Origin: a phage
Sequence record: PZ386946.1
Direction: 5' to 3' (one strand)
Length of the DNA stretch: 44,504 nt
In this document: piece by piece, positions 1 to 44,504 of the stretch
Position numbering within the stretch: the stretch's first letter is position 1
Layout: the number at the start of each line of letters is the position of its first letter
Translations under genes and position numbers: made by a program
The notes under the pieces: generated by a model
Databases searched by the model: none
Told to the model about the DNA's origin: nothing
Seen by the model: the letters and a program-made list of their open reading frames with translations, nothing else

Positions 1-1566
1 ATGTCTTTAGTATGGGAAGAAATGACCATTCAGGAAAAGATGGCCGTTAAGGCGATATCAGAACACAGCTTCGAGGGCTTTCTTCGTTGCTGGTTCCAGA
101 TCACGCAAGGCGAGCGATACATCCCTAACTGGCATCACAAGTACTTGTGCAGAATAATTGACGAGATTATCGCAGGAGAGCGCAAGGACACCATCATTAA
201 CATAGCACCAGGCAGCGGAAAGACGGAAATTGCCTCAATCCACTTCCCGGCCTATTCGATGGTTAAGCTTAGGAAGGTGCGCAACCTTAACATCTCTTTT
301 GCTGACTCCCTGGTTAAGCGTAACTCGAAGCGAGTACGCGACCTTATCAAGTCTCAAGAATTTCAGTCACTCTGGCCATGCAAGTTTGGCACTTGCAAAG
401 ACGATGAGCTTCAGGTTCTTGATGAGAGTGGCAAGGTTAGATTTGAGTCAATATCAAAGGCGGCTGGAGGCCAGATTACTGGCGCTCGCGGTGGGTACAT
501 AACCGAAACATACAGCGGAGCCGTTCTTTTGGATGACTTTGACAAACCCGCAGATATGTTATCAGCAGTGTACCGATCGAATAATCACGTAATGCTTAAA
601 AATACGATTCGCTCACGTCGAGCCAGTTCTGTAAAAGGCAAAGCGACACCAATCATTTCGATACAGCAGCGGCTTCACGTCAATGACTCAACCTATTTCA
701 TGATGGAAGGCGGCATGGGTATCGAATTCGATTTGATTAAGATACCAGCATTAGTTACTGAGGATTACATTGATTCACTTCCTGACTGGATTAAAGATCA
801 GTTTGCTGATGACGTACTAAGCAGCGAATACATTGAGCGAGATGGCGTAAAGTACTACAGCTACTTTCCTAAAAAGGAATCCGTAAACGACCTGGTGGCA
901 ATGTGGGATAGCGACCCGTACACATTCCTTAGTCAATATCAGCAGGAGCCAGTAGCACTTGGTGGCAACCTAATTAACGTGGACTGGTTCCAGCGAATCA
1001 GTGATACGTTCAGACCTCCAGCTAAGTACGACTATCGATTCATAACTTGCGATACCGCAATGACCACTAAAAGTTACAGCGACTTCTCTGTTCTTCAGTT
1101 GTGGGGCTATAAAGATGCTAAGATTTACCTTATTGATCAGCGCAGGGGTAAATGGGAGGCCCCAGAGTTGGAGGCTGAACTGCTGGACTTCGAGAAGAAA
1201 TCAAGGGCAACCAGTCAGTCAGATGGTATCCTAAGAAAGATTATTATCGAGAAGAAAGCGTCTGGTATCGGCCTGATTCAATCAGCTGGCAGGGTTATGC
1301 GAACACCGATAGAGTCATACGTACCGGATAATGACAAGCTAACCAGGGTGATGAGTGCACTACCACAGATTAAGGCTGGTAACGTAGTTCTTCCAGAGTC
1401 ATCGCCGTGGCTAAACGGATTGCTCACTGAGGTTGCGGCTTTTACGGCAGATGACTCGCATAAGCACGACGACCAAATTGACTGTCTAACAATGGCGGCA
1501 AACCTTGTACTTAACATCGCGGATGATCCTAAGGCGAGACTAATGCGCATAGCAGGAATTAAATAG
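1..1566 (+). CDS. terminase large subunit
   Basis: 521 aa; Walker A-like APGSGKT and Walker B-like VLLDDFD in N-terminal ATPase, acidic C-terminal nuclease-like region; ATG at position 1 with RBS AAGAGGG at window end (circular permutation); directly follows small terminase across the window junction. Confidence 0.85.
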   Translation: MSLVWEEMTIQEKMAVKAISEHSFEGFLRCWFQITQGERYIPNWHHKYLCRIIDEIIAGERKDTIINIAPGSGKTEIASIHFPAYSMVKLRKVRNLNISFADSLVKRNSKRVRDLIKSQEFQSLWPCKFGTCKDDELQVLDESGKVRFESISKAAGGQITGARGGYITETYSGAVLLDDFDKPADMLSAVYRSNNHVMLKNTIRSRRASSVKGKATPIISIQQRLHVNDSTYFMMEGGMGIEFDLIKIPALVTEDYIDSLPDWIKDQFADDVLSSEYIERDGVKYYSYFPKKESVNDLVAMWDSDPYTFLSQYQQEPVALGGNLINVDWFQRISDTFRPPAKYDYRFITCDTAMTTKSYSDFSVLQLWGYKDAKIYLIDQRRGKWEAPELEAELLDFEKKSRATSQSDGILRKIIIEKKASGIGLIQSAGRVMRTPIESYVPDNDKLTRVMSALPQIKAGNVVLPESSPWLNGLLTEVAAFTADDSHKHDDQIDCLTMAANLVLNIADDPKARLMRIAGIK

Positions 1567-1606
1567 CACGAATTGCTAAACTAAGTCGCCACGGATGGCG
1601 TATAGT
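1562..1606 (+). promoter_or_regulatory. bipartite intergenic motif copy (AATAGCACGAATTGCTAAA - 22 nt - TATAGT)
   Basis: motif overlaps terminase stop codon TAG; spacer contains small hairpin CGCCA/TGGCG; followed by ATCGAAACGA leader and RBS. Confidence 0.5.
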
Positions 1607-1636
1607 TACTTCATCGAAACGAGAGGAGATAAACAA

Positions 1637-2026
1637 ATGACTACAATTTATTCAAAGGCATTATATCTTGGTAACATTGATAATGAAGACTGTGGATTCA
1701 CCGTTGGTAAGAAATATAGGGTTAACCGTTTTGATACTGATGATGAAAACTATTTTTGGTGCGTAGATGATCATGATGGTTACCGTTACATAAAAAACGG
1801 AGAATTCCACAAGTTTGATATCCGCGAAGAGGGAGAGGGTTTCGTAACTGAAAGCGAATGCGCAGCCAAAGCCACTGACAATAATAAAAAACCATATCTA
1901 AGATATTACATAAACGGACATGAGGTTGACGTGATTGAGTTCGGAAATGTTGGTCGTACTGTATATGCTCTTGATCGGGATGGCGTAAAGTGCGACACAA
2001 TCAAGTTCGAAGTAAAATTCGAGTAA
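1637..2026 (+). CDS. hypothetical protein (moron-like insert between terminase and portal)
   Basis: ORF track 1595..2026; chosen start is ATG 1637 preceded by GAGAGGAG RBS; upstream bipartite motif and downstream hairpin terminator; N-terminus MTTIYSK resembles the 30187 ORF. Confidence 0.55.
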   Translation: MTTIYSKALYLGNIDNEDCGFTVGKKYRVNRFDTDDENYFWCVDDHDGYRYIKNGEFHKFDIREEGEGFVTESECAAKATDNNKKPYLRYYINGHEVDVIEFGNVGRTVYALDRDGVKCDTIKFEVKFE

Positions 2027-2047
2027 TTAAAAGCCGTGTGATAAACT

Positions 2048-2071
2048 AGCCCCTACATGGGGCTTTTTTAT
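2048..2071 (+). terminator. rho-independent terminator
   Basis: hairpin AGCCCC-TACAT-GGGGCT followed by TTTTTTA. Confidence 0.6.
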
Positions 2072-2082
2072 TGGAGAAAAAC

Positions 2083-3336
2083 ATGGTTAAGACAGACAGC
2101 TACGCCAATATCTTTCTAGGCGGTAGTGATGGTAGTGAGATTTACGGAAGTTTACAGAATCAGGATCCTACAATCCTGTCTTCTCTTTATGCGAATAATG
2201 CACTGGTGCGTAGAATTATCGATACAATCCCGGAAACAGCATTAGCGGCAGGATTCTACATTGATGGTATTGATGATGAGCCTGCATTCTGGTCGCGCTG
2301 GGATGATTTTGAGATGACTCGGAATATTAACGACGCCTGGTCGTGGGCGAGATTATTCGGTGGTTCTGCCATTGTAGCTATCGTTAAGGACAATAGGGCG
2401 CTAACGAGTCCGGTAAGAGAAGGTGCAGAACTTGAAACTGTCCGTGTTTACGACCGCACGCAAGTAAAAGTACAAACTCGCGAGGAGAACCCACGCAACG
2501 CGCGATTTGGTAAGCCGCTAACCTATCGTATCACCACAAACGAAAGCGATATGTTCTACGATGTGCACTACAGCCGCATTCACATCATTGACGGAGAGCG
2601 AATTCCTAACGTAATGCGTAGGCAGAATGATGGCTGGGGCCGCAGCGTTCTATCAAGTGACATTCTTGACTCAATTAAGGATTACACCAACTGCGAACGA
2701 CTGGCTACGCAGTTACTGAAGCGCAAGCAGCAAGCAGTGTGGAAGGCGAAAGGTCTGGCTGAGTTATGTGATGATAGCGAAGGATTTGGTGCCGCTAGAT
2801 TACGACTTGCACAGGTTGATAACAATAGCGGCGTGGGTCAGGCGATTGGTATTGACGCAGAATCTGAAGAATACAGTGTTCTTAACTCTGATATTGGTGG
2901 TATTGATGCGTTTCTGGATAAGAAGTTTGACAGAATCGTCGCACTGAGCGGTATTCATGAAATCATCCTGAAGAACAAGAACGTCGGCGGCGTATCCTCA
3001 AGCCAGAATACAGCACTAGAGACATTTCACAAGCTGGTTGACCGCAAGCGCAACTCTGAGTTGCTTCCTATTCTTGAGTTCTTAATACCGTTCATTGTTA
3101 ACGTTGACGAATGGTCAGTTGAGTTTAATCCTCTGGCACAGGAATCAAGCAAGGACAAAGCGGAGATTCTGGAGAAGAACGTAAGCAGCATTGCTACACT
3201 AATTGCATCTGGCGCTATGGATACTAACGAGGCACGTGATACACTGCGAACTATCGCACCAGAGATTAAGATTGGTGATGGTGATATTGAATCTCAACAA
3301 CAAGAACCAGTAGAGGAGGCTGTAATTAATGAGTAA
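2083..3336 (+). CDS. portal protein (putative)
   Basis: about 417 aa ORF immediately after terminase; track start 2071 is TTG, ATG 2083 has GGAG 6 nt upstream; assignment by position and size. Confidence 0.65.
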   Translation: MVKTDSYANIFLGGSDGSEIYGSLQNQDPTILSSLYANNALVRRIIDTIPETALAAGFYIDGIDDEPAFWSRWDDFEMTRNINDAWSWARLFGGSAIVAIVKDNRALTSPVREGAELETVRVYDRTQVKVQTREENPRNARFGKPLTYRITTNESDMFYDVHYSRIHIIDGERIPNVMRRQNDGWGRSVLSSDILDSIKDYTNCERLATQLLKRKQQAVWKAKGLAELCDDSEGFGAARLRLAQVDNNSGVGQAIGIDAESEEYSVLNSDIGGIDAFLDKKFDRIVALSGIHEIILKNKNVGGVSSSQNTALETFHKLVDRKRNSELLPILEFLIPFIVNVDEWSVEFNPLAQESSKDKAEILEKNVSSIATLIASGAMDTNEARDTLRTIAPEIKIGDGDIESQQQEPVEEAVINE

Positions 3337-4414
3337 AATCCGCTATGACAGCGCAAAGTTTAAGGCAACAATCGACGAGAATGGATTCTTAGTCGACACT
3401 CCAGTGGTCGCACGTCTCGGTGTGCAGGTCTACTACATGGATGACGGCCGCACTGTCCGAGAGTTTCGCCCAGCGGAGGAGGTTTTCAAGGATGAATCTC
3501 TAGCCAGCTACCAGGGTAAGCCAATGACTCTTGACCATGTTTTCGTTAACTCAGAGAACGCTAAAGAGGTAGTAGTTGGCTCAGTTGCTGGAAAGGCAGA
3601 GCCATTAGGCAGCTCCGTGGTTGCTCCAATTGTTATTTACGATAACACAGCCATTAAGGAAGCTATGGCAGGTAACGCAAAGGAGTTATCCGTTGGATAC
3701 TCATCAGTTATTGATTACACCCCAGGTTGGGGTGACCCTGTTACTGGTGAGTACTTCCTTAAGTCTGAAAGTGAGCTATTCGACGTACCAGAAGGATGGC
3801 AGGAGTTCGACGCAATTCAGCGTGACATTAAAGTGAATCATCTCGCAATGGTATATCGCGGTCGCGCAGGTATTGCCAAATTGAATATGGACGGTGAGCA
3901 GGAAAACCCGTATACTACTGACGTTGATATCAATAAAGAGGATAAACAGGAAATGATTAAGATTAAACTCGACGGCGCGCAGGAATTCGAAGTCGCCCCG
4001 GAAATCGCTTCTCACATCGAAGCACTGAACGCAAAGGCTGACACTGCAATCGCAGAGCGTGATGCACTGAAAGCAAAAGTAGATGCAATGCCTTCTGAAA
4101 TCGAAGCTGCAGTTGCTAAAGCGAAAGCTGACGCTGATGCTCTTGCTGCTCTGGTAGCTGTTGCTGCTGAAGCTGGTGTAAAGGCTGATGGCCTGGATGC
4201 TAAAGGCATTAAAGTTGCCTACGTTAAAGAAATCTCCGGCCTTGATGTTAGTGAGAAATCTGATGCGTACATCGACGCGGCGTTCGACATTGCCAAAGAA
4301 TCTGATAAAATGGCTGAAGTACGTAAAGCGACTACCGCTTCCGACAAATCTGACAGCGCCGATGAGCCTAAGAAATTAGACCCACGTGCTCGTTTAGCTA
4401 AAATTAAGAAATAA
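3329..4414 (+). CDS. head morphogenesis protein (putative prohead protease/scaffold-like)
   Basis: 361 aa; overlaps portal stop; C-terminal Ala/Lys/Glu-rich predicted coiled coil typical of scaffolding proteins; function inferred from position. Confidence 0.45.
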   Translation: MSKIRYDSAKFKATIDENGFLVDTPVVARLGVQVYYMDDGRTVREFRPAEEVFKDESLASYQGKPMTLDHVFVNSENAKEVVVGSVAGKAEPLGSSVVAPIVIYDNTAIKEAMAGNAKELSVGYSSVIDYTPGWGDPVTGEYFLKSESELFDVPEGWQEFDAIQRDIKVNHLAMVYRGRAGIAKLNMDGEQENPYTTDVDINKEDKQEMIKIKLDGAQEFEVAPEIASHIEALNAKADTAIAERDALKAKVDAMPSEIEAAVAKAKADADALAALVAVAAEAGVKADGLDAKGIKVAYVKEISGLDVSEKSDAYIDAAFDIAKESDKMAEVRKATTASDKSDSADEPKKLDPRARLAKIKK

Positions 4415-4426
4415 GGAGTTATAAAC

Positions 4427-4936
4427 ATGGCAATTCGTTCCGTAGCACTAGCTGGTATGATTTCTGATACTTCGCTATATAACATCGACGGCGCTTGTGT
4501 GGTTGGCGGCGCAGCAGCCATTCCGGTTGGCACTTTTGTTGGCGTTACATCCGCTCAGCCTGTAGATGGTCACAAGGTTGTTGGACTCCCAGTCGTAACT
4601 GGATCGGAAGTTAAACCTTATGGTGTTGTTGTTAAATCTCATTACGAGACTCCAGATGGCACAGCTCGCGTAAATGAAGCGGTTAACGTAATGACACATG
4701 GTCGAATCTGGGTTCGTACAACTCTAGCGTCTGCTCCAGCTTTTGGTGGCAAGGTTTACGTAAACGCGAGTGGCGTTGTTGTTGCTGAGGCTGCTACCAC
4801 TACTTGGGAGACTGGATTTACATTTGCTGGCGGTTACATCGCAAATACCGGCACAGACACACAAAACATGAGCGTTGATGGCGCACTAGTTGAAGTTCAG
4901 CTAATTCAATCCGCAGACTCAACTGTTGCGGCTTAA
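4427..4936 (+). CDS. putative head decoration / minor capsid protein
   Basis: 169 aa ORF between scaffold-like gene and major capsid gene, strong RBS AAGGAG; function from position only. Confidence 0.35.
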   Translation: MAIRSVALAGMISDTSLYNIDGACVVGGAAAIPVGTFVGVTSAQPVDGHKVVGLPVVTGSEVKPYGVVVKSHYETPDGTARVNEAVNVMTHGRIWVRTTLASAPAFGGKVYVNASGVVVAEAATTTWETGFTFAGGYIANTGTDTQNMSVDGALVEVQLIQSADSTVAA

Positions 4937-4952
4937 TATTTAAGATATATAA

Positions 4953-4976
4953 AGCCTCCTTCGGGAGGTTTTTTAT
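4953..4976 (+). terminator. rho-independent terminator
   Basis: hairpin GCCTCC-TTCG-GGAGGT followed by TTTTTATT. Confidence 0.65.
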
Positions 4977-5060
4977 TGCTTGCATGCCCCACCATTGCGC
5001 GGCCCAAAAACTCGTGTATAATGAATCCGTAGACACCTAACTGAAAAGGAACAATAAAGA

Positions 5061-6005
5061 ATGGCCATTAAATTTGATGCAGAACAAGCAAAAATCACCG
5101 CTCACCTCGAGCAAATGGGCGTAGAGAAAGCCGATGCCGCTGGTATCTGGACCGTTAGCCAGTTGACCGCTTCCCTGAAGCGCGCCTACGAAAAAGAATA
5201 TGCAGAAAACTCAGTTGTCAATATCTTCCCGGTAACCAATGAAATTCCTGGTCATGCGAAGTATTTCGAATACCCAGAGTTTGATGGTGTTGGCATTGCA
5301 CAGATTATCGCTGATTACTCTGATGACCTGCCGCTGGTTGACTCTTTCATGACCGAGAAACAAGGTAAAGTGTTCCGTTTCGGTAACGCGTTCCTGATTT
5401 CCACGGATGAAATCAAAGCAGGCGCAGCAACTGGTCAGTCTCTGTCAACTCGCAAGCAAGCACTGGCTTTCGAAGCGCACGACAACCTGCTGGATAAACT
5501 GGTGTGGTCTGGTTCCACTCCTCACGGTATCGTAAGCGTATTCGATCAACCTAACATCAACAACGTTGTTGCCACTCCAAACTGGAGCGTCCCGCAGAAC
5601 GCGATTGATGACGTCACTGCGATGATTGATGCGGTTGAAAGCTCAACTCAGGGCCTACATCATGTAACTGACATTCTGCTTCCGGCTTCCGCTCGTCGAG
5701 TAATGCAGGGACTGGTTCCGCAGACAAACCTGAGTTACGGCGAATTGTTCACTCGTAACAACCCTGGTCTGACTATTCGCTTTATGCAGTTCCTGGATAA
5801 CTACGATGGCGCGGATGGTAAAGCTGCTCTGGCGTTTGAAAAGAGTCCACTCAATATGTCTATCGAGATTCCGGAAGCTACCAACGTTCTTCCAGGACAA
5901 CCTAAGGACTTGCACTTTAAGTACCCTGTAACATCAAAAGCGACAGGATTGATTGTTTATCGTCCTCTGACGATGGCTGTAATCAAAGGCATCACCTTCG
6001 CGTGA
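5061..6005 (+). CDS. major capsid protein
   Basis: 314 aa ORF flanked by strong hairpin terminators (4953..4976, 6011..6033), typical high-expression capsid gene context; position after scaffold/decoration genes. Confidence 0.7.
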   Translation: MAIKFDAEQAKITAHLEQMGVEKADAAGIWTVSQLTASLKRAYEKEYAENSVVNIFPVTNEIPGHAKYFEYPEFDGVGIAQIIADYSDDLPLVDSFMTEKQGKVFRFGNAFLISTDEIKAGAATGQSLSTRKQALAFEAHDNLLDKLVWSGSTPHGIVSVFDQPNINNVVATPNWSVPQNAIDDVTAMIDAVESSTQGLHHVTDILLPASARRVMQGLVPQTNLSYGELFTRNNPGLTIRFMQFLDNYDGADGKAALAFEKSPLNMSIEIPEATNVLPGQPKDLHFKYPVTSKATGLIVYRPLTMAVIKGITFA

Positions 6006-6010
6006 TAAAT

Positions 6011-6033
6011 CGCCCTCTTCGGAGGGCTTTTTT
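6011..6033 (+). terminator. rho-independent terminator after major capsid gene
   Basis: hairpin CGCCCTC-TTCG-GAGGGC followed by TTTTTT. Confidence 0.7.
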
Positions 6034-6097
6034 ACGTCTGTACCAAATGGATTTGTTGGGTTATAATCACTCAATCAGATAAACAAAGGAGACAAAA

Positions 6098-6343
6098 ATG
6101 ATTCGTTTAGAACACACTGGCGCTTGCCTTATCGTTTACAAGGGTGAGAAATATTTGCCTGGTGACACTTTCGAGGCTGATGTAATTTGCGACGGACTCA
6201 AGCGTTTAATCGCAGAGGGTAAACTCACCATTGAGGGTGATGCCAAAGCAACCAAACAGATTGCGCAAGAAGTTGTTAGCAAGAAAAAGCGCAAAGAACC
6301 GAAAACCATCTCCGAGGCTGAGACTGGTAACGAGTACAAATAA
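6098..6343 (+). CDS. hypothetical protein
   Basis: 81 aa ORF with AAAGGAG RBS, bracketed by hairpin terminators; Lys-rich C-terminus. Confidence 0.45.
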   Translation: MIRLEHTGACLIVYKGEKYLPGDTFEADVICDGLKRLIAEGKLTIEGDAKATKQIAQEVVSKKKRKEPKTISEAETGNEYK

Positions 6344-6384
6344 CAAATGGGGCGCTTCGGCGTCCTTTATTGTATGGAGCTAAT

Positions 6385-6786
6385 ATGAATGATGCAATTT
6401 TGGCGTTTATGCGCTCGCTTGTACCTGCTCTCAAAGCGGTGGGTGACGAATCAATTAATGTATGGATTGATTTGGCACGTCTATACGTATGCGAAAGCAA
6501 GTTTGGCGCAGACAAAGATAAGGCTGTGGGCCTTTATGCATTACACCTGATGCTCGCTGATGGCGCATTTAAGGGAGAGAATGAAGGGCTGGAAACATAC
6601 AGCCGTAGGATGGCAAGTTATGCACTGAGCGGTGAATTCTCTATCACCTATGATACTCAGTCAGCAGCATCTGGCGACTTATCATCTTCTCAATTCGGCA
6701 GGATGTACAAGGCGCTTCTTCGCAAGAAAGGTGGCGGCTTCGGATTGATTACTTCCGCTGGTGGCGGTGGGTGCGGCTGCCGATGA
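6385..6786 (+). CDS. putative head-tail connector / head completion protein
   Basis: track start 6370 is TTG; ATG 6385 has GGAG 5 nt upstream; position between capsid and tail genes. Confidence 0.4.
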   Translation: MNDAILAFMRSLVPALKAVGDESINVWIDLARLYVCESKFGADKDKAVGLYALHLMLADGAFKGENEGLETYSRRMASYALSGEFSITYDTQSAASGDLSSSQFGRMYKALLRKKGGGFGLITSAGGGGCGCR

Positions 6787-7154
6787 ACTACTCAGAGATC
6801 GAATCAATTACTCGCGATGGCATTAACTTCTTCAGTGATGCTAATGGGGTTTACGAGATGAGTACTGGTGCTGGATATGTTGAAATCGTTAACGGCGTTG
6901 AAGTAGAAGTTCCAGCGCAAACATTCCAGCTAAAAGGCTTGGTGCGAGAAATCAAGACGCGCGATATCGATGGTGAGTTTATCCAGTTTGGCGATAAGCG
7001 CGGAATCTTCACGGCACAGGTGGAAATCAAGCAGGGTTATCAGATTAAAGTTGATGGTGAGACTTTTGTTGTTGTTGACCCTCGACCTGTAAAACCTACA
7101 GGTACAGTTGCTGGTTACAGGCCAATACTTCGCAGGGTGGCTACTTATGGCTAG
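6783..7154 (+). CDS. putative head-tail joining protein
   Basis: ATGA start/stop overlap with upstream gene (translational coupling); position. Confidence 0.4.
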   Translation: MNYSEIESITRDGINFFSDANGVYEMSTGAGYVEIVNGVEVEVPAQTFQLKGLVREIKTRDIDGEFIQFGDKRGIFTAQVEIKQGYQIKVDGETFVVVDPRPVKPTGTVAGYRPILRRVATYG

Positions 7155-7584
7155 AAATATTGGAAGCGTGGCTACTTTTGAGAAATCTATTGCTGACTGG
7201 ATTGACAAGGCCGATAAAGGTTTCGAGATTGTAGTGGCTAATACTGTCATTAAAACAGCTAGCGCAATTGTTGACCTTTCGCCTGTAGACACTGGTAGGT
7301 TCAAAGCTAACTGGCAAATCACCGCAAATTCACCGGCCCAGCAATCACTGAATGAGTACGATCAGACTGGTGGGCAGACGAAAACATATCTCGCCAGACA
7401 GGCTAGATCAGTCGCCAACTCAAAAGCTACTAGTGTTATTTATATAACCAACCGACTTGATTACGCAGCAGATCTTGAGTACGGAGCTTCAAATCAGGCT
7501 CCAGCTGGCGTTTTAGGTGTGGTGCAAGCAAGATTGGGTAGGTATTTCCAGGAAGCAGTAGAGGAGGCGCGTCGTGCAATATGA
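7147..7584 (+). CDS. putative tail completion / neck protein
   Basis: ATG 7147 overlaps upstream stop; track start 7108 is TTG; position. Confidence 0.4.
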   Translation: MARNIGSVATFEKSIADWIDKADKGFEIVVANTVIKTASAIVDLSPVDTGRFKANWQITANSPAQQSLNEYDQTGGQTKTYLARQARSVANSKATSVIYITNRLDYAADLEYGASNQAPAGVLGVVQARLGRYFQEAVEEARRAI

Positions 7585-7975
7585 ATTATCATTAGCGGCA
7601 AGGAAATTCGTCAATGATTTACTGGTAAATGAATTTCCGGTCAGATATCCAGTTGCGTGGGAGAATGCTGCGTTCACTCCTCCGGCAGATGGGTCAATCT
7701 GGCTTAAGTACGACTACACAGAAGTTGATACTGTAACCTACGGATTAAGCAGGAAGTGCAAATACTACGTAGGCATGGTGCAGATTTCTGTTTTCTTCAG
7801 CCCGGGCACTGGAATTGACAGGCCCAGACAAATCGCTAATAAATTGGCAGAATCTATCGTTGATGGTACAATCATTGGCAGCGGGACCATTTATGATTCT
7901 GGAGTTGTTAACCCCGTTATCAAATCCAAGTCTGGGTGGTTTATCCCGGTTCGTTTTTATGTTCGTCTAGACTAA
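7574..7975 (+). CDS. putative tail terminator protein
   Basis: GTG start with GAGGAGG RBS 6 nt upstream, overlaps upstream stop; position before major tail protein. Confidence 0.4.
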   Translation: MQYELSLAARKFVNDLLVNEFPVRYPVAWENAAFTPPADGSIWLKYDYTEVDTVTYGLSRKCKYYVGMVQISVFFSPGTGIDRPRQIANKLAESIVDGTIIGSGTIYDSGVVNPVIKSKSGWFIPVRFYVRLD

Positions 7976-7990
7976 CAAAAGGAAAAATAC

Positions 7991-8647
7991 ATGGCTCATT
8001 TATCAAACGGCACCCAGGTGTTCGTAGAAGGCTCTCGCGGAACTGCAATTGACGTAACTGCAATTTCCAACGCAGCTACCCCTGTTTTAACTGTATCTGA
8101 AGGATCCGGCCTGGCTAAGGGTGACTACCTTCTGTTTACTGCCTCCAGCTCAACTCTCCTGAGCGACAAACAGGTGCGAGTAACTGAAGTTTCTGGCACT
8201 TCGGTAACAGTTGAGGGAATTGACACAACCAATACCACAAAGTTCCCGGCTGGTTTAACTGGTGAAGTTGTTAAAATTACCTCATGGTTCGAGGTTCCGT
8301 GTGTTCAGGACGTATCTACTGACGGCGGCGAGCAGCAATTCGTTAACTTCCAATGCTTGTCAGATGACCGCGAGCAGCAGATTCCAACTTACAAGTCTGC
8401 GGTAACGAATACCTTCACCTTCGCTCATGAGTACACTAACCCGGTTTATCCTGTTCTGCGTAACTACGATGAGTCAGGCCAGGTTGTTGCTATTCGTCTG
8501 TTTGTACCTCGCGCTCAGGAAATGCGTTTGCAGTCCGGCACTATCGCTTTCAACGACACACCTACCATTGGCGTTAACGAAATCGAAACGGTATCCATCG
8601 CAGTATCAATTCGTGGTCGACTGTCCTCTGTGGCAGCAGAAGTTTAA
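7991..8647 (+). CDS. major tail protein (putative)
   Basis: 218 aa ORF followed by strong hairpin terminator 8653..8678; position upstream of chaperone and tape measure. Confidence 0.6.
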   Translation: MAHLSNGTQVFVEGSRGTAIDVTAISNAATPVLTVSEGSGLAKGDYLLFTASSSTLLSDKQVRVTEVSGTSVTVEGIDTTNTTKFPAGLTGEVVKITSWFEVPCVQDVSTDGGEQQFVNFQCLSDDREQQIPTYKSAVTNTFTFAHEYTNPVYPVLRNYDESGQVVAIRLFVPRAQEMRLQSGTIAFNDTPTIGVNEIETVSIAVSIRGRLSSVAAEV

Positions 8648-8652
8648 AACGC

Positions 8653-8678
8653 AAACCCTCTTCGGAGGGTTTTTTATT
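8653..8678 (+). terminator. rho-independent terminator after major tail gene
   Basis: hairpin AAACCCTC-TTCG-GAGGGTTT followed by TTTTATT. Confidence 0.7.
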
Positions 8679-8680
8679 GC

Positions 8681-8724
8681 ATGGCACTTTTTGCTAAAGC
8701 GTTTATCCAGCTTTACTGTATAGT
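8681..8724 (+). promoter_or_regulatory. bipartite motif copy (variant ATGGCACTTTTTGCTAAAG ... TATAGT)
   Basis: variant first half, conserved TATAGTTACTTCATAGAAACGA second half. Confidence 0.4.
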
Positions 8725-8757
8725 TACTTCATAGAAACGAAATGAGAGACTAAAGAA

Positions 8758-9006
8758 ATGAATGACGTTAAAAACATCATCAAGTTTGCTGCAGTTCTGG
8801 TTGCTTTTTATGCAGCAGTTCAGATTGTTAACCCAACTGGAGAGGCGGATGCAAATAGCAAGGCAAACAAATATACTGTTGAATTTGCCAAGGCTGAGCG
8901 AGCATGTCAGGATCTTGTGGGTGGTAAGGTTGACCAAATCATGAAATATGGCAAAGAGGTCTGCAAGGACTCAGCTGCTAAGATTGCAAAAGAAAACACT
9001 AAGTAA
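8758..9006 (+). CDS. small secreted/membrane protein (moron-like)
   Basis: 82 aa; N-terminal hydrophobic segment FAAVLVAFYAAVQIV consistent with signal peptide or anchor; own copy of the bipartite motif upstream. Confidence 0.45.
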   Translation: MNDVKNIIKFAAVLVAFYAAVQIVNPTGEADANSKANKYTVEFAKAERACQDLVGGKVDQIMKYGKEVCKDSAAKIAKENTK

Positions 9007-9044
9007 TAGAATACATACTCATAAACAATAAGGGGATCAACAAA

Positions 9045-9359
9045 ATGGCTAAATTCAAACTTTCACTGGCAGCACTTCCTGACTTTAAGCTGCCTGTAAA
9101 ATTCAAGCTGGCTAACGACAAGGATGTAGAGGTTATCTTTACAGTAAAGCACAAGAAGACCTCAGAGCTTCAGGAGTTACTACAGAAAGAAGACTTAAGT
9201 ACTAAAGAATTGATCATGGCAATCGCCTCTGATTGGGATCTGGAAGAAGAATTTAATGAAGAAAACGTCATCGAGTTTGCTGATTTATTCCCAGCATCTA
9301 CAGTTGCGCTTACTACCTCTTATATGCAGTCGCTTGCTGGTCAGCGAGTAAAAAACTAA
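9045..9359 (+). CDS. tail assembly chaperone (lambda G-like)
   Basis: 104 aa ORF immediately upstream of tape measure; ends ...VKN with slippery heptamer A_AAA_AAC at 9350..9356. Confidence 0.6.
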   Translation: MAKFKLSLAALPDFKLPVKFKLANDKDVEVIFTVKHKKTSELQELLQKEDLSTKELIMAIASDWDLEEEFNEENVIEFADLFPASTVALTTSYMQSLAGQRVKN

Positions 9360-9679
9360 AACGAGCGGTGTATCTACAGTACCAGTCAGAGCCAACAGAT
9401 GCAGAACTGGAAGCTATTGGGATGCGCCGCTCTGATTACGAAGATGAAGATCCTGAGGTTTTACACTTCGATGACAACATGATGAAGGCATGGGATATTT
9501 ATTGTTCAATGGCTACACAGTGGAGAGTCGGGGCTAACGGAGCCACAGGTCTAGATTACAACGTGCTAAATTTCCTCTTTAGAGTGTATAATGTTTCTGA
9601 AGAAGAATTGGTGCTCAGTGATTTGCGCATCCTTGAAGCTAAGGCTCTTGAGATGATGGATAACCTGAGAAAAAAATAA
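9045..9679 (+). CDS. tail assembly chaperone GT-like fusion via -1 programmed frameshift at 9350..9356
   Basis: ORF 9368..9679 lies in the -1 frame relative to 9045..9359 and is open back to the slippery site AAAAAAC at the G terminus; conserved G/GT arrangement in tailed phages. Confidence 0.5.
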
Positions 9680-9701
9680 CCCGCTTCGGCGGGTTTTCTA
9701 T
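9677..9701 (+). terminator. rho-independent terminator
   Basis: hairpin AACCCGC-TTCG-GCGGGTT followed by TTCTATT. Confidence 0.55.
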
Positions 9702-9714
9702 TATGGAGGCTTAG

Positions 9715-12699
9715 ATGGCAACAAATGAATTAGCCGGAATCACACTAGCCGTAGACGTCTCGCAAGTAGACAGGGGCACGCAATCCCTACAGAAGTTCAG
9801 GCAAGCTAACCAGCAAGCCGCTTCCGGCATTAGTGAATTCGTCAATGCTGAGCAGGTTGCTAAAAACCAGGCAAGAGACACAGCTCGCGCACTGGCTGAA
9901 CAGCAAGCATCTTTAGCTAAATTGCAAACAGCTATCGACCCAACGGCTGCAAAGTTCCGCAAGCTGCAAGAGGCTGCTGTAGGTCTGGATAAGGCATTCG
10001 CGGCTGGCGTAGTTCCTGATGAGGAGTTTTTCCGATTAGGTGAGGCTCTTGAAACGCAGAATGCAAAACTTGCTCGTTCACGTGCAGCGCTAACTGAGGA
10101 GGGGAGGGCGGCAGCCCAGGCCGCAAAGGATAAGGCAAAAGCAAAAGCTGAAGCGGATAGATTTATCGCATCACTTGAGCGACAGGCTCAAGCAGCGACA
10201 TTGACGCGAGAGGAGTACCTAAAGTTACAAGCGGCCCAGCTTGGAGTTAGTTCCCAGGCTGCACCAATCATTGACAGAATCGCCGACGCATCACAGAAGG
10301 CAAATACCCAGTTAATTGCTCAGAGTAAGGCTTTTCAGAAATCAGGATTAAGCGCCGGGCAATACAAGAATGCCATATCTCAACTACCAGCGCAGATTAC
10401 TGATATTGGCACGTCGCTTGCTGGCGGAATTCCGATTTGGCTTATTGCAATTCAGCAGGGCGGGCAGATCAAGGATGCATTTGGCGGTATTGGTAACACC
10501 TTTAGATTCGCGCTTGCAGCCTTAAACCCATTTAATGTAGCTGTTGGTGTTTTGGGTGGCGCACTTATTGCTCTTGGTGTTGGTGCAGCTCAGGCTGAAA
10601 GTGAATTCAGAGCATTAAACTCCGCAATTGCTTTCTCCAACAACTCTACAATCGCATCAATCTCGCAGGTTAGAGAGTTGGTTAGCTCTGTTTCTGATGC
10701 AACAGGTGCTACCAGAGGACTTGTGACTAGCATCGCAACAAGCCTTATTGAGCAAGGGAACCTTACGCTGACGCAGATTGACAAGATTACTAAATCGACC
10801 GCAAGATGGGCGCAGTTGACAGGTAAGGATGCGAAGGAGATTACTGGTTACTATAACCAGATTGCAAGCGACCCAATCCAGGGTTTAGTTGATTTGGATA
10901 AGCGCTTTAACTTCCTCACACAGGGGCAGTTGACGACAATCGAAAACCTGAGAAAGACAAAGGGAGAAGTTGAGGCCGTTACTGCTGCGATTGATATTTT
11001 CAGCAAGTCTCAGGAAGCCAACCTTAACGACATAGCTGCGCAGTTAACTCCGCTTGAGCTAGCCTGGAATGATTTCAGAAAGTACATCTCTGATATCTGG
11101 GATGCAATTAGTCGTAGAACGGTTGGGGCGCTAAACCTTTTTGTTGATGTAATCGCCGGAACGATTGAACAGATCAGGGTATTCATTAACCAGGGTGATG
11201 TTCTGATTGGTGAATTCGTAATTAGCGCAACTCAGGCATTGCAGAACATTCCTGGTCTTGATGGCGTTGGTGATGATGTTATCAAGGGGCAGCAGAAGAT
11301 TATCGATGCCGCCAAGAAGCAAAACCTTGAGCTAGAGAAGTCTATCAAGGAGCGAGATGCCAGAATCAGAGATGGAGAGCTTGGTTACGTTACTCGCAGA
11401 GAAAATCAGAATACCAATGAGCAGTCAGGTACTGATGAGGAATTTGCAAAAAGGAAGAAGGCTCTTCAGGATGAGCTTGATGCGATCAAGAAGAACAGGA
11501 AAGAAGAAAATAGTAGGGTTAAGGAGCAAAGAGATTTAACAATTGGTTATGAATCTGGCGTTCTGGCGCTTCAGGCTCAACTCAAGGTGCTTCAGGAAAA
11601 CAGGGATATTGGCGCAGTAATAAGCAATGAGCGCAAGCAGTATCTTCAGGAGGAGGCCAAATTCAGGATTCTTGAGCAGAGACAACTTGATGGCTCAATT
11701 ACCAAAGAGCAAGCAAGACTTCTCATTGAAAAGGATAAAGTTCTTGAGTTAGCCAGACAGAAGGCTGAGCTAGGTGATCAGATTGTTTTGCAGGAGCGAG
11801 CTAATAAGTTAGCTGAAGATAACCGCAAGAAGATTCTTCAGATTAACAATGAAGCAAGTAACATCGACTTAGGTGCTGGGTTATCATCTCGTGAGCAACA
11901 GAGGGCAAGAGAGATTCAGGCTCTTCAGTCCAATCAGGTTAATGCTGGCGGCTCTCTTGATGATGTTGATTTTCAGCAGTTGCTGGAAGCAAGAAAGGAA
12001 TACTACAAGCAGGAGGATAATCTTAGGTCAGACTGGCAATCCGGTGTAACATCCACTCTCGCCGACTTGACAGAGAAGTACACTGACTACAACCAGATTG
12101 CTAAGGACTTGACAGTTGCGGCATTCGACGGGATTACAGAGCAAATCACTAACCTTGTAACCACTGGTGAGGCCAATTTCAGGGAGTTCACAGCAAACAT
12201 CCTCAAAATGATTGCGAAGATTGCAACTCAGTTACTTTTGGTTAAGGCTATTGAATCTACAATCAAGAGTTTTGGTGGTGACACTGGTGCAGGTAGCGCT
12301 TTCGAGTCAATAAAATCAGCAATTGGTTTCGCTGGCGGCGGCTACACTGGTAATGGCGGGAAATACCAACCAGCAGGTACTGTGCACCGTGGTGAGTTTG
12401 TATTCACAAAAGAAGCGACAAGCCGAATCGGTGTAAAAAACCTTTACGCACTAATGAAGGGTTATGCAAACGGCGGCGCTGTTGGTGGTCCATCTGGTTA
12501 TGCAAATGGCGGATTGGTTTCTGGTGGTACAGATGTTAATGTTAGCGGCATCACTGTTAACGTTAATGGTGGCGTTGGTGGCGACCCAGAGCAAGCTAAG
12601 GCACTGCAAAGCGGAGTCAAGGCTATAGTAGCGGAAGAGATTGCTCAGTCCTTCCAGCAGGGTGGGCGTGCTTATGCTTACCTGCGCGGATTCAACTAA
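9715..12699 (+). CDS. tail tape measure protein
   Basis: 994 aa, extensive predicted coiled coil, Gly-rich C-terminal region, located between chaperone and M/L/K/I/J-like genes. Confidence 0.9.
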   Translation: MATNELAGITLAVDVSQVDRGTQSLQKFRQANQQAASGISEFVNAEQVAKNQARDTARALAEQQASLAKLQTAIDPTAAKFRKLQEAAVGLDKAFAAGVVPDEEFFRLGEALETQNAKLARSRAALTEEGRAAAQAAKDKAKAKAEADRFIASLERQAQAATLTREEYLKLQAAQLGVSSQAAPIIDRIADASQKANTQLIAQSKAFQKSGLSAGQYKNAISQLPAQITDIGTSLAGGIPIWLIAIQQGGQIKDAFGGIGNTFRFALAALNPFNVAVGVLGGALIALGVGAAQAESEFRALNSAIAFSNNSTIASISQVRELVSSVSDATGATRGLVTSIATSLIEQGNLTLTQIDKITKSTARWAQLTGKDAKEITGYYNQIASDPIQGLVDLDKRFNFLTQGQLTTIENLRKTKGEVEAVTAAIDIFSKSQEANLNDIAAQLTPLELAWNDFRKYISDIWDAISRRTVGALNLFVDVIAGTIEQIRVFINQGDVLIGEFVISATQALQNIPGLDGVGDDVIKGQQKIIDAAKKQNLELEKSIKERDARIRDGELGYVTRRENQNTNEQSGTDEEFAKRKKALQDELDAIKKNRKEENSRVKEQRDLTIGYESGVLALQAQLKVLQENRDIGAVISNERKQYLQEEAKFRILEQRQLDGSITKEQARLLIEKDKVLELARQKAELGDQIVLQERANKLAEDNRKKILQINNEASNIDLGAGLSSREQQRAREIQALQSNQVNAGGSLDDVDFQQLLEARKEYYKQEDNLRSDWQSGVTSTLADLTEKYTDYNQIAKDLTVAAFDGITEQITNLVTTGEANFREFTANILKMIAKIATQLLLVKAIESTIKSFGGDTGAGSAFESIKSAIGFAGGGYTGNGGKYQPAGTVHRGEFVFTKEATSRIGVKNLYALMKGYANGGAVGGPSGYANGGLVSGGTDVNVSGITVNVNGGVGGDPEQAKALQSGVKAIVAEEIAQSFQQGGRAYAYLRGFN

Positions 12700-12729
12700 T
12701 TAACGGGGCTTCGGCCCCTAAGGATTTTT

Positions 12730-13080
12730 ATGGCTATTGATACATTTACCTGGTGCACTCAGATTCAGGGAGGGTCCGCATCCTTCAGCAATACGAACAA
12801 CGTGCGAATTGTTAGCTTCGGCAATGGTTACACCCAAAGGGGTGCGGGTGGATACAGGAGCAACACCAGAAGCTACCAGATGACATACACTAACAAGGAC
12901 TGGCGAGATGTGATGGATTTCTGCCTCAACCACATCATTACCCCGTTCTTCTGGACAACTCCGCAGGGTGATACATCAATGTTTGTGATTCAACAGGATA
13001 GTATTAGCGTGACACCAGTCAGTAAGGAAGTTCAGACTGTAAACATGCAATTCGTGGAAGTATTTAGCTCAATGCGTTAA
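12730..13080 (+). CDS. minor tail protein (lambda M-like)
   Basis: 116 aa, first gene after tape measure; size and order as lambda M. Confidence 0.65.
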   Translation: MAIDTFTWCTQIQGGSASFSNTNNVRIVSFGNGYTQRGAGGYRSNTRSYQMTYTNKDWRDVMDFCLNHIITPFFWTTPQGDTSMFVIQQDSISVTPVSKEVQTVNMQFVEVFSSMR

Positions 13081-13082
13081 AC

Positions 13083-13106
13083 TAGGCCCCATTAGGGGCT
13101 TTTTTA
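13083..13106 (+). terminator. rho-independent terminator
   Basis: hairpin AGGCCCC-ATTA-GGGGCT followed by TTTTTATT. Confidence 0.6.
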
Positions 13107-13118
13107 TTGGAGAAAATC

Positions 13119-13874
13119 ATGTTAAGTCCAAAGTTTGAAAATCAGTTGCAAAGTCTTTTCCCAGGCGAGATTGTGACTCTAATCCAGGTTGACGGAACCT
13201 CCTTTGGCTCTCTCGTTTATTCGTTCCATAATGAGAACATTTCATACACGCCAGAGGAAATCATGCTAGCCCAGATGAATGGGGATCCGCTACCAGAGAA
13301 GACTATTACATTTCGAGGTGAAGAGTATGGCCCTAGACCTTTCGGTATCTCTGGCATCAATATGACCTCTGACGGCAAGGCCAACAAAGTTACACTAACA
13401 GTATCAAACGTAGACCAGCGCATTAGCGCCTTGATTCGAACATACAACGGACTTGTTAAAGCTAAGGTTACCATCTGGATTACTACGCGAGATAACATCA
13501 ATGAAGACGGGAGTATTGCTGATGGAGATTATCGCAAATTCGTTTACTTCATTGAGCGACCTAAGCAGGTTGATTACAAAACTGCGTCATTTGAGCTTAG
13601 TAGCCCGATGGATATGGATGGCATTTATATCCCAGCGAGACTTGTTCAGTCTGTTTGCTACTGGGCTTCTAGGGGTTGGTATCGTAGCGGGAATGGGTGT
13701 GCTTATGCTGGAAATAGATACTTTAATAAGGATGATGAGCCAGTGGCAGATCCTTCATTAGATTTCTGTGCAGGAACTGTTAACAGTTGCAAGCTTAGAT
13801 TTGGCGAGAATAATCAATTGGATTTCGGCGGATGTGCTGCGGCAAGCCTTCAGGCTAAAGCTAATCAGAGTTAA
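13119..13874 (+). CDS. minor tail protein (lambda L-like)
   Basis: ATG 13119 (track start 13107 is TTG); C-terminal Cys cluster (C..C..C..C) as in Fe-S-binding gpL; gene order. Confidence 0.7.
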   Translation: MLSPKFENQLQSLFPGEIVTLIQVDGTSFGSLVYSFHNENISYTPEEIMLAQMNGDPLPEKTITFRGEEYGPRPFGISGINMTSDGKANKVTLTVSNVDQRISALIRTYNGLVKAKVTIWITTRDNINEDGSIADGDYRKFVYFIERPKQVDYKTASFELSSPMDMDGIYIPARLVQSVCYWASRGWYRSGNGCAYAGNRYFNKDDEPVADPSLDFCAGTVNSCKLRFGENNQLDFGGCAAASLQAKANQS

Positions 13875-13885
13875 GTGGAGGTAAA

Positions 13886-14644
13886 ATGTTAACACCAAAA
13901 GTTAAACTGGAAATATTCCAGCACGCAAAAGAGGTTTACCCGCACGAATGCTGCGGGGTTGTTACTCAGAAGGGTAGAGCACAGAAATACCACAGAATCA
14001 CCAATGCCAGCAAGGACCCTGAAAATGAGTTCATCCTTGATTCAAATGAGTATGCAGATGTTCTCTTTGAGTTGGCACACAATGAATCTATTGTTTACGT
14101 CGTTCACTCTCACACAGGTGACGGAGCAACAACAAGACCTAGCCCTGCTGATATCTGTAGCTGCAATGAGTGCGAGATTCCCTATGTAATTGTCAGCATC
14201 CCGGAAGGGGATTTGAGGATCCTTGAGCCATCAACCATGTCACTGATTGGTCGCCCCTGGGGCTTGGGCAGCTTTGACTGCTGGGAGTTGGTTATGGCAT
14301 TCCACAAGAAATACGGCGTCAAACTGAATGACTACCGCGTTAATTACCCGTGGTGGGAGAAGCGGTACAATGAGAATATCTATGATGACAACTGGATTAA
14401 GGAAGGATTTGAGCTAGTAAAAACTTCGGATATTCCAACTGGCTCAATGATCATGATGCAGGTGCAAAGTGAGGTGACAAACCACGCCGGAATCTACATT
14501 GGCAACAACAGATTCATTCACCACCTTTATGGTAAAATGAGTTCCGTCGATATCTACTCCGATTACTGGAGAGAACGCACAGTGCGAATCGTTCGCCATA
14601 AGGATTTACCAGAGGATGTAAGATATGACCCAGAAATTGATTGA
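13886..14644 (+). CDS. tail assembly protein (lambda K-like, MPN/JAB + NlpC/P60)
   Basis: JAMM-like HSHTGDGATTRPSPAD motif in N-terminal half, Cys (FDCWELV) and His (HAGIYIG) of NlpC/P60-like domain in C-terminal half. Confidence 0.8.
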   Translation: MLTPKVKLEIFQHAKEVYPHECCGVVTQKGRAQKYHRITNASKDPENEFILDSNEYADVLFELAHNESIVYVVHSHTGDGATTRPSPADICSCNECEIPYVIVSIPEGDLRILEPSTMSLIGRPWGLGSFDCWELVMAFHKKYGVKLNDYRVNYPWWEKRYNENIYDDNWIKEGFELVKTSDIPTGSMIMMQVQSEVTNHAGIYIGNNRFIHHLYGKMSSVDIYSDYWRERTVRIVRHKDLPEDVRYDPEID

Positions 14645-15197
14645 CATTAAGTTAGGCTTGTCTCTAGGCCGTAAGTTTGGAAAGATTCACCAGATGGCGG
14701 TGAATAGCGTTCCCGAAGCTATGCGAGCACTATGCTCTCAGATTCCTGCCTTTAAGGAGTTTATGAATAGCCACGTAGGGCAGAACGCAAGGTACGCAAT
14801 TTTCGTTGATGGAAAAAATGTGAACGAGCATCGAATCTCTGATTTTAGTGCCGTTCAGGAGATACGCATCTTGCCAATCCCCCAGGGTCGCAAGTCCGGC
14901 GGCTTGTTTCAGACAATTTTAGGTGCCGCTCTTATCACGGTTGGCATCTTTACTGGTCAGATTTACCTTGTTGGAGCTGGTATCTCGCTGGCAGCTGGCG
15001 GCGTAGCTCAGTTGCTTTCACCTCAAGCTACTGGGTTGAAAGACCAGAGTAACCAGACAAGCAATAGAGCCTCTTACGCATTTGGCTCAGCCGTGAACAC
15101 GGTAGCAGCTGGCTATCCAGTATGCCTTCCATATGGTTACAGGACGGTTGGCGGCTCGGTATTTTCTGCCGGCAGCTACGCCGAAGACAATGCTTAA
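14625..15197 (+). CDS. tail assembly protein (lambda I-like)
   Basis: 190 aa, overlaps K-like gene end, hydrophobic C-terminal region; gene order. Confidence 0.65.
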   Translation: MTQKLIDIKLGLSLGRKFGKIHQMAVNSVPEAMRALCSQIPAFKEFMNSHVGQNARYAIFVDGKNVNEHRISDFSAVQEIRILPIPQGRKSGGLFQTILGAALITVGIFTGQIYLVGAGISLAAGGVAQLLSPQATGLKDQSNQTSNRASYAFGSAVNTVAAGYPVCLPYGYRTVGGSVFSAGSYAEDNA

Positions 15198-15204
15198 ATA
15201 TCAT

Positions 15205-15230
15205 ACCCGCCTAGTGCGGGTTTTTTATTT
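15205..15230 (+). terminator. rho-independent terminator
   Basis: hairpin ACCCGC-CTAGT-GCGGGT followed by TTTTTTATTT. Confidence 0.65.
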
Positions 15231-15277
15231 AGTGTAGAATGGCACAAATGATCAAAACAAACATGAGGCTTTGTGAT

Positions 15278-18200
15278 ATGGCTGAAGATATTAAGATTTA
15301 TGGTGCTAAAGGCGGCAGCCAGAAGCAGCACCAACCAGTGGAACAGGAAGATAACCTCATTTCACTAAACAAGGTCAAGGTATTGCTTGCTGTCGCTGAC
15401 GGAGAGGTGGAACCAAACTTCTCAATGAAGGATTTATACCTTGCTGACGTTCCGGTACAAAATCAGGATGGTAGCTACAACTATGAGGGCGTTCGCGCTG
15501 AGTTTCGAGCTGGTACTCAGTATCAGGACTATATCGCTGGCCTTGATGGTGCAAATTCAGAGATTCAGGCATCCAGAGAGATCACGAACGATACCCCGTA
15601 TATCATCGCGGTTAACAATACCCAGCTATCAGCAATTCGAGTTAAGCTATTTTGGCCTCGACTTGTTAAGCAAGAAAGCAACGGCGACCTGAACGGAACA
15701 ACATGCGAGTATGCAATTGACCTTTCTGTTAATGGTGGCGCTTACCAGGAATACACTCGCGGAGTTGCTAACGGCAAGACCACTACAGGTTACGACCGCA
15801 GCATTCGCGTGAACCTTCCGGCAGAATTTGATAGCGCTCTTGTTCGCATCCGTAAGATCACCACAGACTCAACAAGTAGCACGCTAGTTAATGGAATGCA
15901 GATTACAACCTATCAGGAAGTAATCGACGCTAAATTCCGCTATCCGCTTACGGCACTTGTTTATGTTGAGTTTGGCTCAGACTTGTTCCCTAACGGAATC
16001 CCGACAATCTCAATCAAGAAGAGATGGAAGCTGATTCAGGTCCCGACAAACTACGACCCTGAGACAAGAACTTACAGCGGCACATGGAATGGTCTGTTCA
16101 AAATGGCATGGTCAAATAACCCTGCATGGGTTCTTTATGACTTAGTGACAAACCGACGCTATGGTCTTGACCAGAGAGAGTTGGGTGTAGAGATTGATAA
16201 GTGGGGTCTATATGAAGCCGCACAATTCTGTGACCAGATGGTTCCAGATGGAAAAGGTGGAGTGGAGCCACGTTATCTTTGCGACATGGTTGTGCAGAAT
16301 AAAGTTGAGGCCTACACGCTAATTCGTGATATCTGTTCAATCTTCCGTGGCCTGACTTTCTATGACGGCGAAAAGATTGGCATCGTGGTTGATAAGCCTC
16401 GCAACCCATCTTACATCTTCACCAATGATAACGTTGTAAACGGATTGTTCAGTCGAACCTTTGCCAGTGATAAAAGCCTTTACACCACGGCAAACGTTCA
16501 GTTTGATGATGTAGAGAACAACTATCAACAAGATGTAGAGCCGGTATTTGAATTAGAGGCAACTCGTCGTTTTGGATTTAACCCCGTTGACCTTACAGCA
16601 ATTGGCTGTACTCGCAGAAGTGAAGCAAACAGACGTGGCAGATGGCTACTGAAAACCAACCTGAGAAGCGAAACTATCAGCTTCACTACCGGGTTGGAAG
16701 GTATGATTCCGATGATTGGTGAGGTTATTGCGGTTAATGACGCAGCATGGTCGAGTAACTATCAGCTAAACCTTTCCGGTCGTATTGAATCAGTTCAGGG
16801 ATTGCAGGTTTTTACCCCGTTTAAAGTTGACGCAGCGCCGGGTGACAGAATTCTTCTGAACAAGCCAGACGGCAGCCCAGAGGCAAGAACTATTGCCAGC
16901 GTTTCGGAGGATGGTAGAACAATCAACCTTAACACTGCTTTCAGCTTTGTAGCTCAGCCTGATACTGTATTCGCAATCGACAAGGATAATCTGGCGCTTC
17001 AGCAGTATGTTGTGACCGGGATTCAAAAAGCAGATACTGACGGCTCAGATTCATTCCAGTATACGATTACCGCGGTGGAGTATGACCCTAACAAGTATGA
17101 CGAGATTGACTACGGCGTTAACATCGTTGATCGTCCGACTTCAATCGTAGAGCCTGACAGATTGTCGCCGCCTGAGAATTTAACAGTGTCAAGCTACAGT
17201 AAGATTGTTCAGGGCTTGTCAGTTGAGACAATGGTAATTGGCTGGGATAAAGCGCCATATGCTAAAACCTACAATGTTCAATGGAGGAAGGAAAATGGTA
17301 ACTGGATTAACGTACCAAGAACAGCAAGCACAGAAGTTGATATCGAAGGTATTTACGCAGGAATCTATGACGTTAGGGTTCGCAGCGTATCAGATACTGA
17401 AAACGTGTCTGCCTGGTCTGACATTGTAACGGTATCGCTAACCGGCAAGATTGGCCGCCCATCTGCGCCTACTGTTATCACGGCATCAACAGATGAGGTA
17501 TTCGGCATCCGTGTTAAGTGGGGTTTCCCTGAAGGCTCTGGTGACACTGCTTACACTGAACTTCAGCAAGCACCTGATAATGGTGACGGCACTTACAATC
17601 CTGATAACGCAAGCCTGCTGACGTTGCTACCTTATCCAGCCTATGAGTACTGGCATACGCCAATTCAGCCAGGAAAGGTTATCTGGTATCGCGCAAGATT
17701 GATTGACAGAATCGGAAATACCTCTGATTGGTCTGATTTCGCTAGAGGAATGAGTACTGACGATGCCAACATCATCAACGATTATATCAAGGTTGATATT
17801 GAAGGCTCGGAAGGATTCAAGTATCTAGAGCAGAATGCAATTGAGAAAAACCAGGACATTCAGAATCAAGCCGAGGCAATCATCGAGAACGCACTGGCTA
17901 ATGATGGTGATGTTAGAAGAATGACAAAGGAGAACGGCAAACGTAAGGCTGAATATGTTCAGGCTGTGAATCTCATAGCCGATGAAACTCAGGCTCGCGT
18001 AGAGGCTCTAACGGCCCTTAAGGCGCAGATAGATGATGAAGTTGTAGCATCGATTACAGAAGTTCAGACTGCATTAGCCACAGAGACAGAAGCAAGGACT
18101 ACTGCAGACACGGCTCTATCAGCGAGACTTGGTGAAAACGAGGCGGCTCTAAACCAGAAGTTAGACGCATTCTCTAACGCCACATCAACTGGTGTGCAAT

Positions 18201-18634
18201 ACGGAATTAGCCTTGGTCTGAAATACAACGGTCAAACTTATTCATCAGGTATGAGTATGGAGCTTGTTGGCAATGGTGATAATGTTCGCAGTCAGTTTAT
18301 TTTTGACGCAAACAGATTCGCAATCAGTAACGGCATTGGTTCTGGCTCCGGTCAGTGGCAACTCCCCTTCGTTGTCGAGAACGGAAACGTAATCATCCAA
18401 AGTGCGGTAATTGGCGATGGCTCAATCAGCAACGCGAAGATTGGTAACTTTATTCAGTCGAATAACTACGTGGCTAACACTACTGGCTGGAGGCTTGATA
18501 AAGGTGGCACATTCGAGAATAACGGGTTTACGCCTGGTGAAGGTAGAATGAAGCAGACTAACCAAACAATCTCTGTAGCTGATGCCAACGGAAGGCTTCG
18601 TGTTCAGATTGGTCGTTTAACTGGAGTGTACTAA
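15278..18634 (+). CDS. tail tip / host specificity protein (lambda J-like)
   Basis: 1119-1131 aa ORF after K/I-like genes; candidate starts ATG 15239/15248/15278, 15278 has GAGG RBS; size and order as central tail fibre J. Confidence 0.85.
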   Translation: MAEDIKIYGAKGGSQKQHQPVEQEDNLISLNKVKVLLAVADGEVEPNFSMKDLYLADVPVQNQDGSYNYEGVRAEFRAGTQYQDYIAGLDGANSEIQASREITNDTPYIIAVNNTQLSAIRVKLFWPRLVKQESNGDLNGTTCEYAIDLSVNGGAYQEYTRGVANGKTTTGYDRSIRVNLPAEFDSALVRIRKITTDSTSSTLVNGMQITTYQEVIDAKFRYPLTALVYVEFGSDLFPNGIPTISIKKRWKLIQVPTNYDPETRTYSGTWNGLFKMAWSNNPAWVLYDLVTNRRYGLDQRELGVEIDKWGLYEAAQFCDQMVPDGKGGVEPRYLCDMVVQNKVEAYTLIRDICSIFRGLTFYDGEKIGIVVDKPRNPSYIFTNDNVVNGLFSRTFASDKSLYTTANVQFDDVENNYQQDVEPVFELEATRRFGFNPVDLTAIGCTRRSEANRRGRWLLKTNLRSETISFTTGLEGMIPMIGEVIAVNDAAWSSNYQLNLSGRIESVQGLQVFTPFKVDAAPGDRILLNKPDGSPEARTIASVSEDGRTINLNTAFSFVAQPDTVFAIDKDNLALQQYVVTGIQKADTDGSDSFQYTITAVEYDPNKYDEIDYGVNIVDRPTSIVEPDRLSPPENLTVSSYSKIVQGLSVETMVIGWDKAPYAKTYNVQWRKENGNWINVPRTASTEVDIEGIYAGIYDVRVRSVSDTENVSAWSDIVTVSLTGKIGRPSAPTVITASTDEVFGIRVKWGFPEGSGDTAYTELQQAPDNGDGTYNPDNASLLTLLPYPAYEYWHTPIQPGKVIWYRARLIDRIGNTSDWSDFARGMSTDDANIINDYIKVDIEGSEGFKYLEQNAIEKNQDIQNQAEAIIENALANDGDVRRMTKENGKRKAEYVQAVNLIADETQARVEALTALKAQIDDEVVASITEVQTALATETEARTTADTALSARLGENEAALNQKLDAFSNATSTGVQYGISLGLKYNGQTYSSGMSMELVGNGDNVRSQFIFDANRFAISNGIGSGSGQWQLPFVVENGNVIIQSAVIGDGSISNAKIGNFIQSNNYVANTTGWRLDKGGTFENNGFTPGEGRMKQTNQTISVADANGRLRVQIGRLTGVY

Positions 18635-18644
18635 GTGATAGAAT

Positions 18645-18669
18645 TGGCAAATGGATTTGCCTTTTTTAA
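18645..18669 (+). terminator. rho-independent terminator after J-like gene
   Basis: hairpin GGCAAA-TGGAT-TTGCC followed by TTTTTT. Confidence 0.6.
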
Positions 18670-18681
18670 TTGGAGATAATT

Positions 18682-18990
18682 ATGGCTGAGTATGGAATTG
18701 CAACATATGATGCAAATGGTAATTACAATAACTATGGGATTAAGCCTGTTAGTGTTGTTGGTTTTGATTTTCTTTCAGCTGGCAACAATAGCTACTCATT
18801 TAGCTATAATATCCCAGTTGGTACAAAGGTTGGATTCACCATAAGTCTTGATGATGGGGCGATATCTGGACCAGCAAGGAGAATAGTGGCAAGTGGGAAC
18901 ACAATAACGATAACACCAACATCAACACCAGGACCTGGTGTTTACCCATCATCAAATTGCTACCTCATAGCTTATCTGGAGAATCAATAA
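18682..18990 (+). CDS. hypothetical tail-associated protein
   Basis: ATG 18682 with GGAG RBS (track start TTG 18670); N-terminus MAEYGIATYDANGN shared with next ORF. Confidence 0.5.
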   Translation: MAEYGIATYDANGNYNNYGIKPVSVVGFDFLSAGNNSYSFSYNIPVGTKVGFTISLDDGAISGPARRIVASGNTITITPTSTPGPGVYPSSNCYLIAYLENQ

Positions 18991-19682
18991 TGGCTGATTA
19001 CGGAGCTTTTATAGATGTAAATGGAAATCCATTCATAACGCCACTATCAACACCATTCGCACTTTACTCAAAAGGAACAATCGCATCAGGTAATGTTAAC
19101 AACACCCAGTATGCTGATAGATATGTTGACATTCCTCTTAATGTTCCAGTGATAGCTTTTTGCAAAACGACAAACACAAACAATGGTACAGCTTTGTCAG
19201 CATTCACATTTAGGGAGGGATCCAACATTGGAAAGATCTACTTTCAGGGTGTTAATCCAGCAAATCAGGCGTTTGTTATGACGTACTACATATTTGCGAT
19301 ATTCCCACAGACTCTACCTGATTGGGGTATGGCTATATGGGATGCGCAGGGTAGATTGATACTTACAAATGAAACAAAGGTTCTTAGCGACCTAGCAACA
19401 ATTGGCACGCCAGGTTATCAATCTGGTGGTTTAAATATAGACGTAACATTGCAAGGAAGTTGGGCTGTGGTTCCAACAACCCTGGGGAATAGTCAGATAC
19501 AAATAGGAACGCTACCAACTGGTCAGCCAGTTATAACAAATGCGACAGCTGGAACATCCTGCAGGTACAACGGAGTGCAGACAAGAATAAACGCGCAGTC
19601 AACCCTTGGCTCTGGAAATGTGTTAAGCACAACAAATAACGGAAATGTAATAACAGCAATTAACACATCAGCATACGACTAA
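18990..19682 (+). CDS. hypothetical tail fibre-like protein
   Basis: ATG 18990 overlaps upstream stop; N-terminus MADYGAFIDVNGN paralogous to previous ORF; Thr/Asn/Gly-rich. Confidence 0.5.
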   Translation: MADYGAFIDVNGNPFITPLSTPFALYSKGTIASGNVNNTQYADRYVDIPLNVPVIAFCKTTNTNNGTALSAFTFREGSNIGKIYFQGVNPANQAFVMTYYIFAIFPQTLPDWGMAIWDAQGRLILTNETKVLSDLATIGTPGYQSGGLNIDVTLQGSWAVVPTTLGNSQIQIGTLPTGQPVITNATAGTSCRYNGVQTRINAQSTLGSGNVLSTTNNGNVITAINTSAYD

Positions 19683-19683
19683 G

Positions 19684-19707
19684 CCCCTTTCGGGGCTTTT
19701 CTTTTAC
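19684..19707. terminator. bidirectional hairpin terminator between convergent tail and cor-like genes
   Basis: hairpin GCCCC-TTTCG-GGGC flanked by A-rich upstream and T-rich downstream sequence. Confidence 0.55.
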
Positions 19708-19925
19708 ATCGAGCAATCGTGAGACTTAAAGTTATTCTCTGACACGTAGTGGAATGAGAAGGGGTATCCAGCACGTAATAGCATCTCCTCACCGCGCATC
19801 TGGGAGCCAAAAACGTAAACCGAGTACTCTGAGCCACCTGATTCATAAATCGCCGTACAAGTGCGCTCTGGCATCGTAGAGCAACCACTCAGGAGTAATG
19901 CTGCAATTGCGAAAGTCTTTTTCAT
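19704..19925 (-). CDS. cor: Cor-like superinfection exclusion lipoprotein (putative)
   Basis: 73 aa; signal peptide plus lipobox LLSGC; small lipoprotein encoded convergent to the tail-tip genes as Cor in T1/phi80-like phages; RBS AAGGTGG before MKKTF start. Confidence 0.55.
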   Translation of the reverse strand: MKKTFAIAALLLSGCSTMPERTCTAIYESGGSEYSVYVFGSQMRGEEMLLRAGYPFSFHYVSENNFKSHDCSM

Positions 19926-19935
19926 CTTACCCACC

Positions 19936-20040
19936 TTAGAAACCGTTAAAATTCGAAGCCAGCAGCAGAACCCACACGAAGAAACCAGTTACAGCAGCGC
20001 CAGCGACCAGAGCGATTGAGTTGTTGATTAAGTTAGTCAT
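19936..20040 (-). CDS. small hydrophobic peptide (34 aa)
   Basis: not in ORF track (<60 aa); MTNLINNSIALVAGAAVTGFFVWVLLLASNFNGF, single predicted TM helix; downstream of minus-strand bipartite motif, stop abuts Cor-like start. Confidence 0.3.
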   Translation of the reverse strand: MTNLINNSIALVAGAAVTGFFVWVLLLASNFNGF

Positions 20041-20080
20041 TTTGTATCCCTTATTAAGTATGTTTCGTTTCGATGGAGTA

Positions 20081-20127
20081 ACTATAGCAAAGGCCGCTGC
20101 GGGAGTCTTTAGCAATTCGTGCTATTT
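20081..20127 (-). promoter_or_regulatory. bipartite motif copy, minus orientation
   Basis: reverse complement of AATAGCACGAATTGCTAAAG...TATAGTTACTCCATCGAAACGAAAC; precedes 34-aa ORF and Cor-like gene. Confidence 0.5.
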
Positions 20128-20203
20128 GATATACGCGTAACTGATGTAACTCGATGTATACAATCTCATCAGCGGAAAATGATATACGCACTGTTACGCC
20201 AGT

Positions 20204-20291
20204 TTACGCATTGGTTACATTAAAATATCTATATATATCAACCTTTTACTCTTATTATTATTATTATATATATTGCTGTGTATATCATGTA
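20204..20291. repeat. AT-rich repeat element, copy A (contains (TTA)5 microsatellite)
   Basis: about 88 bp closely matching 39031..39117 (TTACGCA.TGGTTACA...ATATCTATATATA...(TTA)n...TATAT...GTGTATAT.ATGTA). Confidence 0.7.
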
Positions 20292-20410
20292 ACTACTTCT
20301 ATAGAGTGTTCCGGTTATAATTTTAATATCATGTGGATTTATACAGTATTGCGCGGCAGCTACACCAATGCACCCTCCGCAATAAATGATATACACGATA
20401 TACACACTAT

Positions 20411-20425
20411 TTACATTGAGCTATA
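20411..20425. repeat. short direct repeat TTACATTGAGCTATA, copy A
   Basis: identical 15-mer at 39256..39270, at similar distance downstream of the AT-rich element in both hubs. Confidence 0.6.
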
Positions 20426-20589
20426 GCTGGTATGAGATGCTAAAAAACGTAACAAGTGCCAATGTCCACACGTAATTACAATGATTCACGCGTAAACTTG
20501 AATCAACGATTGGCAAAACCAATTGGACTGGCTACGGTACCGAATATATAGTTAACCCATCGAAAGCAAACAACCAGAGAGATACAGAA

Positions 20590-20784
20590 ATGACCTACTA
20601 CATTATCAAAGAGAAAAACAACGCACTGTTCGGAGACTGCTACTTTGGTGGCCCCGCTGGGTACACCACGAATAAGAGCGAGGCAGACAGATTTGAGACT
20701 AAAGAGGAAGCCAGGGATGTACTGAACGGATACTTCACTGAAGAAGATTTGAAGTCTGTTAAAGTAGTTAAGGTTAAGGAGTAA
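20590..20784 (+). CDS. hypothetical protein
   Basis: 64 aa ORF, first plus-strand gene after AT-rich hub A. Confidence 0.45.
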   Translation: MTYYIIKEKNNALFGDCYFGGPAGYTTNKSEADRFETKEEARDVLNGYFTEEDLKSVKVVKVKE

Positions 20785-20788
20785 AAAT

Positions 20789-20986
20789 ATGAAGGCTTTT
20801 ATAGACATAAATAAGTCACCATACAACGACGAATCAGATCCAGAGGTAAGAATAAGGATAAAATTTGAAACTGGAAGAGAGATAAACATAACAACAACAT
20901 GCTCTGGTATATCAAAAGCTATTATGGGATGCAGTGAAATCCCTGTAGATGTATCACTTAGAAACGTAGAGGTTAAGATAAAATGA
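20789..20986 (+). CDS. hypothetical protein
   Basis: 65 aa ORF, RBS AAGGAG, overlaps next gene start. Confidence 0.45.
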   Translation: MKAFIDINKSPYNDESDPEVRIRIKFETGREINITTTCSGISKAIMGCSEIPVDVSLRNVEVKIK

Positions 20987-21948
20987 CTTTCAGAGTTTAC
21001 ACACGAGAGGAACTAAGCAATGAGGCTTACCACTCCGAGACTGAACACATCTCCGGTAGCTCACTTGTTGAGATTATCCAGGGTTCTCCTGCGAAGTGGA
21101 AATTTAAGCAGCGCAACAGCAATAGCAAAGCGCTAAAATTTGGCACCTTGTCACATACTTACATCCTGGAAGGTGACACGTTTGATAAAGAATACCTTCG
21201 AGCTACAGACCTTGATGCCATTGAAGGCTTAATTACAAGCCAAACAGGTTTAGCTTCAGCACTTAAAAAAGTTGGTGTAGCTGGGACGTCAGGGAAGGGC
21301 TATAGCGAGCTAGTAGAGATGATGTATCGCTCGGGTGAGGATTGGGATGTTAAATGGCTAATTGAGCAGCAGGAGAGCGCACAGGCGCTTGTGGGGGGTA
21401 AGGAGCTAGTTAGCGCAGCAGACTATGACAAAGTGGTGGCGATGCGTGAGGTTCTTTGCAACATTCCGGCATATAATGCAATTGTTAACAGCGAGACGGC
21501 GCAGAAAGAGCTATCAATCTTCGGTGAGATTCTAGGTGTTGGCGTTAAGATTCGAATCGACCACGTTGATGTTGTTGATGGGGTGGTTCGGATAACAGAT
21601 TTTAAAACGACAGCAGATGCAAGCCCGGAAGGATTCGGTAAGTCGGCATTCTCGCACGGATACCTTGCAAAAATGGCGCTTCAGCGCGATCTGTTTGTGA
21701 AGGCATTCAACGAGAAGCGAAAGGTTGTTGTAGGATTGCTGGCACAGGAGAAGGTAGAACCATATCTACCAATGCTTTATACCTTGACTGACGAACAGCT
21801 ACGAATCGGCCGCTTGCAGTATCTGGAGGCGCTAGCAACTTACAAGAAGTGCAAGGAGTTGGATATCTGGCCTGGATACTCGAATGGCATTACAGAGCAA
21901 GAATTGATGATTCCTGAGTGGGCGTTAAAACAATATAAAGAAATCTAA
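20983..21948 (+). CDS. PD-(D/E)XK family recombination exonuclease (putative)
   Basis: 321 aa; catalytic-like block IRIDHVDVVDGVVRITDFKTT (D...D-x-K); sits upstream of ERF and SSB as in phage recombination modules. Confidence 0.6.
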   Translation: MTFRVYTREELSNEAYHSETEHISGSSLVEIIQGSPAKWKFKQRNSNSKALKFGTLSHTYILEGDTFDKEYLRATDLDAIEGLITSQTGLASALKKVGVAGTSGKGYSELVEMMYRSGEDWDVKWLIEQQESAQALVGGKELVSAADYDKVVAMREVLCNIPAYNAIVNSETAQKELSIFGEILGVGVKIRIDHVDVVDGVVRITDFKTTADASPEGFGKSAFSHGYLAKMALQRDLFVKAFNEKRKVVVGLLAQEKVEPYLPMLYTLTDEQLRIGRLQYLEALATYKKCKELDIWPGYSNGITEQELMIPEWALKQYKEI

Positions 21949-21992
21949 ATAGCACGAATTGCCAAAACAAAGCTGGATGACTTAGGTATAGT
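21948..21992 (+). promoter_or_regulatory. bipartite motif copy
   Basis: AATAGCACGAATTGCCAAAA, 22-nt spacer, TATAGTTATCCCATCAACAACGAACGAGG; precedes ERF gene. Confidence 0.5.
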
Positions 21993-22021
21993 TATCCCAT
22001 CAACAACGAACGAGGTTAAAG

Positions 22022-22672
22022 ATGCAAATTTCAGAATCATGCAAATCAATTTTAAACGCGCTTCACACCGCTAAATCGCTATTTGCTAAGGCTGAGAAGT
22101 CTAAGCAGAACTCACACTTAAAGAACAAGTACGCTACCTTAGAAGACGTGCTAGCGGCCGTTGAGCCAGGCTTAGATGAGTGTGGATTGGTTATGTTCCA
22201 GAGCGTGCTTGATGATGAACAAACCAACCGTATGAAGGTTGAGACAAAACTGTTTCATGCTGAATCTGGAGAGTGGGTTAGCTTCTTGATGATAGTCCCA
22301 ATCAGTAAGAATGATGCTCAAGGTTACGGATCTGCGCTTACATACGCTCGTCGATACGGAATCACAGCAGCCTTAGGTCTTAGCCAGGCAGATGATGATG
22401 GCAATCTGGCAGCCAAGGGTGTTAAAGACTTTAAGCGAGAACTTGAGAAGTGCAATACGCTCGATGAGCTTCGTAACGTTTGGAAGGATGCTAAGCAATC
22501 ACTAGATGCGGCTGGATGGAAGGTGTTTGAGCCTCACATTATCGAGCGAAAGGCAGAGATCGAAGCAAACGCAGCAACTGGCTTCAACCCAGCAACACCA
22601 AAGAGAGTCGCAGAAAAAAGTAGTCCTGAAGAAAAGATTGAAGTAGAATCACAACAAATCGACACATTCTGA
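22022..22672 (+). CDS. ERF-family single-strand annealing protein
   Basis: 216 aa; conserved ERF blocks KNKYATLEDVL and LTYARRYG. Confidence 0.75.
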   Translation: MQISESCKSILNALHTAKSLFAKAEKSKQNSHLKNKYATLEDVLAAVEPGLDECGLVMFQSVLDDEQTNRMKVETKLFHAESGEWVSFLMIVPISKNDAQGYGSALTYARRYGITAALGLSQADDDGNLAAKGVKDFKRELEKCNTLDELRNVWKDAKQSLDAAGWKVFEPHIIERKAEIEANAATGFNPATPKRVAEKSSPEEKIEVESQQIDTF

Positions 22673-22711
22673 ATTTAACGGGGCTTCGGCCCCATCAAAA
22701 AGGAAAATAAA

Positions 22712-23134
22712 ATGCCACACGTAATTACTGGTCAGATCCGCAAGGCACCATTCACTAAGGAAGGCAGCAACAATAACGGGCGATGGAAAATGTACGCAGT
22801 AGAACTATCTGAACGCATGAAGATTAGAAATCAGAATGGCGAGGATGAGACGGTTTACAGTAACTACCGATCCACTTTCTTCGCAAAGGAAAATGTCATG
22901 GCATGGTATGACGATGCGTTCCAGGAAGGTAAGGTTGTTTCAATTTCTGCTGACACACTTCACTTGTCGTCACGCCAGGGTAATGACGGGAATGTTTACG
23001 TCACCGCTGAAATGATACGACCTCAGTTGCAATTCAGCCAGCGTGAACCAGCGCAGCAGCATCAGAAGCAACCGCAACCGCAGCAGCAGCAACCGCAGAA
23101 GCAAAGTCAATTCAACGATGACATCCCATTCTGA
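22712..23134 (+). CDS. ssb: single-stranded DNA-binding protein
   Basis: 140 aa; OB-fold-like N-terminal region, Gln/Pro-rich linker and acidic C-terminal tail ending DDIPF as in bacterial/phage SSB. Confidence 0.8.
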   Translation: MPHVITGQIRKAPFTKEGSNNNGRWKMYAVELSERMKIRNQNGEDETVYSNYRSTFFAKENVMAWYDDAFQEGKVVSISADTLHLSSRQGNDGNVYVTAEMIRPQLQFSQREPAQQHQKQPQPQQQQPQKQSQFNDDIPF

Positions 23135-23139
23135 TAAAA

Positions 23140-23166
23140 GATAAAGCCCCTTTCGGGGCTTTTTTG
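23140..23166. terminator. bidirectional hairpin terminator between SSB and tail fibre genes
   Basis: AAAGCCCC-TTTC-GGGGCTTTTTTGTT, A-run and T-run on either side. Confidence 0.65.
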
Positions 23167-25764
23167 TTACGGCCTCATGAATCTAATTACAGCCTGACCA
23201 GACACACTAACTTTAGATGTGTTGTGATTAACTAAGAATACGTTAACACTACCAGTCCCGCCACCAGCCCTGGATGCAAATATATCAATACCACTAAGTC
23301 CAGAACTAACATCCACGTTTATGAAATCACCATACTTAACGCCAGGGACGCTAACTGTTCCTAGAAATGACATTCCACCATTAGCTGCAAGTGTAACAGT
23401 GTAGTCAATATATGAAGGCTTTGAGAATCCATTAATGAAAACAGATCCATTAACAAGCCCGCCAACATCACAGTTACTTGTGTAATCTATTCTGCTATCA
23501 GCGGATGCAGAGAGCGAGTAAGAGTACTGCGATCCAGAGACTACAGGTAGGTTGCTTGCGCTAACCCTTACATTTGACCCTGAATTTGCAAGCACTACAT
23601 AAGAGTTTGCTCCATCACTAATAACATCAGAACTTCCACCAGAAACAAAACCAGATAAGTTGACTCCTGAAATATCAACGTCTGAGTTTGTGAATCTAAA
23701 AAGATAAGCCTCCTGTCCTTGCGGGTTTTGGTTTCTCCATGACGGTATCGAAAACCCTGAAATCTTTGCTGAATTGCAGTCAACAAGAACAAAGTCTGAT
23801 CCGCCATTAATATTAACCTTTGATGATTCATGCTGCATTCCAGTTATCGTCAACCCAGGGCACTGAGTTGCAATAAACGGCGTTAAGTTTCCAAAATTAG
23901 AGCTGCCATCGTACGCGCAGTTCACCAAAGTAGCTACGTGACAGTACTTTAGCGCCCAGGACGCATAACAATCAAGTGAGTAGCACGATGAGTACTTAAC
24001 GGTTGTCCCGTAGTCTTTCCTAAAGCCCTGAATGCAATCCCACGCCCAGCAATTAACATACTCCATCAAATAAGCTGACGTCACATCGTAGAATCCATAG
24101 TAGGCACCTCTTACTATTACATTCTCAACCTTAAAGTTTGTAACTCCACCTGTAAGAGGGTCAATTAAAGAATCTCTGGTTCCAAAATCAATGCCGCGAC
24201 TAAAACCACTATTTACCGTTGGCTTACCAGTCTGATAGTTAATCCAAAAATTAGCTATTGACCCACCTGGTTGATACCCCGTCGGGAAGTGCTCAAATCC
24301 AGAGTGATCACCAGTACATTGTATAATTGTTCCGTATTTTGAATTTGGGTAGGTTGATGCCCCTCTTATGTTTTGAGTTCCGAAAAGTATTGGCCCACTA
24401 GTCAAAATTACACCTGGAGGAAAAGTCACATCCTGAAGCGTCGATGTTGCTCTGTTTGCTGCCGCGGTGTCATCACTTACACCGTCAGCTTTCACTCCAA
24501 ACCATCTAGCATCAACTGGACCCGTGTAGCTTCTCTTCCATCTTCTATCCAATGCGTCAACAAGAATAGTACCATCATTGTCCTCGCTAGATGTGTCTGA
24601 ATCATCTCTCTGGAATATACCGAAAGCATTATCTGCGATCGTCTCTCTTCCGTAACAACTAATGGAATAATCAGAACCCGAATAACCCCTTATGTCGCTA
24701 TAGTTTGCCGAACCTATTTTTGATAGTGAAGACACTCCTCCAAGATCGGCTTTTGAGTAAACGTCAAGATTAATTCTCGCAGCTTCTTTATTTGGGATGT
24801 CGCTAAGGTTGGAAGACCTCAGAAAGGTTTCACCCTTCGAGTAAACATCAAGCAACCCCCTAACCCTCAAGGCGCTAGAACCACCAGTAGCACCATCTCC
24901 ACCAGGAACGCTTAGAAGTTCCCTTACATAAAAATTCCTAGAACCAGTAGCTCCAGTAAAGGTAATTTCCGCAACCCTAAAAACTGCGTTTGAGGTTGTA
25001 GAAGGAGAAATTCTTACTACGTTACTTCCATTAATACCACGCGTTGCAAGAACATCAATACAAATAGTGGTGTTTGTCGCCGGGAACATTGAACTCAAGT
25101 CTGCCGGAATGTTAACCATGTTGTCAATTCTGCACTGGTAACTACCACCTGAATAAAATTGCATTGTCTGCCAATCAAGAGATGTTAAAAGTGGAGTTGT
25201 TGTGCTTCCTATACCGTGTTCTGCAAAGTAAGCCACTGCGGCGGTATTCCCGGCTGCATTTATTGCGGCAACGGTTCTGTTGTATGAGTTCTGTGCATTA
25301 TTGCTAGCACCAACGGCAGTTGATGCGCTTTCTGCGGCAGCAACCTGACTAGCAAGCGCCTCCGCAGCTCCAGTGGTGGATTGATTTGCAAGTTGCTCGA
25401 ATCTAGGCCAGTCGAAAGTGTCTTGACTAATAAATTGCAGCAATCCTTCGATGGATGTCTCCTTAGACTGGTAGTAACGCAAAGTCTCTGCTACATTCTG
25501 AGCTAAACCCTGAACGGTAATCCCATCGTGAGCAAGGATCGCATAACCAGTTCCTGCAGGAACAGTTTCAGAATTAGGGTTATAAACATTAATCTGCGTA
25601 TCGCTGATGATTTCTGAGATGGTGTAAATCTTCAGGGGGCTTGTTTTAAAAATAATGGTTGCACCTACACGAATCAGTGTAAGCGGTGCTTTCCATGTTG
25701 TTCCGACCCCAGTCACCTCGCCATTTGCGGCTAGCGACGCTGTTCCTAAGTCATAAATTGCCAT
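23167..25764 (-). CDS. tail fibre / tailspike-like protein with pectate-lyase-like beta-helix domain
   Basis: 865 aa from ATG 25764 (track start 25794 is GTG inside motif); Gly/Ser/Thr/Asn-rich; motif ARWFGVKADGVSDDTAAAN typical of start of right-handed beta-helix domains. Confidence 0.7.
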   Translation of the reverse strand: MAIYDLGTASLAANGEVTGVGTTWKAPLTLIRVGATIIFKTSPLKIYTISEIISDTQINVYNPNSETVPAGTGYAILAHDGITVQGLAQNVAETLRYYQSKETSIEGLLQFISQDTFDWPRFEQLANQSTTGAAEALASQVAAAESASTAVGASNNAQNSYNRTVAAINAAGNTAAVAYFAEHGIGSTTTPLLTSLDWQTMQFYSGGSYQCRIDNMVNIPADLSSMFPATNTTICIDVLATRGINGSNVVRISPSTTSNAVFRVAEITFTGATGSRNFYVRELLSVPGGDGATGGSSALRVRGLLDVYSKGETFLRSSNLSDIPNKEAARINLDVYSKADLGGVSSLSKIGSANYSDIRGYSGSDYSISCYGRETIADNAFGIFQRDDSDTSSEDNDGTILVDALDRRWKRSYTGPVDARWFGVKADGVSDDTAAANRATSTLQDVTFPPGVILTSGPILFGTQNIRGASTYPNSKYGTIIQCTGDHSGFEHFPTGYQPGGSIANFWINYQTGKPTVNSGFSRGIDFGTRDSLIDPLTGGVTNFKVENVIVRGAYYGFYDVTSAYLMEYVNCWAWDCIQGFRKDYGTTVKYSSCYSLDCYASWALKYCHVATLVNCAYDGSSNFGNLTPFIATQCPGLTITGMQHESSKVNINGGSDFVLVDCNSAKISGFSIPSWRNQNPQGQEAYLFRFTNSDVDISGVNLSGFVSGGSSDVISDGANSYVVLANSGSNVRVSASNLPVVSGSQYSYSLSASADSRIDYTSNCDVGGLVNGSVFINGFSKPSYIDYTVTLAANGGMSFLGTVSVPGVKYGDFINVDVSSGLSGIDIFASRAGGGTGSVNVFLVNHNTSKVSVSGQAVIRFMRP

Positions 25765-25786
25765 TGCGTAAAGTCTCCATTTGTAA

Positions 25787-25805
25787 AATAGCACGAATTG
25801 CTAAG
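25787..25805 (+). promoter_or_regulatory. bipartite motif first half, orphan copy in plus orientation between two minus-strand genes
   Basis: AATAGCACGAATTGCTAAG then 24 nt then TATAAA; no plus-strand gene downstream. Confidence 0.3.
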
Positions 25806-25823
25806 TTTGATTGTAGCATCTTT

Positions 25824-25854
25824 CAGGTATAAAAAAACCTCCCGAAGGAGGTTA
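25824..25854 (-). terminator. rho-independent terminator after primase gene (minus strand)
   Basis: hairpin CCTCC-CGAA-GGAGG followed on minus strand by TTTTTTTATAC. Confidence 0.55.
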
Positions 25855-26775
25855 GTCTAGTAATTCACTTGCTTTGTATATTCGTTTTCTTATTCCTGAC
25901 TTAAAAAAATTATCATCATTTGGCATTACCACATCAAGATCGCGATCGTCAGCAACGGCGAGTAAATCAAAAGCGTGGCGAGTACAAGCGACGCGTAACT
26001 TGTAGTTTCTAAGCGCGTAAGCAACCATTTCCATGTTGTAACTGGAGTGGCAAACAAGCACACAGCGGTTACCTGTAGCAATGTGAACGCGATAGCCGTC
26101 AATGAAATTATCGACCAGATAAGCGTACTCATCATCTTTAAAGGAACCAATAACAGCAATAGACTGGCGAGTATAATCTTTTGCAGCATAACTAACATCT
26201 CCCTCTTCATTGATAAACATTACATTGCACATTTCTTCTGATATACCATCACTATAGGCCATAAAACAAGGCACTGCGTGTATTAGTTCGCCTGATTTTG
26301 CCCTGCCAACATCAAAACCAAACTCACTATAGATACCCTCGTATATACTGAGTGGAGTTGATGCTACTCTTTCCGTCCTTTCCATTATCTCTAAGCATCT
26401 TTCGTGGTCAATCTGTGCTCCCATTTTATAGAGCTGGGTTCTTGATGCTTTCTTGTTTGCCTTATTAACCACTTCTACAGGGATAAGGTTTAACCACTCA
26501 CCGAGAATATCAATGCATTCACTGAATGACTCCCCTCTCATCTTTTGAACCCAGACAATTCCATCTCCCGAGCCGCACTGGTTGCAGATAATGCCACCGT
26601 CACCCTCCTCGCTAACCTTATTGGTCCATCTTGCGCGATCGTTGCCGCCGCAATAAATGCACGGCTGATGCTTCTTAGTCTGGAAGAACTTTGGGTCAGC
26701 GCCGCAGATATTGATAAGCGCCTTGTCCCACAGGCCCCGCATTCTTGGTAAAACCTCTTTCTTATCGTAGTGCAT
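25852..26775 (-). CDS. DNA primase (zinc finger + TOPRIM-like)
   Basis: 307 aa; N-terminal CIYCGG...CNQCGSG zinc-binding motif; acidic DxD block AVADDRDLDVV consistent with TOPRIM. Confidence 0.7.
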   Translation of the reverse strand: MHYDKKEVLPRMRGLWDKALINICGADPKFFQTKKHQPCIYCGGNDRARWTNKVSEEGDGGIICNQCGSGDGIVWVQKMRGESFSECIDILGEWLNLIPVEVVNKANKKASRTQLYKMGAQIDHERCLEIMERTERVASTPLSIYEGIYSEFGFDVGRAKSGELIHAVPCFMAYSDGISEEMCNVMFINEEGDVSYAAKDYTRQSIAVIGSFKDDEYAYLVDNFIDGYRVHIATGNRCVLVCHSSYNMEMVAYALRNYKLRVACTRHAFDLLAVADDRDLDVVMPNDDNFFKSGIRKRIYKASELLD

Positions 26776-26832
26776 ATCAATCTATCTCTTAACAAATAAA
26801 AAGGATGTACCGATTATGGCACATCCAATTAT

Positions 26833-27306
26833 TTACTCTTTAGCTTTTCGTGCTGCCTCATTGGCGGCTTTAATTTTGCGCCAGGATCGGCACTCAGGCT
26901 TAGTAGCCAGCTCAGCTTCTGTTACCACGCGCAGCATATGACGCTTTTTGCATCGCAGCGTAAGCGGCTTTCCGTTGCCATCGAATTGCAGATCCGGTCG
27001 GCAGAATGTGGCTCGAAAACCTTCTCCATTTCTTTTGTAGTAGTTGTGTGACAGCTGAGCTCCACGTGCAGAAATCATACCACGCTTAAACCATTCTTCT
27101 ACAGCCTGAGGAGTTACCTTTAACTGCTTCGCAATGTTTGCCTTTGTGCCGAAGAAATCAAGAACCATCTCTAGCCGTGCGCGTAGCCCGGCTCTTACTT
27201 CATCTTTTAAAACGTAGTAACCTGAAGGTCGTTTTCGTTGTTTTTTGTCTTCAGTGCGGACGGTTCCGTTATTGCCGTTAATGGTGCGCTTGTCAACTGC
27301 ATTCAT
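26833..27306 (-). CDS. HTH DNA-binding protein (putative transcriptional regulator)
   Basis: start ATG 27306 with GAGGT RBS (track start 27342); helix-turn-helix-like IAKQLKVTPQAVEEWFKRG; basic termini. Confidence 0.5.
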   Translation of the reverse strand: MNAVDKRTINGNNGTVRTEDKKQRKRPSGYYVLKDEVRAGLRARLEMVLDFFGTKANIAKQLKVTPQAVEEWFKRGMISARGAQLSHNYYKRNGEGFRATFCRPDLQFDGNGKPLTLRCKKRHMLRVVTEAELATKPECRSWRKIKAANEAARKAKE

Positions 27307-27407
27307 TTCATTACCTCGATAGCATTTTTTGTTAAAAGTCATTCTGATTTGATGGTAGTATTGTACTCAATTAAACGCTACAAGACAATTTTTATAGGAA
27401 TTTAGAT

Positions 27408-29402
27408 ATGTTGCCTATCGAGAAGCTGATTGCCAACTTCGATAAAGAAAGAATCAAACAGATCCAGAAGGATTACCAGTTTGGCGAGATAACCCCTTAC
27501 GAGTTCCAGTGCGTTACATTTGATGCAATTGGGAAGGCTATTGGCAAGTATGAGGCTCCATTTATCGCGGACCTCTCCGTGTCTGCTGGTAAGACAATCA
27601 TTCTTGCTATGATTGGTAAGCGCATGGAGCAGCTTGGGCTTCCTTATATGGTTCTTTCTCGACAGTCAGAGATAATCAGCCAGAACTCAGAAGAGCTTCG
27701 TAATTTCGGCATCCGTAACAGCGTGTATTGCGCTGGTCTTAACGTTAAATCAGTTTACTACCCAACTATAGTGGCCAGTGAGGGTACAGCGGCTAATGGC
27801 TTGTTTAAGGGGCTTGGTGACTATGTCCCTGCCGTTATCGCTATCGATGAGTGCCACATGCTTGATGCTATGGATATCGTGGAAGCCGAGGAGAACGAAG
27901 AAACATTTGAGCAAATGAGCACAAAGAAAGGAGAGATGGTTTTTAAGGATGGCGTAAATACAGGGTTGCTTGGCACTGGTCGTGCACAGTACACGCTGAT
28001 TATCACCGAGATGAAACGTCGATGCCGCGAGAAGTACGGTCGCGAGCTTCGTATCTTTGGCCTAACTGGTAGCCCGTATCGCAACAACGATCATATCGTC
28101 GTTAGTAACCCAAACATCCGTGGATTCTGGCGAAAGACGGTAATTCAGGTTCCAACCAATTACCTGGTTGATTTGGGATTTGTTGTGCCAACAGTTTACG
28201 GAGAGGTTGGTGATTTGGGTTACGACCTTTCAGAGTTTGCGCCTGACGGAAGCGATGGTGTGAAAGATTTCAGCAAGAAAGAAATGGATGCGATGCAGGA
28301 AAAAATTCATCAAAACCAGTCCATGACTCAAAAGATTATGCAGTTCGCAGCCAAGTTTATGGAAACTCGTAACGCAGCACTAGTAACTTGCTCAGGCAAG
28401 CGGCATTGCGAGGAAGCAGCCGCGTCGCTTCCTGAGGGTGTAACCTGGGCTATAGTAACTGACTCTACCGGTGAGAAAAAGCGTCGTGAGATTCTTTCTG
28501 ACGCAGCTGAAGGTAAGTATAAATTCATCTTTCAGATTGGTTGCCTCACAACCGGCGTGAACGTTCCGCCATGGGACACGTCAATAATTCTTCGCAAGGT
28601 TGGTAGCATCACGTTACTGATTCAGCTTTTGGGGCGAGGTATGCGAATTCTTAAGAAGAGGCATAAGGAAATGGGAATGGTTAAGGATGATCACGTGGTG
28701 CTGGACTTCGCTGGTACTCTTGATGACATGGCGGAATTGTACTTTGACCCAATCATAGAGGAAGTGCAGGACCAGAAATTTAAGTCTTCACGCAAAGGCG
28801 GCGATGAGCCAAGAATATGTCCGGCCTGTAGTTACGAGAACTCTCCTTTTGCTCGTCGTTGCAATAACGTAATTGACGGGAAGCGTTGTGAGCATTTTTT
28901 TACATTTCGCTTATGTGAAGATATAGAGGACCCGCAGACAAAAGTTACTATTAAGAAGGGTTGTGGTGAAAAGAATGATATCGCCGCTAAAAACTGCCGC
29001 TGCTGCGGAGAGATGCTTATTGACCCCAACGCAAAATTGTCTGGAAAGATGTATCGACAAGGTGATTGGTTGAGAGTTTACGGATTCAGCATTGGATTAA
29101 CTAAAAACCAAACTGGAATCGTTGCTCGCTATGAAATCATGTCGCATAGTGGGGATAGGTTTGTTGCTTACGAAACTTTCTTCCCAGAGAGTGACCATCG
29201 AGTTTGCTCTGTTAAGTGGAAGGCATTTTGCCAGGCGCACATCCAGAACAAAACGGAGGCATTTCGCATAGGAAGACTTCGAAACGCCAAAATGATTATG
29301 AATAACGCAAGTCAATTTCGTGAGCCAATGCGCGTGACTCATAGAAAGAACCAGAAGGGGCAGGACATTATTGCAAACAAATCTTTTACTATGGAGGATT
29401 GA
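27408..29402 (+). CDS. SF2 ATP-dependent helicase (DExH) with C-terminal Cys-rich zinc-finger-like region
   Basis: 664 aa; Walker A SAGKT, DExH box IDECHML, C-terminal CPAC...C...CxxC cluster. Confidence 0.8.
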   Translation: MLPIEKLIANFDKERIKQIQKDYQFGEITPYEFQCVTFDAIGKAIGKYEAPFIADLSVSAGKTIILAMIGKRMEQLGLPYMVLSRQSEIISQNSEELRNFGIRNSVYCAGLNVKSVYYPTIVASEGTAANGLFKGLGDYVPAVIAIDECHMLDAMDIVEAEENEETFEQMSTKKGEMVFKDGVNTGLLGTGRAQYTLIITEMKRRCREKYGRELRIFGLTGSPYRNNDHIVVSNPNIRGFWRKTVIQVPTNYLVDLGFVVPTVYGEVGDLGYDLSEFAPDGSDGVKDFSKKEMDAMQEKIHQNQSMTQKIMQFAAKFMETRNAALVTCSGKRHCEEAAASLPEGVTWAIVTDSTGEKKRREILSDAAEGKYKFIFQIGCLTTGVNVPPWDTSIILRKVGSITLLIQLLGRGMRILKKRHKEMGMVKDDHVVLDFAGTLDDMAELYFDPIIEEVQDQKFKSSRKGGDEPRICPACSYENSPFARRCNNVIDGKRCEHFFTFRLCEDIEDPQTKVTIKKGCGEKNDIAAKNCRCCGEMLIDPNAKLSGKMYRQGDWLRVYGFSIGLTKNQTGIVARYEIMSHSGDRFVAYETFFPESDHRVCSVKWKAFCQAHIQNKTEAFRIGRLRNAKMIMNNASQFREPMRVTHRKNQKGQDIIANKSFTMED

Positions 29403-29824
29403 TTTTGAATATCACAGACAAAGAAGATTACATTGAGTTTTACCCTGGTCCAGTTAAGTCATGCCCTAAAGAGGATGACGAACAAATCTTTTGCTCTGAC
29501 TGGGTTAAGTACAACTATCCGAAGATTGTTTATTGGCACACTGTTAATGAATCGATGAAGAGCATTGGTCAAGCAAGAAAAGACCAGGCTAAGGGGCTTC
29601 TCAAAGGCGTATCAGACTGCATGTTTTTGATACCTGAATCCGTGCGAGGAAGGTATCAATTTGGCGCAATAGAGATAAAGAGAGCAGGAAAAACTCAAGC
29701 AAGCCCAGTCAGCAGTGAACAGAAGTCCTTCCTGAAAAGCGTAAGAGAATCAGGAGGCTTCGCGGCTGTTGCCTACGGTCGCGAGGGTTTTCTGGCAGCA
29801 TTTAAAGAAATGATTTCAAAATAG
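29399..29824 (+). CDS. VRR-NUC domain nuclease (putative)
   Basis: PD-(D/E)XK-like D...EIK (SDCMFLIPE...AIEIKRAG); non-ATG start (TTG 29399 or 29405, GGAGG RBS); overlaps helicase stop. Confidence 0.55.
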   Translation: MILNITDKEDYIEFYPGPVKSCPKEDDEQIFCSDWVKYNYPKIVYWHTVNESMKSIGQARKDQAKGLLKGVSDCMFLIPESVRGRYQFGAIEIKRAGKTQASPVSSEQKSFLKSVRESGGFAAVAYGREGFLAAFKEMISK

Positions 29825-29864
29825 CACGAATTGCTAAATATTAATCGGTGAGGTGGTGTATTAT
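29820..29864 (+). promoter_or_regulatory. bipartite motif copy
   Basis: overlaps stop TAG of VRR-NUC gene; TATTATCACTTCATCGAAACGA downstream. Confidence 0.5.
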
Positions 29865-29896
29865 CACTTCATCGAAACGAATAAGGAGATAAAGAA

Positions 29897-30103
29897 ATGA
29901 AATTAATGAAATTGAAACCTATCGATATCAGAGTTGGTGATTATATCTATACTGGATATACAGGAAAAAAGAAATGGCGAAGAGTATCTGAAATAATTGT
30001 CCAATCAGCATATAGGTATACATTCACCATGCCATCGTGGAACTTATCATCTGGTAGTGGTTGTGAATTTTTAGTAAAGGGTGTTCGTAACAATACTTTT
30101 TAA
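29897..30103 (+). CDS. hypothetical protein
   Basis: 68 aa ORF after bipartite motif, RBS AAGGAG. Confidence 0.45.
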   Translation: MKLMKLKPIDIRVGDYIYTGYTGKKKWRRVSEIIVQSAYRYTFTMPSWNLSSGSGCEFLVKGVRNNTF

Positions 30104-30105
30104 TT

Positions 30106-30150
30106 AATAGCACGAATTGCTAAAGACGATTTTAAAAGATGGGGTATAGT
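30106..30150 (+). promoter_or_regulatory. bipartite motif copy
   Basis: AATAGCACGAATTGCTAAAG, 22 nt, TATAGTTACTCTATCGAAACGAAACG. Confidence 0.5.
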
Positions 30151-30186
30151 TACTCTATCGAAACGAAACGCAGAGAGAGAAACAAA

Positions 30187-30381
30187 ATGGCTACTATCTA
30201 CACTGGTAAATTATACGAATCACGCAAAACTGGTTACGAGTATGAATTAGTAATCACCGCTGATGGTTATGTTCTTGACGATGGTGAAGGTTATGCTTTC
30301 GAAGTTATCCCAACCTACAAGGATGATTTAGAGACTGTTAAAAACGTATTTGGCGAAAAATTTGACGAGGTATCAGAATGA
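30187..30381 (+). CDS. hypothetical acidic protein
   Basis: ATG 30187 (track start 30139 lies in motif); N-terminus MATIYTGKLYE similar to 1637 ORF. Confidence 0.45.
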   Translation: MATIYTGKLYESRKTGYEYELVITADGYVLDDGEGYAFEVIPTYKDDLETVKNVFGEKFDEVSE

Positions 30382-30536
30382 GAGAGGCAATCGTAAACTG
30401 GAAAACCGGAGAAGATTCAAAGTTCTTCTTCAATACATTCCAACAATATATTGACAAGTTTGTTTTCGTGATTGATGGTGGATGTGAGGTTGTTGTTCCA
30501 ATTAAGCTGGTTGATGGATTGGAGGTATCAGAATAA
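30378..30536 (+). CDS. hypothetical small protein (52 aa)
   Basis: not in track; ATGA overlap with upstream stop and stop overlapping next start; fills otherwise uncovered coupled array. Confidence 0.35.
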   Translation: MREAIVNWKTGEDSKFFFNTFQQYIDKFVFVIDGGCEVVVPIKLVDGLEVSE

Positions 30537-30757
30537 TGGCTATCTTTACTTTTGATAAGCAATGGGAGCTATTTCAGGCAATGGCAGCTCAGGAGTTGAC
30601 TAAGGCTGGATATAAACATGATGTTTGGGATTTGGCGTGGTGCCTTGATTATAGTTTTGAAGAAGACTACCTGAACACTGATATTGAAACATGGCGCGAC
30701 CGCATGGTTGCTGATATCGAAGAGATGAAAAAAGATTGCCCGGAGGATTTTGAATAA
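30536..30757 (+). CDS. hypothetical acidic protein
   Basis: 73 aa ORF in coupled array. Confidence 0.45.
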   Translation: MAIFTFDKQWELFQAMAAQELTKAGYKHDVWDLAWCLDYSFEEDYLNTDIETWRDRMVADIEEMKKDCPEDFE

Positions 30758-30882
30758 TGAAAATTGTAGATAAAGAGATGTTTAGGGTTGCCCAGAATTT
30801 TGCTGAATTTGCAGTTGAGTTTCAATCAGAAGAGCATTGGATGTGCGCTAGAGAATATCTAAAAATGGCTTACGGATTATGA
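30757..30882 (+). CDS. hypothetical small protein (41 aa)
   Basis: not in track; start overlaps upstream stop (TAATG), stop overlaps next start. Confidence 0.3.
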   Translation: MKIVDKEMFRVAQNFAEFAVEFQSEEHWMCAREYLKMAYGL

Positions 30883-31127
30883 TAGTTGAAACCGGACGCG
30901 CCGCCGTATGGGCGCATTGTGGAGAGGCAGGATTGCAGGATGACATTAAGAAAATATCACGATTCTTTGACATAAAAGATATCAGTGTTGTTTTTAATGG
31001 TAAATTCTCTTACATGGATGAGCGACCAAGAAAATATGTAAGAGTTAAGCCAGGTGTGAGAATTGATGTTAATGAGTTCCTCAAATCTGATGGATACAAG
31101 TTTAAGATAACGAAGCCTAAGGATTAA
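30879..31127 (+). CDS. hypothetical protein
   Basis: 82 aa ORF in coupled array. Confidence 0.45.
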   Translation: MIVETGRAAVWAHCGEAGLQDDIKKISRFFDIKDISVVFNGKFSYMDERPRKYVRVKPGVRIDVNEFLKSDGYKFKITKPKD

Positions 31128-31129
31128 GT

Positions 31130-31381
31130 ATGTTGGGTTTAGATTTCCAGCCAGAGCATTACGATTTAGTGCATGGGAAAAGTGGAGCGAAGTTTAGGGC
31201 AATACCTATTGCTGATTGGTTCCCTCCCGATTATGTGGATGTGAACGCAAAAACTAAAGAAGGTAAGTGGGTGCAGATTTATCACTCTCCAGCATGCGGA
31301 AACCTTTGCATGACTGACCTTGACCAGAAGTTAACAATTAGTGCTGATTTAATCGACTACTGGTTGAAAGAAGTTGAATGA
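31130..31381 (+). CDS. hypothetical protein
   Basis: 83 aa ORF in coupled array. Confidence 0.45.
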   Translation: MLGLDFQPEHYDLVHGKSGAKFRAIPIADWFPPDYVDVNAKTKEGKWVQIYHSPACGNLCMTDLDQKLTISADLIDYWLKEVE

Positions 31382-31464
31382 AAAGCCTAATACTAGTAGC
31401 ATCGTTACCACTGTTTAGCTTTACTATCTTATACTTTATCGTAATGAATTAAGGAACTTATATA

Positions 31465-32595
31465 ATGGCAACTGCAAAGATTACAAACGAAGAGCTTCGC
31501 GAAGAACTAGCTAATGGCATGACCAACAAGGCAATCGCAGAGAAGTACGGAATGAACATTCGCAACGTTGAATTGCGTCGTAGTAAATTGGCCAAGCAAG
31601 GTGAAGGACATGGTCGTGATGTTAGCAACCTAATTCCCCAAGGTTATGCAGTTAAGGGCGTATCTAGCTTAATTGGTGCTGATGGTGAGATTAAGCAGCA
31701 ATGGGTTAAATCCGATATCGACAAGGAGAAGCAAGAAGAGATGATGCTTCAGGCAATTCAGGCACTAAATGATGATTTGCCTCGCGAGAAACCAAAGCCG
31801 CTCAGCGTATCATCATTTGAGGACACCCTTAGCCTTTACCCTGTATTTGACCTTCACATTGGCGCAATGGCTCACCATGCTGAGTGCGGCGAGAACTATA
31901 GCACTGAAATCGCCGAGCGAGTTCTTAATAGTTATTTTGATTACGCCGTTGCAAAGGCACCAAACTCCAAGAAAGCTGTATTGCTGATTGGCGGTGACTT
32001 CCTTCACTCTGACGGAATGGAGGCGGTAACCCCAACCAGTCGTCATATTCTTGATCAGGATAGCCGTTATCACAAACTAGTTTACGTAGCAGTGAGAGCT
32101 ACCCGACGAGCAATTAGTCGTATGCTTGATAAGCACGCCGAGGTTGAGGTGCAGATTATCCCAGGAAACCACGATCTTTCAGGAATGATTTGGTTGCGTG
32201 CAGCAATGGCAGCTTTCTATATGGATGAGCCTCGGGTTAATGTTGATGCGTCCCCCGCCGCACTTCACGTAACGCAGTTCGGAAAGACGCTGCTTGGTTA
32301 CTGTCATGGACATGAACTCAAAAAGCCTGACACCAGACTATCAACACTAGCGCGAGATCATCGCAAGGCTTTTGGTGAATCGGAGTATGTTTACACACAT
32401 TCTGGCCATTACCACCATCAAACGATTACAGAGGGCAACCTAGGTATTGATGAGTCTCATGGTCAGCTTGGGGCGAAAGATGCGTACAGTGCTAACGGAG
32501 GATATCGATCTTACCGACAGGCTTCAGTAATTATCTACAGCCCGAAGTTTGGTGAGATTGGTCGATTCACTTGCCGACCTGAAATGTTTAGCTAA
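31465..32595 (+). CDS. calcineurin-like metallophosphoesterase with N-terminal HTH-like domain
   Basis: 376 aa; phosphoesterase motifs DLHIG, GGDFLHSDG, PGNHD, CHGHE, HSGHYHH; N-terminal about 50 aa HTH-like (MTNKAIAEKYGMNIRNVELRRSKL). Confidence 0.7.
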   Translation: MATAKITNEELREELANGMTNKAIAEKYGMNIRNVELRRSKLAKQGEGHGRDVSNLIPQGYAVKGVSSLIGADGEIKQQWVKSDIDKEKQEEMMLQAIQALNDDLPREKPKPLSVSSFEDTLSLYPVFDLHIGAMAHHAECGENYSTEIAERVLNSYFDYAVAKAPNSKKAVLLIGGDFLHSDGMEAVTPTSRHILDQDSRYHKLVYVAVRATRRAISRMLDKHAEVEVQIIPGNHDLSGMIWLRAAMAAFYMDEPRVNVDASPAALHVTQFGKTLLGYCHGHELKKPDTRLSTLARDHRKAFGESEYVYTHSGHYHHQTITEGNLGIDESHGQLGAKDAYSANGGYRSYRQASVIIYSPKFGEIGRFTCRPEMFS

Positions 32596-32668
32596 TAGCA
32601 CCTTTTGTTAATAAAGCCTCAAAGGATTGAGGCAAAATGAATAAACGATAAAGAGATGAGGAATTGTA

Positions 32669-33142
32669 ATGATTTACGTATTTGATATCGATGGAACTAT
32701 AGCTAATAATGAGCATAGAAGTCACCTCTTGCCATTAAGCGACCTTCACTTGACTTCAAGTTGGAAGGATTACAATAAAGCCTGTTCTGGAGACTCACCA
32801 ATAATTCCAATGATAAAAATGATGAATGCTTTAGCTGAGTCATCTCAAGTTTACATAATGACCTCAAGAAGTGATGAAGTTGAATGGAGAACCCTTGAGT
32901 GGCTTCAGGATAATGATGTTGAATATGATTCAATACGCATGAGAAGCAGACATGACAACCGAAAGGATTACTTAATTAAAGAGGAGTGGCTAAATAATCT
33001 TTGCGACGGAAAAAAGGAAGAGATAGTTATATTTGAAGATAACCCTCAGGTTATAAAACACTTAAGAAATTGTGGATATGCAGTTATGGCCGTATGTGAA
33101 TATGAAGAGCTACCTAAAGATTGCGAATCTCACGGAGAATGA
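32669..33142 (+). CDS. HAD-family phosphatase (T4 Pnk 3'-phosphatase-like / nucleotidase-like)
   Basis: 157 aa; N-terminal DxDGT motif (FDIDGTIA), further blocks (IMTSRSDE, RHDNRKDYLIKEE, IFEDNPQVI) recalled as similar to the T4 polynucleotide kinase phosphatase domain. Confidence 0.65.
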   Translation: MIYVFDIDGTIANNEHRSHLLPLSDLHLTSSWKDYNKACSGDSPIIPMIKMMNALAESSQVYIMTSRSDEVEWRTLEWLQDNDVEYDSIRMRSRHDNRKDYLIKEEWLNNLCDGKKEEIVIFEDNPQVIKHLRNCGYAVMAVCEYEELPKDCESHGE

Positions 33143-33144
33143 AA

Positions 33145-33699
33145 ATGACTAAATTATTTATCCTTAACGGCCCCGCTGGAGTTGGCAAGGACACTATAGC
33201 GGATATCATGGTTGAGACTGGTGTTGTTGATGGGAAAGTTTCATTCAAGTCACCAATGTTCGATGTAGCCAAGGGGATGCTATCAAAGGATGAATTTGAT
33301 TGGTTTATTGAGAACTACAACAACCGAGACGAGAAAGAAAAGAATCAAGAGATACTTGGCGGTAAAAGCATTCGAGAATTCATGATTTGGATTAGCGAGT
33401 CTGTAATGAAGCCAGTCTTTGGTGATTATGTTTTCGGTAAAAGGCTCGCCCAGTCACTTGGTGATGGTTGCTACATTTGCGCTGACGGTGGGTTTGCTAG
33501 CGAGATTAAGCCACTGATCGACACTGGTGTTGAGGTCACGTTAATCAGGTTGCATAGGGAAGGGTACACATTTTATGGCGATAGTCGCTCATACATTCAC
33601 GGGGTGTGTGCAAGAGAGATTGATGTTCATGTTGTTGATTGTGATATTAATGGAACATCATCATTGGTAAGGCACGTAATAAATAGCACGAATTGCTAA
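33145..33699 (+). CDS. P-loop nucleotide kinase (dNMP kinase-like), paralog 1
   Basis: ATG 33145 (track 33121 is TTG); Walker A LNGPAGVGKDT; overall block pattern recalled as resembling T4/T5 dNMP kinases; C-terminus reads through the motif (ends INSTNC). Confidence 0.65.
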   Translation: MTKLFILNGPAGVGKDTIADIMVETGVVDGKVSFKSPMFDVAKGMLSKDEFDWFIENYNNRDEKEKNQEILGGKSIREFMIWISESVMKPVFGDYVFGKRLAQSLGDGCYICADGGFASEIKPLIDTGVEVTLIRLHREGYTFYGDSRSYIHGVCAREIDVHVVDCDINGTSSLVRHVINSTNC

Positions 33700-33726
33700 A
33701 GATAATAGTAAAAACTGGGTTATCAT
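33682..33726 (+). promoter_or_regulatory. bipartite motif copy
   Basis: motif lies inside the 3' end of kinase paralog 1 coding frame; TATCATTAACACATCGAAACGA downstream. Confidence 0.45.
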
Positions 33727-33767
33727 TAACACATCGAAACGAGATGAACCAAACGAGGAAAAACAAA

Positions 33768-33944
33768 ATGACTAAAATGATTTACTGCACAAAGAACAAC
33801 TCCAAGACGCTTCCATTTACAGTTAACCAGCCGTACAATGCAGAGTATCAGGGTGACGGATATTACAAGATTTACGGAGACGATATGACGTGGATTTTAG
33901 CACCGATTGATGGTTCGCTGGTTGAATTTATTATCGCAGACTAG
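33768..33944 (+). CDS. hypothetical small protein
   Basis: ATG 33768 (track start 33693 lies in motif); followed by strong terminator 33971..33998. Confidence 0.4.
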   Translation: MTKMIYCTKNNSKTLPFTVNQPYNAEYQGDGYYKIYGDDMTWILAPIDGSLVEFIIAD

Positions 33945-33970
33945 CGCATCTAAAACATAGCTTTACAAGT

Positions 33971-33998
33971 GGGGGGCCTTTTGGCTCCCCTTTTTTTT
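33971..33998 (+). terminator. rho-independent terminator
   Basis: hairpin GGGGGGCC-TTTT-GGCTCCCC followed by TTTTTTTT. Confidence 0.7.
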
Positions 33999-34075
33999 GC
34001 TTCTTTTCCGAACAGGGCTACTGTATCATGTTTACACTAACTTAAACATTGACAAATAGACAAATGGAGGATCAC

Positions 34076-34291
34076 ATGAGGGAAGTAATCAACGCCGCTA
34101 CGGCGTCAACTGGAGGGGCAGCGGTAACTGGCGCGGCAACTGGTCAAATGACTATAGCAATAATCAGCCTTATCGCTCTAATCATTTTTGGTGCGTGGGG
34201 AGCTTACTGGAAGTTTAAAGATAGCCAGGCTATTCGGCGAGCGCTTGAGTCTGGCGACCTAAAAACAGCAATCAATATAAGGAGCAAATAA
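34076..34291 (+). CDS. holin (pinholin-like, putative)
   Basis: 72 aa from ATG 34076 (GGAGG RBS); weakly hydrophobic Gly/Ala-rich segment followed by strong TM helix IAIISLIALIIFGAWGAYW and charged C-terminus; immediately upstream of SAR endolysin. Confidence 0.55.
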   Translation: MREVINAATASTGGAAVTGAATGQMTIAIISLIALIIFGAWGAYWKFKDSQAIRRALESGDLKTAINIRSK

Positions 34292-34777
34292 ATGAAGCAA
34301 AAGCTGCTAATTAGCGCGGCTACGGCTGCGGCAATATACATCGCAGCGCCGCTTATTGAGCTCGTTGAGGGTGTGGAGAACAAGCCTTACATGGACATTG
34401 CCGGAATCCCTACAGTTTGTTCTGGTATTACTGGTCCTGACGTTGTTTGGGGTAAGACTTACAGCAATAGTGAGTGCCGTAACCTGCTGGAGAAACACAT
34501 CCAGATTCATGCTAAGTATGTTCAGGATGCAGTTACCTACCCAATCGCACCGCAGACAAGGGCAGCGTTAATCAGCTTTAGCTATAATGTTGGCGGCTCA
34601 GCGATGAGGAAGTCTACGGCTGTAAGGCTAATCAACCAGGGTAAAGTGGAGCAAGGTTGTAAGGCTTTGAGTCTTTGGAATAAAGCTACCGTTAATGGCA
34701 AGAAGGTTGTGGTTAAGGGCTTGGTAAACCGCAGGAATGAGGAGATTAAGTTATGCTTAAGCGGATTGCAGCGTTAG
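34292..34777 (+). CDS. SAR endolysin (lysozyme, GH24-like)
   Basis: 161 aa; N-terminal signal-anchor-release-like hydrophobic Ala/Gly-rich segment; lysozyme catalytic region ELVEGVENKPYMDIAGIPTVCSG. Confidence 0.8.
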   Translation: MKQKLLISAATAAAIYIAAPLIELVEGVENKPYMDIAGIPTVCSGITGPDVVWGKTYSNSECRNLLEKHIQIHAKYVQDAVTYPIAPQTRAALISFSYNVGGSAMRKSTAVRLINQGKVEQGCKALSLWNKATVNGKKVVVKGLVNRRNEEIKLCLSGLQR

Positions 34778-35142
34778 TAATGTGCGTAGCTTTATATGGA
34801 TGTTCAGCAACATCTGCTCTGACTGGTTTGATTGGCAGTAAGCCAGAGATTAGCGCTCAAGCAGGTGCCGAGAACAATAAGGTTGGTGTTGGGTTAACGA
34901 ACAAGGTTGACTCCAGCAACTCCAGTGAAACCACGGTTAAGGATTCTAAGGTTGGGTCACTTGATAGCTCTAGCGGGAAAAAGACTGCTGACAACTCTAT
35001 TAAGGCCTCAACAATTACCGCCGAAAAGATTGAAATTACCAATAACGAATCATCAGCGCTTCCGTGGGTTGGAACAGGAGCTATGGGGTTGCTTGTTCTG
35101 ATTCTCCCGGCCTTAATCTTAAGACGTAAAAAAGCCTCCTAA
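34753..35142 (+). CDS. unimolecular spanin (T1 gp11-like)
   Basis: 129 aa; N-terminal lipoprotein signal with lipobox LYGCS, Ser/Thr-rich periplasmic region, C-terminal TM helix plus RRKK; embedded in endolysin 3' end. Confidence 0.7.
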   Translation: MLKRIAALVMCVALYGCSATSALTGLIGSKPEISAQAGAENNKVGVGLTNKVDSSNSSETTVKDSKVGSLDSSSGKKTADNSIKASTITAEKIEITNNESSALPWVGTGAMGLLVLILPALILRRKKAS

Positions 35143-35150
35143 TGGAGGCT
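35125..35150. terminator. bidirectional hairpin terminator between lysis cassette and minus-strand operon
   Basis: AAAAAGCCTCC-TAAT-GGAGGCTATATTTTT. Confidence 0.6.
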
Positions 35151-35156
35151 ATATTT

Positions 35157-35492
35157 TTAGCTAAATAACTCGTCGTCAGTCATTGTTCCTATGTTCATCA
35201 TCTCTTTTATGTACTTGCTCTCATACCCGCTAAGCGCCTCGAAATTGAAATCAAACGGCCTCTTCAAGCTACCCTTGCTAACAAACTCACCACACTTACC
35301 ATCAATGTATCCCGCACTAAGCATCTTCGCGCAAAACTCTTTTGAAGCCGCGCTGCAAAACTCTCGATGTGATAAACCCGCCGCCTTGCTGAATCTCTGA
35401 GAGTCCTTATGTTGGTATATGAATCGCGCCAAATGCTGGCGCGTGAAAAAGCTGTAAGATTCGCAAAAACGGTATATATCCAGAATAAACAT
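35157..35492 (-). CDS. hypothetical protein
   Basis: 111 aa, GAGG RBS; last gene of minus-strand accessory operon before bidirectional terminator. Confidence 0.45.
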   Translation of the reverse strand: MFILDIYRFCESYSFFTRQHLARFIYQHKDSQRFSKAAGLSHREFCSAASKEFCAKMLSAGYIDGKCGEFVSKGSLKRPFDFNFEALSGYESKYIKEMMNIGTMTDDELFS

Positions 35493-35580
35493 TTCAACCT
35501 CAATGTAGCATAATTGCTAAAATATATGGCCCAACCAAGCAAAGAGCAACAATAACCAACCAGTATTTATTTAGCATAGA

Positions 35581-37164
35581 TCACCCCAATAGTCTTGGAT
35601 TAATGTAAACTTTATCACCAATCAGGCAAGTATAGTTTTTCTCATCAAGCATTGGCAGCAAGTGATCTTTAATCTTCGTCATTACTCCCGCTTGAGCCTC
35701 GAACGGCTTAACCTTTCGAGCCGCTTCATACAACGAACGAATGCCTACTACTCCTTTCCCGTTTTTGCCTTGCTTAATCAGAATGTCAATCAGCTTGTTC
35801 ATCTCGGCATTGTCTCCAGCGTGACCAGCCGCGTTGGCAGATGACAAATAAGTCTTGCTAAGTTCCTGGAACATAATTACAGCTTCCTGCATTGTATCAA
35901 GCTCAATTTCTCTCGACTTCTGAGGGCTACCGCCATTTGGGTTGAACCAGTTGCGCACAGTGTGAAGAACGGCCGCAATCCTGATTGCCTGCTTATCGAA
36001 CTTACCAAGCGCGCCGCGCAACATTGTGTGGGAATACTTACCGCCGTCCGCAAGGTGAGGTTCCATTTCCTGACGCGCGCGGTTGAGATATTTCATTGCT
36101 GAATTACTAACTGTCAACTTAACTTCTTGCTCATTCATTATCTCGTGAACTAAACGGAAGTAATCAGCCTTCAACCCGCCATCAATTGGTTCATAAGTCG
36201 ATTCGCCATTTTCATCAACGAATACACGCTCGCCCAGGAATGACTTTTCACGTACAAGCAGGAAACGCTCAGATACACCGATACCACGCGCGCCAGCGTT
36301 CATGATAGCGTTGATTGTCTCATCCTGTGCAATTACAGAGATGCAACCCATAGCAACGAAACTCATGTTGTTTTCTGCGTTCGCACGCGCGATAGATACG
36401 TTACCCGCATCCCATGCTTTAAGCACAAGCTCACTGTTCGTTTTCTTTGATCCGTCACCATAGGTCATGCCTAATAGTGAGTTAACGCTAGTTGCTTCGT
36501 CAGAAATTACCGCGAAGCTTCCCTGGCGGTTGTTTATTCGCGCAAGACCTTCAGGTGTGGTATCGGACACGGGGAAAACGATATCGCACAGCTTTTCCAG
36601 TTTTTCCTCTAGCTCTTCTTTTTCCTCGAAAAGAGAAGCCATCTCTGACGGAGATTTTTCCTGCTTCATCTCTTTGGATAACGCAGATAGTTTAGCCATG
36701 ATTTTCTTGCGCTCACGCTTTCGCACTTCATTCAGTCTCTCAGTCTCGGCAATCATTGGTGCAATTGAAAGTGAGTTAATGGCTGACTTACCAGTCGATG
36801 GAGGCTGACTTGTAACTACGTACAGAGACGTAGGCTGCTGAGTTCCATGATACTCAACTGTAAAGCGTCCCAGCATGGCAGCGGAAATACACCCCAGGAA
36901 GTGCATATAAGCTGAAGACTCAGGGAACTGAACCGAGCGAGCGATGTTAGATGAGAGTTTTCCGACAATATCAACATCATTGCCTAGTGAGATTACGGGA
37001 TACTTGTCATTAGCCGCATCAATCTCGACTGGCGCTTTCCAGAATGATTGAGACTGGCGATAGCCATTAGCATTGATAGCGACGCGCAGTGGTGGGAGGT
37101 TGTCTGCGGCAGCGATTGCCATAACCTGTTCAACAGATAGTTTATCTTCGTTGAAATCAAACAT
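35581..37164 (-). CDS. DUF3987-like P-loop NTPase with C-terminal wHTH-like domain (putative replication/recombination ATPase)
   Basis: 527 aa; Walker A-like VTSQPPSTGKSA, Walker B-like FAVISDEATS, central coiled-coil, C-terminal GKNGKGVVGIRSLYEAARKV; N- and C-terminal ends shared with ORF 39916..40461. Confidence 0.55.
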   Translation of the reverse strand: MFDFNEDKLSVEQVMAIAAADNLPPLRVAINANGYRQSQSFWKAPVEIDAANDKYPVISLGNDVDIVGKLSSNIARSVQFPESSAYMHFLGCISAAMLGRFTVEYHGTQQPTSLYVVTSQPPSTGKSAINSLSIAPMIAETERLNEVRKRERKKIMAKLSALSKEMKQEKSPSEMASLFEEKEELEEKLEKLCDIVFPVSDTTPEGLARINNRQGSFAVISDEATSVNSLLGMTYGDGSKKTNSELVLKAWDAGNVSIARANAENNMSFVAMGCISVIAQDETINAIMNAGARGIGVSERFLLVREKSFLGERVFVDENGESTYEPIDGGLKADYFRLVHEIMNEQEVKLTVSNSAMKYLNRARQEMEPHLADGGKYSHTMLRGALGKFDKQAIRIAAVLHTVRNWFNPNGGSPQKSREIELDTMQEAVIMFQELSKTYLSSANAAGHAGDNAEMNKLIDILIKQGKNGKGVVGIRSLYEAARKVKPFEAQAGVMTKIKDHLLPMLDEKNYTCLIGDKVYINPRLLG

Positions 37165-37238
37165 TACTTCTCTCCGTATTGTTTCTGAGCGGCCATTATA
37201 TCAACGACCGCTTATAATTCATTATAAATTTGTGCTAT

Positions 37239-37592
37239 TTACAGGTACTGTGCTTCAAATCTGTAGTCGCCGCAGATTGTAATAAAGCCAACCTCATCAT
37301 CCCTGAAAAGTTGCCATGCATTTCCATCTTTATCGTAAATGTATCCAGCGCGCTGACCAAGTCCAGCATGTAGAGCAACTTGATATCGCTTTCCTTGAGT
37401 GAAGTATTTGCGAATAGATGAACGATGATTAACCTTTGTGCAGTAAATTGTCTTTGTCTTTATGTACTTACCACGCTCTTCAAGGTTAATCCATTTCCCA
37501 TCTTTCTTGATTTGCTCAACTCCATCTTTAACTCGAGCCTTGTATAAATTATTACTAGCGTCAACAAAGTTTTTGGTCAGTGTGGTATTCAT
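37239..37592 (-). CDS. hypothetical protein
   Basis: 117 aa; preceded on minus strand by motif, TATATT and ATCGAAACGAAACG leader plus AAAGGA RBS. Confidence 0.5.
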   Translation of the reverse strand: MNTTLTKNFVDASNNLYKARVKDGVEQIKKDGKWINLEERGKYIKTKTIYCTKVNHRSSIRKYFTQGKRYQVALHAGLGQRAGYIYDKDGNAWQLFRDDEVGFITICGDYRFEAQYL

Positions 37593-37629
37593 GATTATTT
37601 TCCTTTCGTCGTTTCGTTTCGATGAGATG

Positions 37630-37676
37630 AATATACAGGAAAAGCCCAGAAGGGCTTTAGCAATTTGTGCTATTTA
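37630..37676 (-). promoter_or_regulatory. bipartite motif copy, minus orientation (variant AATAGCACAAATTGCTAAAG)
   Basis: spacer contains hairpin AGCCC-TTCT-GGGCT plus T-run; followed by ATCGAAACGAAACG leader of 37239..37592. Confidence 0.45.
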
Positions 37677-44487: not shown

Positions 44488-44504
44488 CAATAAGAGGGTA
44501 TAAC

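What the first reader, a model, noticed from the sequence alone, without database searches (positions are those of the whole stretch)
1637..9006. Moron-like inserts with their own motif and terminator inside the structural gene block
Genes 1637..2026 (between terminase and portal), 6098..6343 (between capsid and connector genes) and 8758..9006 (between major tail and chaperone genes) each interrupt the conserved morphogenesis order. Two of them carry a copy of the bipartite motif. Each is followed or flanked by hairpin terminators. The 8758 product has a signal-peptide-like N-terminus. These look like independently expressed accessory genes (morons) whose products may act on the host envelope or in exclusion.
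Basis: inference. Interest (0 to 1): 0.45.

Follow-up and report, generated by a model that had tools for sequence, protein, structure and literature searches.

The report
Two accessory gene cassettes, one core gene
In this T1/Rtp-like coliphage, two of the three flagged small genes are optional add-ons carried on promoter-like cassettes, one of them an exported protein that may block rival phages. The third is an ordinary core gene found in every relative.

Summary
The window is an Rtp-like coliphage (Drexlerviridae, Braunvirinae). All three ORFs exist at the stated coordinates, but they are not one class.

- **Gene A (1637..2026) and gene C (8758..9006)** sit in slots that are empty in T1, in most Drexlerviridae and in some close relatives. 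Each is preceded by the bipartite motif.
- **The motif** is family-wide and abundant in the small-ORF region upstream of the terminase. In 50 loci covering the terminase-to-tape-measure block it occurs there only at these two slots, and only when a cassette is present.
- **Gene A** is low in GC (37.9%), fast-evolving (dN/dS about 0.45), cytoplasmic, and belongs to a narrow family.
- **Gene C** has a signal-peptide-like N-terminus and two conserved cysteines. Its slot holds a lipoprotein or a small membrane peptide in other relatives. The phage's Cor exclusion gene has the same motif upstream.
- **Gene B (6098..6343)** is DUF7444, the homologue of T1 gp46. It is present in this slot in every locus that spans it, under strong purifying selection. 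It is not a moron.
- **The terminators** belong to the family-wide layout. Gene A uses the ancestral terminase terminator; gene C has none downstream.

The functions of A, B and C are inferred, not shown.

The parts
1563..1622 (+). Bipartite promoter-like motif in front of gene A. The upstream half is at 1563-1580 and overlaps the terminase stop codon; it contains the inverted repeat TAGCA-N5-TGCTA. The downstream half is at 1601-1622 and starts with TATAGT.
   Evidence: Exact match to both halves. Conserved in front of every gene-A homologue. Absent when the slot is empty.
1637..2026 (+). Gene A, 129 aa. An accessory, fast-evolving cytoplasmic protein (phrog_14592) with an N-terminal SH3-like barrel and a conserved C-terminal beta-beta-alpha-beta domain ending GVKCDTIKFEVKFE.
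2048..2064 (+). Intrinsic terminator after gene A. It is the ancestral terminator of the large terminase gene, not one brought in by the cassette.
   Evidence: -15.8 kcal/mol, z -4.5. The same hairpin directly follows the terminase stop codon in empty-slot genomes and in T1.
6012..6027 (+). Intrinsic terminator after the major capsid gene. Family-wide.
6062..6067 (+). TATAAT box between the capsid terminator and gene B. It has no good -35 element. It is conserved in the Braunvirinae/Rogunavirinae-like loci and absent in the other subfamilies, where gene B starts right after the terminator.
   Evidence: Read from the sequence.
6098..6343 (+). Gene B, 81 aa. A core Drexlerviridae gene (Pfam DUF7444, phrog_2716, homologue of T1 gp46/ST46). 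Not a moron.
6349..6366 (+). Hairpin terminator or attenuator after gene B, with a weak U-tract. Family-wide.
8653..8672 (+). Intrinsic terminator after the major tail gene. Family-wide.
8681..8740 (+). Bipartite motif in front of gene C. The upstream half (8681-8698) is degenerate, ATGGCACTTTTTGCTAAA. The downstream half (8719-8740) has 1 mismatch.
   Evidence: It sits at the same offset from the major tail stop codon in all relatives that carry a cassette, whichever gene follows.
8758..9006 (+). Gene C, 82 aa. An accessory exported or membrane-anchored protein (phrog_22925) with a roughly 50-residue helical domain and two conserved cysteines (C50, C69).
8984..9012 (+). Sigma-70-like promoter candidate TTGCAA-17-TAGAAT, overlapping the end of gene C. 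It aligns with the TGcTATAAT box that directly precedes the chaperone gene in SU57, whose slot is empty.

Best explanation
The finding merges two different things.

(1) Genes A and C are accessory 'promoter-like motif plus ORF' cassettes placed in the late structural operon.
- Each consists of the family's bipartite motif, a ribosome-binding site and one small ORF.
- Each sits just downstream of an abundant structural gene. Cassette A lies between the terminase stop codon and the pre-existing terminase terminator. Cassette C lies between the major-tail terminator and the pre-existing chaperone promoter.
- I infer that they are transcribed as the small-ORF region is, independently of read-through from the structural genes.
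- Gene C is most likely exported to the periplasm or inner membrane. There it would act on the envelope, most plausibly to exclude or interfere with DNA entry by related phages, as HK97 gp15 and Cor do.
- Gene A is a cytoplasmic, rapidly evolving protein. It most likely works at the phage-host interface (host takeover, anti-defence, or being sensed by a defence system) rather than in assembly.

(2) Gene B is a core Drexlerviridae gene. It sits between two family-wide terminators, which would give it a transcript level between that of the capsid gene and the connector genes. It is not among the proteins modelled in the T1 virion, so I infer an assembly or packaging accessory role.

Shown: positions, motif, terminators, variability of the slots, selection regime, composition, hydrophobic signals. 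Inferred: promoter activity and timing, export, and all three functions.
For: Variable slots.
- The terminase-portal slot holds the gene-A family in only 8 distinct genomes of about 57 that span it (window, EC3a, Rtp, JulesPiccard, AugustePiccard, L005, L008, L014). In L005 the ORF is interrupted. The slot is empty or holds a homing endonuclease in the rest.
- T1 has a 54-bp gap there.
- The major-tail to chaperone slot is empty in most loci, in T1 and in SU57. It holds gene C in about 80 phage records, an rtp34-type lipoprotein in 4 phages, and a 41-aa membrane peptide in L065.

Motif.
- Across 50 loci spanning terminase to tape measure there are 130 copies upstream of the terminase.
- Inside the block, copies occur only after the terminase (9 locus entries, all with gene A) and after the major tail gene (8 entries, all with a cassette).
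- The same motif lies upstream of Cor (phrog_1119, E 1.6e-28).

Insertion boundaries are visible against empty-slot genomes.

Selection and composition.
- dN/dS is 0.42-0.48 for A in four of five comparisons (0.22 against the saturated EC3a copy), 0.10-0.23 for C and 0.04-0.18 for B. Flanking structural genes give 0.02-0.27, mostly below 0.16.
- GC of A is 37.9%, below the 5th percentile of same-size windows in the block.

Export signals. C has a hydrophobic core, an invariant NPxG and two conserved cysteines. rtp34 has the lipobox LLAGC.

Gene B. It is in every locus that spans the slot, with both terminators. It matches DUF7444 at 68 bits against a cut-off of 27. The T1 whole-virion cryo-EM paper models 13 proteins and gp46 is not among them (PMC11945409). 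There is no PDB sequence match.
Against: - No transcription data exist for any relative that I could find, so promoter activity and timing are untested.
- The motif has a 22-bp gap between its TTGCTA and TATAGT boxes. It is therefore not a standard sigma-70 promoter and would need an activator or another factor.
- Gene C has no terminator before the chaperone gene. Its motif could mainly serve to restart tail-gene transcription.
- PHROGs and RefSeq label the gene-A family 'virion structural protein'. I could not trace or exclude the basis for that label.
- No homology links A or C to any characterised protein.
- The third allele in the C slot shares its first 9 residues with rtp34, so only two of the three alleles are independent.
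Confidence: 0.6

Rival explanations
1. Gene A is a non-essential virion component, such as a head decoration or minor capsid protein, as its database label says. Its conserved C-terminal tail would anchor it to a conserved capsid partner, and its variable N-domain would be surface-exposed.
For: phrog_14592 is labelled 'virion structural protein', and RefSeq names the homologues in Rtp, Jk06 and IME253 the same way. The C-terminus GVKCDTIKFEVKFE is invariant while the N-terminal two-thirds vary. Other optional decoration genes occupy nearby slots in relatives.
Against: I found no proteomic report that detects it; the published gel-band studies list only large proteins. It is absent from close relatives with 92-93% identical portals. 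The fold search finds only SH3-like barrels and small uncharacterised phage proteins, and no decoration fold. Its motif and low GC match the small-ORF region, not the structural genes.
Confidence: 0.2
2. The motif copies in the structural block are mainly restart promoters that rebuild late transcription after strong terminators. The ORFs behind them are passengers with little function of their own.
For: Terminator-then-promoter pairs are the rule in this block. SU57 and the Rogunavirinae-like loci have an extended -10 box right after the major-tail terminator. No terminator separates gene C from the chaperone genes.
Against: A strong terminator lies between gene A and the portal gene, so that copy cannot feed the portal gene efficiently. 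A separate sigma-70-like box (8984-9012) already precedes the chaperone gene. Both ORFs are under purifying selection, with dN/dS below 0.5. Three different membrane-targeted ORFs occupy the C slot.
Confidence: 0.15
3. All three are conserved morphogenesis genes.
For: True for B: it is in every locus at the same position.
Against: A and C are absent from T1, from most of the family and from some close relatives. C is replaced by unrelated genes in others.
Confidence: 0.05
4. Gene C is a membrane factor for the phage's own cycle, for example a lysis-timing or tail-assembly helper at the inner membrane, rather than an exclusion protein.
For: It is probably co-transcribed with the tail assembly genes. 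It is a small, membrane-targeted protein.
Against: It is dispensable in SU57 and absent outside one clade. It is interchangeable with an unrelated lipoprotein. The lysis genes lie elsewhere in the relative JulesPiccard.
Confidence: 0.1

Closest known systems
HK97 gene 15 moron (inner-membrane superinfection exclusion protein; PMC3594210)
   Same: A small membrane-targeted protein encoded by extra DNA inside the tail operon, next to the tail assembly chaperone genes, in a slot that is empty in relatives. This is the closest parallel to gene C.
   Different: HK97 is temperate and its moron has its own promoter and terminator for expression from the prophage. Here the phage belongs to a virulent family, there is no downstream terminator, and the upstream element is the family's own motif. 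No exclusion phenotype has been tested.
Cor superinfection exclusion lipoprotein of T1, N15 and phi80 (phrog_1119)
   Same: A Cor gene is present in this window at 19704..19925 on the minus strand, with the same bipartite motif upstream. It is a small exported protein of an otherwise lytic phage.
   Different: Gene C does not match the Cor profile. rtp34 resembles Cor only in the signal peptide. The genomic position differs: Cor lies after the receptor-binding genes.
T1 gp46 (ST46) and Pfam DUF7444
   Same: Gene B is a member: 68.4 bits against a cut-off of 27, same slot, same pair of flanking terminators, and pairwise E 9e-7 to ST46.
   Different: Nothing differs; the family has no known function.
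Lambda gpFI (DNA-packaging accessory encoded between the capsid gene E and the connector gene FII). Gene order from my own knowledge.
   Same: Same map position as gene B, small size, and not an ordered virion component.
Promoter-early stem-loop cassettes of T4-type phages (mobile regulatory cassettes that mediate gene shuffling). From my own knowledge, not checked here.
   Same: A repeated promoter-like element bounds small accessory genes. Different genes are found behind the same element at one locus, as with gene C, rtp34 and the 41-aa peptide.
   Different: Different sequence and different phage family. Here the element has an 18-nt part holding an inverted repeat and a 22-nt part starting with a -10-like box, at a fixed 38-39 nt offset. 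Neither recombination at the element nor promoter activity is shown.
Gp54 of phage Bas11 (PDB 9axb; trigger of CapRelSJ46; PMC11578894)

Membership tests
Moron (Hendrix/Juhala sense, as summarised in PMC3594210) | Extra DNA between two genes that are adjacent in related phages | tested here: met
   Met for A and C. Not met for B, which is present in every relative spanning the slot.
Moron (Hendrix/Juhala sense) | Own promoter | tested here: inconclusive
   A and C each carry the bipartite motif with a TATAGT box. B has only a TATAAT box. Promoter activity is not shown, and the 22-bp spacing is not canonical.
Moron (Hendrix/Juhala sense) | Own terminator | tested here: not met
   The terminator after A is the ancestral terminase terminator, present in empty-slot genomes. 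There is no hairpin after C. Both terminators around B are family-wide.
Moron (Hendrix/Juhala sense) | Base composition different from the surrounding genes | tested here: met
   Met for A: 37.9% GC against a block mean of 45.7% (sd 2.8), below the 5th percentile. C at 41.4% and B at 44.7% are within range.
Moron (Hendrix/Juhala sense) | Expressed from a repressed prophage to the benefit of the lysogen | not testable with these tools
   The relatives are described as virulent Drexlerviridae. This feature probably does not apply.
Superinfection exclusion envelope proteins (Cor, Llp, HK97 gp15 type) | Small exported, lipid-anchored or membrane-inserted protein | tested here: inconclusive
   Gene C has a 15-residue hydrophobic core (Kyte-Doolittle 2.33), an invariant NPxG and two conserved cysteines. 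The alternative alleles have a lipobox or a transmembrane segment. No SignalP run or topology experiment was possible.
Superinfection exclusion envelope proteins | Sequence membership in a known exclusion family | tested here: not met
   Gene C matches only phrog_22925 (unknown function). It has no match in Pfam, NCBIfam or PDB.
Superinfection exclusion envelope proteins | Blocks adsorption or DNA entry of incoming phage | not testable with these tools
   Needs plating and DNA-entry assays.
Pfam DUF7444 (PF24231), T1 gp46 family | Profile match above the curated cut-off, in the slot between the capsid and adaptor genes | tested here: met
   Gene B scores 68.4 bits against a cut-off of 27. Same slot in all loci and in T1.
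phrog_14592 ('virion structural protein') | Profile match | tested here: met
   Gene A matches at E 4.6e-30 over the full length.
phrog_14592 ('virion structural protein') | Presence in the virion | not testable with these tools
   I found no proteomic evidence in the papers read. The label's basis is unknown.
Lambda gpFI-like packaging accessory | Fold or sequence similarity to gpFI | tested here: not met

The most novel reading that the evidence does not exclude
The bipartite motif may be a portable, activator-dependent promoter of the phage's small-ORF (probably early) gene class, and may also serve as a recombination anchor. Through it, T1-like phages would plug small conflict genes into fixed sockets of the late operon. 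The socket after the major tail gene would be a swap site for envelope-targeted proteins (gene C, the rtp34 lipoprotein, the 41-aa peptide) that block DNA entry by related phages during infection by a virulent phage.
Probability: 0.25. Interest if true: 0.55.

Novelty: new member of a known kind. Interest (0 to 1): 0.38.

Why it matters
- **Cheap, testable candidates.** The analysis separates a core gene of unknown function (B) from two optional genes (A and C). Gene C and its two slot-mates are candidate exclusion or envelope factors of a virulent phage family that is used in therapy work and is a notorious laboratory contaminant.
- **A possible conflict gene.** Gene A is a fast-evolving small protein of the kind that has turned out to be a defence trigger or anti-defence factor in related phages.
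- **Finding further accessory genes.** Within the structural block, the motif marks exactly the accessory cassettes. This gives a simple rule for finding further accessory genes in Drexlerviridae genomes.

Tried and rejected
- **PDB sequence searches** for A, B and C found nothing meaningful.
- **NCBIfam** had no match for any of them. Pfam matched only B.
- **Paralogy** between gene A's N-domain and other motif-driven small ORFs of the window (30187, 33744, 37592, 42169) was suggested by shared N-terminal residues, but it is not significant.
- **The 64-aa ORF at 30187** is not a sequence homologue of Bas11 Gp54.
- **A profile search with gene A** against 1.84 billion representatives gave 34 hits. 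The long ones are repeat proteins (fn3, integrase repeats) and are spurious.
- **Rfam** found no RNA family in 1..10000.
- **Literature** gave no virion proteomics covering these small proteins and no transcriptomics for the family. The motif sequence is not in the held library.
- **The Rtp genome paper** could not be read.
- **The ORF at 8427..8723**, which overlaps the motif, has no family match and is treated as spurious.


Full report
**What the window is.** Bases 1-10000 are 85-90% identical in DNA to Rtp-like coliphages: Veterinaerplatzvirus T145P1, JulesPiccard, IME253, EC3a and Rtp (Drexlerviridae, Braunvirinae). The gene order is large terminase, gene A, portal, protease, cement protein, major capsid protein, gene B, DUF4054 adaptor, three connector genes, major tail protein, gene C, two chaperone genes, and tape measure. 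This order is supported by annotated relatives, Pfam and matches to solved T1-type virion proteins.

**Checking the observation.**
- The motif GTATAGTTACTTCATNGAAACGA lies upstream of A and C. There are 5 window matches at up to 3 mismatches against none in 100 shuffles.
- Its full form is ATAGCACGAATTGCTAAA, about 20 variable bases, then TATAGTTACTTCATCGAAACGA.
- Six GC-rich UUCG hairpins with U-tracts lie just after stop codons, at 2048, 4951, 6012, 6349, 8653 and 9678. Their free energies are -11.8 to -15.8 kcal/mol, with z-scores of -3.4 to -4.5.
- A is followed by one hairpin, B is flanked by two, and C is preceded by one. Nothing folds between C and the chaperone gene.
- The N-terminus of C has a 15-residue hydrophobic core, followed by an invariant N-P-x-G and small residues.

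**Synteny.** I compared 56 IMG/VR loci found through the portal protein (41-98% identity), four GenBank relatives, T1 and SU57.

| Slot | State in the family | What it means |
|---|---|---|
| Terminase to portal | 39-100 bp and empty in T1, in nearly all loci of the more distant clade (portal identity 62% or less; a few hold a homing endonuclease or another insert) and in close relatives L007, L010 and L012. It holds the gene-A family in 8 distinct genomes (interrupted in L005). It holds a homing endonuclease in others. | Variable; A is accessory |
| Capsid to adaptor | Holds the gene-B family in every locus that spans it | Fixed; B is core |
| Major tail to chaperone | 75-145 bp and empty in most loci, in T1 and in SU57. 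Holds gene C in about 80 phage records. Holds the unrelated 128-aa rtp34 protein in four phages. Holds a 41-aa hydrophobic peptide in metagenome locus L065. | Variable; C is accessory and swappable |

**Anatomy of the inserts.**
- In empty-slot genomes the terminase stop codon is followed directly by ccgtgataaactagcccctacatggggctttttt. That is the hairpin which follows gene A in the window. Cassette A (motif, ribosome-binding site, ORF) therefore lies upstream of a pre-existing terminator.
- In SU57 the major-tail terminator is followed by cTGcTATAAT and then the chaperone gene.
- In the window the corresponding box is TAGAAT at 9007-9012, with TTGCAA 17 bp upstream, overlapping the end of gene C. 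Cassette C therefore lies between the old terminator and the old chaperone promoter.
- All three alleles of this slot sit behind the same motif, at the same offset from the major tail stop codon.

**The motif as a marker.**
- In the window the motif has at least 12 copies, most in front of small ORFs of unknown function. One copy precedes a 34-aa membrane peptide and the Cor exclusion lipoprotein (phrog_1119, E 1.6e-28).
- Across 50 loci that span terminase to tape measure, 130 copies lie in the small-ORF region upstream of the terminase.
- Inside the structural block, copies occur only after the terminase (9 locus entries, all with gene A) and after the major tail gene (8 entries, all with a cassette).
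- The TTGCTA and TATAGT boxes are 22 bp apart at every site. This does not fit a standard sigma-70 promoter.
- The upstream half holds the inverted repeat TAGCA-N5-TGCTA. If transcription starts 7 nt after TATAGT, the repeat is centred near -42, which suggests an activator site. This is inference only.

**Gene A.**
- The family is narrow: 20 phage records and 34 representatives among 1.84 billion proteins, all standalone proteins of about 105-140 aa.
- Identity to the window copy is 34-65% among phage records, while the flanking DNA is 85-90% identical.
- dN/dS is 0.42-0.48 in four of five comparisons, against 0.02-0.08 for the terminase and portal genes at similar dS.
- GC is 37.9%, below the 5th percentile for the block.
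- The last 14 residues are nearly invariant.
- The 'virion structural protein' label could be neither traced nor excluded.

**Gene C.**
- It is under purifying selection, with dN/dS of 0.10-0.23.
- C50 is invariant and C69 nearly so. No known family matches.
- Its slot-mate rtp34 has the lipobox LLAGC. The third allele is a hydrophobic peptide that shares rtp34's first nine residues.
- The nearest known parallel is HK97 gene 15. It is a small inner-membrane exclusion protein encoded by a moron next to the chaperone genes (PMC3594210).

**Gene B.**
- It matches Pfam DUF7444 and is the homologue of T1 gp46. dN/dS is 0.04-0.18, and the C-terminal tail is strongly conserved.
- Both flanking terminators are found throughout the family, T1 included.
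- In the more distant subfamilies the gene starts right after the capsid terminator, with no room for a promoter. There it must be expressed by read-through.
- The T1 whole-virion structure paper models 13 proteins and gp46 is not among them. No PDB chain matches gene B, and its model has no significant fold match.
- It shares map position with lambda gpFI, but nothing else.

**Verdict.** It fails for B and for 'own terminators'. An envelope or exclusion role is a reasonable hypothesis for C and an unlikely one for A. All functions remain inferred.

Noticed in passing
window 1563, 8681, 20125(-), 21949, 25788, 29821, 30107, 33683, 37673(-), 38765(-), 41271, 42095, 43008; also loci L005-L060: The bipartite motif is a family-wide element across Drexlerviridae. 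The offset between the starts of its two halves is fixed at 38-39 nt. TTGCTA and TATAGT are 22 bp apart, and the upstream half holds an inverted repeat, TAGCA-N5-TGCTA. It often begins right at the stop codon of the upstream gene (TAAATAG). I did not find it in the literature library.
   Followed up: partly
window 19704..19925 (-) and 19936..20040 (-): A Cor superinfection exclusion lipoprotein (phrog_1119) is preceded by a 34-aa transmembrane peptide. They converge on the receptor-binding genes and have the same bipartite motif upstream, at 20065-20125.
   Followed up: partly
window 3329..3336 (portal/protease overlap): The window has no homologue of the Mu F-like head morphogenesis gene (rtp24, T1 gp51). 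That gene sits between the portal and protease genes in Rtp, T1 and most Drexlerviridae loci. tblastn finds nothing anywhere in the window. EC3a, JulesPiccard, AugustePiccard and others lack it too.
   Followed up: partly
window 4937..5060; loci L004, L005, L007, L009, L012-L018: The slot between the cement and capsid genes is empty here (127 bp). In relatives it holds up to 3.6 kb of extra genes, annotated as 'head outer capsid protein' and 'collagen repeat protein'. This is another hypervariable site in the head module.
   Followed up: no
loci L004, L005, L007, L009, L013, L014, L018, L039, L057: One family of homing-endonuclease-like ORFs (115-196 aa; AugustePiccard's copy is annotated as a putative homing endonuclease) occupies the same post-terminator slots in relatives: terminase-portal, capsid-gene B and portal-protease. 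In AugustePiccard it carries a second, degenerate copy of the motif.
   Followed up: no
window 1587..1600: The normally variable spacer of the motif in front of gene A holds a small hairpin, CGCCACGGATGGCG. It is conserved in this slot across relatives. A similar string (CCACGGATGGCA) lies in the motif copy at 43008.
   Followed up: no
window 26833..27342 (-): A phage-encoded transcriptional regulator (phrog_2856, E 1e-84, with weak MerR-like HTH matches). It is a candidate for binding the inverted-repeat half of the motif.
   Followed up: no
window 6098..6343 compared with loci L001-L012: Gene B has lower synonymous divergence from close relatives (dS 0.12-0.37) than the capsid gene just upstream (0.43-0.88). 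This could reflect recent exchange or a constraint at the RNA level.
   Followed up: no

What the first reader, a model, noticed from the sequence alone, without database searches (positions are those of the whole stretch)
9350..9356. Slippery heptamer A_AAA_AAC at the end of the G-like chaperone, giving a GT-like fusion by -1 frameshift
The 9045..9359 ORF ends ...V K N stop. The heptamer AAAAAAC spans its last two sense codons (AAA AAC), and the downstream ORF 9368..9679 is in the -1 frame and open back to that site. This reproduces the conserved G/GT programmed frameshift of tail assembly chaperones. It independently supports the chaperone and tape-measure calls. A frameshift at the extreme 3' end of G is a somewhat unusual position.
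Basis: partly seen in the sequence, partly recalled or inferred. Interest (0 to 1): 0.4.

Follow-up and report, generated by a model that had tools for sequence, protein, structure and literature searches.

The report
Tail chaperone G/GT programmed frameshift site
This is the usual programmed -1 ribosomal frameshift that lets a T1-like E. coli phage make a short and a long tail-assembly chaperone from one gene pair; it looks real on comparative evidence, and is ordinary and already annotated in near-identical phages.

Summary
ORF 9045..9359 ends GTA AAA AAC TAA. A_AAA_AAC (9350-9356) is in X_XXY_YYZ phase, and the -1 frame is open from 9284 to 9679 with no stop.

The upstream ORF is Pfam Phage_TAC_4 and the -1 ORF is DUF1799. 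They lie between the major tail protein and tape measure genes of a Drexlerviridae (T1-like) phage.

In 93 related loci, T1 included, a T ORF of about 105 codons follows in the -1 frame, except in three records with a one-A-shorter run. Across 43 unique A6C sequences the heptamer is frozen at synonymous sites. The -1 peptide L-K-R-A-V-Y-L is conserved from the first codon after the slip, and there is no conserved start codon.

A 70-nt hairpin (9363-9432, -32 kcal/mol) begins 6 nt after the heptamer. It is the most stable 72-nt fold on the window's + strand and is depleted in synonymous change.

Slipping at the last two sense codons, directly before the stop, is the rule in this family. It is not an oddity of this phage.

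A 90.5%-identical phage (OzMSK) and Klebsiella phage Sweeny already annotate this frameshift. No protein-level evidence exists here. Low novelty.

The parts
7991..8647 (+). Major tail (tube) protein gene; upstream boundary of the chaperone cassette
   Evidence: Pfam Phage_tail_3 1.4e-68; phrog_584 major tail protein 1.7e-88
9045..9359 (+). G-like tail assembly chaperone ORF, 104 aa, 11.8 kDa. This is the product of standard decoding, ending V-K-N-stop.
   Evidence: Pfam Phage_TAC_4 (PF08748) 1.4e-33 over residues 1-104; phrog_569 and phrog_17368; mass
9350..9356 (+). Slippery heptamer A_AAA_AAC, in phase with the G frame (P-site AAA, A-site AAC)
   Evidence: Sequence. Invariant at all synonymous positions in 43 unique related sequences, while neighbouring Arg and Gly codons use 4 codons each. 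The same motif is present in phage T1.
9357..9359 (+). 0-frame stop codon TAA directly abutting the heptamer. Its TA is also read as part of the first -1 frame codon, CTA (Leu).
   Evidence: A stop directly after the heptamer in all 55 A6C loci (T1 included) and both G_GGA_AAC loci surveyed.
9357..9362 (+). 6-nt spacer (UAAAAC) between the heptamer and the first paired base of the hairpin
   Evidence: structure. A spacer of 5-9 nt is the usual distance for 3' stimulators (PMC5009743).
9363..9432 (+). Predicted 70-nt irregular hairpin: a 13-bp lower stem, GAGCGGUGUAUCU with GGGAUGCGCCGCUC, plus a 10-bp upper stem. Candidate 3' frameshift stimulator.
   Evidence: MFE -32.4 kcal/mol, z = -4.1, 0 of 200 shuffles as stable. 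The most stable of 22,216 72-nt windows on the + strand of the window. Only 2 of 50 paired columns vary among 9 unique clade sequences, against 131 of 565 outside (p = 5e-4). At third codon positions the figures are 2/16 against 102/189 (p = 0.0014). No Rfam match.
9356..9679 (+). T segment: the -1 frame read from the re-read base 9356 (CTA...), 107 codons plus stop. Present only as the C-terminal half of the fusion GT. GT = join(9045..9356, 9356..9679), 211 aa, 24.3 kDa, expected junction ...QRVKN|LKRAVY...
   Evidence: Pfam DUF1799 (PF08809) 4.6e-16; phrog_17368 positions 109-210. L-K-R-A-V-Y-L is conserved from codon 1 after the slip, with synonymous variation. Mass.
9678..9695 (+). Terminator-like GC hairpin plus T-run between T and the tape measure gene (context only, not part of the frameshift signal)
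   Evidence: An equivalent terminator is annotated in T1 and Sweeny.
9715..12699 (+). Tape measure protein gene; downstream boundary of the cassette
   Evidence: Pfam TMP_2 3.1e-49 and Tape_meas_lam_C 4.7e-16; phrog_24 2e-232

Best explanation
Most ribosomes translating the tail chaperone gene 9045..9359 stop at TAA 9357 and release the 104-aa chaperone G. A minority slip back one base while tRNA-Lys and tRNA-Asn sit on AAA and AAC of A_AAA_AAC (9350-9356). Those ribosomes then read CTA AAA CGA GCG... and continue to 9679, giving a 211-aa fusion GT with the whole of G at its N-terminus and a DUF1799 'T' domain at its C-terminus.

The slip is probably promoted by the 70-nt hairpin 9363-9432. 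It starts 6 nt after the heptamer, so it would sit at the mRNA entrance of a ribosome positioned on the heptamer. The abutting stop codon may also contribute.

By analogy with lambda gpG/gpGT, G and the G part of GT coat the tape measure protein (9715..12699), and the T part recruits the major tail protein (7991..8647). The frameshift would then fix a high G:GT ratio, and neither protein would end up in the virion.

What is shown here: sequence anatomy, homology, comparative conservation, predicted RNA stability and synonymous-site depletion. What is inferred: the slip itself, its efficiency, the role of the hairpin and the stop codon, and the chaperone mechanism.
For: (1) Anatomy. The heptamer is in phase and the -1 frame is open with no intervening stop.

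(2) Identity. G is Phage_TAC_4 and T is DUF1799. They lie between the Phage_tail_3 tube protein and the tape measure protein. phrog_17368 aligns G to positions 1-107 and T to 109-210 of one family.

(3) Uniqueness. Of 44 in-phase XXXYYYZ heptamers in the window, only this one opens a long -1 ORF, 107 codons against 32 or fewer.

(4) Conservation. tblastn of the fusion finds 1138 phage records, and every full-length row listed is split into two pieces. Of 93 loci examined:
- 55 have A_AAA_AAC plus a stop, T1 included;
- 2 (Pseudomonas PS-1 and a Ralstonia phage) have G_GGA_AAC plus a stop, a different heptamer at the same place;
- 27 Webervirus loci have GCA AAA GTY/GCC TAA;
- 6 Rogunavirus loci have GCA AAG GTC TAA.
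The last two groups carry the tetramers A_AAA and A_AAG, which are known to shift in E. coli when a stimulator is present (PMC4066793).

(5) Synonymous freezing. In 43 unique A6C sequences the three heptamer codons are always NNA-AAA-AAC. The first of them encodes Val or Ala (GTA, GCA), and Thr (ACA) in L037. Arg at G-4 and Gly at G-6 each use four codons.

(6) The -1 peptide L-K-R-A-V-Y-L is conserved from the very first codon after the slip, with synonymous variation. The first possible start codon in that frame lies anywhere from 11 to 149 nt downstream depending on the clade.

(7) Hairpin. It has a 6-nt spacer and -32 kcal/mol, ranks first of 22,216 windows, and is depleted in synonymous change. 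Other clades carry differently shaped stable hairpins at the same 6-nt spacing, in the top 0-0.7% of local windows in nine Tempevirinae-type loci and the top 0.1% in PS-1.

(8) Independent annotators reached the same reading. OzMSK (90.5% identical here) and Klebsiella phage Sweeny carry joined 'frameshift product' CDSs. The Skenny announcement states it in print (PMC6763657).
Against: No protein-level evidence for GT exists for this phage, and the searches made here found none for any T1-like phage.

A_AAA_AAC is not among the most efficient motifs in E. coli, because heterogeneous ZZN codons shift less well (PMC4066793). That is compatible with a low GT fraction.

In this clade a GTG at 9368 lies 8 nt after the stop, and the OzMSK annotators mention an independent RBS. 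Some free T made by re-initiation therefore cannot be excluded.

The hairpin has no compensatory covariation. There is only one one-sided change (A-U to G.U at 9364) in the window clade, and none in the T1-type hairpin. Several lineages (Rogunavirus, CS01, L062) show no comparable structure, so a 3' structure is not universal in the family.
Confidence: 0.85

Rival explanations
1. No frameshift: T is made as a separate 103-aa protein by termination-reinitiation or weak independent initiation at GTG 9368, 8 nt after the G stop codon. The heptamer is incidental.
For: GTG 9368 is in frame and close to the stop. In the sister sub-clade the sequence before it is AGAGGG, a plausible Shine-Dalgarno, and the OzMSK record notes an 'independent RBS'. 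Many GenBank records annotate T as a separate ORF.
Against: The GTG exists only in the window's clade. Elsewhere the codon is GTT, GTC or GTA, and the first start codon in the frame is 50-149 nt downstream. The residues upstream of 9368 (L-K-R-A) are nevertheless conserved as amino acids with synonymous variation. In the window GAG lies only 2 nt from the GTG, a poor spacing. This reading does not explain the freezing of the heptamer's synonymous sites, or the replacement of A_AAA_AAC by another canonical heptamer, G_GGA_AAC, in distant relatives.
Confidence: 0.07
2. The frame change happens at the RNA level. RNA polymerase stutters on the A6 run and adds one A to a fraction of transcripts, which are then translated normally into GT.
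For: The site is a homopolymeric A run. Three public relatives differ by exactly one A in this run, which shows the run is length-unstable at some level, either in sequencing or in replication.
Against: Productive slippage by bacterial RNA polymerase is described for runs of about 9 A or T (PMC5009743), and this run has 6. Relatives use G_GGA_AAC, GCA AAG GTC or GCA AAA GTT at the same position, none of which is a long homopolymer. The C at position 7 is invariant, and a hairpin 6 nt downstream fits a ribosomal mechanism.
Confidence: 0.04
3. Artefact or decay: G and T are one gene split by a sequencing error or mutation in this genome, or T is a non-functional remnant.
For: Homopolymer runs are error-prone. 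Three related records have a one-base-shorter run.
Against: The same two-frame arrangement with the same A6C-stop is present in 55 of the 93 loci examined, T1 included. The -1 relationship holds in all but the three A5 records. T shows purifying selection and matches a Pfam family.
Confidence: 0.02

Closest known systems
Phage lambda gpG/gpGT tail assembly chaperone frameshift (Levin et al. 1993; Xu, Hendrix & Duda 2004, 2013, 2014; summarised in PMC5009743)
   Same: The gene pair lies between the major tail and tape measure genes. [quoted passage not shown] The presumed roles are also the same: G binds the tape measure protein and T recruits the tube protein.
   Different: The heptamer is A_AAA_AAC rather than G_GGA_AAG. 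The slip is on the last two sense codons, with the stop directly abutting, so GT contains all of G. A strong 3' hairpin is predicted here. The Pfam families are different (Phage_TAC_4 / DUF1799). Homology to lambda G and T was not tested directly.
Annotated tail-chaperone frameshifts in T1-like phages: Escherichia phage vB_ecoS_OzMSK (PQ659294), Klebsiella phages Sweeny (MK931443) and Skenny (PMC6763657)
   Same: These are the same gene family and the same position. OzMSK is 90.5% identical over this region and has the identical GTAAAAAACTAA site and hairpin arms.
   Different: Sweeny and Skenny (Webervirus) have GCA AAA GTT TAA, which is an A_AAA tetramer and not a heptamer. All of these are computational annotations, not experiments.
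IS1 insA-insB' frameshift on A_AAA_AAC
   Same: It uses the identical slippery heptamer, which is proven to shift -1 in E. coli (PMC4066793).
   Different: The proteins are unrelated (a transposase). IS1 has no established stimulator, whereas a strong hairpin is predicted here.
E. coli dnaX and IS3/IS911-type -1 frameshift cassettes (A_AAA_AAG plus 3' stem-loop or pseudoknot)
   Same: The heptamer is lysine-codon based and is followed at a short spacing by a stable 3' structure. They are bacterial -1 PRF systems that depend on the slippery tRNA-Lys.
   Different: No conserved upstream Shine-Dalgarno-like stimulator is seen here, because the codons upstream vary freely. The A-site codon is AAC (Asn), not AAG.

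Membership tests
G/GT-type tail assembly chaperone programmed frameshift (lambda paradigm; Xu et al. 2004) | Two consecutive ORFs located between the major tail protein gene and the tape measure protein gene | tested here: met
   Tube protein 7991..8647, G 9045..9359, T to 9679, tape measure protein 9715..12699. One extra 82-aa ORF (8758..9006) lies between the tube gene and G.
G/GT-type tail assembly chaperone programmed frameshift (lambda paradigm; Xu et al. 2004) | The second ORF is in another frame (-1) and is open back across the end of the first, with no stop in between | tested here: met
   The -1 frame is open from 9284 to 9679.
G/GT-type tail assembly chaperone programmed frameshift (lambda paradigm; Xu et al. 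2004) | A slippery sequence in the correct phase within the overlap | tested here: met
   A_AAA_AAC at 9350-9356, in phase. The motif is proven to shift in E. coli in IS1 (PMC4066793).
G/GT-type tail assembly chaperone programmed frameshift (lambda paradigm; Xu et al. 2004) | The arrangement and the slip site are conserved in diverged relatives | tested here: met
   93 loci surveyed. The heptamer is frozen at synonymous sites, and a different canonical heptamer occupies the same place in Pseudomonas and Ralstonia phages.
G/GT-type tail assembly chaperone programmed frameshift (lambda paradigm; Xu et al. 2004) | The second ORF lacks its own conserved translation start | tested here: met
   The first start codon in the frame is 11 to 149 nt downstream depending on the clade, and amino-acid conservation begins at the slip. 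Caveat: the window's own clade has a GTG at 9368.
G/GT-type tail assembly chaperone programmed frameshift (lambda paradigm; Xu et al. 2004) | A fusion protein is actually made, at a low ratio to G, and is required for tail assembly | not testable with these tools
   This needs a Western blot, mass spectrometry, a reporter assay or phage genetics.
Pfam Phage_TAC_4 (PF08748) / DUF1799 (PF08809) | Score above the curated gathering threshold | tested here: met
   116.2 bits against a cut-off of 21.1, and 59.3 bits against a cut-off of 26.
Canonical -1 PRF cassette (heptamer, 5-9 nt spacer, 3' RNA structure) | A stable 3' structure beginning 5-9 nt after the heptamer | tested here: met
   Hairpin 9363-9432 with a 6-nt spacer. 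It has -32 kcal/mol and z = -4.1, ranks first of 22,216 windows, and shows synonymous-site depletion. The structure is predicted, not probed.
Canonical -1 PRF cassette (heptamer, 5-9 nt spacer, 3' RNA structure) | The structure is supported by compensatory base changes | tested here: inconclusive
   No pair changes on both sides in the T1-type hairpin. The window clade has only one one-sided change. The sequences are too similar within each hairpin type, and the hairpins are not homologous between types.
Transcriptional slippage site | A long homopolymeric A/T run (about 9 or more in bacteria) | tested here: not met
   The run is 6 A. Relatives have non-homopolymeric motifs at the same site. 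The criterion is taken from PMC5009743.

The most novel reading that the evidence does not exclude
The stop codon directly abutting the slip site may be a selected part of the signal, not a coincidence. In this T1-like family the 0-frame stop always follows the heptamer immediately, or follows the tetramer by one codon. Competition between release-factor action and -1 slippage, together with a hairpin 6 nt away, may therefore set the G:GT ratio. The family also interchanges heptamer and tetramer shift sites and non-homologous hairpins at one fixed position. That would make it a natural comparative series for how bacterial -1 frameshift signals are rebuilt.
Probability: 0.3. Interest if true: 0.35.

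Novelty: already known. Interest (0 to 1): 0.15.

Why it matters
The main value is for annotation. The region should be annotated as G (9045..9359) plus a joined GT CDS, join(9045..9356, 9356..9679), and not as two independent genes.

Many public T1-like records get this wrong. T1 RefSeq gp39 starts at an internal ATG. The herni, tonn and RCIP0058 records omit T altogether. Three records carry a one-A-shorter run that mis-extends G.

The family-wide 'slip at the last sense codons, then stop, then hairpin at 6 nt' layout could be a convenient model for bacterial -1 frameshift signals. The layout comes in three interchangeable motif types. It adds nothing conceptually new to the lambda G/GT paradigm.

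Tried and rejected
(1) Heptamer significance on its own was rejected. In-phase XXXYYYZ heptamers are common by chance, 44 in the window. Only the long -1 ORF and the conservation make this one special.

(2) Covariation support for the T1/Tempevirinae-type 32-nt hairpin was not found. There were no compensatory changes, and 86% of cells paired, which is the same as in the shuffles.

(3) The Rfam scan of 9250-9750 gave nothing on the hairpin. It returned only sub-threshold hits anchored on the terminator near 9680-9699.

(4) There is no evidence for an upstream Shine-Dalgarno-like stimulator of the dnaX or IS911 kind. The codons upstream of the heptamer vary freely at synonymous sites.

(5) A universal hairpin was not found. 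Rogunavirus, CS01, L020, L062 and L050 lack a stable structure at the 6-nt spacing.

(6) A fold of 9330-9420, spanning the heptamer, showed no significant structure (z = +1.07). The signal is strictly downstream.

(7) Literature searches found no experimental demonstration of GT in T1-like phages. They found only annotation statements.

(8) The large protein-database searches and structure prediction were not run, because the answer did not depend on them.

Full report
**1. Observation**

The sequence at 9340-9370 reads ...GGT CAG CGA GTA AAA AAC TAA AAC GAG CGG TGT....

- In the frame of ORF 9045..9359, the last sense codons are GTA (9348-50), AAA (9351-53) and AAC (9354-56), followed by TAA (9357-59).
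- AAAAAAC at 9350-9356 is therefore in the X_XXY_YYZ phase, A_AAA_AAC.
- The -1 frame read from 9356 (CTA AAA CGA GCG GTG TAT...) runs without a stop to 9677-9679. It is open for 24 codons upstream, back to 9284.

**2. Is it more than chance?**

The heptamer alone is not.

- A crude gene set of 65 ORFs (13,512 codons) contains 44 in-phase XXXYYYZ heptamers, about the 1/256 per codon expected.
- AAAAAAC occurs six times on the + strand.

What is unique is what follows. The heptamer at 9350 opens a -1 ORF of 107 codons. The next longest opened by any other in-phase heptamer is 32 codons, and most are under 10.

**3. What the genes are**

| Coordinates | Match |
|---|---|
| 9045..9359 | Pfam Phage_TAC_4 (tail assembly chaperone), 1.4e-33, end to end |
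| -1 segment to 9679 | DUF1799, 4.6e-16 |
| 7991..8647 | Phage_tail_3 tube protein |
| 9715..12699 | Tape measure protein (TMP_2 + Tape_meas_lam_C) |

- PHROG family phrog_17368 (213 positions) aligns G to positions 1-107 and the -1 segment to 109-210, so that family is built from fused GT proteins.
- The window is a Drexlerviridae (T1-like) coliphage. It is 88-92% identical over 8700-9800 to BEK1-1, JulesPiccard, IME542, OzMSK and others.

**4. Comparative evidence**

A tblastn search with the conceptual fusion finds 1138 phage records. Every full-length match listed is split into two pieces, meaning two reading frames.

I examined 93 loci: the window, 12 GenBank records including T1, and 80 IMG/VR contigs.

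| Site at the end of G | Loci | Who |
|---|---|---|
| A_AAA_AAC followed directly by TAA or TGA | 55 | Includes T1 (GCA AAA AAC TAA) |
| G_GGA_AAC followed directly by TAG or TGA | 2 | Pseudomonas phage PS-1, a Ralstonia phage |
| GCA AAA GTY/GCC TAA | 27 | Webervirus |
| GCA AAG GTC TAA | 6 | Rogunavirus |
| One A fewer (A5C) | 3 | L001, L057, L074 |

- In the three A5C records G runs on and T falls in the +1 frame. These are most simply homopolymer sequencing errors.
- In all other loci a T ORF of about 105 codons follows in the -1 frame.
- The Webervirus and Rogunavirus variants keep the tetramers A_AAA and A_AAG. These are two of the six tetramers that shift -1 in E. coli when a stimulator is present, and A_AAG is the best of them (PMC4066793).

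**5. Selection on the nucleotides**

This analysis used 43 unique A6C-type sequences.

- The codon before the lysine is always NNA. It is GTA or GCA there, and ACA in L037, so the base is kept while the amino acid changes.
- The lysine codon is always AAA and the asparagine codon always AAC.
- Two and four codons upstream, Arg uses CGC/CGA/CGG/CGT and Gly uses GGT/GGG/GGC/GGA.

This is the signature of selection on the heptamer itself.

**6. Selection on the -1 frame from the slip site onward**

- The -1 codons immediately after the heptamer encode L-K-R-A-V-Y-L-x-Y-Q in essentially all sequences.
- They show free synonymous variation: Arg CGG/AGG/CGC/CGA, Val GTT/GTG/GTC/GTA, Tyr TAT/TAC.
- The first possible start codon in that frame is 11 nt downstream only in the window's clade (GTG 9368). 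Elsewhere it is 50-149 nt downstream.

Translation of this frame must therefore begin upstream, in G. That argues against independent initiation as the general mechanism.

**7. A 3' stimulator**

Folding 9357-9456 gives a long irregular hairpin at 9363-9432.

- It has a 13-bp lower stem (GAGCGGUGUAUCU with GGGAUGCGCCGCUC), plus an upper stem.
- MFE is -32.4 kcal/mol with z = -4.1, and none of 200 dinucleotide shuffles is as stable.
- Its first paired base is 6 nt after the heptamer, inside the 5-9 nt spacing typical of -1 frameshift stimulators (PMC5009743).
- Among all 22,216 overlapping 72-nt windows on the + strand, 9362-9433 is the single most stable (-32.0 against a mean of -12.9, sd 4.5).

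Among nine unique sequences of the window's clade:

| Columns | Variable | p (Fisher) |
|---|---|---|
| Hairpin paired columns | 2 of 50 | 5e-4 |
| Outside the hairpin (G + T) | 131 of 565 | |
| Third codon positions, paired | 2 of 16 | 0.0014 |
| Third codon positions, outside | 102 of 189 | |

The one change in the main stems (9364, A to G) keeps pairing, A-U becoming G.U.

Other clades have hairpins of different shape at the same spacing.

- Nine Tempevirinae-type loci carry a compact 32-nt GGGCGG...CCGCCC hairpin, in the top 0-0.7% of local 40-nt windows. T1 has the same GGGCGG...CCGCC sequence, but its fold was not ranked.
- PS-1 carries a 70-nt hairpin in the top 0.1%.
- Webervirus carries two consecutive hairpins.

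Limits of this evidence:

- Rogunavirus, CS01, L020, L050 and L062 show nothing comparable.
- The T1-type hairpin has no compensatory covariation.
- No Rfam family matches.

The hairpin in this window is well supported by stability, position and synonymous-site depletion. It is still a prediction.

**8. Mechanism proposed**

This is standard tandem slippage.

- With tRNA-Lys on AAA (P site) and tRNA-Asn on AAC (A site), both re-pair one base back, on AAA and AAA.
- The next codon read is CTA (9356-58).
- Products are G (104 aa, 11.8 kDa) and GT (211 aa, 24.3 kDa), with junction ...QRVKN|LKRAVY....
- If only the P-site tRNA slipped before Asn decoding, the junction would be ...VKK|LKR...

A_AAA_AAC is a proven -1 shift site in E. 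coli (IS1; PMC4066793). Its heterogeneous A-site codon makes it a moderate site and not a top-efficiency one. That suits a rare GT.

The chaperone roles are inferred from lambda (PMC5009743) and were not tested here. In lambda, G and the G part of GT coat the tape measure protein, T recruits the tube protein, and neither is found in virions.

**9. The 'unusual position'**

In other datasets the slippery site lies on average 26 nt (SEA-PHAGES) or 36 nt (Xu et al. set) before the 0-frame stop (PMC10274946). A distance of 0 nt is therefore at the extreme.

Within this family it is the invariant arrangement, across enterobacterial, Pseudomonas and Ralstonia phages and across two different heptamers. 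It is a family trait.

Whether the abutting stop contributes to slippage, as a 'shifty stop', is an open and testable question of modest interest.

**10. Rivals**

- **Re-initiation at GTG 9368.** It cannot be excluded as a minor extra route in this clade, and the OzMSK annotators mention an RBS. It fails as a general explanation (sections 5 and 6).
- **Transcriptional slippage.** This is unlikely. The run is 6 A against about 9 for bacterial RNA polymerase, and relatives use non-homopolymeric motifs.
- **Sequencing error or pseudogene.** This is excluded by the conservation.

**11. Novelty**

- Escherichia phage vB_ecoS_OzMSK is 90.5% identical over this region, with the identical site. It is already annotated with a joined 'frameshifted product of tail assembly chaperone'.
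- Klebsiella phage Sweeny is annotated likewise.
- The Skenny genome announcement states that T1-like phages have a frameshift analogous to lambda G/GT (PMC6763657).

The finding is therefore a correct recognition of a known, annotated feature. The added details are the family-wide survey, the synonymous-site freezing and the exceptionally stable hairpin at 6 nt. These are supporting evidence and do not amount to a new kind of system.

**Verdict**

- Observation: confirmed.
- Interpretation: supported.
- Confidence that a -1 PRF produces GT here: about 0.85.
- Confidence that the hairpin is its stimulator: lower, about 0.6-0.7.
- Novelty: already known.
- Interest: 0.15.

Noticed in passing
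window 9670-9714: The T ORF itself ends AGA AAA AAA TAA. That places a second in-phase slippery heptamer, A_AAA_AAA (9670-9676), directly before a stop. A -1 slip there would read 12 more codons, through the terminator hairpin, to TAG 9712-9714. That TAG sits immediately before the tape measure ATG (9715) and in its frame. The A7 run is kept in the window's clade (all end AAATAA) but is absent in T1, so it is probably chance.
   Followed up: partly
window 9678-9695; T1 record 19508-19527 (L092:5509-5528); Sweeny L004:1242-1261: An intrinsic-terminator-like hairpin plus T-run sits between the chaperone pair and the tape measure gene. It is annotated as a terminator at the equivalent place in T1 and Sweeny. 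A conserved, presumably leaky, terminator inside the tail operon might lower tape measure expression relative to the chaperones.
   Followed up: no
window 8758-9006 (preceded by terminator-like hairpin 8653-8672): An 82-aa ORF with a hydrophobic N-terminal segment (phrog_22925, unknown function, no Pfam hit) is inserted between the tube protein gene and G. It is present in the window's close relatives (OzMSK, 2725-N35). It is absent from T1, herni, tonn and Sweeny, where G follows the tube gene after about 100 nt. It looks like a clade-specific moron.
   Followed up: partly
L001 (MN840485 Escherichia phage 2725-N35) 900-960; L057 (IMGVR_UViG_2974632794); L074 (IMGVR_UViG_2974785742): Three public relatives have GTAAAAACTAA (A5) instead of A6. 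G then reads on for 13-17 extra codons and T falls in the +1 frame. These are most likely homopolymer sequencing errors that produced wrong gene models. Alternatively they are natural variants needing a +1/-2 shift.
   Followed up: partly
T1 NC_005833 (L092:5340-5507); herni L002; tonn L003; RCIP0058 L009: Public annotation of this locus is inconsistent. T1 RefSeq gp39 is a 55-aa ORF from an internal ATG. The herni, tonn and RCIP0058 records have no T gene at all. RefSeq labels G and T 'tail length tape measure protein'.
   Followed up: yes
one search hit list (MG065688 'Campylobacter phage A110b', PP134917 'Pseudomonas phage PsgS01F'): Records attributed to Campylobacter jejuni and Pseudomonas syringae hosts are about 90% identical to this E. 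coli T1-like phage over 8700-9800. PsgS01F has the same record length (44,679 bases) and the same score against this window region as E. coli phage UALMA_PCEc3. This suggests mislabelled hosts or contaminant phages.
   Followed up: no
window about 29715-29800, 12647-12725, 3687-3767 (+ strand): After the frameshift hairpin, these are the next most stable 72-nt RNA folds on the + strand (-29 to -30 kcal/mol). They were not examined.
   Followed up: no

What the first reader, a model, noticed from the sequence alone, without database searches (positions are those of the whole stretch)
19704..20040. Cor-like lipoprotein plus 34-aa membrane peptide convergent with the tail-tip genes
A 73-aa lipoprotein with a classic lipobox lies immediately downstream of and opposite to the J-like gene. 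That is the position where Cor-type superinfection-exclusion lipoproteins sit in T1/phi80-like phages. It is co-transcribed with a previously uncalled 34-aa single-TM peptide from a minus-strand motif copy. The small peptide could be a partner of or a second exclusion factor alongside the lipoprotein.
Basis: partly seen in the sequence, partly recalled or inferred. Interest (0 to 1): 0.45.

Follow-up and report, generated by a model that had tools for sequence, protein, structure and literature searches.

The report
Cor exclusion lipoprotein plus small membrane peptide
This is the well-known Cor "keep other phages out" lipoprotein gene of a T1-like phage. It is preceded in the same operon by a real, conserved 34-residue membrane peptide of unknown function that is widespread in T1-like phages and is not a dedicated Cor partner.

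Summary

**The lipoprotein is a true Cor.**
- It scores 50.2 bits against a 31-bit cutoff on the NCBIfam equivalog NF047972, and E=1.6e-28 on PHROG_1119.
- It is 79% identical to T1 Cor.
- It has an LSG|C lipobox.
- It sits beside the FhuA-type receptor-binding cassette, whose two proteins are 72-75% identical to T1 gp31/gp32.
- Its AF2 model superposes best on T5 Llp bound to FhuA.
- This part is already known biology.

**The 34-aa ORF is a real gene.**
- It has a good SD and lies downstream of a copy of a 9-copy promoter/leader motif.
- pN/pS is 0.42 in frame, against about 1.0-1.4 in three of the other five frames and 0.49 in the mirror antisense frame.
- It belongs to a family of 30-44-aa single-pass peptides confined to Drexlerviridae, with an invariant ...W-V-x-x-L-A-[SG]-N-F-x-G-F C-terminus.

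**The peptide is not Cor-specific.**
- T1 has cor without it.
- SRT8 has both genes, unlinked.
- Five genera place it at the head of the lysis operon.
- Webervirus and PHB17 place it before dam.
- IME253 pairs it with a FepA-type lipoprotein.

Its function is unknown. A weak resemblance to the pinholin N-terminus (hhalign P about 5e-4) is only a lead. Interest is low to moderate.

The parts
19704..19925 (-). cor: 73-aa prelipoprotein (signal peptide MKKTFAIAALLLSG, lipidated Cys15, Ser at +2, conserved Cys23 and Cys71). Cor superinfection-exclusion lipoprotein.
   Evidence: NCBIfam NF047972 scores 50.2 bits against a 31-bit cutoff. PHROG_1119 gives E=1.6e-28. It is 78.7% identical to T1 Cor and 93% to JulesPiccard Cor. 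The AF2 model has pLDDT 83 and its best superposition is 8a60_B, Llp.
19926..19938 (-). Intercistronic junction: the peptide's stop codon TAA (19936-19938) overlaps the cor Shine-Dalgarno region TAAGGTGGGTAAG.
   Evidence: Read directly from the sequence. Relatives show the same tight coupling, 0-12 nt between the cistrons.
19936..20040 (-). 34-aa single-pass membrane peptide MTNLINNSIALVAGAAVTGFFVWVLLLASNFNGF, a member of a Drexlerviridae-restricted small-protein family.
   Evidence: There are 46 homologous clusters, none with a Pfam domain. An exhaustive HMM search returned 24 representatives, all 30-51 aa. Alignment A4 gives the invariant positions G14, L27, A28, F31 and G33. pN/pS is 0.42 in frame, about 1.0-1.4 in three other frames and 0.49 in the mirror antisense frame.
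20047..20052 (-). Shine-Dalgarno sequence (AAGGGA) of the peptide gene, 6 nt before the ATG.
   Evidence: Read from the sequence. The SD is conserved in all homologues.
20068..20126 (-). Promoter/leader motif copy. It consists of the palindrome-containing block AATAGCACGAATTGCTAAAG (20107-20126), a 20-nt spacer, then TATAGTTACTCCATCGAAA (20068-20086).
   Evidence: The pattern occurs 9 times in the window against 0.03 expected, and the aligned copies are. It is conserved upstream of the peptide gene in the relatives examined (clearest in the cor-context phages and SRT8, more divergent in Ec_L1 and PHB17) and upstream of rtp45 in Rtp. Promoter function is inferred, not shown.
19681..19698 (.). 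GC-rich hairpin between the convergent tail-tip genes and cor. It is a good intrinsic terminator for the plus strand (T-run follows) and weaker for the cor transcript (no U-tract).
18682..19682 (+). FhuA-type receptor-recognition cassette, two genes (18682-18990 and 18990-19682), convergent with cor.
   Evidence: PHROG_557 and PHROG_425 match. The proteins are 75% and 72% identical to T1 gp32 and gp31. This cassette is linked to the FhuA receptor in PMC8594841 and PMC13164509.

Best explanation
The locus is the exclusion half of the FhuA-type host-recognition module of a T1-like (Drexlerviridae, Braunvirinae-like) phage.

**Transcript (inferred).** A motif-type promoter/leader at 20068-20126(-) drives a bicistronic mRNA.

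**Second cistron, cor.** It encodes a prelipoprotein. The following steps are inferred from the lipobox, Ser at +2, family membership and the Llp precedent. The protein is exported, lipidated at Cys15 and sorted by Lol to the inner leaflet of the outer membrane. There it binds the periplasmic side of FhuA and changes the receptor so that the phage's own receptor-binding proteins, and those of other FhuA-dependent phages, no longer bind. This prevents superinfection and the loss of progeny on cell debris.

**First cistron, the peptide.** It encodes a genuine 34-residue single-pass inner-membrane peptide. Its probable topology is N-in/C-out, with the invariant aromatic C-terminal tail NF(N/K)GF at the periplasmic face. 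The peptide belongs to a family found across Drexlerviridae that is always the first cistron after a copy of the same promoter/leader and is tightly coupled to whatever gene follows. That gene can be cor, a FepA-type lipoprotein, the SH3/holin lysis genes, or dam.

**Conclusion.** The peptide is therefore an independent accessory membrane factor that merely shares the operon with cor in this lineage. It is not a component of the Cor mechanism. Its molecular target is unknown. The two leading guesses are modulation of the T1-type pinholin and a receptor-independent block at the inner membrane.
For: **Cor identity.**
- It passes the curated equivalog NF047972, 50.2 bits against 31, and PHROG_1119 at E=1.6e-28.
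- It is 78.7% identical to T1 Cor and 34-36% to phi80, N15 and HK022 Cor.
- The lipobox and the conserved Cys23/Cys71 pair are present.
- The AF2 model (pLDDT 83) has its best TM-score and rmsd match with 8a60_B, T5 Llp in complex with FhuA: TMt 0.62, 2.9 A over 59 columns.
- The neighbouring genes are T1 gp32/gp31 homologues at 75% and 72% identity. This cassette correlates with FhuA use (PMC8594841; PMC13164509).
- Related exclusion lipoproteins form complexes with their receptors without any small partner: Llp-FhuA (PDB 8A60) and Rtp45-LptDE (bioRxiv 10.1101/2025.07.07.663478).

**The peptide is a real gene.**
- The SD is conserved.
- Invariant residues hold across 31-43 sequences.
- Serine is kept through a TCG-to-AGT codon change in RobRod40.
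- pN/pS is 0.42 in frame, about 1.0-1.4 in three of the other five frames and 0.49 in the mirror antisense frame.
- The family is found only on phage-size contigs.

**The peptide is independent of Cor.**
- T1 lacks it.
- In SRT8, cor and the peptide lie in different parts of the record.
- The lysis-operon context is seen in SRT8, BrunoManser, IME347, Ec_L1, AAS23 and two metagenomic contigs.
- The dam context is seen in PHB17 and Klebsiella phage VAC2, with 127 Klebsiella-phage records in all.
- IME253, whose receptor is FepA according to PMC8594841, pairs a peptide 30/34 identical to that of the FhuA-type phage Sd1 with a different lipoprotein.
Against: - No experiment here shows exclusion, lipidation, membrane insertion or the transcript itself.
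- The motif has not been shown to be a promoter. Its conserved upstream block is 23 nt from TATAGT, which is not a canonical -35 spacing.
- The hairpin after cor lacks a U-tract in the cor direction.
- Three subfamilies keep the peptide directly upstream of an exclusion lipoprotein. That arrangement could reflect a functional link that the distribution argument does not rule out.
- The peptide's topology and partner are inferred only.
Confidence: 0.78

Rival explanations
1. The peptide is a free-standing, membrane-locked relative of the first transmembrane segment of the T1-type pinholin. It acts in trans on the holin to tune lysis timing, like an antiholin. In this lineage its gene has been moved from the lysis operon to the cor operon.
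For: - The N-terminal 19 residues are 53% identical to the window's own holin N-terminus (MTNLINNSIALVAGAAVTG against MREVINAATASTGGAAVTG).
- hhalign gives P=4.3e-4 and 5.5e-4, probability 30-34%.
- Composition-preserving shuffles give p=0.0005-0.02 for eight holins, four of them near-identical to one another.
- The holin N-terminus is the best non-self hit of the peptide HMM among 972 six-frame segments of the window (8.1 bits). It is also the best non-self hit in SRT8 and L016.
- In at least five genera the peptide is the first cistron of the operon peptide-DUF7244(SH3)-holin-endolysin-spanin.
- The holin here has no dual-start antiholin (54 sequence).
- In pinholin S21 the first TMD times activation (bioRxiv 10.1101/2021.04.20.440580).
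- A 1-TMD lysis regulator encoded away from the lysis cassette is reported in mycobacteriophage D29 (abstract of bioRxiv 10.64898/2026.08.27.747656, seen; the paper itself was not read).
Against: - Scores are low (3-8 bits) and comparable to generic signal-peptide hits in Ec_L1 and L017.
- The similarity covers only about 20 Gly/Ala/Thr-rich residues.
- The family's most conserved part, W-V-x-x-L-A-[SG]-N-F-x-G-F, has no counterpart in the holin.
- T1 and Rtp manage without the peptide.
- In the window and in Webervirus the gene is not in the lysis operon.
Confidence: 0.2
2. The peptide is a second, receptor-independent superinfection-exclusion factor. It sits in the inner membrane and blocks genome entry by T1-like phages, complementing Cor at the outer membrane.
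For: - It is co-transcribed with the exclusion lipoprotein in Braunvirinae, Rogunavirinae and Nouzillyvirus.
- It is retained when the receptor module is FhuA-type or FepA-type.
- Small inner-membrane exclusion proteins exist in other phages, such as T4 Imm, P22 SieA and HK97 gp15 (from my own knowledge, not tested here).
- Independence from receptor type fits a step common to all T1-like phages.
Against: - There is no similarity to any known exclusion protein in PHROGs, Pfam or NCBIfam.
- Most family members are not next to exclusion genes.
- The peptide is absent from T1 and Rtp.
Confidence: 0.15
3. The peptide is an obligate partner of Cor: an anchor, chaperone or co-factor needed for FhuA blockade.
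For: - The two genes are adjacent and 10 nt apart in the window.
- The same arrangement is seen in at least 9 related phages.
Against: - T1 Cor is 79% identical, yet T1 has no peptide.
- Of 241 phage records with a Cor homologue, only about 14 have the peptide beside it.
- The genes are unlinked in SRT8.
- 127 Klebsiella-phage records carry the peptide, whereas only 2 of the 241 cor-positive records are Klebsiella phages.
- Peptide sequence does not co-vary with lipoprotein type.
- Llp and Rtp45 bind their receptors alone (PDB 8A60; 10.1101/2025.07.07.663478).
Confidence: 0.04
4. The 34-codon ORF is only a translated leader (uORF) whose role is to deliver ribosomes to the downstream gene. The peptide itself has no function.
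For: - It is always the promoter-proximal cistron.
- Its stop codon lies 0-12 nt from the next start.
- In tightly coupled versions the last codons (AA[AC]-GG[ATG]-TTC) supply the SD for the next gene.
Against: - Amino-acid conservation extends across the whole C-terminal half (G14, T18, W23, V24, L27, A28, N30, F31, G33, F34), far from any SD.
- pN/pS is 0.42.
- The same peptide is kept in front of four unrelated downstream genes.
- The window has a separate strong SD for cor after the stop codon.
Confidence: 0.05

Closest known systems
Cor of phage T1 (also phi80, N15, HK022): phage exclusion lipoprotein Cor, NCBIfam NF047972 / PHROG_1119
   Same: - 78.7% identity to T1 Cor, with the same length, lipobox and conserved Cys pair.
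- The same position convergent with the two FhuA-cassette genes downstream of the J-like tail-tip gene.
- It passes the curated HMMs.
   Different: - The window's cor is the second cistron behind a 34-aa peptide gene, whereas T1's cor stands alone after about 260 bp of intergenic DNA.
- In phi80, N15 and HK022, identity is only 34-36%, and there cor lies on the plus strand of the record; its orientation relative to the tail genes was not checked.
Llp of phage T5 (PDB 8A60, FhuA-Llp complex)
   Same: - Both are small outer-membrane lipoproteins with a disulfide-capable Cys pair, encoded next to receptor-binding genes.
- Llp is the best structural superposition of the Cor model: TMt 0.62, rmsd 2.9 A.
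- Both are presumed to block FhuA from the periplasmic side (PMC13164509).
   Different: - There is no significant sequence similarity: phmmer E=0.18, mostly over the signal peptide.
- The Foldseek E-value is only 0.098.
- It works like Llp but is not a sequence-family member.
Rtp45 of phage Rtp (LptDE-directed exclusion lipoprotein)
   Same: - It occupies the same genomic slot and uses the same promoter/leader.
- It shares its first 9 codons (MTNLI..SI) with the window's peptide gene.
- It plays the same role in the receptor module.
   Different: - It belongs to a different protein family (PHROG_4281) and targets a different receptor, LptD.
- Its receptor-binding gene lies on the same strand.
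- There is no separate small peptide. The module junction lies inside the peptide ORF's 5' end.
bas03_0032 (JulesPiccard), bas12_0041 (BrunoManser) and similar 'hypothetical proteins' of Drexlerviridae
   Same: These are the same family as the window's peptide (53-94% identity). Length, single TM segment and the invariant C-terminal LA[SG]NFxGF are shared.
   Different: - None has a described function.
- Many are annotated with spurious N-terminal extensions, mislabelled as lipoproteins, or not annotated at all.
- The genomic context differs by genus.
Pinholin/antiholin pairs (phage 21 S21 68/71)
   Same: - The peptide's N-terminal half resembles the Gly/Ala/Thr-rich first TMD of the T1-type pinholin.
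- The peptide heads the lysis operon in several genera.
   Different: - It is a separate gene, not a dual-start product.
- Its second half is strongly hydrophobic, so it is unlikely to leave the membrane.
- The homology is not established.

Membership tests
Cor (phage exclusion lipoprotein; NCBIfam NF047972, PHROG_1119) | Match to the curated family HMM above its cut-off | tested here: met
   NF047972 scores 50.2 bits against a 31-bit cutoff, E=1.9e-13. PHROG_1119 gives E=1.6e-28 over residues 1-72.
Cor (phage exclusion lipoprotein; NCBIfam NF047972, PHROG_1119) | Lipoprotein signal peptide with lipobox, and a non-Asp residue at +2 (outer-membrane sorting) | tested here: met
   The sequence begins MKKTFAIAALLLSG|CS. 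G14 and C15 are invariant in 22 homologues. Lipidation and sorting are inferred, not shown.
Cor (phage exclusion lipoprotein; NCBIfam NF047972, PHROG_1119) | Encoded in the host-specificity region, next to FhuA-type receptor-binding genes | tested here: met
   It is convergent with the T1 gp32/gp31 homologues (75% and 72% identity) that lie downstream of the J-like gene.
Cor (phage exclusion lipoprotein; NCBIfam NF047972, PHROG_1119) | Excludes FhuA-dependent phages when expressed | not testable with these tools
   This requires plating and adsorption assays.
T5 Llp family | Significant sequence similarity to Llp | tested here: not met
   phmmer against PDB finds 8a60_B as the only hit, at E=0.18, with the alignment mostly over the signal peptide.
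T5 Llp family | Llp-like fold of the mature domain | tested here: inconclusive
   8a60_B gives the highest TM-score (TMq 0.54, TMt 0.62) and the lowest rmsd (2.9 A) among the Foldseek PDB hits. The E-value is 0.098 and Tudor-like barrels score similarly.
Drexlerviridae 30-44-aa membrane peptide family (unnamed; e.g. bas03_0032) | Single hydrophobic segment, with G14, L27, A28, F31 and G33 invariant and an aromatic C-terminal residue. Always the first cistron after the CATCGAAAC-type leader. | tested here: met
   Alignments A2 and A4. The family profile scores 64 bits on the window ORF. Leader and SD are conserved in 17 loci.
Bacterial lipoprotein (annotation given to the peptide in Phleasolo and Sadiya) | Lipobox with Cys | tested here: not met
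   The window peptide and most family members contain no Cys. Where a Cys occurs there is no lipobox context.
Antiholin / pinholin TMD1 | Homology to the holin's first transmembrane domain | tested here: inconclusive
   hhalign gives P=4.3e-4 to 5.5e-4 with probability 30-34%. Shuffle tests give p=0.0005-0.02. The peptide has no hit to Pfam Phage_T1_holin.
Antiholin / pinholin TMD1 | Encoded in the lysis cassette | tested here: not met
   In the window, the lysis operon (motif at 33721, SH3 at 33768-33944, holin at 34076-34291) has no peptide gene. The feature is met in other genera.
Known inner-membrane exclusion proteins (T4 Imm, P22 SieA, HK97 gp15 types) | Sequence-family match | tested here: not met
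   No PHROG, Pfam or NCBIfam hit of that kind. The best PHROG hit is phrog_26959, of unknown function, at E=0.11.

The most novel reading that the evidence does not exclude
The 34-aa peptide is a stand-alone, permanently membrane-embedded descendant of the pinholin's first transmembrane helix. It acts in trans on the T1-type pinholin as a separately encoded antiholin. In Braunvirinae and Rogunavirinae it has been rewired into the superinfection-exclusion operon. Exclusion and the lysis clock would then be expressed together, a siphovirus analogue of the link between exclusion and lysis inhibition in T4.
Probability: 0.12. Interest if true: 0.6.

Novelty: new member of a known kind. Interest (0 to 1): 0.25.

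Why it matters
**Cor.** This part only confirms textbook biology. It allows an in-silico prediction that this phage uses FhuA as its terminal receptor.

**The peptide.** This is the only open item.
- It is a strongly conserved, inconsistently annotated small membrane protein found in more than 150 sequenced T1-like phages of Escherichia, Shigella, Klebsiella, Enterobacter and Pantoea.
- No function has been assigned to it.
- It always sits at the head of a motif-driven operon.

Knowing what it does would fill a gap in a phage family that matters for phage therapy (Klebsiella Webervirus) and for laboratory and fermentation contamination. Candidate roles are lysis timing, inner-membrane exclusion, or host takeover. 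The finding also warns annotators that this ORF's true start is the SD-preceded ATG that gives 31-44 residues.

Tried and rejected
- **Pfam.** No family for either protein, apart from a sub-threshold lipoprotein-signal hit.
- **Rfam.** A scan of the whole window found nothing in the region, only a tRNA at 43593.
- **Peptide as lipoprotein** (annotation in Phleasolo and Sadiya). Rejected because there is no lipobox.
- **Peptide as a relic of the Rtp45 signal peptide.** The first 9 codons are shared at DNA level with rtp45. However, the peptide family is far more widespread and is conserved to its C-terminus. Borrowing in the other direction, or a recombination junction inside the ORF start, is more likely.
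- **A second copy of the peptide in the window.** None found.
- **A peptide upstream of T1 cor.** None on the cor strand. A 34-codon TTG ORF lies on the opposite strand and was judged to be chance.
- **Deep alignments for Cor and the holin.** The word-indexed search returned only close relatives, 22 and 8 hits. The Cor structure therefore rests on a shallow alignment.
- **Force-sensing arrest peptide (SecM/MifM type).** Considered and rejected. A 34-residue chain would still be inside the ribosome tunnel at termination.
- **C-terminal ...GF as a DegS-PDZ or beta-signal mimic.** Considered, but there is no evidence and the motif does not fit well.
Full report
**1. What is there**

The window is a T1-like siphovirus genome of the family Drexlerviridae. 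It is about 87-88% identical at nucleotide level to Braunvirinae phages such as JulesPiccard, IME253 and ZL19.

The flagged interval holds two minus-strand ORFs.
- **cor, 19704-19925.** It encodes a 73-aa prelipoprotein, MKKTFAIAALLLSG|CSTMPERTC...HDCSM.
- **Peptide gene, 19936-20040.** It encodes MTNLINNSIALVAGAAVTGFFVWVLLLASNFNGF.

The peptide's TAA stop overlaps the strong Shine-Dalgarno region of cor (TAAGGTGGGTAAGATG). The two cistrons are 10 nt apart and no terminator lies between them. The peptide has its own SD, AAGGGA, 6 nt upstream of its ATG.

Twenty-seven nucleotides (20041-20067) further upstream lies a copy of a repeated motif.
- The core, TATAGTTACTCCATCGAAA, is at 20068-20086(-).
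- A conserved palindrome-containing block, AATAGCACGAATTGCTAAAG, is at 20107-20126(-).
- The core pattern occurs 9 times in the window against 0.03 expected.
- Every copy sits 13-28 nt before the start codon of an ORF.
- The 34-codon ORF therefore starts exactly where motif-driven genes start.

A GC hairpin at 19681-19698 separates cor from the convergent plus-strand genes. It is a good terminator for the plus strand. For the cor transcript it lacks a U-tract.

Two plus-strand genes, 18682-18990 and 18990-19682, lie between them.

**2. The lipoprotein is Cor**

- It passes NCBI's curated equivalog model for 'phage exclusion lipoprotein Cor': NF047972, 50.2 bits against a 31-bit cutoff.
- It matches PHROG_1119, 'Cor superinfection exclusion protein', at E=1.6e-28 over its full length.
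- By tblastn it is 93% identical to JulesPiccard Cor, 78.7% to T1 Cor, and 34-36% to the Cor proteins of phi80, N15 and HK022. In all, 241 phage records carry a homologue.
- In an alignment of 22 close homologues, the lipobox Gly-Cys and two further cysteines (C23, C71) are invariant.
- Ser at +2 predicts sorting to the outer membrane. This follows from the established Lol rule and was not tested.

The two intervening plus-strand genes are 75% and 72% identical to T1 gp32 and gp31. They fall in PHROG_557 and PHROG_425. This three-gene cassette has been tied to use of FhuA as terminal receptor in the BASEL study (PMC8594841) and again in the KanT1 paper (PMC13164509).

An AlphaFold2 model of the window protein has mean pLDDT 83 and above 90 for the mature domain.
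- Its best superposition in the PDB is chain B of 8A60, T5 Llp bound to FhuA: TM 0.54/0.62 and rmsd 2.9 A over 59 columns.
- The Foldseek E-value is only 0.098, and small Tudor-like barrels score similarly.
- By sequence, Llp is the only PDB hit, but it is not significant (E=0.18).

So the protein is a member of the Cor family. It probably works like Llp, blocking FhuA from the periplasmic side. It is not a member of the Llp sequence family. All of this is established knowledge for T1-like phages.

**3. The 34-aa ORF is a real, conserved gene**

tblastn finds it in 31 phage records at 53-94% identity. Two divergent family members used as queries add 8 and 127 further records, mainly Klebsiella Webervirus.

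A profile search of 5.8 billion proteins finds 46 clusters. All are 31-82 aa, all lie on contigs of at most 53 kb, and none has a Pfam domain or a name other than 'hypothetical'. An exhaustive HMMER search of 1.84 billion cluster representatives finds only 24 representatives, all 30-51 aa. The family is therefore self-contained and unrelated to any larger protein.

Conservation across 31 sequences is as follows.
- Invariant: G14, L27, A28, F31, G33.
- At least 90% conserved: M1, T18, W23, V24, N30, F34.
- Consensus: M-K/T-N/D-(hydrophobic)-G-x-A-V-T-G-F-F-x-W-V-[LI]-x-L-A-[SG]-N-F-[NK]-G-[FW]-COOH.

Codon-level comparison of 15 loci supports selection on the protein.
- pS is 0.59 and pN is 0.25 in the ORF's frame, a ratio of 0.42.
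- Three of the other five frames give ratios of about 1.0-1.4. The antisense frame that shares third codon positions gives 0.49.
- 22 of 24 third codon positions vary, against 13 of 24 second positions.
- One serine is kept through a TCG-to-AGT change in RobRod40.

Every homologue has a good SD and is preceded by the CATCGAAAC-type leader. Longer versions annotated in some records (51, 59 and 76 aa) read through non-conserved upstream sequence. The conserved start is the SD-preceded ATG.

The peptide has one hydrophobic segment of about 20 residues. Most members start MK... and carry more positive charge at the N-terminus. N-in/C-out is therefore the likely topology, with the invariant aromatic tail at the periplasmic face. 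This is inference.

**4. The peptide is not a dedicated Cor partner**

Three kinds of genomic context were found.

- **(i) Promoter motif - peptide - cor.** Seen in the window, JulesPiccard, RobRod40, Phleasolo and relatives, Sd1, Sf12, MM01, Phagiculus, BUCT-XGG-1 and A110b. IME253 and its relatives have the same arrangement but with a different, distantly Cor-like 61-aa lipoprotein and different receptor-binding genes. IME253's receptor is FepA according to PMC8594841.
- **(ii) Promoter motif - peptide - standalone SH3 (DUF7244) - holin - endolysin - spanin.** Seen in SRT8 and BrunoManser (Sertoctavirus), IME347 (Badaguanvirus, receptor YncD), Ec_L1 (Eclunavirus), Pantoea phage AAS23 (Sauletekiovirus) and two metagenomic contigs.
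- **(iii) VRR-NUC endonuclease - peptide - Dam methylase.** Seen in PHB17 (Tempevirinae) and Klebsiella phage VAC2 (Webervirus).

Further points argue against a dedicated partnership.
- T1 has cor with about 260 bp of upstream DNA and no such ORF. No T1 or Rtp record appears among any of the tblastn hits.
- SRT8 has both genes, in different parts of its record.
- The peptide of IME253 (FepA-type) is 30/34 identical to that of Sd1 (FhuA-type), whereas the window's peptide is only 26/34 identical to Sd1's. The peptide follows the phage backbone, not the receptor.
- Related exclusion lipoproteins bind their receptors on their own: Llp-FhuA (PDB 8A60) and Rtp45-LptDE (bioRxiv 10.1101/2025.07.07.663478).

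In all contexts the peptide gene is the first cistron after the motif/leader. Its stop codon lies 0-12 nt from the next start. The dispersed motif copies offer an obvious substrate for moving a promoter-proximal cassette between operons (inference).

In Rtp, the LptD-type module (rtp45-rtp44) replaces the peptide, cor and the two receptor genes. Homology to the window runs through the promoter, leader, ATG and the first 9 codons: Rtp45 starts MTNLIKLSI and the peptide starts MTNLINNSI. The module junction thus lies inside the 5' end of the ORF.

**5. What the peptide might do**

No database assigns a function. One lead emerged: its N-terminal half resembles the N-terminus and first, Gly/Ala/Thr-rich transmembrane segment of the T1-type pinholin of the same phages.

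| Phage | Peptide N-terminus | Holin N-terminus | Identity |
|---|---|---|---|
| Window | MTNLINNSIALVAGAAVTG | MREVINAATASTGGAAVTG | 10/19 |
| SRT8 | MKDFI... | MKDFI... | first 5 residues |

The statistical support is modest.
- Profile-profile comparison gives P=4.3e-4 and 5.5e-4, with probability only 30-34%.
- Composition-preserving shuffles of eight holins, four of them near-identical to one another, give p=0.0005-0.02.
- The holin N-terminus is the best non-self hit of the peptide HMM among 972 six-frame segments of the window, at 8.1 bits and E=0.17.
- It is also the best non-self hit in SRT8 and one metagenomic locus, but not in Ec_L1 or L017.

The lysis-operon context in five genera, and the absence of a dual-start antiholin in this holin gene, make a trans-acting lysis-timing role plausible. 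In pinholin S21 the first TMD times activation (10.1101/2021.04.20.440580).

Against this, the signal is weak. It covers a low-complexity stretch and does not include the family's most conserved C-terminal half. I rate this reading at about 0.2, a receptor-independent inner-membrane exclusion role at about 0.15, and a mere translated leader at about 0.05.

**6. Verdict**

- The Cor interpretation is right and already known.
- The 'partner of Cor' idea is not supported.
- The peptide is a real member of an uncharacterised family of small membrane proteins spread across several Drexlerviridae genera and subfamilies.
- Overall this is a new member of known kinds, with a modest open question attached.

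Noticed in passing
window 1601, 8719, 20068-20086(-), 20547, 21987, 30145, 33721, 38708-38726(-), 42133, each with an upstream block about 20 nt away: A composite motif: AATAGCACGAATTGCTAAAG (containing the perfect palindrome TAGCA-N5-TGCTA), then about 20 nt, then TATAGTTACTCCATCGAAACGA, then 13-28 nt, then a start codon. It occurs 9 times against 0.03 expected and precedes both structural and non-structural genes. The conserved upstream block is 23 nt from TATAGT, too far for a normal -35 element. It may be a factor-binding site plus a -10 element and a conserved 5' leader.
   Followed up: partly
window 20041-20589, especially 20126-20405: The roughly 550-bp divergent intergenic region between the peptide-cor operon and the recombination-gene operon is AT-rich. 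It holds 5 of the window's 9 matches to ATGATATACRC (1.5 expected for the whole window), in both orientations. It is flanked by inverted motif copies (20061-20086 and 20547-20572). It is 88-92% conserved in Rtp-like phages even where the adjacent receptor module differs. The repeats are iteron-like, so the region could be an origin or a regulatory region.
   Followed up: partly
L004 (phage Rtp) 2991-3017(-) against window 20014-20040(-): The LptD-directed exclusion lipoprotein Rtp45 shares its promoter, leader, ATG and first 9 codons with the 34-aa peptide gene. The receptor-module recombination junction therefore lies inside the ORF's 5' end, and Rtp45's signal peptide N-terminus is chimeric.
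   Followed up: partly
window 33768-33944(+) and 34076-34291(+): The lysis region has a standalone SH3-like gene (DUF7244 type, PHROG_4788) driven by a motif copy. A hairpin with a T-run follows it, before the T1-type holin (start MREV at 34076, SD GGAGG). The holin has no dual-start antiholin motif. This matches the SH3-lysis association reported in PMC13164509.
   Followed up: partly
window 43593-43670(+): A tRNA-Arg(TCT) gene, found by Rfam at 58.5 bits and by ARAGORN.
   Followed up: no
L012 (IME253) 2607-2792(+): The lipoprotein paired with the peptide in the FepA-dependent phage IME253 (MKKLIVITAMILAGCSGGERT..., 61 aa) gives only a weak Cor-family hit: PHROG_1119 at E=7e-5. Exclusion lipoproteins for different TonB-dependent receptors may therefore be distant relatives.
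   Followed up: no
public records Sd1, Sf12, MM01, IME253, SRT8, IME347, ZL19 and phiA2-1, and Phleasolo/Sadiya: The peptide gene is unannotated in many deposited genomes. In others it is annotated with spurious N-terminal extensions or labelled 'putative lipoprotein'. In Phagiculus, neither the peptide ORF nor cor is annotated on the correct strand; only opposite-strand ORFs are called over them.
   Followed up: yes

What the first reader, a model, noticed from the sequence alone, without database searches (positions are those of the whole stretch)
20100..20590. AT-rich divergent control hub A with iteron-like GATATACRC repeats and a (TTA)n microsatellite
About 490 bp of non-coding DNA separates the minus-strand cor-like operon from the plus-strand early genes. 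It contains four GATATACRC repeats (near 20129, 20181, 20389, 20398), a (TTA)5 microsatellite, and an approximately 88-bp element repeated at 39031..39117. Iterons plus AT-rich DNA at a divergent promoter region fit an origin of replication or a dense operator cluster. The microsatellite could vary by slipped-strand mispairing.
Basis: partly seen in the sequence, partly recalled or inferred. Interest (0 to 1): 0.6.

Follow-up and report, generated by a model that had tools for sequence, protein, structure and literature searches.

The report
Candidate replication origin of a T1-like phage
This 550-bp gap between genes in a T1-like coliphage holds two outward promoters and, between them, an unusually conserved module of short phased repeats around an easily melted AT-rich core that occurs twice per genome across the phage family, which makes it the best candidate yet for the still-unmapped replication origin of T1-type phages, although a purely transcriptional control role is not excluded.

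Summary
GATATACRC occurs 5 times (4 direct, 1 inverted), all within 20128-20405 and nowhere else in 44.5 kb. (TTA)5 is present, and an 88-bp block is 83% identical to 39031-39117.

The window is a complete Drexlerviridae (Braunvirinae) genome. Hub A (20041-20589) consists of:
- a leftward promoter of the family's known 21-nt direct-repeat type;
- a rightward sigma-70-like promoter;
- a ~390-bp central module, paralogous to one in the second large intergenic region (hub B).

The module has TACGC-type repeats phased at 10-11 bp. They abut a fixed-length core that is 88% AT and holds the genome's only exact IHF consensus, with an inverted repeat copy on the far side. The left half of the module is better conserved than the neighbouring genes.

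The two AT cores are the least stable duplex segments in five genomes from three lineages. Each lineage has its own flanking repeat word, and the two copies within a genome resemble each other more than orthologues do.

The TTA run does not vary: 23 of 24 sequences have identical length.

Best reading (about 0.45): an origin-like assembly site, possibly bound by the winged-helix tail of the phage helicase. Main rival (about 0.3): an operator or architectural hub for early promoters. No experiment decides between them yet.

The parts
20041..20589 (.). Hub A: the whole non-coding interval between the minus-strand 34-codon ORF / Cor operon and the plus-strand orf64-orf65-exoVIII-Erf-SSB operon
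   Evidence: Frame-breaking 1-2 bp indels in relatives rule out the 90-aa ORF at 20154-20426.
20061..20125 (-). Leftward promoter-leader cassette of the Drexlerviridae direct-repeat (DR) type: DR ATAGCACGAATTGCTAAAG at 20125->20107, -35 AAGACT at 20109->20104, 17-nt spacer, -10 TATAGT at 20086->20081, leader CATCGAAACGA
   Evidence: It matches the TLS consensus aaATAGCACnnnTTGnTAAAA (PMC11447400). The window holds about 16 copies.
20128..20136 (+). GATATACGC copy 1. The full 9-mer is specific to this phage; relatives keep only ATACRC followed by GTAAC.
20134..20166 (.). Near-invariant arm CGTAACYGATGTAACTCGATGTATACAATCT: two GTAAC words plus GATGTATAC, forming a dyad with 20181-20210
20181..20220 (+). 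Phased repeat array GATATACGC / GTTACGC / TTTACGC / GTTACAT. The TACRY cores sit at 20185, 20195, 20205 and 20216 (spacing 10, 10, 11 bp) and abut the AT core. The repeats are conserved in relatives while the spacers between them vary.
   Evidence: Hub B has the same arrangement at 39013, 39022, 39033 and 39044.
20219..20275 (.). AT-rich core, 88% AT. It is the second least stable duplex segment of the genome; the hub B core is the first.
   Evidence: It is invariant in 14 relatives.
20236..20248 (+). TATCAACCTTTTA, the only exact match in the window to the IHF core consensus WATCAANNNNTTR, preceded by an A/T tract
   Evidence: It is conserved in relatives, and hub B has a one-mismatch version at the same place. 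Actual IHF binding is inferred.
20252..20267 (.). (TTA)5 run, a fixed-length AT spacer
   Evidence: 23 of 24 sequences are identical in length.
20278..20293 (-). GTGTATATCATGTAAC: an inverted GATATACAC copy plus GTAAC on the far side of the AT core, 41 bp from the IHF-like core in both hub A and hub B
   Evidence: (inverted repeats I3, I6, I7).
20294..20349 (.). Near-invariant block of unknown role. It includes GGTTATAAT (20313-20321) and CATGTGGATTTATACAG.
   Evidence: No RNA-structure signal (z = 0.06).
20388..20405 (+). Tandem GATATACAC GATATACAC (copies 4 and 5). Hub B has TGATGTACAAGCTGTACAC at the homologous place.
20408..20430 (.). Conserved island TTTACATTGAGCTATAGCTGG, shared with hub B (39254-39276) and recognisable in T1 hub A
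20447..20497 (.). Short conserved islands (CGTAAC, CACG..ATTAC, CACGCGTAA) separated by variable spacers, upstream of the rightward promoter
20524..20589 (+). Rightward sigma-70-like promoter (TGGACT, 17-nt spacer, TATAGT at 20547-20552) plus a leader with CATCGAAAG and the ribosome-binding site before the ATG at 20590
   Evidence: This is a prediction only.
38957..39298 (+). Paralogous central module in hub B: phased TACGC-type array, IHF-like AACAACCATTTAG, (TTA)9, inverted GTGTATAT, and the TTTACATTGAGCTATA island
35581..37164 (-). DUF3987-family helicase whose last 63 residues are homologous to the modelled winged-helix domain. This is a candidate binder of the repeats (inferred).
39916..40461 (+). 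181-aa paralogue of that helicase without the helicase core (N-terminal 42 aa plus C-terminal winged helix). This is a candidate second binder or regulator (inferred).

Best explanation
Hub A is a compound control region. Its two edges carry outward-facing promoters. On the left is a DR-type promoter for the small membrane protein and Cor operon. On the right is a sigma-70-type promoter for the recombination operon (orf64, orf65, exoVIII, Erf-like, SSB).

The ~390 bp between the promoters (20126-20522) is one of two paralogous copies per genome of an origin-like assembly site. In this model, a sequence-specific phage protein occupies the short repeats (WTACRC, including GATATACRC, plus GTAAC). 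These repeats are phased at about one helical turn on the left of the core and inverted on its right. The best candidate binder is the winged-helix C-terminal domain of the DUF3987 helicase. IHF bends the consensus site inside the core. The fixed-length, 88% AT core, which includes the (TTA)5 run, then melts. Negative supercoiling from the two diverging promoters would help the melting. The helicase and the P4-alpha-like primase would then start DNA synthesis with the host polymerase.

What is shown: the anatomy, the conservation, the paralogy, the duplex instability and the family-wide recurrence. What is inferred: protein binding, melting, and initiation of replication.
For: (1) All 5 GATATACRC sites cluster here. 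The wider WTACRC family is about 10-fold enriched. Its TACRY cores are spaced 10, 10 and 11 bp and abut the AT core in hub A, with a similar spacing in hub B.
(2) Footprint-like conservation: in 14 relatives the repeats are kept while the spacers between them vary. The left half of the module, 20134-20346, is 87-97% identical to relatives. In nearly every comparison that is higher than the flanking ORFs (79-90%; in one relative, 12397V, orf64 and orf65 are as well or better conserved).
(3) The AT cores of hubs A and B are the two least stable 40-100-bp duplex segments (z = +4.4 to +6.0; the next best is +3.0 to +3.8). This holds in this phage, JulesPiccard, T145P1, T1 and a Klebsiella Webervirus.
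(4) Each lineage has its own repeat word concentrated within 250 bp of the two cores: GATATAC / GTGTATA here, TGTAACA in T1 (5 of 5 genome copies), GTAAGAT in KLPN5 (12 of 18).
(5) The two copies within a genome are more alike (92, 50 and 142 bits) than orthologous hubs in different lineages (24-33 bits). That is what two sites read by one co-evolving protein would show.
(6) In KLPN5 the two cores are inverted relative to each other, and hub A lies between the co-directional primase and exoVIII genes. The module therefore does not depend on a divergent-promoter setting or on orientation.
(7) The length of the AT spacer is fixed: 58 bp in 23 of 24 hub A sequences, and 41 bp from the IHF-like core to GTGTATAT in both hubs despite different TTA counts.
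(8) The only exact IHF consensus in the genome lies in the core.
(9) The outer promoters already account for the flanking operons, so about 390 bp of constrained DNA is left without a role.
(10) It is not coding, because indels break the ORF. It is not a known or structured RNA.
(12) Recent papers state that no origin has been found in T1-like phages (PMC11447400; PMC7718038).
Against: There is no experimental datum: no marker frequency, no footprint, no mapped transcription start.

The repeats are short (6-9 bp) and heterogeneous, unlike the classical 17-22-bp iterons.

No DnaA box exists anywhere in the genome. That argues only against a DnaA-dependent origin.

One IHF consensus match is not more than chance would give genome-wide (2.8 expected).

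The hubs are the only two long intergenic regions, so extreme AT content and low duplex stability could simply reflect promoter or UP-element DNA.

Promoter-like hexamers do occur inside the AT core. In particular, TATACA-N16-AATAAT lies on the minus strand at the same relative position in both hubs.

Two origins per 44-kb genome is unusual.
Confidence: 0.45

Rival explanations
1. A purely transcriptional control hub. The repeats are operators or activator sites for a phage regulator, for example the Cro-like HTH protein encoded at 26833-27342. With IHF-mediated bending or looping, this regulator switches the two outward early promoters, and those of hub B, on or off during the early-to-late transition. 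The AT core acts as UP-element, curved DNA or an H-NS/Fis target.
For: The region lies between two predicted outward promoters. Both hubs head early operons, so two co-regulated copies make sense. Conserved islands (CGTAAC, ATTACA, CACGCGTAA) lie 30-90 bp upstream of the rightward -35. The phage encodes a Cro-like HTH regulator. Lineage-specific repeats and concerted evolution of the two copies would also be expected for operator sets. Relatives often carry DNA-binding or 'regulatory' genes right next to the hub.
Against: None of the GATATACRC or TACGC sites overlaps the -35 or -10 of an outer promoter. The tandem pair at 20388-20405 lies about 120 bp upstream of the rightward -35. The best-conserved part (20134-20346) is the part farthest from both promoters. 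In KLPN5 the module sits between co-directional genes and in inverted orientation. The motifs are conserved whether or not the adjacent accessory DNA-binding gene is present. A fixed-length 57-bp core of 88% AT is more than UP elements need.
Confidence: 0.3
2. The core itself holds early promoters that overlap in divergent orientation. One candidate is the minus-strand TATACA-N16-AATAAT, which uses the TAA run as its -10. Another is the plus-strand TTTACT-N18-TATATT. These would drive extra early transcripts or a small untranslated or antisense RNA, and the repeats would be downstream roadblock or regulatory sites.
For: Promoter-like sites fall in the TTA region in both hubs, and TATACA-N16-AATAAT lies at the same relative position in each. 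Other annotators predicted promoters here in CEB_EC3a and AHP24. A fixed spacer length would be required if the TTA run lies between promoter elements.
Against: The number of promoter-like hits is not above the shuffled expectation (7 against 3.7 +/- 2.0 in hub A; 6 against 6.3 in hub B). The hexamers are weak (9 of 12), and any -35-like word next to a TAA/TTA run will score. There is no Rfam match and no structure signal for the downstream invariant block. This does not explain phased repeats on both sides or 213 bp of near-invariance.
Confidence: 0.12
3. A packaging or recombination site: a secondary pac-like site or recombination hotspot used by terminase or by the exoVIII/Erf system.
For: Hub B contains the region that corresponds to the T1 left (pac) end. 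Hub A sits directly upstream of the recombination genes. The left edge of the module (20132) is a junction where relatives carry different genes.
Against: The pac-associated block of hub B (38770-38870, ATTGCA/TTGCAAT repeats) is exactly the part that hub A lacks (ATTGCA occurs 0 times in hub A). Public genome records break in hub B, not in hub A.
Confidence: 0.05

Closest known systems
Satellite phage P4 ori plus crr (two separated cis regions carrying the short type I octamer repeats bound by the C-terminal winged-helix domain of the alpha primase-helicase)
   Same: Both have two separated non-coding regions per genome that share short (6-9 bp) repeats in both orientations. Here the primase is annotated in T1 as similar to P4-type alpha proteins. 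A helicase with a C-terminal winged-helix-like domain is present. The host polymerase is used.
   Different: Primase and helicase are separate genes here. The repeats have a different sequence and are heterogeneous. Each copy here has its own AT core and IHF-like site. Homology of the helicase to P4 alpha was not shown (DUF3987 only; no PDB sequence match). The P4 details come from my own knowledge and were not tested here.
Bacillus phage SPP1 oriL / oriR (two origin copies with initiator-binding boxes next to an AT-rich segment)
   Same: It is a virulent pac-type siphovirus with two paralogous origin-like regions far apart in the genome, each consisting of repeats plus AT-rich DNA.
   Different: There is no sequence or protein homology. 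One of the SPP1 copies lies inside the initiator gene, whereas both copies here are intergenic. The comparison is from memory.
Iteron-type origins with an IHF site and an unwinding element (lambda ori, pSC101, R6K gamma)
   Same: Phased direct repeats, an adjacent AT-rich easily melted segment, an IHF consensus in the AT-rich part, and transcription nearby.
   Different: The repeats are 6-9 bp rather than about 17-22 bp. There are no DnaA boxes. The module is not inside or next to a recognisable initiator gene. There are two copies.
Drexlerviridae 21-nt intergenic direct repeats aaATAGCACnnnTTGnTAAAA (phage TLS, T1, Rtp, Rogue1; PMC11447400)
   Same: The left edge of hub A (20107-20125, minus strand) is an exact member of this family, one of about 16 in this genome.
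   Different: That repeat is a promoter-associated cassette found upstream of many genes. It is not the GATATACRC / TACGC / AT-core module, which occurs only twice per genome.

Membership tests
Iteron-plus-DUE replication origin (generic) | Three or more copies of a repeat in helical phase | tested here: met
   TACRY cores at 20185, 20195, 20205 and 20216 (spacing 10, 10, 11 bp). Hub B has them at 39013, 39022, 39033 and 39044. The repeats are conserved and the spacers vary. However, the units are only 6-9 bp long.
Iteron-plus-DUE replication origin (generic) | An adjacent AT-rich segment of low duplex stability | tested here: met
   20219-20275 is 88% AT. It ranks among the two least stable segments in five genomes.
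Iteron-plus-DUE replication origin (generic) | A cognate initiator protein that binds the repeats | not testable with these tools
   Only candidates were identified: the winged-helix tail of the helicase and its 181-aa paralogue, and the Cro-like HTH protein.
Iteron-plus-DUE replication origin (generic) | Replication starts here, or the fragment confers replication | not testable with these tools
   No data are available. Papers state that the origin of T1-like phages is unidentified.
DnaA-dependent origin (oriC-like) | A cluster of DnaA boxes TTWTNCACA | tested here: not met
   There is no exact box in the window. One-mismatch boxes number 73 against about 100 expected, and they do not cluster in the hub.
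P4-type ori/crr system | Two separated cis regions sharing short repeats | tested here: met
   Hub A and hub B are paralogous and share WTACRC words.
P4-type ori/crr system | An alpha-like primase-helicase with a C-terminal origin-binding winged helix | tested here: inconclusive
Operator cluster at divergent promoters (lambda OR/OL-like) | Repeats overlap the -35/-10 of the regulated promoters | tested here: not met
   The outer promoters are at 20081-20109 (minus strand) and 20524-20552 (plus strand). The repeats lie at 20128-20405. Promoter positions are predictions.
Operator cluster at divergent promoters (lambda OR/OL-like) | The regulator gene is adjacent and expressed from the regulated promoter | tested here: not met
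   The neighbours are a 34-aa membrane ORF, Cor, and the orf64 and orf65 proteins, which have no DNA-binding signature. Some relatives do carry a DNA-binding gene next to the hub.
Contingency (phase-variable) microsatellite | Copy number differs among isolates | tested here: not met
   23 of 24 hub A sequences have (TTA)5 and identical length. The one exception differs by a net +1 bp.
Drexlerviridae 21-nt DR promoter cassette | ATAGCAC-N3-TTG-N-TAAAR upstream of a start codon, in the direction of transcription | tested here: met
   20125->20107 matches exactly, about 66-85 nt upstream of the ATG at 20040. This applies only to the left edge of the hub.

The most novel reading that the evidence does not exclude
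T1-type phages start replication at two concertedly evolving origin modules, hub A and hub B. Each is a fixed-length IHF-bent unwinding element bracketed by lineage-specific short repeats. The repeats are read by an ORC/Cdc6-like winged-helix domain fused to the C-terminus of a DUF3987 helicase. In some lineages a helicase-less paralogue (N-terminus plus winged helix, 39916-40461) acts as an origin-specific regulator or competitor, with its own GTAGGAAT sites in hub B.
Probability: 0.2. Interest if true: 0.7.

Novelty: new member of a known kind. Interest (0 to 1): 0.55.

Why it matters
T1 is one of the seven classical T phages, and Drexlerviridae are among the commonest coliphages in phage-therapy collections and in fermentation outbreaks. 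Their origin of replication has still never been located. Two recent genome papers say so explicitly.

This analysis turns 'AT-rich intergenic DNA' into two defined, family-wide, ~200-350-bp candidate sites. It also supplies specific motifs and candidate binding proteins. The question can now be tested directly by marker-frequency sequencing, plasmid amplification, and EMSA or DAP-seq.

If the module proves to be regulatory instead, it would still define the master early control regions of the family. It is also useful for phage engineering: these are sites to keep intact, or to place on helper plasmids.

Tried and rejected
- **Protein-coding.** The 90-aa ORF at 20154-20426 (and annotated ORFs or N-terminal extensions in RobRod40, JulesPiccard and CEB_EC3a) is rejected. 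In relatives, 1-2-bp indels fall in the variable segments, and the extension of orf64 is closed by a stop codon in this window.
- **RNA gene.** Rfam finds only a tRNA at 43593-43667. Folding the invariant block gives z = 0.06, and folding the left arm gives z = -1.7.
- **DnaA-type origin.** There are no DnaA boxes.
- **Slipped-strand variation.** Rejected.
- **GC skew.** The cumulative skew simply follows the direction of transcription and is uninformative.
- **Host or plasmid counterparts.** No match to the module in 5,426 E. coli genomes or in PLSDB.
- **IMG/VR scan with the 16-mer TTTACATTGAGCTATA.** This returned mostly unrelated contigs and was not useful.
- **Literature.** There is no transcription-start or origin mapping for Drexlerviridae in the searchable library. 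One paper offers only a GC-skew guess for Sfin-1. The T1 and Rtp genome papers are not held.
- **Sequence search of the helicase against PDB.** Nothing significant.

Full report
**What the window is.**
The 44,504-bp window is a complete genome of a T1-like coliphage (Drexlerviridae, Braunvirinae). It begins at the large terminase gene and ends with the small terminase gene. It is 88-94% identical, in patches, to phages such as JulesPiccard, T145P1, 2725-N35 and vB_EcoS-12210I. Gene roles were taken from the JulesPiccard and T1 annotations and from Pfam/PHROG scans.
- To the left of the finding, on the minus strand, lie a 34-codon ORF (19936-20040) and the Cor lipoprotein gene.
- To the right, on the plus strand, lie two small ORFs, then exonuclease VIII, an Erf-like annealing protein and SSB.

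**Checking the observation.**
- GATATACRC has five exact matches in the whole genome, all between 20128 and 20405: four direct and one inverted at 20278-20286. About 0.54 would be expected, and no shuffle reached five.
- TRF confirms (TTA)5.3 at 20252-20267 and (TTA)9.3 at 39073-39100.
- The '88-bp element' is real: 83% identity over 88 bp. It is the best part of a ~350-bp homology between this interval (hub A) and the only other long intergenic region, 38505-39394 (hub B).
- The non-coding interval is 549 bp, a little longer than stated.

**Anatomy: the edges.**
The left edge is a promoter-leader cassette on the minus strand:
- direct repeat ATAGCACGAATTGCTAAAG (20125->20107);
- -35 AAGACT, then a 17-nt spacer;
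- -10 TATAGT (20086->20081);
- leader CATCGAAACGA.

This is an exact member of the 21-nt direct repeat described for TLS, T1, Rtp and Rogue1, whose function those authors call unknown. The window has about 16 copies. The same cassette occurs almost verbatim in an intergenic region of the T4-like Cronobacter phage GAP161.

The right edge has a sigma-70-like promoter, TGGACT-N17-TATAGT (20524-20552), followed by a similar CATCGAAAG leader. The flanking operons therefore already have promoters. About 390 bp between them remains to be explained.

**Anatomy: the central module.**
From left to right:
- two GTAAC words plus GATGTATAC (20134-20166);
- GATATACGC, then GTTACGC, TTTACGC and GTTACAT, whose TACRY cores lie at 20185, 20195, 20205 and 20216, roughly one helical turn apart;
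- an 88% AT core (20219-20275) containing TATCAACCTTTTA and the (TTA)5 run;
- an inverted GTGTATATC-AT-GTAAC (20278-20293);
- an invariant block (to 20349);
- a right half made of short conserved islands separated by variable spacers. These include the tandem GATATACAC pair (20388-20405) and TTTACATTGAGCTATAGCTGG.

TATCAACCTTTTA is the only exact match in the genome to the IHF core consensus WATCAANNNNTTR.

The broader word WTACRC occurs at 16.5 per kb in hub A against 1.6 per kb in the rest of the genome. GATATACRC is therefore one form of a wider repeat family.

Hub B has the same layout:
- four phased TACG/AACGC/TACGC/TACAC sites;
- an IHF-like site with one mismatch;
- a longer TTA run;
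- an inverted GTGTATAT exactly 41 bp from the IHF-like core, the same distance as in hub A.

**Comparative evidence.**
1. In an alignment of 14 relatives (77-92% identical overall), 20134-20346 is nearly invariant. In the repeat array the repeats are kept while the 3-4-bp spacers vary.
2. Quantitatively, this non-coding block is 87-97% identical to relatives. The adjacent ORFs are 79-90% identical in almost all of them.
3. Small indels in the variable segments break the 90-aa ORF, so the region is not coding.
4. Nearest-neighbour duplex stability shows the AT cores of hubs A and B to be the two least stable segments by a clear margin. This is true in this phage, JulesPiccard, T145P1 and T1, and also in a Klebsiella Webervirus whose hubs cannot be aligned with these.
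5. Each lineage has its own short word concentrated around the two cores. T1 has TGTAACA (5 of 5 genome copies), and the Webervirus has GTAAGAT (12 of 18).
6. The two copies within one genome are more similar to each other (92, 50 and 142 bits) than orthologous hubs are across lineages (24-33 bits).
7. In the Webervirus the two cores are inverted relative to each other. Its hub A lies between the co-directional primase and exoVIII genes, so the module needs neither a divergent-promoter context nor a fixed orientation.

**The microsatellite.**
I scanned GenBank loci, IMG/VR and metagenomes with a pattern that allowed 10-40 bp between the flanking conserved words.
- Of the 24 hub A sequences found, 23 have exactly (TTA)5 and a 58-bp span.
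- One has (TTA)6 with a compensating loss, for a net +1 bp.
- In hub B the TTA count ranges from 4 to 7 by the strict regex, where TRF counts 9.3 imperfect units in the window. The span stays at 46-48 bp.

The run is a length-constrained AT spacer. Slippage-driven variation is not supported.

**Candidate trans-acting factors.**
- The phage encodes a Zn-ribbon primase, an SNF2-like helicase, a DUF3987-family helicase and a Cro-like HTH protein, but no DNA polymerase.
- The second gene to the right of hub B (39916-40461, 181 aa) turned out to be a paralogue of the DUF3987 helicase that lacks the ATPase core. Its N-terminal 42 residues are 74% identical to the helicase, and a 63-residue segment is 54% identical to the helicase C-terminus.
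- Foldseek gives only non-significant hits of the same kinds.

The helicase therefore probably ends in a winged-helix domain. That makes it a reasonable, but untested, reader of the repeats.

**Interpretation.**
The evidence best fits an origin-like assembly site present twice per genome. Phased, lineage-specific repeats flank an IHF-bent, fixed-length unwinding element. The module sits between outward promoters whose divergent transcription would favour melting.

The main rival is an operator or architectural hub for the early promoters. It explains the two co-evolving copies and the nearby promoters equally well. It explains several things less well:
- the distance of the repeats from the promoter hexamers;
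- the extreme conservation of the part farthest from the promoters;
- the independence from orientation and context seen in the Webervirus;
- the size and fixed length of the AT core.

Promoter-like hexamers inside the core keep a third reading alive, and it is also compatible with a transcription-activated origin.

A packaging role is unlikely for hub A. The block of hub B that corresponds to the T1 pac end is exactly the part that hub A lacks.

I put the origin-like model at about 0.45, the regulatory model at about 0.30, internal promoters at about 0.12 and packaging/recombination at about 0.05.

**Novelty.**
The kind of element is familiar: repeats, an IHF site and an unwinding element. 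The left-edge repeat is already published. I found no description of this twice-per-genome module, and recent papers state that the origin of T1-like phages has not been found. I rate it a new member of a known kind, of moderate interest, because it makes an old open question about a classical phage directly testable.

Noticed in passing
window 20061-20125 (minus strand); also near 1563, 8681, 21949, 25788, 29821, 30107, 33683, 37655, 38747, 40458, 41271, 42095; L056 401-483: The T1-family promoter-leader cassette AATAGCAC-N3-TTGCYAAAGAC-N17-TATAGTTA-N3-CATCGAAACGA occurs about 16 times in this genome. It is also found almost verbatim, about 77% identical over 84 bp, in an intergenic region of the T4-like Cronobacter phage GAP161 and related Enterobacter/Citrobacter myoviruses. 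This suggests a promoter cassette that moves between phage families.
   Followed up: partly
window 38770-38870 (left part of hub B): A near-invariant block of ATTGCA / TTGCAAT / GATTGTTGC repeats corresponds to the place where the T1 reference genome begins (coordinate 1, the start of its 2.8-kb terminal repeat, that is the pac end). Many GenBank records of relatives start or end at window positions ~38756-38945. This is probably the pac / terminase recognition region, and hub A has no counterpart of it.
   Followed up: partly
window 39916-40461 (+) and 35581-37164 (-): A 181-aa early protein is a 'mini' paralogue of the DUF3987 helicase. It keeps the N-terminal 42 aa (74% identity) and the C-terminal winged-helix-like 63 aa (54% identity) but lacks the ATPase core. 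It is present in this phage, JulesPiccard and Nouzillyvirus, and absent from T145P1, T1 and Webervirus KLPN5.
   Followed up: partly
window 39001-39008, 39163-39178, 39190-39198 (hub B): GTAGGAA(T) occurs four times in the genome, all in hub B, and two of the copies form a palindrome. Relatives that lack the mini-helicase paralogue keep only one clear copy, so this may be that protein's own site set.
   Followed up: partly
window ~20132 (left boundary of the module); L001, L002, L003, L030-L033: Relatives carry different genes inserted at this boundary or just right of the hub: a Dcm-like methyltransferase (JeanPiccard), a ~215-aa DNA-binding / KilA-type protein (CEB_EC3a, ZL19, AugustePiccard, TR2) and a 'regulatory protein' (AHP24). 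The central module stays intact, so the boundary is a recombination junction for accessory genes.
   Followed up: partly
L042 (Klebsiella phage KLPN5) 29992-30092 and 45118-45218: In this Webervirus the two AT cores share 139 bp at 85% identity in inverted orientation. One lies between the co-directional primase and exoVIII genes, surrounded by about 10 GTAAGAT/ATCTTAC repeats.
   Followed up: partly
window 27343-27407: Only 65 bp separate the divergent Cro-like regulator and SNF2-like helicase genes. The stretch contains a DR-like ATAGCATTTTTTGTTAAAA and a TATAGGAAT word that resembles the hub B GTAGGAAT motif.
   Followed up: no
window 23049-23103: An imperfect CAGCAG / 21-bp tandem repeat lies inside the 3' part of the SSB gene (22712-23134), probably encoding a Gln/Ala-rich linker.
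   Followed up: no
window 43593-43667: A single tRNA gene (Rfam tRNA, 58.5 bits) lies among the small early genes. Relatives annotate a tRNA-Arg(AGA) there.
   Followed up: no

What the first reader, a model, noticed from the sequence alone, without database searches (positions are those of the whole stretch)
23167..25805. Beta-helix tail fibre on the minus strand, with an inverted orphan motif copy just upstream
The fibre gene is separated from the plus-strand tail cluster and embedded among early genes. It carries a pectate-lyase-like signature (ARWFGVKADGVSDDTAAAN), which suggests a polysaccharide-binding or depolymerase fibre. Unlike other genes, the motif copy at 25787..25805 is in the opposite orientation relative to this gene and only about 25 nt from its start, pointing into the primase 3' end. 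This could drive an antisense transcript or reflect a different regulatory logic for late fibre expression.
Basis: partly seen in the sequence, partly recalled or inferred. Interest (0 to 1): 0.4.

Follow-up and report, generated by a model that had tools for sequence, protein, structure and literature searches.

The report
T1-family tailspike gene with reversed repeat
This is the ordinary side tail fibre (a sugar-cutting "tailspike" type) of a T1/Rtp-like coliphage, but its own promoter carries the family's mysterious 19-base repeat backwards, right on the transcription start, which probably switches this one gene the opposite way from the others.

Summary
The window is a Braunvirinae (Rtp/T1-like, Drexlerviridae) phage. 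The ORF 23167..25764(-) has its true start at ATG 25764, giving 865 aa. It is the family's lateral tail fibre, with a conserved N-terminal anchor and an exchangeable C-terminal module. A confident AF2 model of that module matches phage beta-helix tailspike depolymerases. Its position between ssb and primase is the family norm.

The motif is the published T1-family repeat (aaATAGCACnnnTTGnTAAAA), whose function is an open question. In the window, 16 other copies lie 19-22 nt (mostly 20) upstream of a -10 hexamer and point at the next gene. The copy at 25787..25805 is the only reversed, module-less one.

This copy lies 5 nt downstream of a conserved extended -10 (TGcTACAAT), so it covers about -2 to +17 of the fibre's own promoter. 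The same layout occurs in 32 of 55 related loci, including T1 and Rtp. There the motif is 97% conserved against 55-63% for its flanks.

No antisense -10 or leader exists, so the antisense-promoter idea is unsupported. My best reading is untested: an operator-like site that gives the fibre promoter the inverse response to the repeat-binding factor.

The parts
23167..25764 (-). Lateral tail fibre / tailspike gene, 865 aa. True start is ATG 25764, not GTG 25794.
   Evidence: PHROG 24092 'tail fiber protein', E 5e-126. Near-identical 865-aa protein P0001. Syntenic with JeanPiccard 'lateral tail fiber protein', Rtp rtp50 and T1 orf26.
25261..25764 (-). N-terminal virion-attachment (anchor) domain, aa 1-168. 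This is the only part conserved across the family.
   Evidence: phmmer E 6e-34 to the N-terminus of PDB 7vyv/7vz3 (Depo32) and 7lzj depolymerases. 46 related loci were found with this domain. BASEL paper S1C.
23170..24749 (-). Exchangeable C-terminal receptor-binding module: neck, right-handed parallel beta-helix and a C-terminal beta-sandwich.
   Evidence: No megablast match in phage records beyond gene position ~aa 338. Homologues carry P22 head-binding (PF09008) or other N-termini. AF2 pLDDT 87.2, pTM 0.80. Foldseek top hits are K2-2 TSP, Kp7 gp52, AM24, CBA120 TSP2, Sf6 and HK620 tailspikes. Best match among sequenced isolates is E. coli phage KM02 at 57.5% aa.
24454..24510 (-). Pectate-lyase-like N-cap signature ARWFGVKADGVSDDTAAAN (aa 419-437).
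   Evidence: for position. Pfam PF12708 aa 420-479, E 8e-4, below the gathering score. PF12708 was precomputed on several homologues.
25775..25778 (-). Shine-Dalgarno GGAG, 10 nt before the ATG.
   Evidence: Sequence. Conserved in relatives. Annotated as RBS in SU57.
25787..25805 (+). T1-family repeat in reverse orientation relative to the fibre gene. It reads TTAGCAATTCGTGCTATT on the gene strand and covers about -2..+17 of the predicted fibre transcript start. Proposed operator-like site.
   Evidence: Present at the same place in 32 of 55 related loci. Major-allele frequency is 0.97 against 0.55 and 0.63 in the flanks.
25810..25818 (-). Extended -10 promoter element TGcTACAAT with no -35: the predicted fibre promoter.
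   Evidence: Conserved as TG(c/a)TA(c/t)A(a/c)T in Rtp-like phages, NBD2 and P817. Replaced by TTGCAA-N17-TGaTAAAAT in T1-like phages.
25831..25853 (-). Rho-independent terminator of the primase gene (AACCTCCTTCGGGAGGTT + T-run), overlapping the primase stop codon.
   Evidence: -9.2 kcal/mol, z -2.55. Annotated as terminator in SU57, CEB_EC3a and ETEP102.
23143..23162 (.). Bidirectional terminator between ssb (+) and the fibre gene (-). It closes the fibre transcription unit.
   Evidence: called on both strands. Sequence.
26833..27306 (-). Candidate repeat-binding regulator, a Cro/cI-type HTH protein of 157 aa. This is a candidate only.
   Evidence: PHROG 2856 'transcriptional regulator', E 1e-84. 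Pfam P22_Cro weak. The T1 homologue is annotated as similar to P22 C2. AF2 pLDDT 86.6; helices 35-93 resemble Xfaso1 and N15 Cro with TMt 0.67-0.74 but E only 0.05-0.3.

Best explanation
The region is the self-contained transcription unit of the lateral tail fibre of an Rtp/T1-like (Drexlerviridae, Braunvirinae) coliphage. The protein has the family's conserved N-terminal anchor fused to a horizontally exchanged tailspike module. That module is a parallel beta-helix of the glycan-depolymerase type and presumably recognises, and perhaps cleaves, an O-antigen or capsule. This identity is close to certain.

The unit is insulated by terminators on both sides. It has its own host-sigma70 promoter, an extended -10 without a -35. 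The family-wide 19-21-nt repeat sits on that promoter's start site in reverse orientation. Everywhere else in the genome the repeat lies exactly about 20 bp upstream of a -10 hexamer at promoters lacking a -35. Its dyad centre is then near -42, the geometry of a class-II / lambda-cI-type activator site.

I infer that one DNA-binding factor recognises all copies. The prime candidate is the Cro/cI-like HTH protein encoded two genes upstream. This factor would switch on the repeat-dependent promoters from -42. When bound at about +9 on the fibre promoter it would act as an operator that blocks or delays fibre transcription. The fibre would then be regulated inversely to the early and middle genes around it.

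Shown: the anatomy, geometry, conservation and fold. Inferred: the start site, the protein binding, its identity and the sign of regulation.
For: Identity of the phage and gene: about 88% nt identity to JulesPiccard, Veterinaerplatzvirus and IME253. Fibre N-terminus matches PHROG 24092 and the PDB Depo32 N-terminus. Synteny with JeanPiccard, Rtp and T1. AF2 plus Foldseek give a tailspike beta-helix. Homologues carry P22 head-binding domains, showing module exchange.

Insulated unit: terminators at 25853..25831(-) and 23143..23162 (both strands).

Promoter: TGcTACAAT lies 5 nt before the motif. T1-like phages have TTGCAA-N17-TGaTAAAAT 6 nt before the same motif.

Repeat geometry: 16 of 16 other window copies have a -10-like hexamer at 19-22 nt, 13 of them at exactly 20. 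In T1, 17 of 23 copies have one at 20-21 nt. The fibre copy has none.

Conservation: 32 of 55 loci and 27 distinct sequences carry the copy. The motif scores 0.97 against 0.55 and 0.63 for its flanks. It is 18/18 identical between the window and T1, although the fibre N-termini are only about 53% identical.

Dyad: TAGCA-N5-TGCTA has half-sites 10 bp apart, which suits an HTH dimer.

A second sigma70 promoter in the same block, TTGTCT-17-TACAAT for the regulator gene, also has the repeat reversed between promoter and SD. TLS shows the same P57/DR11 layout.

Literature: the repeat is known but of unknown function (PMC11447400). The SU57 authors saw only the terminator and doubted the gene is transcribed (PMC7718038).
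Against: There are no transcription start-site, footprint or expression data for any T1-like phage in the library I searched. The start site is predicted only from the -10 position. The generic two-hexamer promoter scan does not call the fibre promoter, because it lacks a -35.

The repeat is not a clean palindrome. In TLS the right half is often TGTTA, and the most conserved parts are ATAGCAC and TAAAA. A symmetric dimer is therefore not guaranteed, and orientation may matter in ways I cannot model.

Repression of a structural gene by the factor that activates the other promoters needs an extra step to release it late, for example titration by replicated genomes. That step is pure conjecture.

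TLS-like phages and another clade manage without the reversed copy.

The regulator's fold match to Cro proteins is weak (E 0.05-0.3), and other HTH proteins exist in these genomes.
Confidence: 0.42

Rival explanations
1. Antisense promoter. The + oriented repeat works like the other copies and fires a transcript into the 3' end of the primase gene. This would modulate primase or interfere with the fibre promoter by convergent or overlapping RNA polymerase binding.
For: The copy is a near-perfect match in + orientation. In this window TATAAA lies 22 nt downstream, and the helicase module may also use a 22-nt spacing. T1 has two other gene-reversed copies that do carry -10-like hexamers near the standard spacing (TAAGAT at N20 and TATACA at N20).
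Against: No hexamer with A at position 2 and T at position 6 lies 15-26 nt downstream, whereas 16 of 16 other copies have one. TATAAA is the terminator's T-run; it reads CATAAA in the aligned relatives that differ there, and T1 has TACCTG at N20. The conserved CATCGAAACGA leader is absent, with a best match of 5 mismatches. No + strand promoter was called, and there is no + strand ORF to serve.
Confidence: 0.1
2. RNA-level element. The motif is transcribed as the first ~18 nt of the fibre mRNA and forms a 5'-terminal hairpin (UAGCA-AUUCG-UGCUA). The hairpin would stabilise the message or tune translation.
For: The motif lies between the predicted start and the SD in all 32 loci. A 5-bp hairpin is predicted, -3.8 kcal/mol, z -2.5 for the 23-mer alone.
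Against: The hairpin is very weak and unremarkable within the 45-nt leader (z 0.12). If transcription starts at the A of TTAGCA, only 4 bp remain. Two independent stem-breaking changes occur without compensation (TTATCA in L009, TTACCA in L024), while the ATAGCAC half stays intact. An RNA role cannot explain why the same sequence occurs in the opposite sense at 16 other sites. No Rfam family matches.
Confidence: 0.12
3. Polar roadblock or insulator ('stoperator'-like). A protein bound to the asymmetric repeat stops RNA polymerase coming from one direction only. The reversed copy would protect the primase/regulator operon from + strand read-through, or mark a boundary, without controlling the fibre promoter.
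For: Kropinski and Misra proposed stoperator-like behaviour because the repeats follow the direction of transcription. The conserved parts of the repeat are asymmetric.
Against: The rigid 20-nt spacing to a -10 at the other copies argues for promoter function rather than roadblocks. A bidirectional terminator at 23143..23162 already stops + strand transcription from entering the fibre gene. The fixed 5-6 nt distance from the fibre -10 in two clades with unrelated promoters points to a relation with that promoter.
Confidence: 0.08
4. Functionless passenger. The copy is a relic of a former + strand module, or it is conserved only because it lies in the homologous 5' flank used for swapping fibre modules.
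For: The 5' end of the gene and the upstream region form the conserved recombination anchor of a hypervariable locus. Two clades lack the copy and still have a promoter there.
Against: Within that flank the motif is far more conserved than its neighbours (0.97 against 0.55 and 0.63). It is identical between T1 and the window while the surrounding intergenic sequence is unalignable.
Confidence: 0.1

Closest known systems
Rtp gp50 (rtp50) and T1 orf26/25: lateral tail fibres of Drexlerviridae
   Same: Same locus (between ssb and primase, opposite strand), same N-terminal anchor domain and same upstream layout: primase terminator, promoter, reversed repeat, SD. Rtp50 is already annotated 'putative tail fiber with beta-helix fold'.
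   Different: The C-terminal ~527 aa are a different allele. There is no near DNA match in about 50,700 phage records. The best isolate match is 57.5% aa, to E. coli phage KM02.
Depo32 (PDB 7VYV/7VZ3), labelled in the PDB as a Klebsiella phage depolymerase targeting K2-serotype K. pneumoniae
   Same: Homologous N-terminal anchor (E 6e-34 over aa 1-168) followed by a beta-helix depolymerase body. It is also recovered by fold search.
   Different: The beta-helix bodies share only about 10-12% identity. Substrate and catalytic residues cannot be transferred.
P22/Sf6/HK620-type tailspike endoglycosidases
   Same: Right-handed parallel beta-helix with a C-terminal beta-sandwich. The closest sequence relatives of the C-terminal module carry the P22 head-binding domain PF09008 (Citrobacter prophage tailspikes, 51-55% identity).
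   Different: The module is attached to a siphovirus through the T1-family anchor instead of the P22 head-binding domain. Enzymatic activity is not shown.
T1-family 21-nt intergenic direct repeat (aaATAGCACnnnTTGnTAAAA; PMC11447400)
   Same: Same sequence (17 of 18 specified/core positions) and intergenic location.
   Different: The published description says the copies run in the direction of transcription, about 76 nt upstream of start codons. This copy is reversed, 22 nt from the ATG, and lacks the -10/leader half of the module.
Lambda cI / P22 C2 at OR (activation from -42 at PRM, repression at PR)
   Same: Proposed logic: one HTH protein activates when its dyad is centred near -42 of a promoter with a poor -35, and represses when its site overlaps the core or start of another promoter. 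A Cro/cI-like HTH gene lies in the same operon block. The regulator's own promoter also carries a reversed site.
   Different: This is a virulent phage with about 17 dispersed sites instead of tandem operators. No binding or regulation data exist. The analogy is functional, not a claim of membership.
Mycobacteriophage L5 stoperators
   Same: Many dispersed asymmetric sites whose orientation correlates with the direction of transcription (idea raised in PMC11447400).
   Different: Here the sites keep an exact 20-nt distance to a -10 hexamer, which stoperators do not need.

Membership tests
Drexlerviridae lateral tail fibre (T1 orf26 / Rtp50 family) | Conserved N-terminal anchor domain | tested here: met
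   phrog_24092 E 5e-126 over aa 1-337. 47 tblastn-confirmed relatives (46 distinct loci) of aa 1-170 in IMG/VR. PDB Depo32 N-terminus E 6e-34.
Drexlerviridae lateral tail fibre (T1 orf26 / Rtp50 family) | Locus between recombination genes (exo/erf/ssb) and primase-regulator-helicase, on the opposite strand to ssb | tested here: met
   Window ORFs and Pfam. Identical order in JeanPiccard, Rtp and T1. BASEL S1C description.
Drexlerviridae lateral tail fibre (T1 orf26 / Rtp50 family) | Hypervariable, exchangeable C-terminus | tested here: met
   Megablast matches stop at about aa 153, 309 or 338 depending on the relative. C-terminal homologues carry other N-termini.
Tailspike depolymerase with pectate-lyase-type parallel beta-helix (Pfam PF12708 / clan) | Right-handed parallel beta-helix fold | tested here: met
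   AF2 pLDDT 87.2, pTM 0.80, all-beta coils. The 50 listed Foldseek PDB hits (83 with E <= 0.001) are tailspikes or beta-helix enzymes, best E 5e-11.
Tailspike depolymerase with pectate-lyase-type parallel beta-helix (Pfam PF12708 / clan) | Pfam PF12708 above gathering score | tested here: not met
   19.7 bits against a cut-off of 27; only the N-cap aa 420-479 matches. Homologues carry precomputed PF12708/PF27114 hits.
Tailspike depolymerase with pectate-lyase-type parallel beta-helix (Pfam PF12708 / clan) | Catalytic acidic residues and glycan-cleaving activity; trimeric assembly | not testable with these tools
   No solved relative is close enough to transfer active-site residues. The conserved N286/Y289/D290 columns (module numbering) are only noted. 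A halo or enzyme assay is needed.
T1-family 21-nt intergenic repeat (PMC11447400) | Consensus aaATAGCACnnnTTGnTAAAA | tested here: met
   AATAGCACGAATTGCTAAG has 1 mismatch in the specified positions.
T1-family 21-nt intergenic repeat (PMC11447400) | Oriented in the direction of transcription of the downstream gene, about 76 nt before its start codon | tested here: not met
   The copy is on the + strand between two minus-strand genes. It is 22 nt from the fibre ATG on the other strand, with no + strand gene downstream.
T1-family 21-nt intergenic repeat (PMC11447400) | Followed at about 20 nt by a -10-like hexamer and a conserved leader (my own definition of the full module) | tested here: not met
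   No hexamer within 15-26 nt; best leader match has 5 mismatches. 16 of 16 other copies have the hexamer.
Operator of a Cro/cI-type regulator overlapping a promoter start | Site overlaps promoter core or start site | tested here: inconclusive
   The motif begins 5 nt (Rtp-like) or 6 nt (T1-like) after a conserved extended -10. The start site is predicted, not mapped.
Operator of a Cro/cI-type regulator overlapping a promoter start | Dyad symmetry with half-sites one helical turn apart | tested here: met
   TAGCA-N5-TGCTA. The dyad is imperfect in T-type copies (TGTTA).
Operator of a Cro/cI-type regulator overlapping a promoter start | Cognate DNA-binding protein binds the site and represses | not testable with these tools
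   There is only a candidate: the HTH protein at 26833..27306.
Sigma54 promoter (TGGCAC-N5-TTGCW) | GG at -24, GC at -12, N5 spacing | tested here: not met
   The motif reads TAGCAC-N3-TTGC, with AG instead of GG and a spacer 2 nt too short (sequence). Rejected.

The most novel reading that the evidence does not exclude
The T1-family repeat is the operator of a single early Cro/cI-like phage regulator that runs the whole temporal programme of these virulent phages. From a dyad centred near -42 it would activate about 16-20 promoters that lack a -35. Through reversed copies placed just downstream of the few true sigma70 promoters (the fibre promoter, and the regulator's own promoter, which shares its -10 base pairs with the divergent helicase promoter) it would repress them. 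The tailspike, a slow-folding beta-helix trimer, would then follow an inverse schedule, either early-on or released by titration. This would answer the published open question of what the 21-base repeats do.
Probability: 0.3. Interest if true: 0.6.

Novelty: new member of a known kind. Interest (0 to 1): 0.35.

Why it matters
The fibre itself is a routine new allele of a known modular receptor-binding protein. It is useful only for host-range prediction or engineering.

The regulatory detail is more interesting. T1-like phages are classic, ubiquitous lab contaminants whose transcriptional programme is still unknown. The function of their 21-base repeats was explicitly listed as an open question in 2024.

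The repeat forms a rigid 'repeat-N20-(-10)' promoter module almost everywhere. It is also conserved backwards on the start site of the fibre promoter, and in the leader of the regulator's promoter. Together these facts give a concrete, cheap-to-test model: one factor that activates from -42 and represses from about +9.

The analysis also identifies the previously overlooked promoter of the tailspike gene. One published annotation had doubted that this gene is transcribed at all.

Tried and rejected
1. Sigma54-like reading of the motif (TGGCAC-N5-TTGC): rejected, because the spacing and the GG dinucleotide are wrong.
2. TTGCTA as a -35 for TATAGT: the spacer would be 22 nt, and no -10 sits at 16-18 nt in the variable spacer. 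Rejected in favour of an activator-site reading.
3. RNA hairpin: the fold is weak (-3.8 kcal/mol) and there are no compensatory changes.
4. Rfam scan of 25600..26000: only chance-level hits far below gathering score.
5. Literature: no start-site or transcriptome study of any Drexlerviridae phage was found. A literal search for the motif sequence was uninformative. The T1 genome paper (PMID 14972552) is not held, so I cannot exclude that it mentions the reversed copy.
6. Looking for the C-terminal module in complete E. coli genomes, to guess the receptor serotype: no blastn match.
7. Regulator identity: sequence search against PDB gives only P22 Cro at E 0.78. NCBIfam gives nothing useful. The fold search supports an all-alpha Cro-like HTH, but weakly.
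8. Co-occurrence of regulator and motif across 46 loci: every locus with the regulator has motif copies, and loci without the primase/regulator synteny have essentially none. This cannot discriminate between candidate binders.
9. A possible extra forward half-site ATAGCAC inside the T1-like fibre promoter spacer: too variable among relatives to count.
Full report
**What the window is.** Megablast of the first 25 kb gives about 88% identity over 83-86% of the query to Escherichia phages JulesPiccard, IME253 and ZL19 and to Veterinaerplatzvirus. The finding's own region hits BEK6, vB_EcoS_FP and JeanPiccard. The window is therefore an essentially complete genome of an Rtp-like member of the Drexlerviridae (subfamily Braunvirinae), the T1 superfamily.

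**The gene.**
- The ORF listing reports 23167..25794(-), 875 aa from GTG.
- The real start is ATG 25764, preceded by GGAG. A 99%-identical metagenomic protein is 865 aa, and the solved Depo32 depolymerase aligns from its own Met1 to MAIYDLG.
- Neighbours:
  - a PD-(D/E)XK exonuclease, ERF and an SSB-like protein on the + strand;
  - a primase (Zn-ribbon) and a Cro-like HTH protein on the minus strand;
  - then a helicase on the + strand.
- The same order, with the fibre on the opposite strand to ssb, is annotated in JeanPiccard ('lateral tail fiber protein'), Rtp (rtp50) and T1 (orf26/25).
- The BASEL paper describes this locus as conserved in position and hypervariable in content, with only the 5' end of the gene shared (PMC8594841).
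- So 'separated from the tail cluster and embedded among early genes' is true, but it is the family norm.

**The protein.**
- Residues 1-168 match the N-terminus of the Klebsiella phage depolymerase Depo32 (PDB 7VYV, 7VZ3) and of depolymerase 7LZJ at E about 6e-34. Residues 1-337 match PHROG 24092 'tail fiber protein' (E 5e-126).
- DNA similarity to other phages ends at about aa 153, 309 or 338 depending on the relative.
- The remaining ~527 aa have no near match among 50,697 phage records. The best protein-level match is 57.5% to E. coli phage KM02. There is no blastn match in complete E. coli genomes.
- In the large protein collection the module recurs at 44-94% identity fused to other N-termini, including the P22 head-binding domain in Citrobacter prophage tailspikes.
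It falls in a sub-threshold PF12708 match.
- An AlphaFold2 model of aa 330-865, built on 21 sequences, is confident (pLDDT 87.2, pTM 0.80) and all-beta.
- Its Foldseek matches are exclusively beta-helix tailspikes and depolymerases: Klebsiella K2-2 TSP, Kp7 gp52, AM24, CBA120 TSP2, Sf6, HK620 and Depo32, with best E 5e-11.
- The beta-helix claim is supported. Enzymatic activity is inferred only.

**The motif.**
- AATAGCACGAATTGCTAAA has 11 matches at <=3 mismatches against 0.01 expected.
- A degenerate scan (ATAGCACnnnTTGnTAAA, <=2 mismatches) gives 17 credible copies.
- This is the published T1-family repeat. Kropinski, Misra and colleagues describe 18 intergenic copies in TLS with consensus aaATAGCACnnnTTGnTAAAA. 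They report the copies as co-directional with transcription and about 76 nt upstream of start codons, and also present in T1, Rtp and Rogue1. They list its function among the open questions about T1-like phages (PMC11447400).
- My alignment of the contexts shows that it is half of a rigid composite module:
  - the repeat;
  - a 20-nt variable spacer (13 copies at 20 nt, 2 at 21, 1 at 19 or 22);
  - a -10-like hexamer, mostly TATAGT;
  - in about half of the copies (8 of 16 within one mismatch), a conserved leader ..CATCGAAACGA;
  - then SD and ATG.
- T1 shows the same spacing at 17 of 23 copies.
- No -35 can be placed. TTGCTA would be 22 nt from the -10.
- With a start about 7 nt after the -10, the dyad TAGCA-N5-TGCTA is centred near -42. 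That is the position from which class-II activators and lambda cI at PRM act (established knowledge; the application here is inference).

**The copy in question.**
- The 25787..25805 copy is the only one in the window that is reversed relative to the gene next to it.
- It is also the only one with no -10-like hexamer 15-26 nt downstream and no leader.
- Read on the gene strand, the 87-nt primase-fibre spacer is:
  - the primase stop overlapping a terminator hairpin plus T-run (25853..25831);
  - 12 nt;
  - TGcTACAAT, an extended -10 without a -35 (25818..25810);
  - CAAAC;
  - TTAGCAATTCGTGCTATT;
  - 8 nt;
  - GGAG;
  - 10 nt;
  - ATG.
- The repeat therefore covers roughly -2 to +17 of the predicted transcript.
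- The other end of the gene abuts a bidirectional terminator (23143..23162). The fibre is thus an insulated monocistronic unit.

**Comparative evidence.** I collected eight GenBank relatives and 46 IMG/VR loci that encode the anchor domain.
- Thirty-two of 55 loci have the reversed repeat between a promoter-like element and the SD.
- In Rtp-like phages, NBD2 (Vilniusvirus) and P817 (Nouzillyvirus) it follows TG(c/a)TA(c/t)A(a/c)T by 5 nt.
- In T1 itself and 13 T1-like contigs it follows a full TTGCAA-N17-TGaTAAAAT promoter by 6 nt.
- Among 27 distinct sequences the major-allele frequency is 0.97 in the motif, against 0.55 in the 30 nt upstream and 0.63 in the 18 nt downstream.
- The motif is 18/18 identical between the window and T1, although the rest of the spacer is unalignable and the anchor domains are only about 53% identical.
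- According to the BASEL phylogeny, Braunvirinae and Tunavirinae lie on the two sides of the family's deepest split.
- TLS-like contigs and another clade have a promoter-like element after the terminator but no repeat.
- The reversed copy is therefore under selection, at a fixed distance from the fibre promoter, in two deep clades.

**Antisense promoter?**
- In this window TATAAA lies 22 nt after the motif on the + strand. It lacks the invariant T at -7 and is simply the terminator's T-run.
- Where the aligned relatives differ at this position it reads CATAAA, and T1 has TACCTG at the standard distance.
- The promoter scan finds nothing on the + strand there, and no + strand ORF follows.
- I rate this reading at about 0.1.
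- It cannot be excluded outright. T1 has two other gene-reversed copies, upstream of the major capsid gene and of the tape-measure chaperone, that do carry -10-like hexamers near the standard spacing.

**RNA hairpin?** The 5-bp stem is worth only -3.8 kcal/mol and is unremarkable within the leader. Two independent stem-breaking substitutions (L009, L024) are not compensated, while the ATAGCAC half is kept. Rfam finds nothing.

**Best mechanism.**
- A single DNA-binding factor recognises all copies. It activates the -35-less modules from -42. It acts as an operator-bound repressor, or timing brake, on the fibre promoter.
- A candidate is the 157-aa HTH protein two genes upstream:
  - PHROG 2856 'transcriptional regulator';
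  - T1 homologue annotated as P22 C2-like;
  - AF2 pLDDT 86.6, with a helical core resembling Xfaso1 and N15 Cro at TMt 0.67-0.74 but weak E-values.
- Supporting circumstantial evidence comes from that gene's own sigma70 promoter, TTGTCT-17-TACAAT at 27388..27360.
  - It has the helicase module's repeat reversed between promoter and SD.
  - Its -10 occupies the same base pairs as the divergent helicase -10.
  - TLS has the same arrangement, P57/DR11.
- Everything from 'binds' onwards is inference. No start-site, footprint or expression data for any T1-like phage were found.

**Novelty and verdict.**
- The fibre is a new allele of a well-known modular protein.
- The repeat is a published element.
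- Three points appear undescribed in the literature I could read:
  - the extended -10 fibre promoter (the SU57 authors noted only the terminator and doubted that the gene is transcribed; PMC7718038);
  - the conserved reversed repeat on its start site;
  - the rigid repeat-N20-(-10) module.
- These are properties of the whole family, visible in T1 and Rtp sequences that have been public for some two decades, not of this window in particular.
- Interest is moderate to low (0.35). The finding is mainly a testable handle on an acknowledged open question.

Noticed in passing
window 27306..27408 (both strands): The regulator gene's sigma70 promoter (TTGTCT-17-TACAAT, 27388..27360, minus) and the divergent helicase module share the same -10 base pairs: TACAAT(A) on minus is TATTGTA on plus. 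The helicase module's repeat (27319..27336, +) lies reversed between the regulator's promoter and its SD. The regulator's true start is probably ATG 27306, not 27342. This looks like a built-in either/or switch with autoregulation. TLS has the same layout (P57/DR11).
   Followed up: partly
window, all repeat copies (e.g. 1563, 29821, 30107, 33683, 37656-, 42095); T1 = L055: The published 21-nt repeat is only half of a rigid module: repeat, exactly 20 nt (rarely 21), a -10-like hexamer (mostly TATAGT), TAC..CATCGAAACGA, SD, ATG. No -35 is present. The spacing puts the repeat's dyad near -42. This holds for 16 of 16 copies in the window and 17 of 23 in T1.
   Followed up: yes
window 42113..42150, 40476..40510; L055 1468..1500, 2287..2320, 3553..3590: In many modules the end of the 20-nt spacer and the bases just after the -10 form an inverted repeat that brackets the -10 hexamer (e.g. 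GGGTAAtttgatatagTTACCC; T1 GGGGTAtcttgctatagtTACCCC). I have no explanation. It would form a hairpin only in read-through RNA or in extruded DNA.
   Followed up: no
window 37637..37655 (-), 41289..41308 (+), 32613..32635 (+): Terminator-like hairpins with T-runs are nested inside the 20-nt spacer between repeat and -10 (gcccttctgggctttt; cccgctccggtgggtttt; agcctcaaaggattgaggc). Termination of the upstream unit and initiation of the next would then overlap within about 40 bp.
   Followed up: no
L055 (T1) 15069..15086(-), 18833..18850(-), 8362..8379(+), 25021..25038(+): T1 has further atypical copies next to late structural genes. Two are reversed: one upstream of the major capsid gene, and one 21 nt before the tape-measure-chaperone ATG. 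Both have -10-like hexamers in the antisense direction. Two forward copies sit 4-16 nt from the terS and J-like start codons without a -10. Late genes may use the repeat differently from early genes.
   Followed up: partly
window 8681..8698 (+): A standard module (ATGGCACTTTTTGCTAAA, N20, TATAGT, CATAGAAACGA) lies inside the late structural cluster. It follows the terminator of the gene that ends at 8647 and drives a small unannotated ORF starting near 8760.
   Followed up: no
window 24750, ~24836, ~25304 (fibre gene): There are three nested recombination breakpoints in the fibre gene. Similarity to BEK6 ends at about aa 338, to FP, JeanPiccard and ES at about aa 309, and to most Rtp-like phages at about aa 153.
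   Followed up: partly
window 25785..25793 (-): On the gene strand the end of the reversed repeat creates a second extended -10-like element (TGcTATTTT) at about +10..+18 of the predicted fibre transcript. It could be a sigma70-dependent proximal pause signal. It is not conserved in T1-like relatives, which read TATTTA.
   Followed up: no

What the first reader, a model, noticed from the sequence alone, without database searches (positions are those of the whole stretch)
29897..31381. Array of seven small, translationally coupled ORFs of unknown function after the VRR-NUC gene
Seven ORFs of 41-82 aa are packed head to tail with overlapping stop/start codons (29897, 30187, 30378, 30536, 30757, 30879, 31130). 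Two were missed by the six-frame track because they are under 60 aa. Several products are acidic. Compact arrays of small acidic proteins in early regions often encode DNA mimics or other host-protein inhibitors.
Basis: inference. Interest (0 to 1): 0.5.

Follow-up and report, generated by a model that had tools for sequence, protein, structure and literature searches.

The report
Small accessory gene operon, T1-like phage
The seven small ORFs are real, conserved genes of a T1/Rtp-like coliphage, already annotated as hypothetical proteins in its relatives; their function is still unknown, and the DNA-mimic idea finds no support.

Summary
The window is a nearly complete genome of a Drexlerviridae (Braunvirinae, Rtp/JeanPiccard-like) coliphage. 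All seven ORFs exist at the stated coordinates. O2-O7 are under purifying selection (dN/dS 0.02-0.25), as strong as on the neighbouring VRR-NUC gene. They are not one coupled array. O1 stands alone behind its own copy of a 62-nt promoter module. A second copy follows in an 83-nt gap and heads O2-O7, which are joined by ATGA or TAATG overlaps, with one 2-nt gap. O4, O5, O6 and O7 occur across the family (T1 gp19, gp18, an unannotated T1 ORF, gp17). O2 is found in Braunvirinae and a Rogunavirus. O3 and O1 are exchangeable cassettes, and O1 is absent from this slot in all 12 relatives examined. None of the seven matches Pfam, NCBIfam, PADLOC or PDB sequences. O4 folds confidently as an acidic four-helix bundle with no informative structural neighbour. 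O5, at 41 aa, has a weak and indirect resemblance to lambda Kil that direct tests do not confirm. JeanPiccard carries orthologues of O2-O7 and is still strongly restricted by type I, II and III R-M systems, which argues against an Ocr-like DNA mimic. Verdict: an ordinary phage accessory operon, probably made of small binding proteins, function unresolved.

The parts
29399..29824 (+). VRR-NUC nuclease gene (context; T1 gp21 / Rtp rtp54 homologue)
   Evidence: Pfam VRR_NUC E 2e-7. 85-88% aa identity in Braunvirinae and 53% in T1.
29820..29881 (+). Promoter module, copy 1: AA-TAGCACGAATTGCTAAA, a 20-nt spacer, TATTAT, then the CATCGAAACGA leader. It heads O1.
   Evidence: The 17-mer occurs 13 times in the window against 0.17 expected. 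The modules align. The 62-nt direct repeat with copy 2 is. Promoter function is inferred.
29897..30103 (+). O1: 68 aa, basic (pI 10.0), a stand-alone cassette gene with a strong GGAG ribosome-binding site
   Evidence: It has no homologue in the same slot of 12 relatives. The best relative is a 69-aa ORF of Enterobacter phage Phc (57% aa). It also resembles the C-terminal third of 156-aa phrog_12951 proteins.
30106..30167 (+). Promoter module, copy 2 (-10 = TATAGT). It heads O2-O7.
   Evidence: The same module sits directly after VRR-NUC in G8, ACG-M12, Rtp, 12397II and others.
30187..30381 (+). O2: 64 aa, acidic (pI 4.2, net -9); Rtp rtp55 family (phrog_6031)
   Evidence: PHROG E 2.6e-34. 78-94% aa identity in Braunvirinae and Jk06, with two paralogues in JeanPiccard. 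dN/dS 0.05-0.15. The alternative ATG at 30139 lies upstream of the -10 hexamer of the promoter module.
30378..30536 (+). O3: 52 aa, acidic; a variable cassette gene (phrog_22569)
   Evidence: Present in JeanPiccard, G8, ACG-M12 and JulesPiccard. Absent in Rtp, 12397II, AN_ECEAS, phiA2-1, Jk06 and T1. dN/dS about 0.1.
30536..30757 (+). O4: 73 aa, very acidic (pI 4.2, net -12); T1 gp19 / Rtp rtp56 family (phrog_2676); predicted four-helix bundle
   Evidence: 106 homologues, all about 73 aa and all unnamed. AF2 pLDDT 92, pTM 0.79. No informative PDB neighbour. The only BFVD neighbours are uncharacterised phage proteins. dN/dS 0.04-0.22.
30757..30882 (+). O5: 41 aa; T1 gp18 / Rtp rtp58 family (phrog_2180); probably a two-helix peptide; weak Kil-like signal
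   Evidence: dN/dS 0.05-0.25, but only 59-73% aa identity to most relatives. The Kil tests are negative or inconclusive.
30879..31127 (+). O6: 82 aa, basic (pI 9.5); Rtp rtp59 family (phrog_2817; relatives match Pfam DUF7334)
   Evidence: dN/dS 0.02-0.11, the most constrained gene of the array. Only 22 cluster representatives in 1.84 billion proteins. DUF7334 is matched by 11 of 18 family members.
31130..31381 (+). O7: 83 aa, acidic (pI 5.0); T1 gp17 / Rtp rtp60 family (phrog_4596)
   Evidence: dN/dS 0.04-0.10. The AF2 model is unusable (pLDDT 51). No PDB or Pfam relative.
31465..32595 (+). SbcD/Mre11-like 'DNA repair exonuclease' gene (context; T1 gp16 / Rtp rtp61). It marks the end of the slot.
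   Evidence: phrog_704 E 5e-149 and a weak Pfam Metallophos hit. Conserved in all relatives.

Best explanation
The seven ORFs are genuine protein-coding genes. They are this phage's version of the small-gene cluster that Rtp/T1-like phages (Drexlerviridae) carry between the VRR-NUC nuclease gene and the SbcD-like exonuclease gene. There are two transcription units, each headed by a copy of a conserved 62-nt promoter module that recurs 13 times in the genome. Unit 1 is O1 alone, a promoter-plus-ORF cassette found in this slot only in this phage. Unit 2 is O2-O7, six genes joined by ATGA or TAATG overlaps or a 2-nt gap. They are probably read from one mRNA with translational coupling, which would fix their relative amounts. 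O4, O5, O6 and O7 occur across the family (T1 gp19, gp18, an unannotated T1 ORF, gp17). O2 is found in Braunvirinae and a Rogunavirus. O3 is present in some relatives and absent in others. In many relatives an extra cassette and a diverged promoter module sit before O5, so in the window two ancestral units have been fused. What is shown: the gene status, the conservation pattern, the anatomy, and the fold of O4. What is inferred: the products are too small to be enzymes and have no known domain, so they most likely act stoichiometrically as small binding proteins. Their targets would be host proteins, or the phage's own DNA-handling proteins, before lysis. O5 is a candidate two-helix peptide of the Kil type, which blocks cell division. 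O4 offers a conserved acidic surface for a basic partner. O6 is a basic protein of the DUF7334 type. The overall confidence of 0.55 combines about 0.9 for the anatomy with about 0.4 for the binding-protein, host-takeover function.
For: Coding status: + strand ORF coverage is 97.5% against 20% in shuffles. dN/dS for O2-O7 is 0.02-0.25, against 0.08-0.12 for VRR-NUC. All seven hit phage-only PHROG families. Orthology: tblastn against 12 relatives, the Rtp and T1 annotation, and PHROG assignment of T1 gp19, gp18 and gp17. Operon anatomy: junctions and SD motifs; the 17-mer at 13 copies against 0.17 expected; the 62-nt direct repeat flanking O1; the same module in T1 and Klebsiella relatives. No terminator-like site lies between 29897 and 31464, and the region as a whole shows no excess of terminator-like sites. 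Cassette behaviour: O1 is absent from every relative's slot. Extra cassettes and a diverged promoter module lie before O5 in Rtp, JeanPiccard, ACG-M12, JulesPiccard and phiA2-1. In T1 and Klebsiella phage K50 the slot also holds a DNA methyltransferase. Binder rather than enzyme: the sizes are 41-83 aa; there are no Pfam, NCBIfam or PADLOC domains; and O4 is a compact four-helix bundle with many invariant acidic residues. O5 lead: both O5-type peptides and true Kil peptides touch phrog_2055 at E 1e-4 to 2e-6. A database member of O5's 90% cluster is named 'Kil protein'. O5-type genes head small-gene clusters in unrelated siphoviruses and sit directly after a promoter module in T1 and K50.
Against: No function is demonstrated for any of the seven. 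Conservation of O4-O7 across the family, together with strong purifying selection, fits a housekeeping role in phage DNA metabolism as well as it fits host takeover. The Kil link fails every direct test. These are BLASTP, hhalign at 1-2% probability, an ungapped profile score not above shuffles, and no Pfam Lambda_Kil hit at E up to 10 for any of 15 family members. Promoter activity, co-transcription, translational coupling and timing are all inferred from sequence. The TTGCTA-to-TATAGT spacing of 22 nt does not fit a standard sigma-70 promoter.
Confidence: 0.55

Rival explanations
1. Phage-internal role. The family-wide members O4, O6 and O7 (and perhaps O5) would be small accessory subunits or regulators of the phage's own replication, recombination or repair machinery. 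Candidate partners are the flanking helicase, VRR-NUC nuclease and SbcD-like exonuclease. On this reading they do not target the host.
For: They lie inside the replication/recombination module, between the VRR-NUC and exonuclease genes, in every relative. They are conserved from Braunvirinae to T1 and to Klebsiella relatives, with dN/dS of 0.02-0.2, like core genes. O6 is basic, with a conserved N-terminal segment and a basic tail, which would suit nucleic-acid binding.
Against: There is no detectable similarity to any replication or recombination accessory protein. O5-type genes also occur in unrelated phages, heading clusters of small genes away from such enzymes. The slot accepts and loses cassettes freely, which is more typical of accessory loci.
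Confidence: 0.25
2. One or more of the acidic products (O2, O4, perhaps O3 or O7) is a DNA mimic that blocks restriction enzymes or other host DNA-binding proteins.
For: O2 and O4 have pI 4.2 and 23-26% acidic residues. Many acidic positions in O4 are invariant across 35 homologues. In T1 and Klebsiella phage K50 the same slot holds a DNA methyltransferase gene, a class of gene that the BASEL authors cite as a suggested counter to restriction.
Against: JeanPiccard (Bas02) carries orthologues of O2-O7 and is still restricted 1e-4- to 1e-6-fold by EcoKI. It is also strongly restricted by type II and III systems. Most Drexlerviridae are unusually sensitive to R-M. The O4 model resembles no known mimic. 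None of the seven hit any PHROG family annotated as anti-restriction or anti-CRISPR. Acidity is common among cytosolic proteins and says little by itself.
Confidence: 0.1
3. O5 is a true, very diverged member of the lambda Kil family and blocks FtsZ-ring assembly in a ZipA-dependent way.
For: The window's O5 hits phrog_2055 ('Kil protein for bacterial septation inhibition') at E 1.1e-5, and Opt-79's homologue at 1.1e-4. Lambda, HK620 and g341c Kil hit the same profile over the same region at 2e-6 to 9e-5. One cluster member is named Kil in a TPA record. O5 has a similar size and a likely helix-turn-helix layout, with a Gly-containing turn in most relatives.
Against: BLASTP finds nothing. hhalign gives 1-2% probability and aligns a different register. 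The register implied by phrog_2055 scores -10.5, below shuffles. No member hits Pfam Lambda_Kil. The genomic context is different, with no cIII or gam neighbours. The window's own O5 has Gln where Kil has its turn Gly.
Confidence: 0.15
4. The ORFs are chance open frames or decayed remnants and are not expressed as proteins.
For: O1 has no close homologue for a selection test, and it resembles only the C-terminal third of a longer family.
Against: Coverage is far above shuffles. O2-O7 are under purifying selection. Each start has an SD motif. An O1-type ORF of the same length exists as an independent, coupled gene in phage Phc.
Confidence: 0.02

Closest known systems
Rtp rtp55-rtp60 and T1 gp19-gp17: the hypothetical-protein cluster between the VRR-NUC and exonuclease genes of Drexlerviridae
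   Same: Orthologous genes in the same order and slot. O2 = rtp55, O4 = rtp56 / T1 gp19, O5 = rtp58 / T1 gp18, O6 = rtp59, O7 = rtp60 / T1 gp17. The same promoter module lies upstream.
   Different: The window adds O1 with a second promoter copy and has O3. It lacks the rtp57-type cassette and the diverged promoter before O5, and it lacks the Dam methyltransferase that T1 and K50 carry in this slot.
Lambda Kil peptide (FtsZ/ZipA-dependent division inhibitor; PMC3961180, PMC11762379)
   Same: O5 is a peptide of about 40 residues with a probable helix-turn-helix hairpin. Both touch phrog_2055.
   Different: Direct sequence or profile similarity is not significant. The genomic context differs. 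The activity is untested.
DNA-mimic anti-restriction proteins (T7 Ocr, ArdA, T4 Arn, PBS2 Ugi)
   Same: O2 and O4 are small and strongly acidic.
   Different: No sequence or fold similarity. A relative that carries the orthologues is efficiently restricted.
Promoter-linked mobile gene cassettes: lambdoid 'morons' and the T4 promoter-early stem-loop (PeSL) cassettes (from my own knowledge, not checked here)
   Same: O1 is a single small ORF with its own promoter copy, bracketed by two 62-nt repeats. Other phages hold a different ORF in the same position.
   Different: No terminator follows O1. Recombination at the modules is inferred from comparative anatomy only.
Gp54 of phage Bas11: a small, non-essential Drexlerviridae protein that triggers CapRel-SJ46 (PMC11578894)
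   Same: A small (66 aa), non-essential protein of unknown primary function from the same phage family.
   Different: None of the seven ORFs, nor the 66-aa cassette of ACG-M12, matches any PDB chain. The paper reports a crystal structure of Gp54, so it should be among those chains.

Membership tests
Drexlerviridae small-gene cluster (Rtp rtp55-60 / T1 gp19-17; PHROGs 6031, 2676, 2180, 2817, 4596) | Significant sequence match of each product to the family | tested here: met
   PHROG E-values of 1e-15 to 1e-36 for O2 and O4-O7. tblastn identities of 59-96% in Braunvirinae and 33-39% for O4, O6 and O7 in T1. T1 gp18 falls in the same PHROG as O5.
Drexlerviridae small-gene cluster (Rtp rtp55-60 / T1 gp19-17; PHROGs 6031, 2676, 2180, 2817, 4596) | Same genomic slot and order, between the VRR-NUC and SbcD-like exonuclease genes | tested here: met
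   Annotated regions of JeanPiccard, G8, ACG-M12, Rtp, 12397II, T1, JulesPiccard, AN_ECEAS, phiA2-1, Jk06 and Opt-79.
Translationally coupled operon | Stop/start overlap or near-abutment between consecutive same-strand genes, with SD motifs inside the upstream gene and no internal promoter or terminator | tested here: met
   Met for O2-O7: overlaps of 4, 1, 1 and 4 nt and one 2-nt gap, and no terminator-like site between 29897 and 31464. Not met for O1/O2, which have an 83-nt gap holding a promoter module. Actual coupling cannot be tested with these tools.
Lambda Kil family (Pfam Lambda_Kil; PHROGs 3924 and 2461) | Significant sequence or profile similarity to Kil | tested here: not met
   BLASTP finds nothing. 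hhalign gives 1-2%. The ungapped profile score is not above shuffles. There is no Pfam hit at E up to 10 for 15 members. The only link is a transitive one through phrog_2055.
Lambda Kil family (Pfam Lambda_Kil; PHROGs 3924 and 2461) | Helix-turn-helix hairpin core of about 35 residues with a Gly-Asp turn (PMC11762379) | tested here: inconclusive
   The family alignment shows two conserved amphipathic segments separated by a variable loop. Most relatives have Gly in that loop, but the window has Gln.
Lambda Kil family (Pfam Lambda_Kil; PHROGs 3924 and 2461) | Blocks Z-ring assembly in a ZipA-dependent way | not testable with these tools
   This needs induction in E. coli with a Z-ring reporter and in ftsZ9 or delta-zipA ftsA* backgrounds.
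DNA-mimic anti-restriction proteins (Ocr / ArdA type) | Strongly acidic protein | tested here: met
   O2 has pI 4.2 and net charge -9. O4 has pI 4.2 and net charge -12.
DNA-mimic anti-restriction proteins (Ocr / ArdA type) | Sequence or fold relationship to a known mimic | tested here: not met
DNA-mimic anti-restriction proteins (Ocr / ArdA type) | Carrier phage is protected from type I restriction | tested here: not met
   Published data for JeanPiccard (Bas02), which carries orthologues of O2-O7: EOP on EcoKI of 3e-6 to 6e-5 and on EcoCFT_I of about 2e-3. This is indirect, because it concerns a relative and not this phage.
Promoter-plus-ORF cassette (moron / PeSL-like) | A single ORF with its own promoter, bracketed by repeated regulatory modules, and present or absent among close relatives | tested here: met
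   Met for O1. The 62-nt repeats lie at 29820-29881 and 30106-30167. O1 is absent from 12 relatives. JeanPiccard and AN_ECEAS hold other ORFs between two module copies. Promoter activity was not tested.

The most novel reading that the evidence does not exclude
The O2-O7 operon is a host-takeover kit. On this reading at least one conserved member is a new kind of inhibitor. O5 would be a division inhibitor found across Drexlerviridae that works like Kil without being demonstrably related to it. O4 would be a new acidic four-helix decoy for a host DNA-binding or defence protein. The 62-nt promoter modules would serve as recombination joints that let such genes be swapped between phages.
Probability: 0.15. 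Interest if true: 0.55.

Novelty: new member of a known kind. Interest (0 to 1): 0.25.

Why it matters
About half of the genes in T1-like phages are small ORFs of unknown function (PMC13164509). These phages are common laboratory and fermentation contaminants and are used in defence-system studies. This work pins down which of the seven genes are family-wide, which are exchangeable cassettes, and how they are probably transcribed. That gives a short, ordered list for deletion and expression experiments. It does not reveal a new mechanism. If O5 or O4 proved to be host inhibitors they would add to the known set of small phage effectors, and that would be the main gain.

Tried and rejected
1. 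Lambda Kil membership for O5. I followed the phrog_2055 hit with BLASTP, three hhalign set-ups including a widened 16-sequence alignment, an ungapped profile scan with shuffles, and Pfam at E up to 10. All were negative.
2. Identity with the CapRel trigger Gp54 of Bas11. No PDB sequence hit was found for any ORF or for the 66-aa ACG-M12 cassette.
3. Deep homologue searches. The word-indexed search returned only 3 hits for O5 and only close relatives for O4 and O7. The exhaustive search for O6 found 22 representatives. Its two long hits are PKD or tail-repeat proteins, which I take to be spurious.
4. Structure. The O7 model was too poor to search (pLDDT 51). The AlphaFold-database library was unavailable.
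5. PDB profile searches for the O6 and O7 families found nothing.
6. PADLOC and NCBIfam found nothing.
7. Rfam found only a tRNA elsewhere in the window.
8. Literature searches for T1-family transcriptomes or for the 17-mer found nothing usable.
9. A consensus sigma-70 and terminator scan showed no enrichment in the region.
Full report
WHAT THE WINDOW IS
The region matches 99 phage records at nucleotide level. Almost all are Escherichia phages of the family Drexlerviridae, subfamily Braunvirinae (Rtp, JeanPiccard/Bas02, ACG-M12, Veterinaerplatzvirus), at 86-88% identity. The window begins with a terminase gene. It contains structural genes, recombination genes, a primase, two helicases, lysis genes and one tRNA, so it is essentially a whole phage genome of 44.5 kb.

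THE OBSERVATION
The upstream gene is a VRR-NUC nuclease (Pfam E 2e-7). The downstream gene is an SbcD-like 'DNA repair exonuclease' (phrog_704).

Three points need correcting:
- Only O2/O3, O3/O4, O4/O5 and O5/O6 overlap (ATGA, TAATG, TAATG, ATGA). O6/O7 are 2 nt apart. O1 and O2 are separated by 83 nt.
- O1 (pI 10.0) and O6 (pI 9.5) are basic. O2, O3, O4 and O7 are acidic, and O5 is mildly so.
- Nothing shows that this is an early region.

ARE THEY GENES?
For O2-O7 I compared codons with orthologues in up to nine relatives. dN/dS is 0.02-0.25, the same range as the VRR-NUC gene at 0.08-0.12. Each start has a Shine-Dalgarno-like motif inside the preceding gene, except O6, which has only a weak GGA and an ATGA overlap. 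All seven hit phage-only PHROG families of unknown function.

O1 has no close relative for a selection test. However, a 69-aa ORF 57% identical to it is an independent, overlapped gene in a small-gene cluster of Enterobacter phage Phc. I conclude that all seven are real genes, with slightly less certainty for O1.

TRANSCRIPTIONAL ANATOMY
A 17-mer, TAGCACGAATTGCTAAA, occurs 13 times in the window with up to 3 mismatches, against 0.17 expected. In most copies a 20-21-nt variable spacer follows, then TATAGT or TATTAT, then a conserved CATCGAAACGA leader, then a gene start.

Two copies form a 62-nt direct repeat at 29820-29881 and 30106-30167, bracketing O1. Hence O1 is its own unit and O2-O7 form a second unit. 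No terminator-like site lies between 29897 and 31464, and the 7-kb region around the array shows no excess of terminator-like sites.

The longer 80-aa reading of O2, which the G8 and JulesPiccard records use, begins at 30139.

The module is conserved in T1 (9 copies) and in Klebsiella Drexlerviridae. It is absent from the Skatevirus and Cedarrivervirus loci I looked at.

COMPARATIVE PATTERN
tblastn of the seven products against 12 related loci, read with the records' annotation and PHROG assignments, gives the following:
- O2, O4, O5, O6 and O7 equal Rtp rtp55, 56, 58, 59 and 60, and are present throughout Braunvirinae.
- O4, O5 and O7 are in the same PHROG families as T1 gp19, gp18 and gp17.
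- O6 matches an ORF at T1 40242-40460 that the T1 record does not annotate.
- O3 is present in four relatives and absent in the rest.
- O1 is absent from this slot everywhere, and no phage record matches it at nucleotide level.

Relatives carry other cassettes. JeanPiccard has a second O2 paralogue with its own promoter copy. AN_ECEAS has an unrelated ORF in the same place. Between O4 and O5 some relatives have a 61-64-aa or a 66-aa gene. In the rtp57-type relatives a diverged copy of the promoter module precedes O5. In the window the O4 stop overlaps the O5 start, so two ancestral units are fused here.

In T1 and in Klebsiella phage K50 the same slot also holds a DNA methyltransferase. None turned up among the window proteins I scanned.

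WHAT THE PROTEINS ARE
None of the seven has a Pfam hit (E up to 0.1). NCBIfam gave only one sub-threshold match for O2 (E 0.024, 14.4 bits against a cut-off of 27), and PADLOC gave nothing. None has a PDB sequence relative, even at E up to 10. Profile searches for the O6 and O7 families also found nothing.

O4:
- It has 106 homologues, all about 73 aa and all unnamed, from phage-sized contigs.
- Its C-terminal half is almost invariant and rich in conserved acidic residues.
- AlphaFold2 gives a confident four-helix bundle (pLDDT 92, pTM 0.79).
- Among predicted viral structures it matches only uncharacterised proteins, some from unrelated phages such as Xanthomonas DIBBI, Hafnia Pocis76 and Skarpretter.

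O6 has only 22 cluster representatives among 1.84 billion proteins. Its two long hits are repeat proteins, which I regard as spurious. Eleven of 18 family members match Pfam DUF7334.

O7 could not be modelled (pLDDT 51). O1 resembles the C-terminal third of 156-aa proteins encoded near one genome end in tunaviruses.

THE KIL LEAD
Evidence for a link:
- O5 hits phrog_2055, annotated 'Kil protein for bacterial septation inhibition', at E 1.1e-5.
- Lambda, HK620 and g341c Kil hit the same profile at 2e-6 to 9e-5.
- One member of O5's 90% cluster is named Kil in a TPA record.
- Kil is a 47-aa helix-turn-helix peptide that blocks FtsZ-ring assembly through ZipA (PMC3961180).

Evidence against a link:
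- BLASTP finds nothing.
- Profile-profile comparison gives 1-2% probability and aligns a different register.
- The register implied by phrog_2055 scores below shuffled controls.
- No O5-family member touches Pfam Lambda_Kil.

O5-type genes are widespread in Drexlerviridae. They also head small-gene clusters in Skatevirus and Cedarrivervirus phages. So O5 may work like Kil, but it is not a demonstrable member of that family.

THE DNA-MIMIC IDEA
O2 and O4 are acidic enough to be mimics. The evidence is otherwise against the idea. The published plating data for JeanPiccard (Bas02) are the nearest thing to a functional test, because that phage has orthologues of O2-O7:
- EOP 3e-6 to 6e-5 on EcoKI.
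- EOP about 2e-3 on EcoCFT_I.
- No plaques on EcoRI or EcoRV.
- EOP about 1e-5 on type III systems.

The BASEL authors also note that most Drexlerviridae are unusually sensitive to restriction. An Ocr-like function for the shared genes is therefore unlikely. Mimicry directed at some other DNA-binding protein is not excluded.

MOST LIKELY MECHANISM
Shown: this is a conserved accessory operon with exchangeable promoter-plus-gene cassettes.

Inferred: its products are small stoichiometric binding proteins made in fixed proportion by translational coupling. They would act on host proteins, or on the phage's own DNA-handling proteins, before lysis.

My confidence by part:
- Anatomy (gene status, conservation, two units, cassettes): about 0.9.
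- The 'binding protein for host takeover' reading: about 0.4.
- A phage-internal role: about 0.25.
- A Kil-like role for O5: about 0.15-0.2.
- A DNA mimic: about 0.1.

VERDICT
The finding is real but ordinary. The genes are already annotated as hypothetical proteins in dozens of relatives, and nothing here points to a new kind of system. Interest is low to moderate.

Noticed in passing
window 1564, 20108(-), 21950, 25789, 26839(-), 29822, 30108, 33684, 37656(-), 40459, 41272, 42096, 43009: There is a conserved promoter module: the palindrome TAGCA-N5-TGCTA, a 20-21-nt spacer (often a small hairpin), TATAGT or TATTAT, and a CATCGAAACGA leader. TTGCTA lies 22 nt from the -10 hexamer, which is too far for a sigma-70 -35 element. 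The palindrome centre falls near -42, the geometry of a class II activator site. A phage 'transcriptional regulator' (phrog_2856, window 26833-27342, minus strand) is a candidate binder. I found no paper that mentions the motif.
   Followed up: partly
L006 (T1) 40242-40460: T1 has an unannotated homologue of O6 (39% identity, E 6e-16). It lies between gp18 and gp17 as annotated and overlaps the ends of both.
   Followed up: partly
L006 (T1) 40309 and L018 (Klebsiella phage K50) 2740: A copy of the promoter 17-mer lies inside the coding sequence of the O6 homologue, where it encodes ..IAK... The K50 copy is a perfect 17/17 match, and a TATTAT-like element follows. This may be an internal promoter for the downstream genes. 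The window's O6 lacks it.
   Followed up: no
L004 3186-3261, L001 4568-4648, L003 3544-3619, L008 3344-3419, L010 3185-3260: Relatives that carry an extra rtp57-type gene after O4 have a diverged promoter module (TAGCACTTTTTGTTAAA ... TATATT ... CATCAACAACG) just before the O5 homologue. There O5-O7 look like a separate unit. The window, 12397II and AN_ECEAS have lost both the cassette and the module.
   Followed up: partly
L002 (vB_Ec-G8) 3346-3471; L019 2456-2605: The 41-aa O5 homologue of G8 is annotated 'glycosyltransferase'. The 50-aa family phrog_26091 carries the same label. Peptides of this size cannot be glycosyltransferases, so this looks like a propagated annotation error. The KanT1 paper reports a similar mislabel from Phold.
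   Followed up: no
window 33121-33699 and 40656-41270: There are two paralogous genes like deoxynucleoside monophosphate kinase. Both hit phrog_139 and phrog_31701.
   Followed up: no
window 39916-40461 versus 35581-37164(-): A 181-aa ORF (phrog_7327) also matches the C-terminal part of the DNA helicase family phrog_2373. The full helicase gene on the other strand hits phrog_7327 in turn. This may be a duplicated or detached helicase C-terminal domain.
   Followed up: no
window 43593-43667: A single tRNA gene (Rfam 58.5 bits), as reported for other T1-like phages.
   Followed up: no
window 31382-31464: The 83-nt spacer between O7 and the exonuclease gene has no terminator hairpin. It contains TAGCA..TTTAGC..TATACT..TTATCG, which may be a degenerate copy of the promoter module.
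   Followed up: no
BASEL S1 Data (PMC8594841), Bas03 JulesPiccard: JulesPiccard plates at 0.15-1 on EcoKI, whereas JeanPiccard plates at about 1e-5. Both carry O2-O7 orthologues. I did not check whether the difference comes from recognition-site counts or from the differing cassettes (JulesPiccard has the 66-aa gene and JeanPiccard the rtp57-type gene).
   Followed up: no
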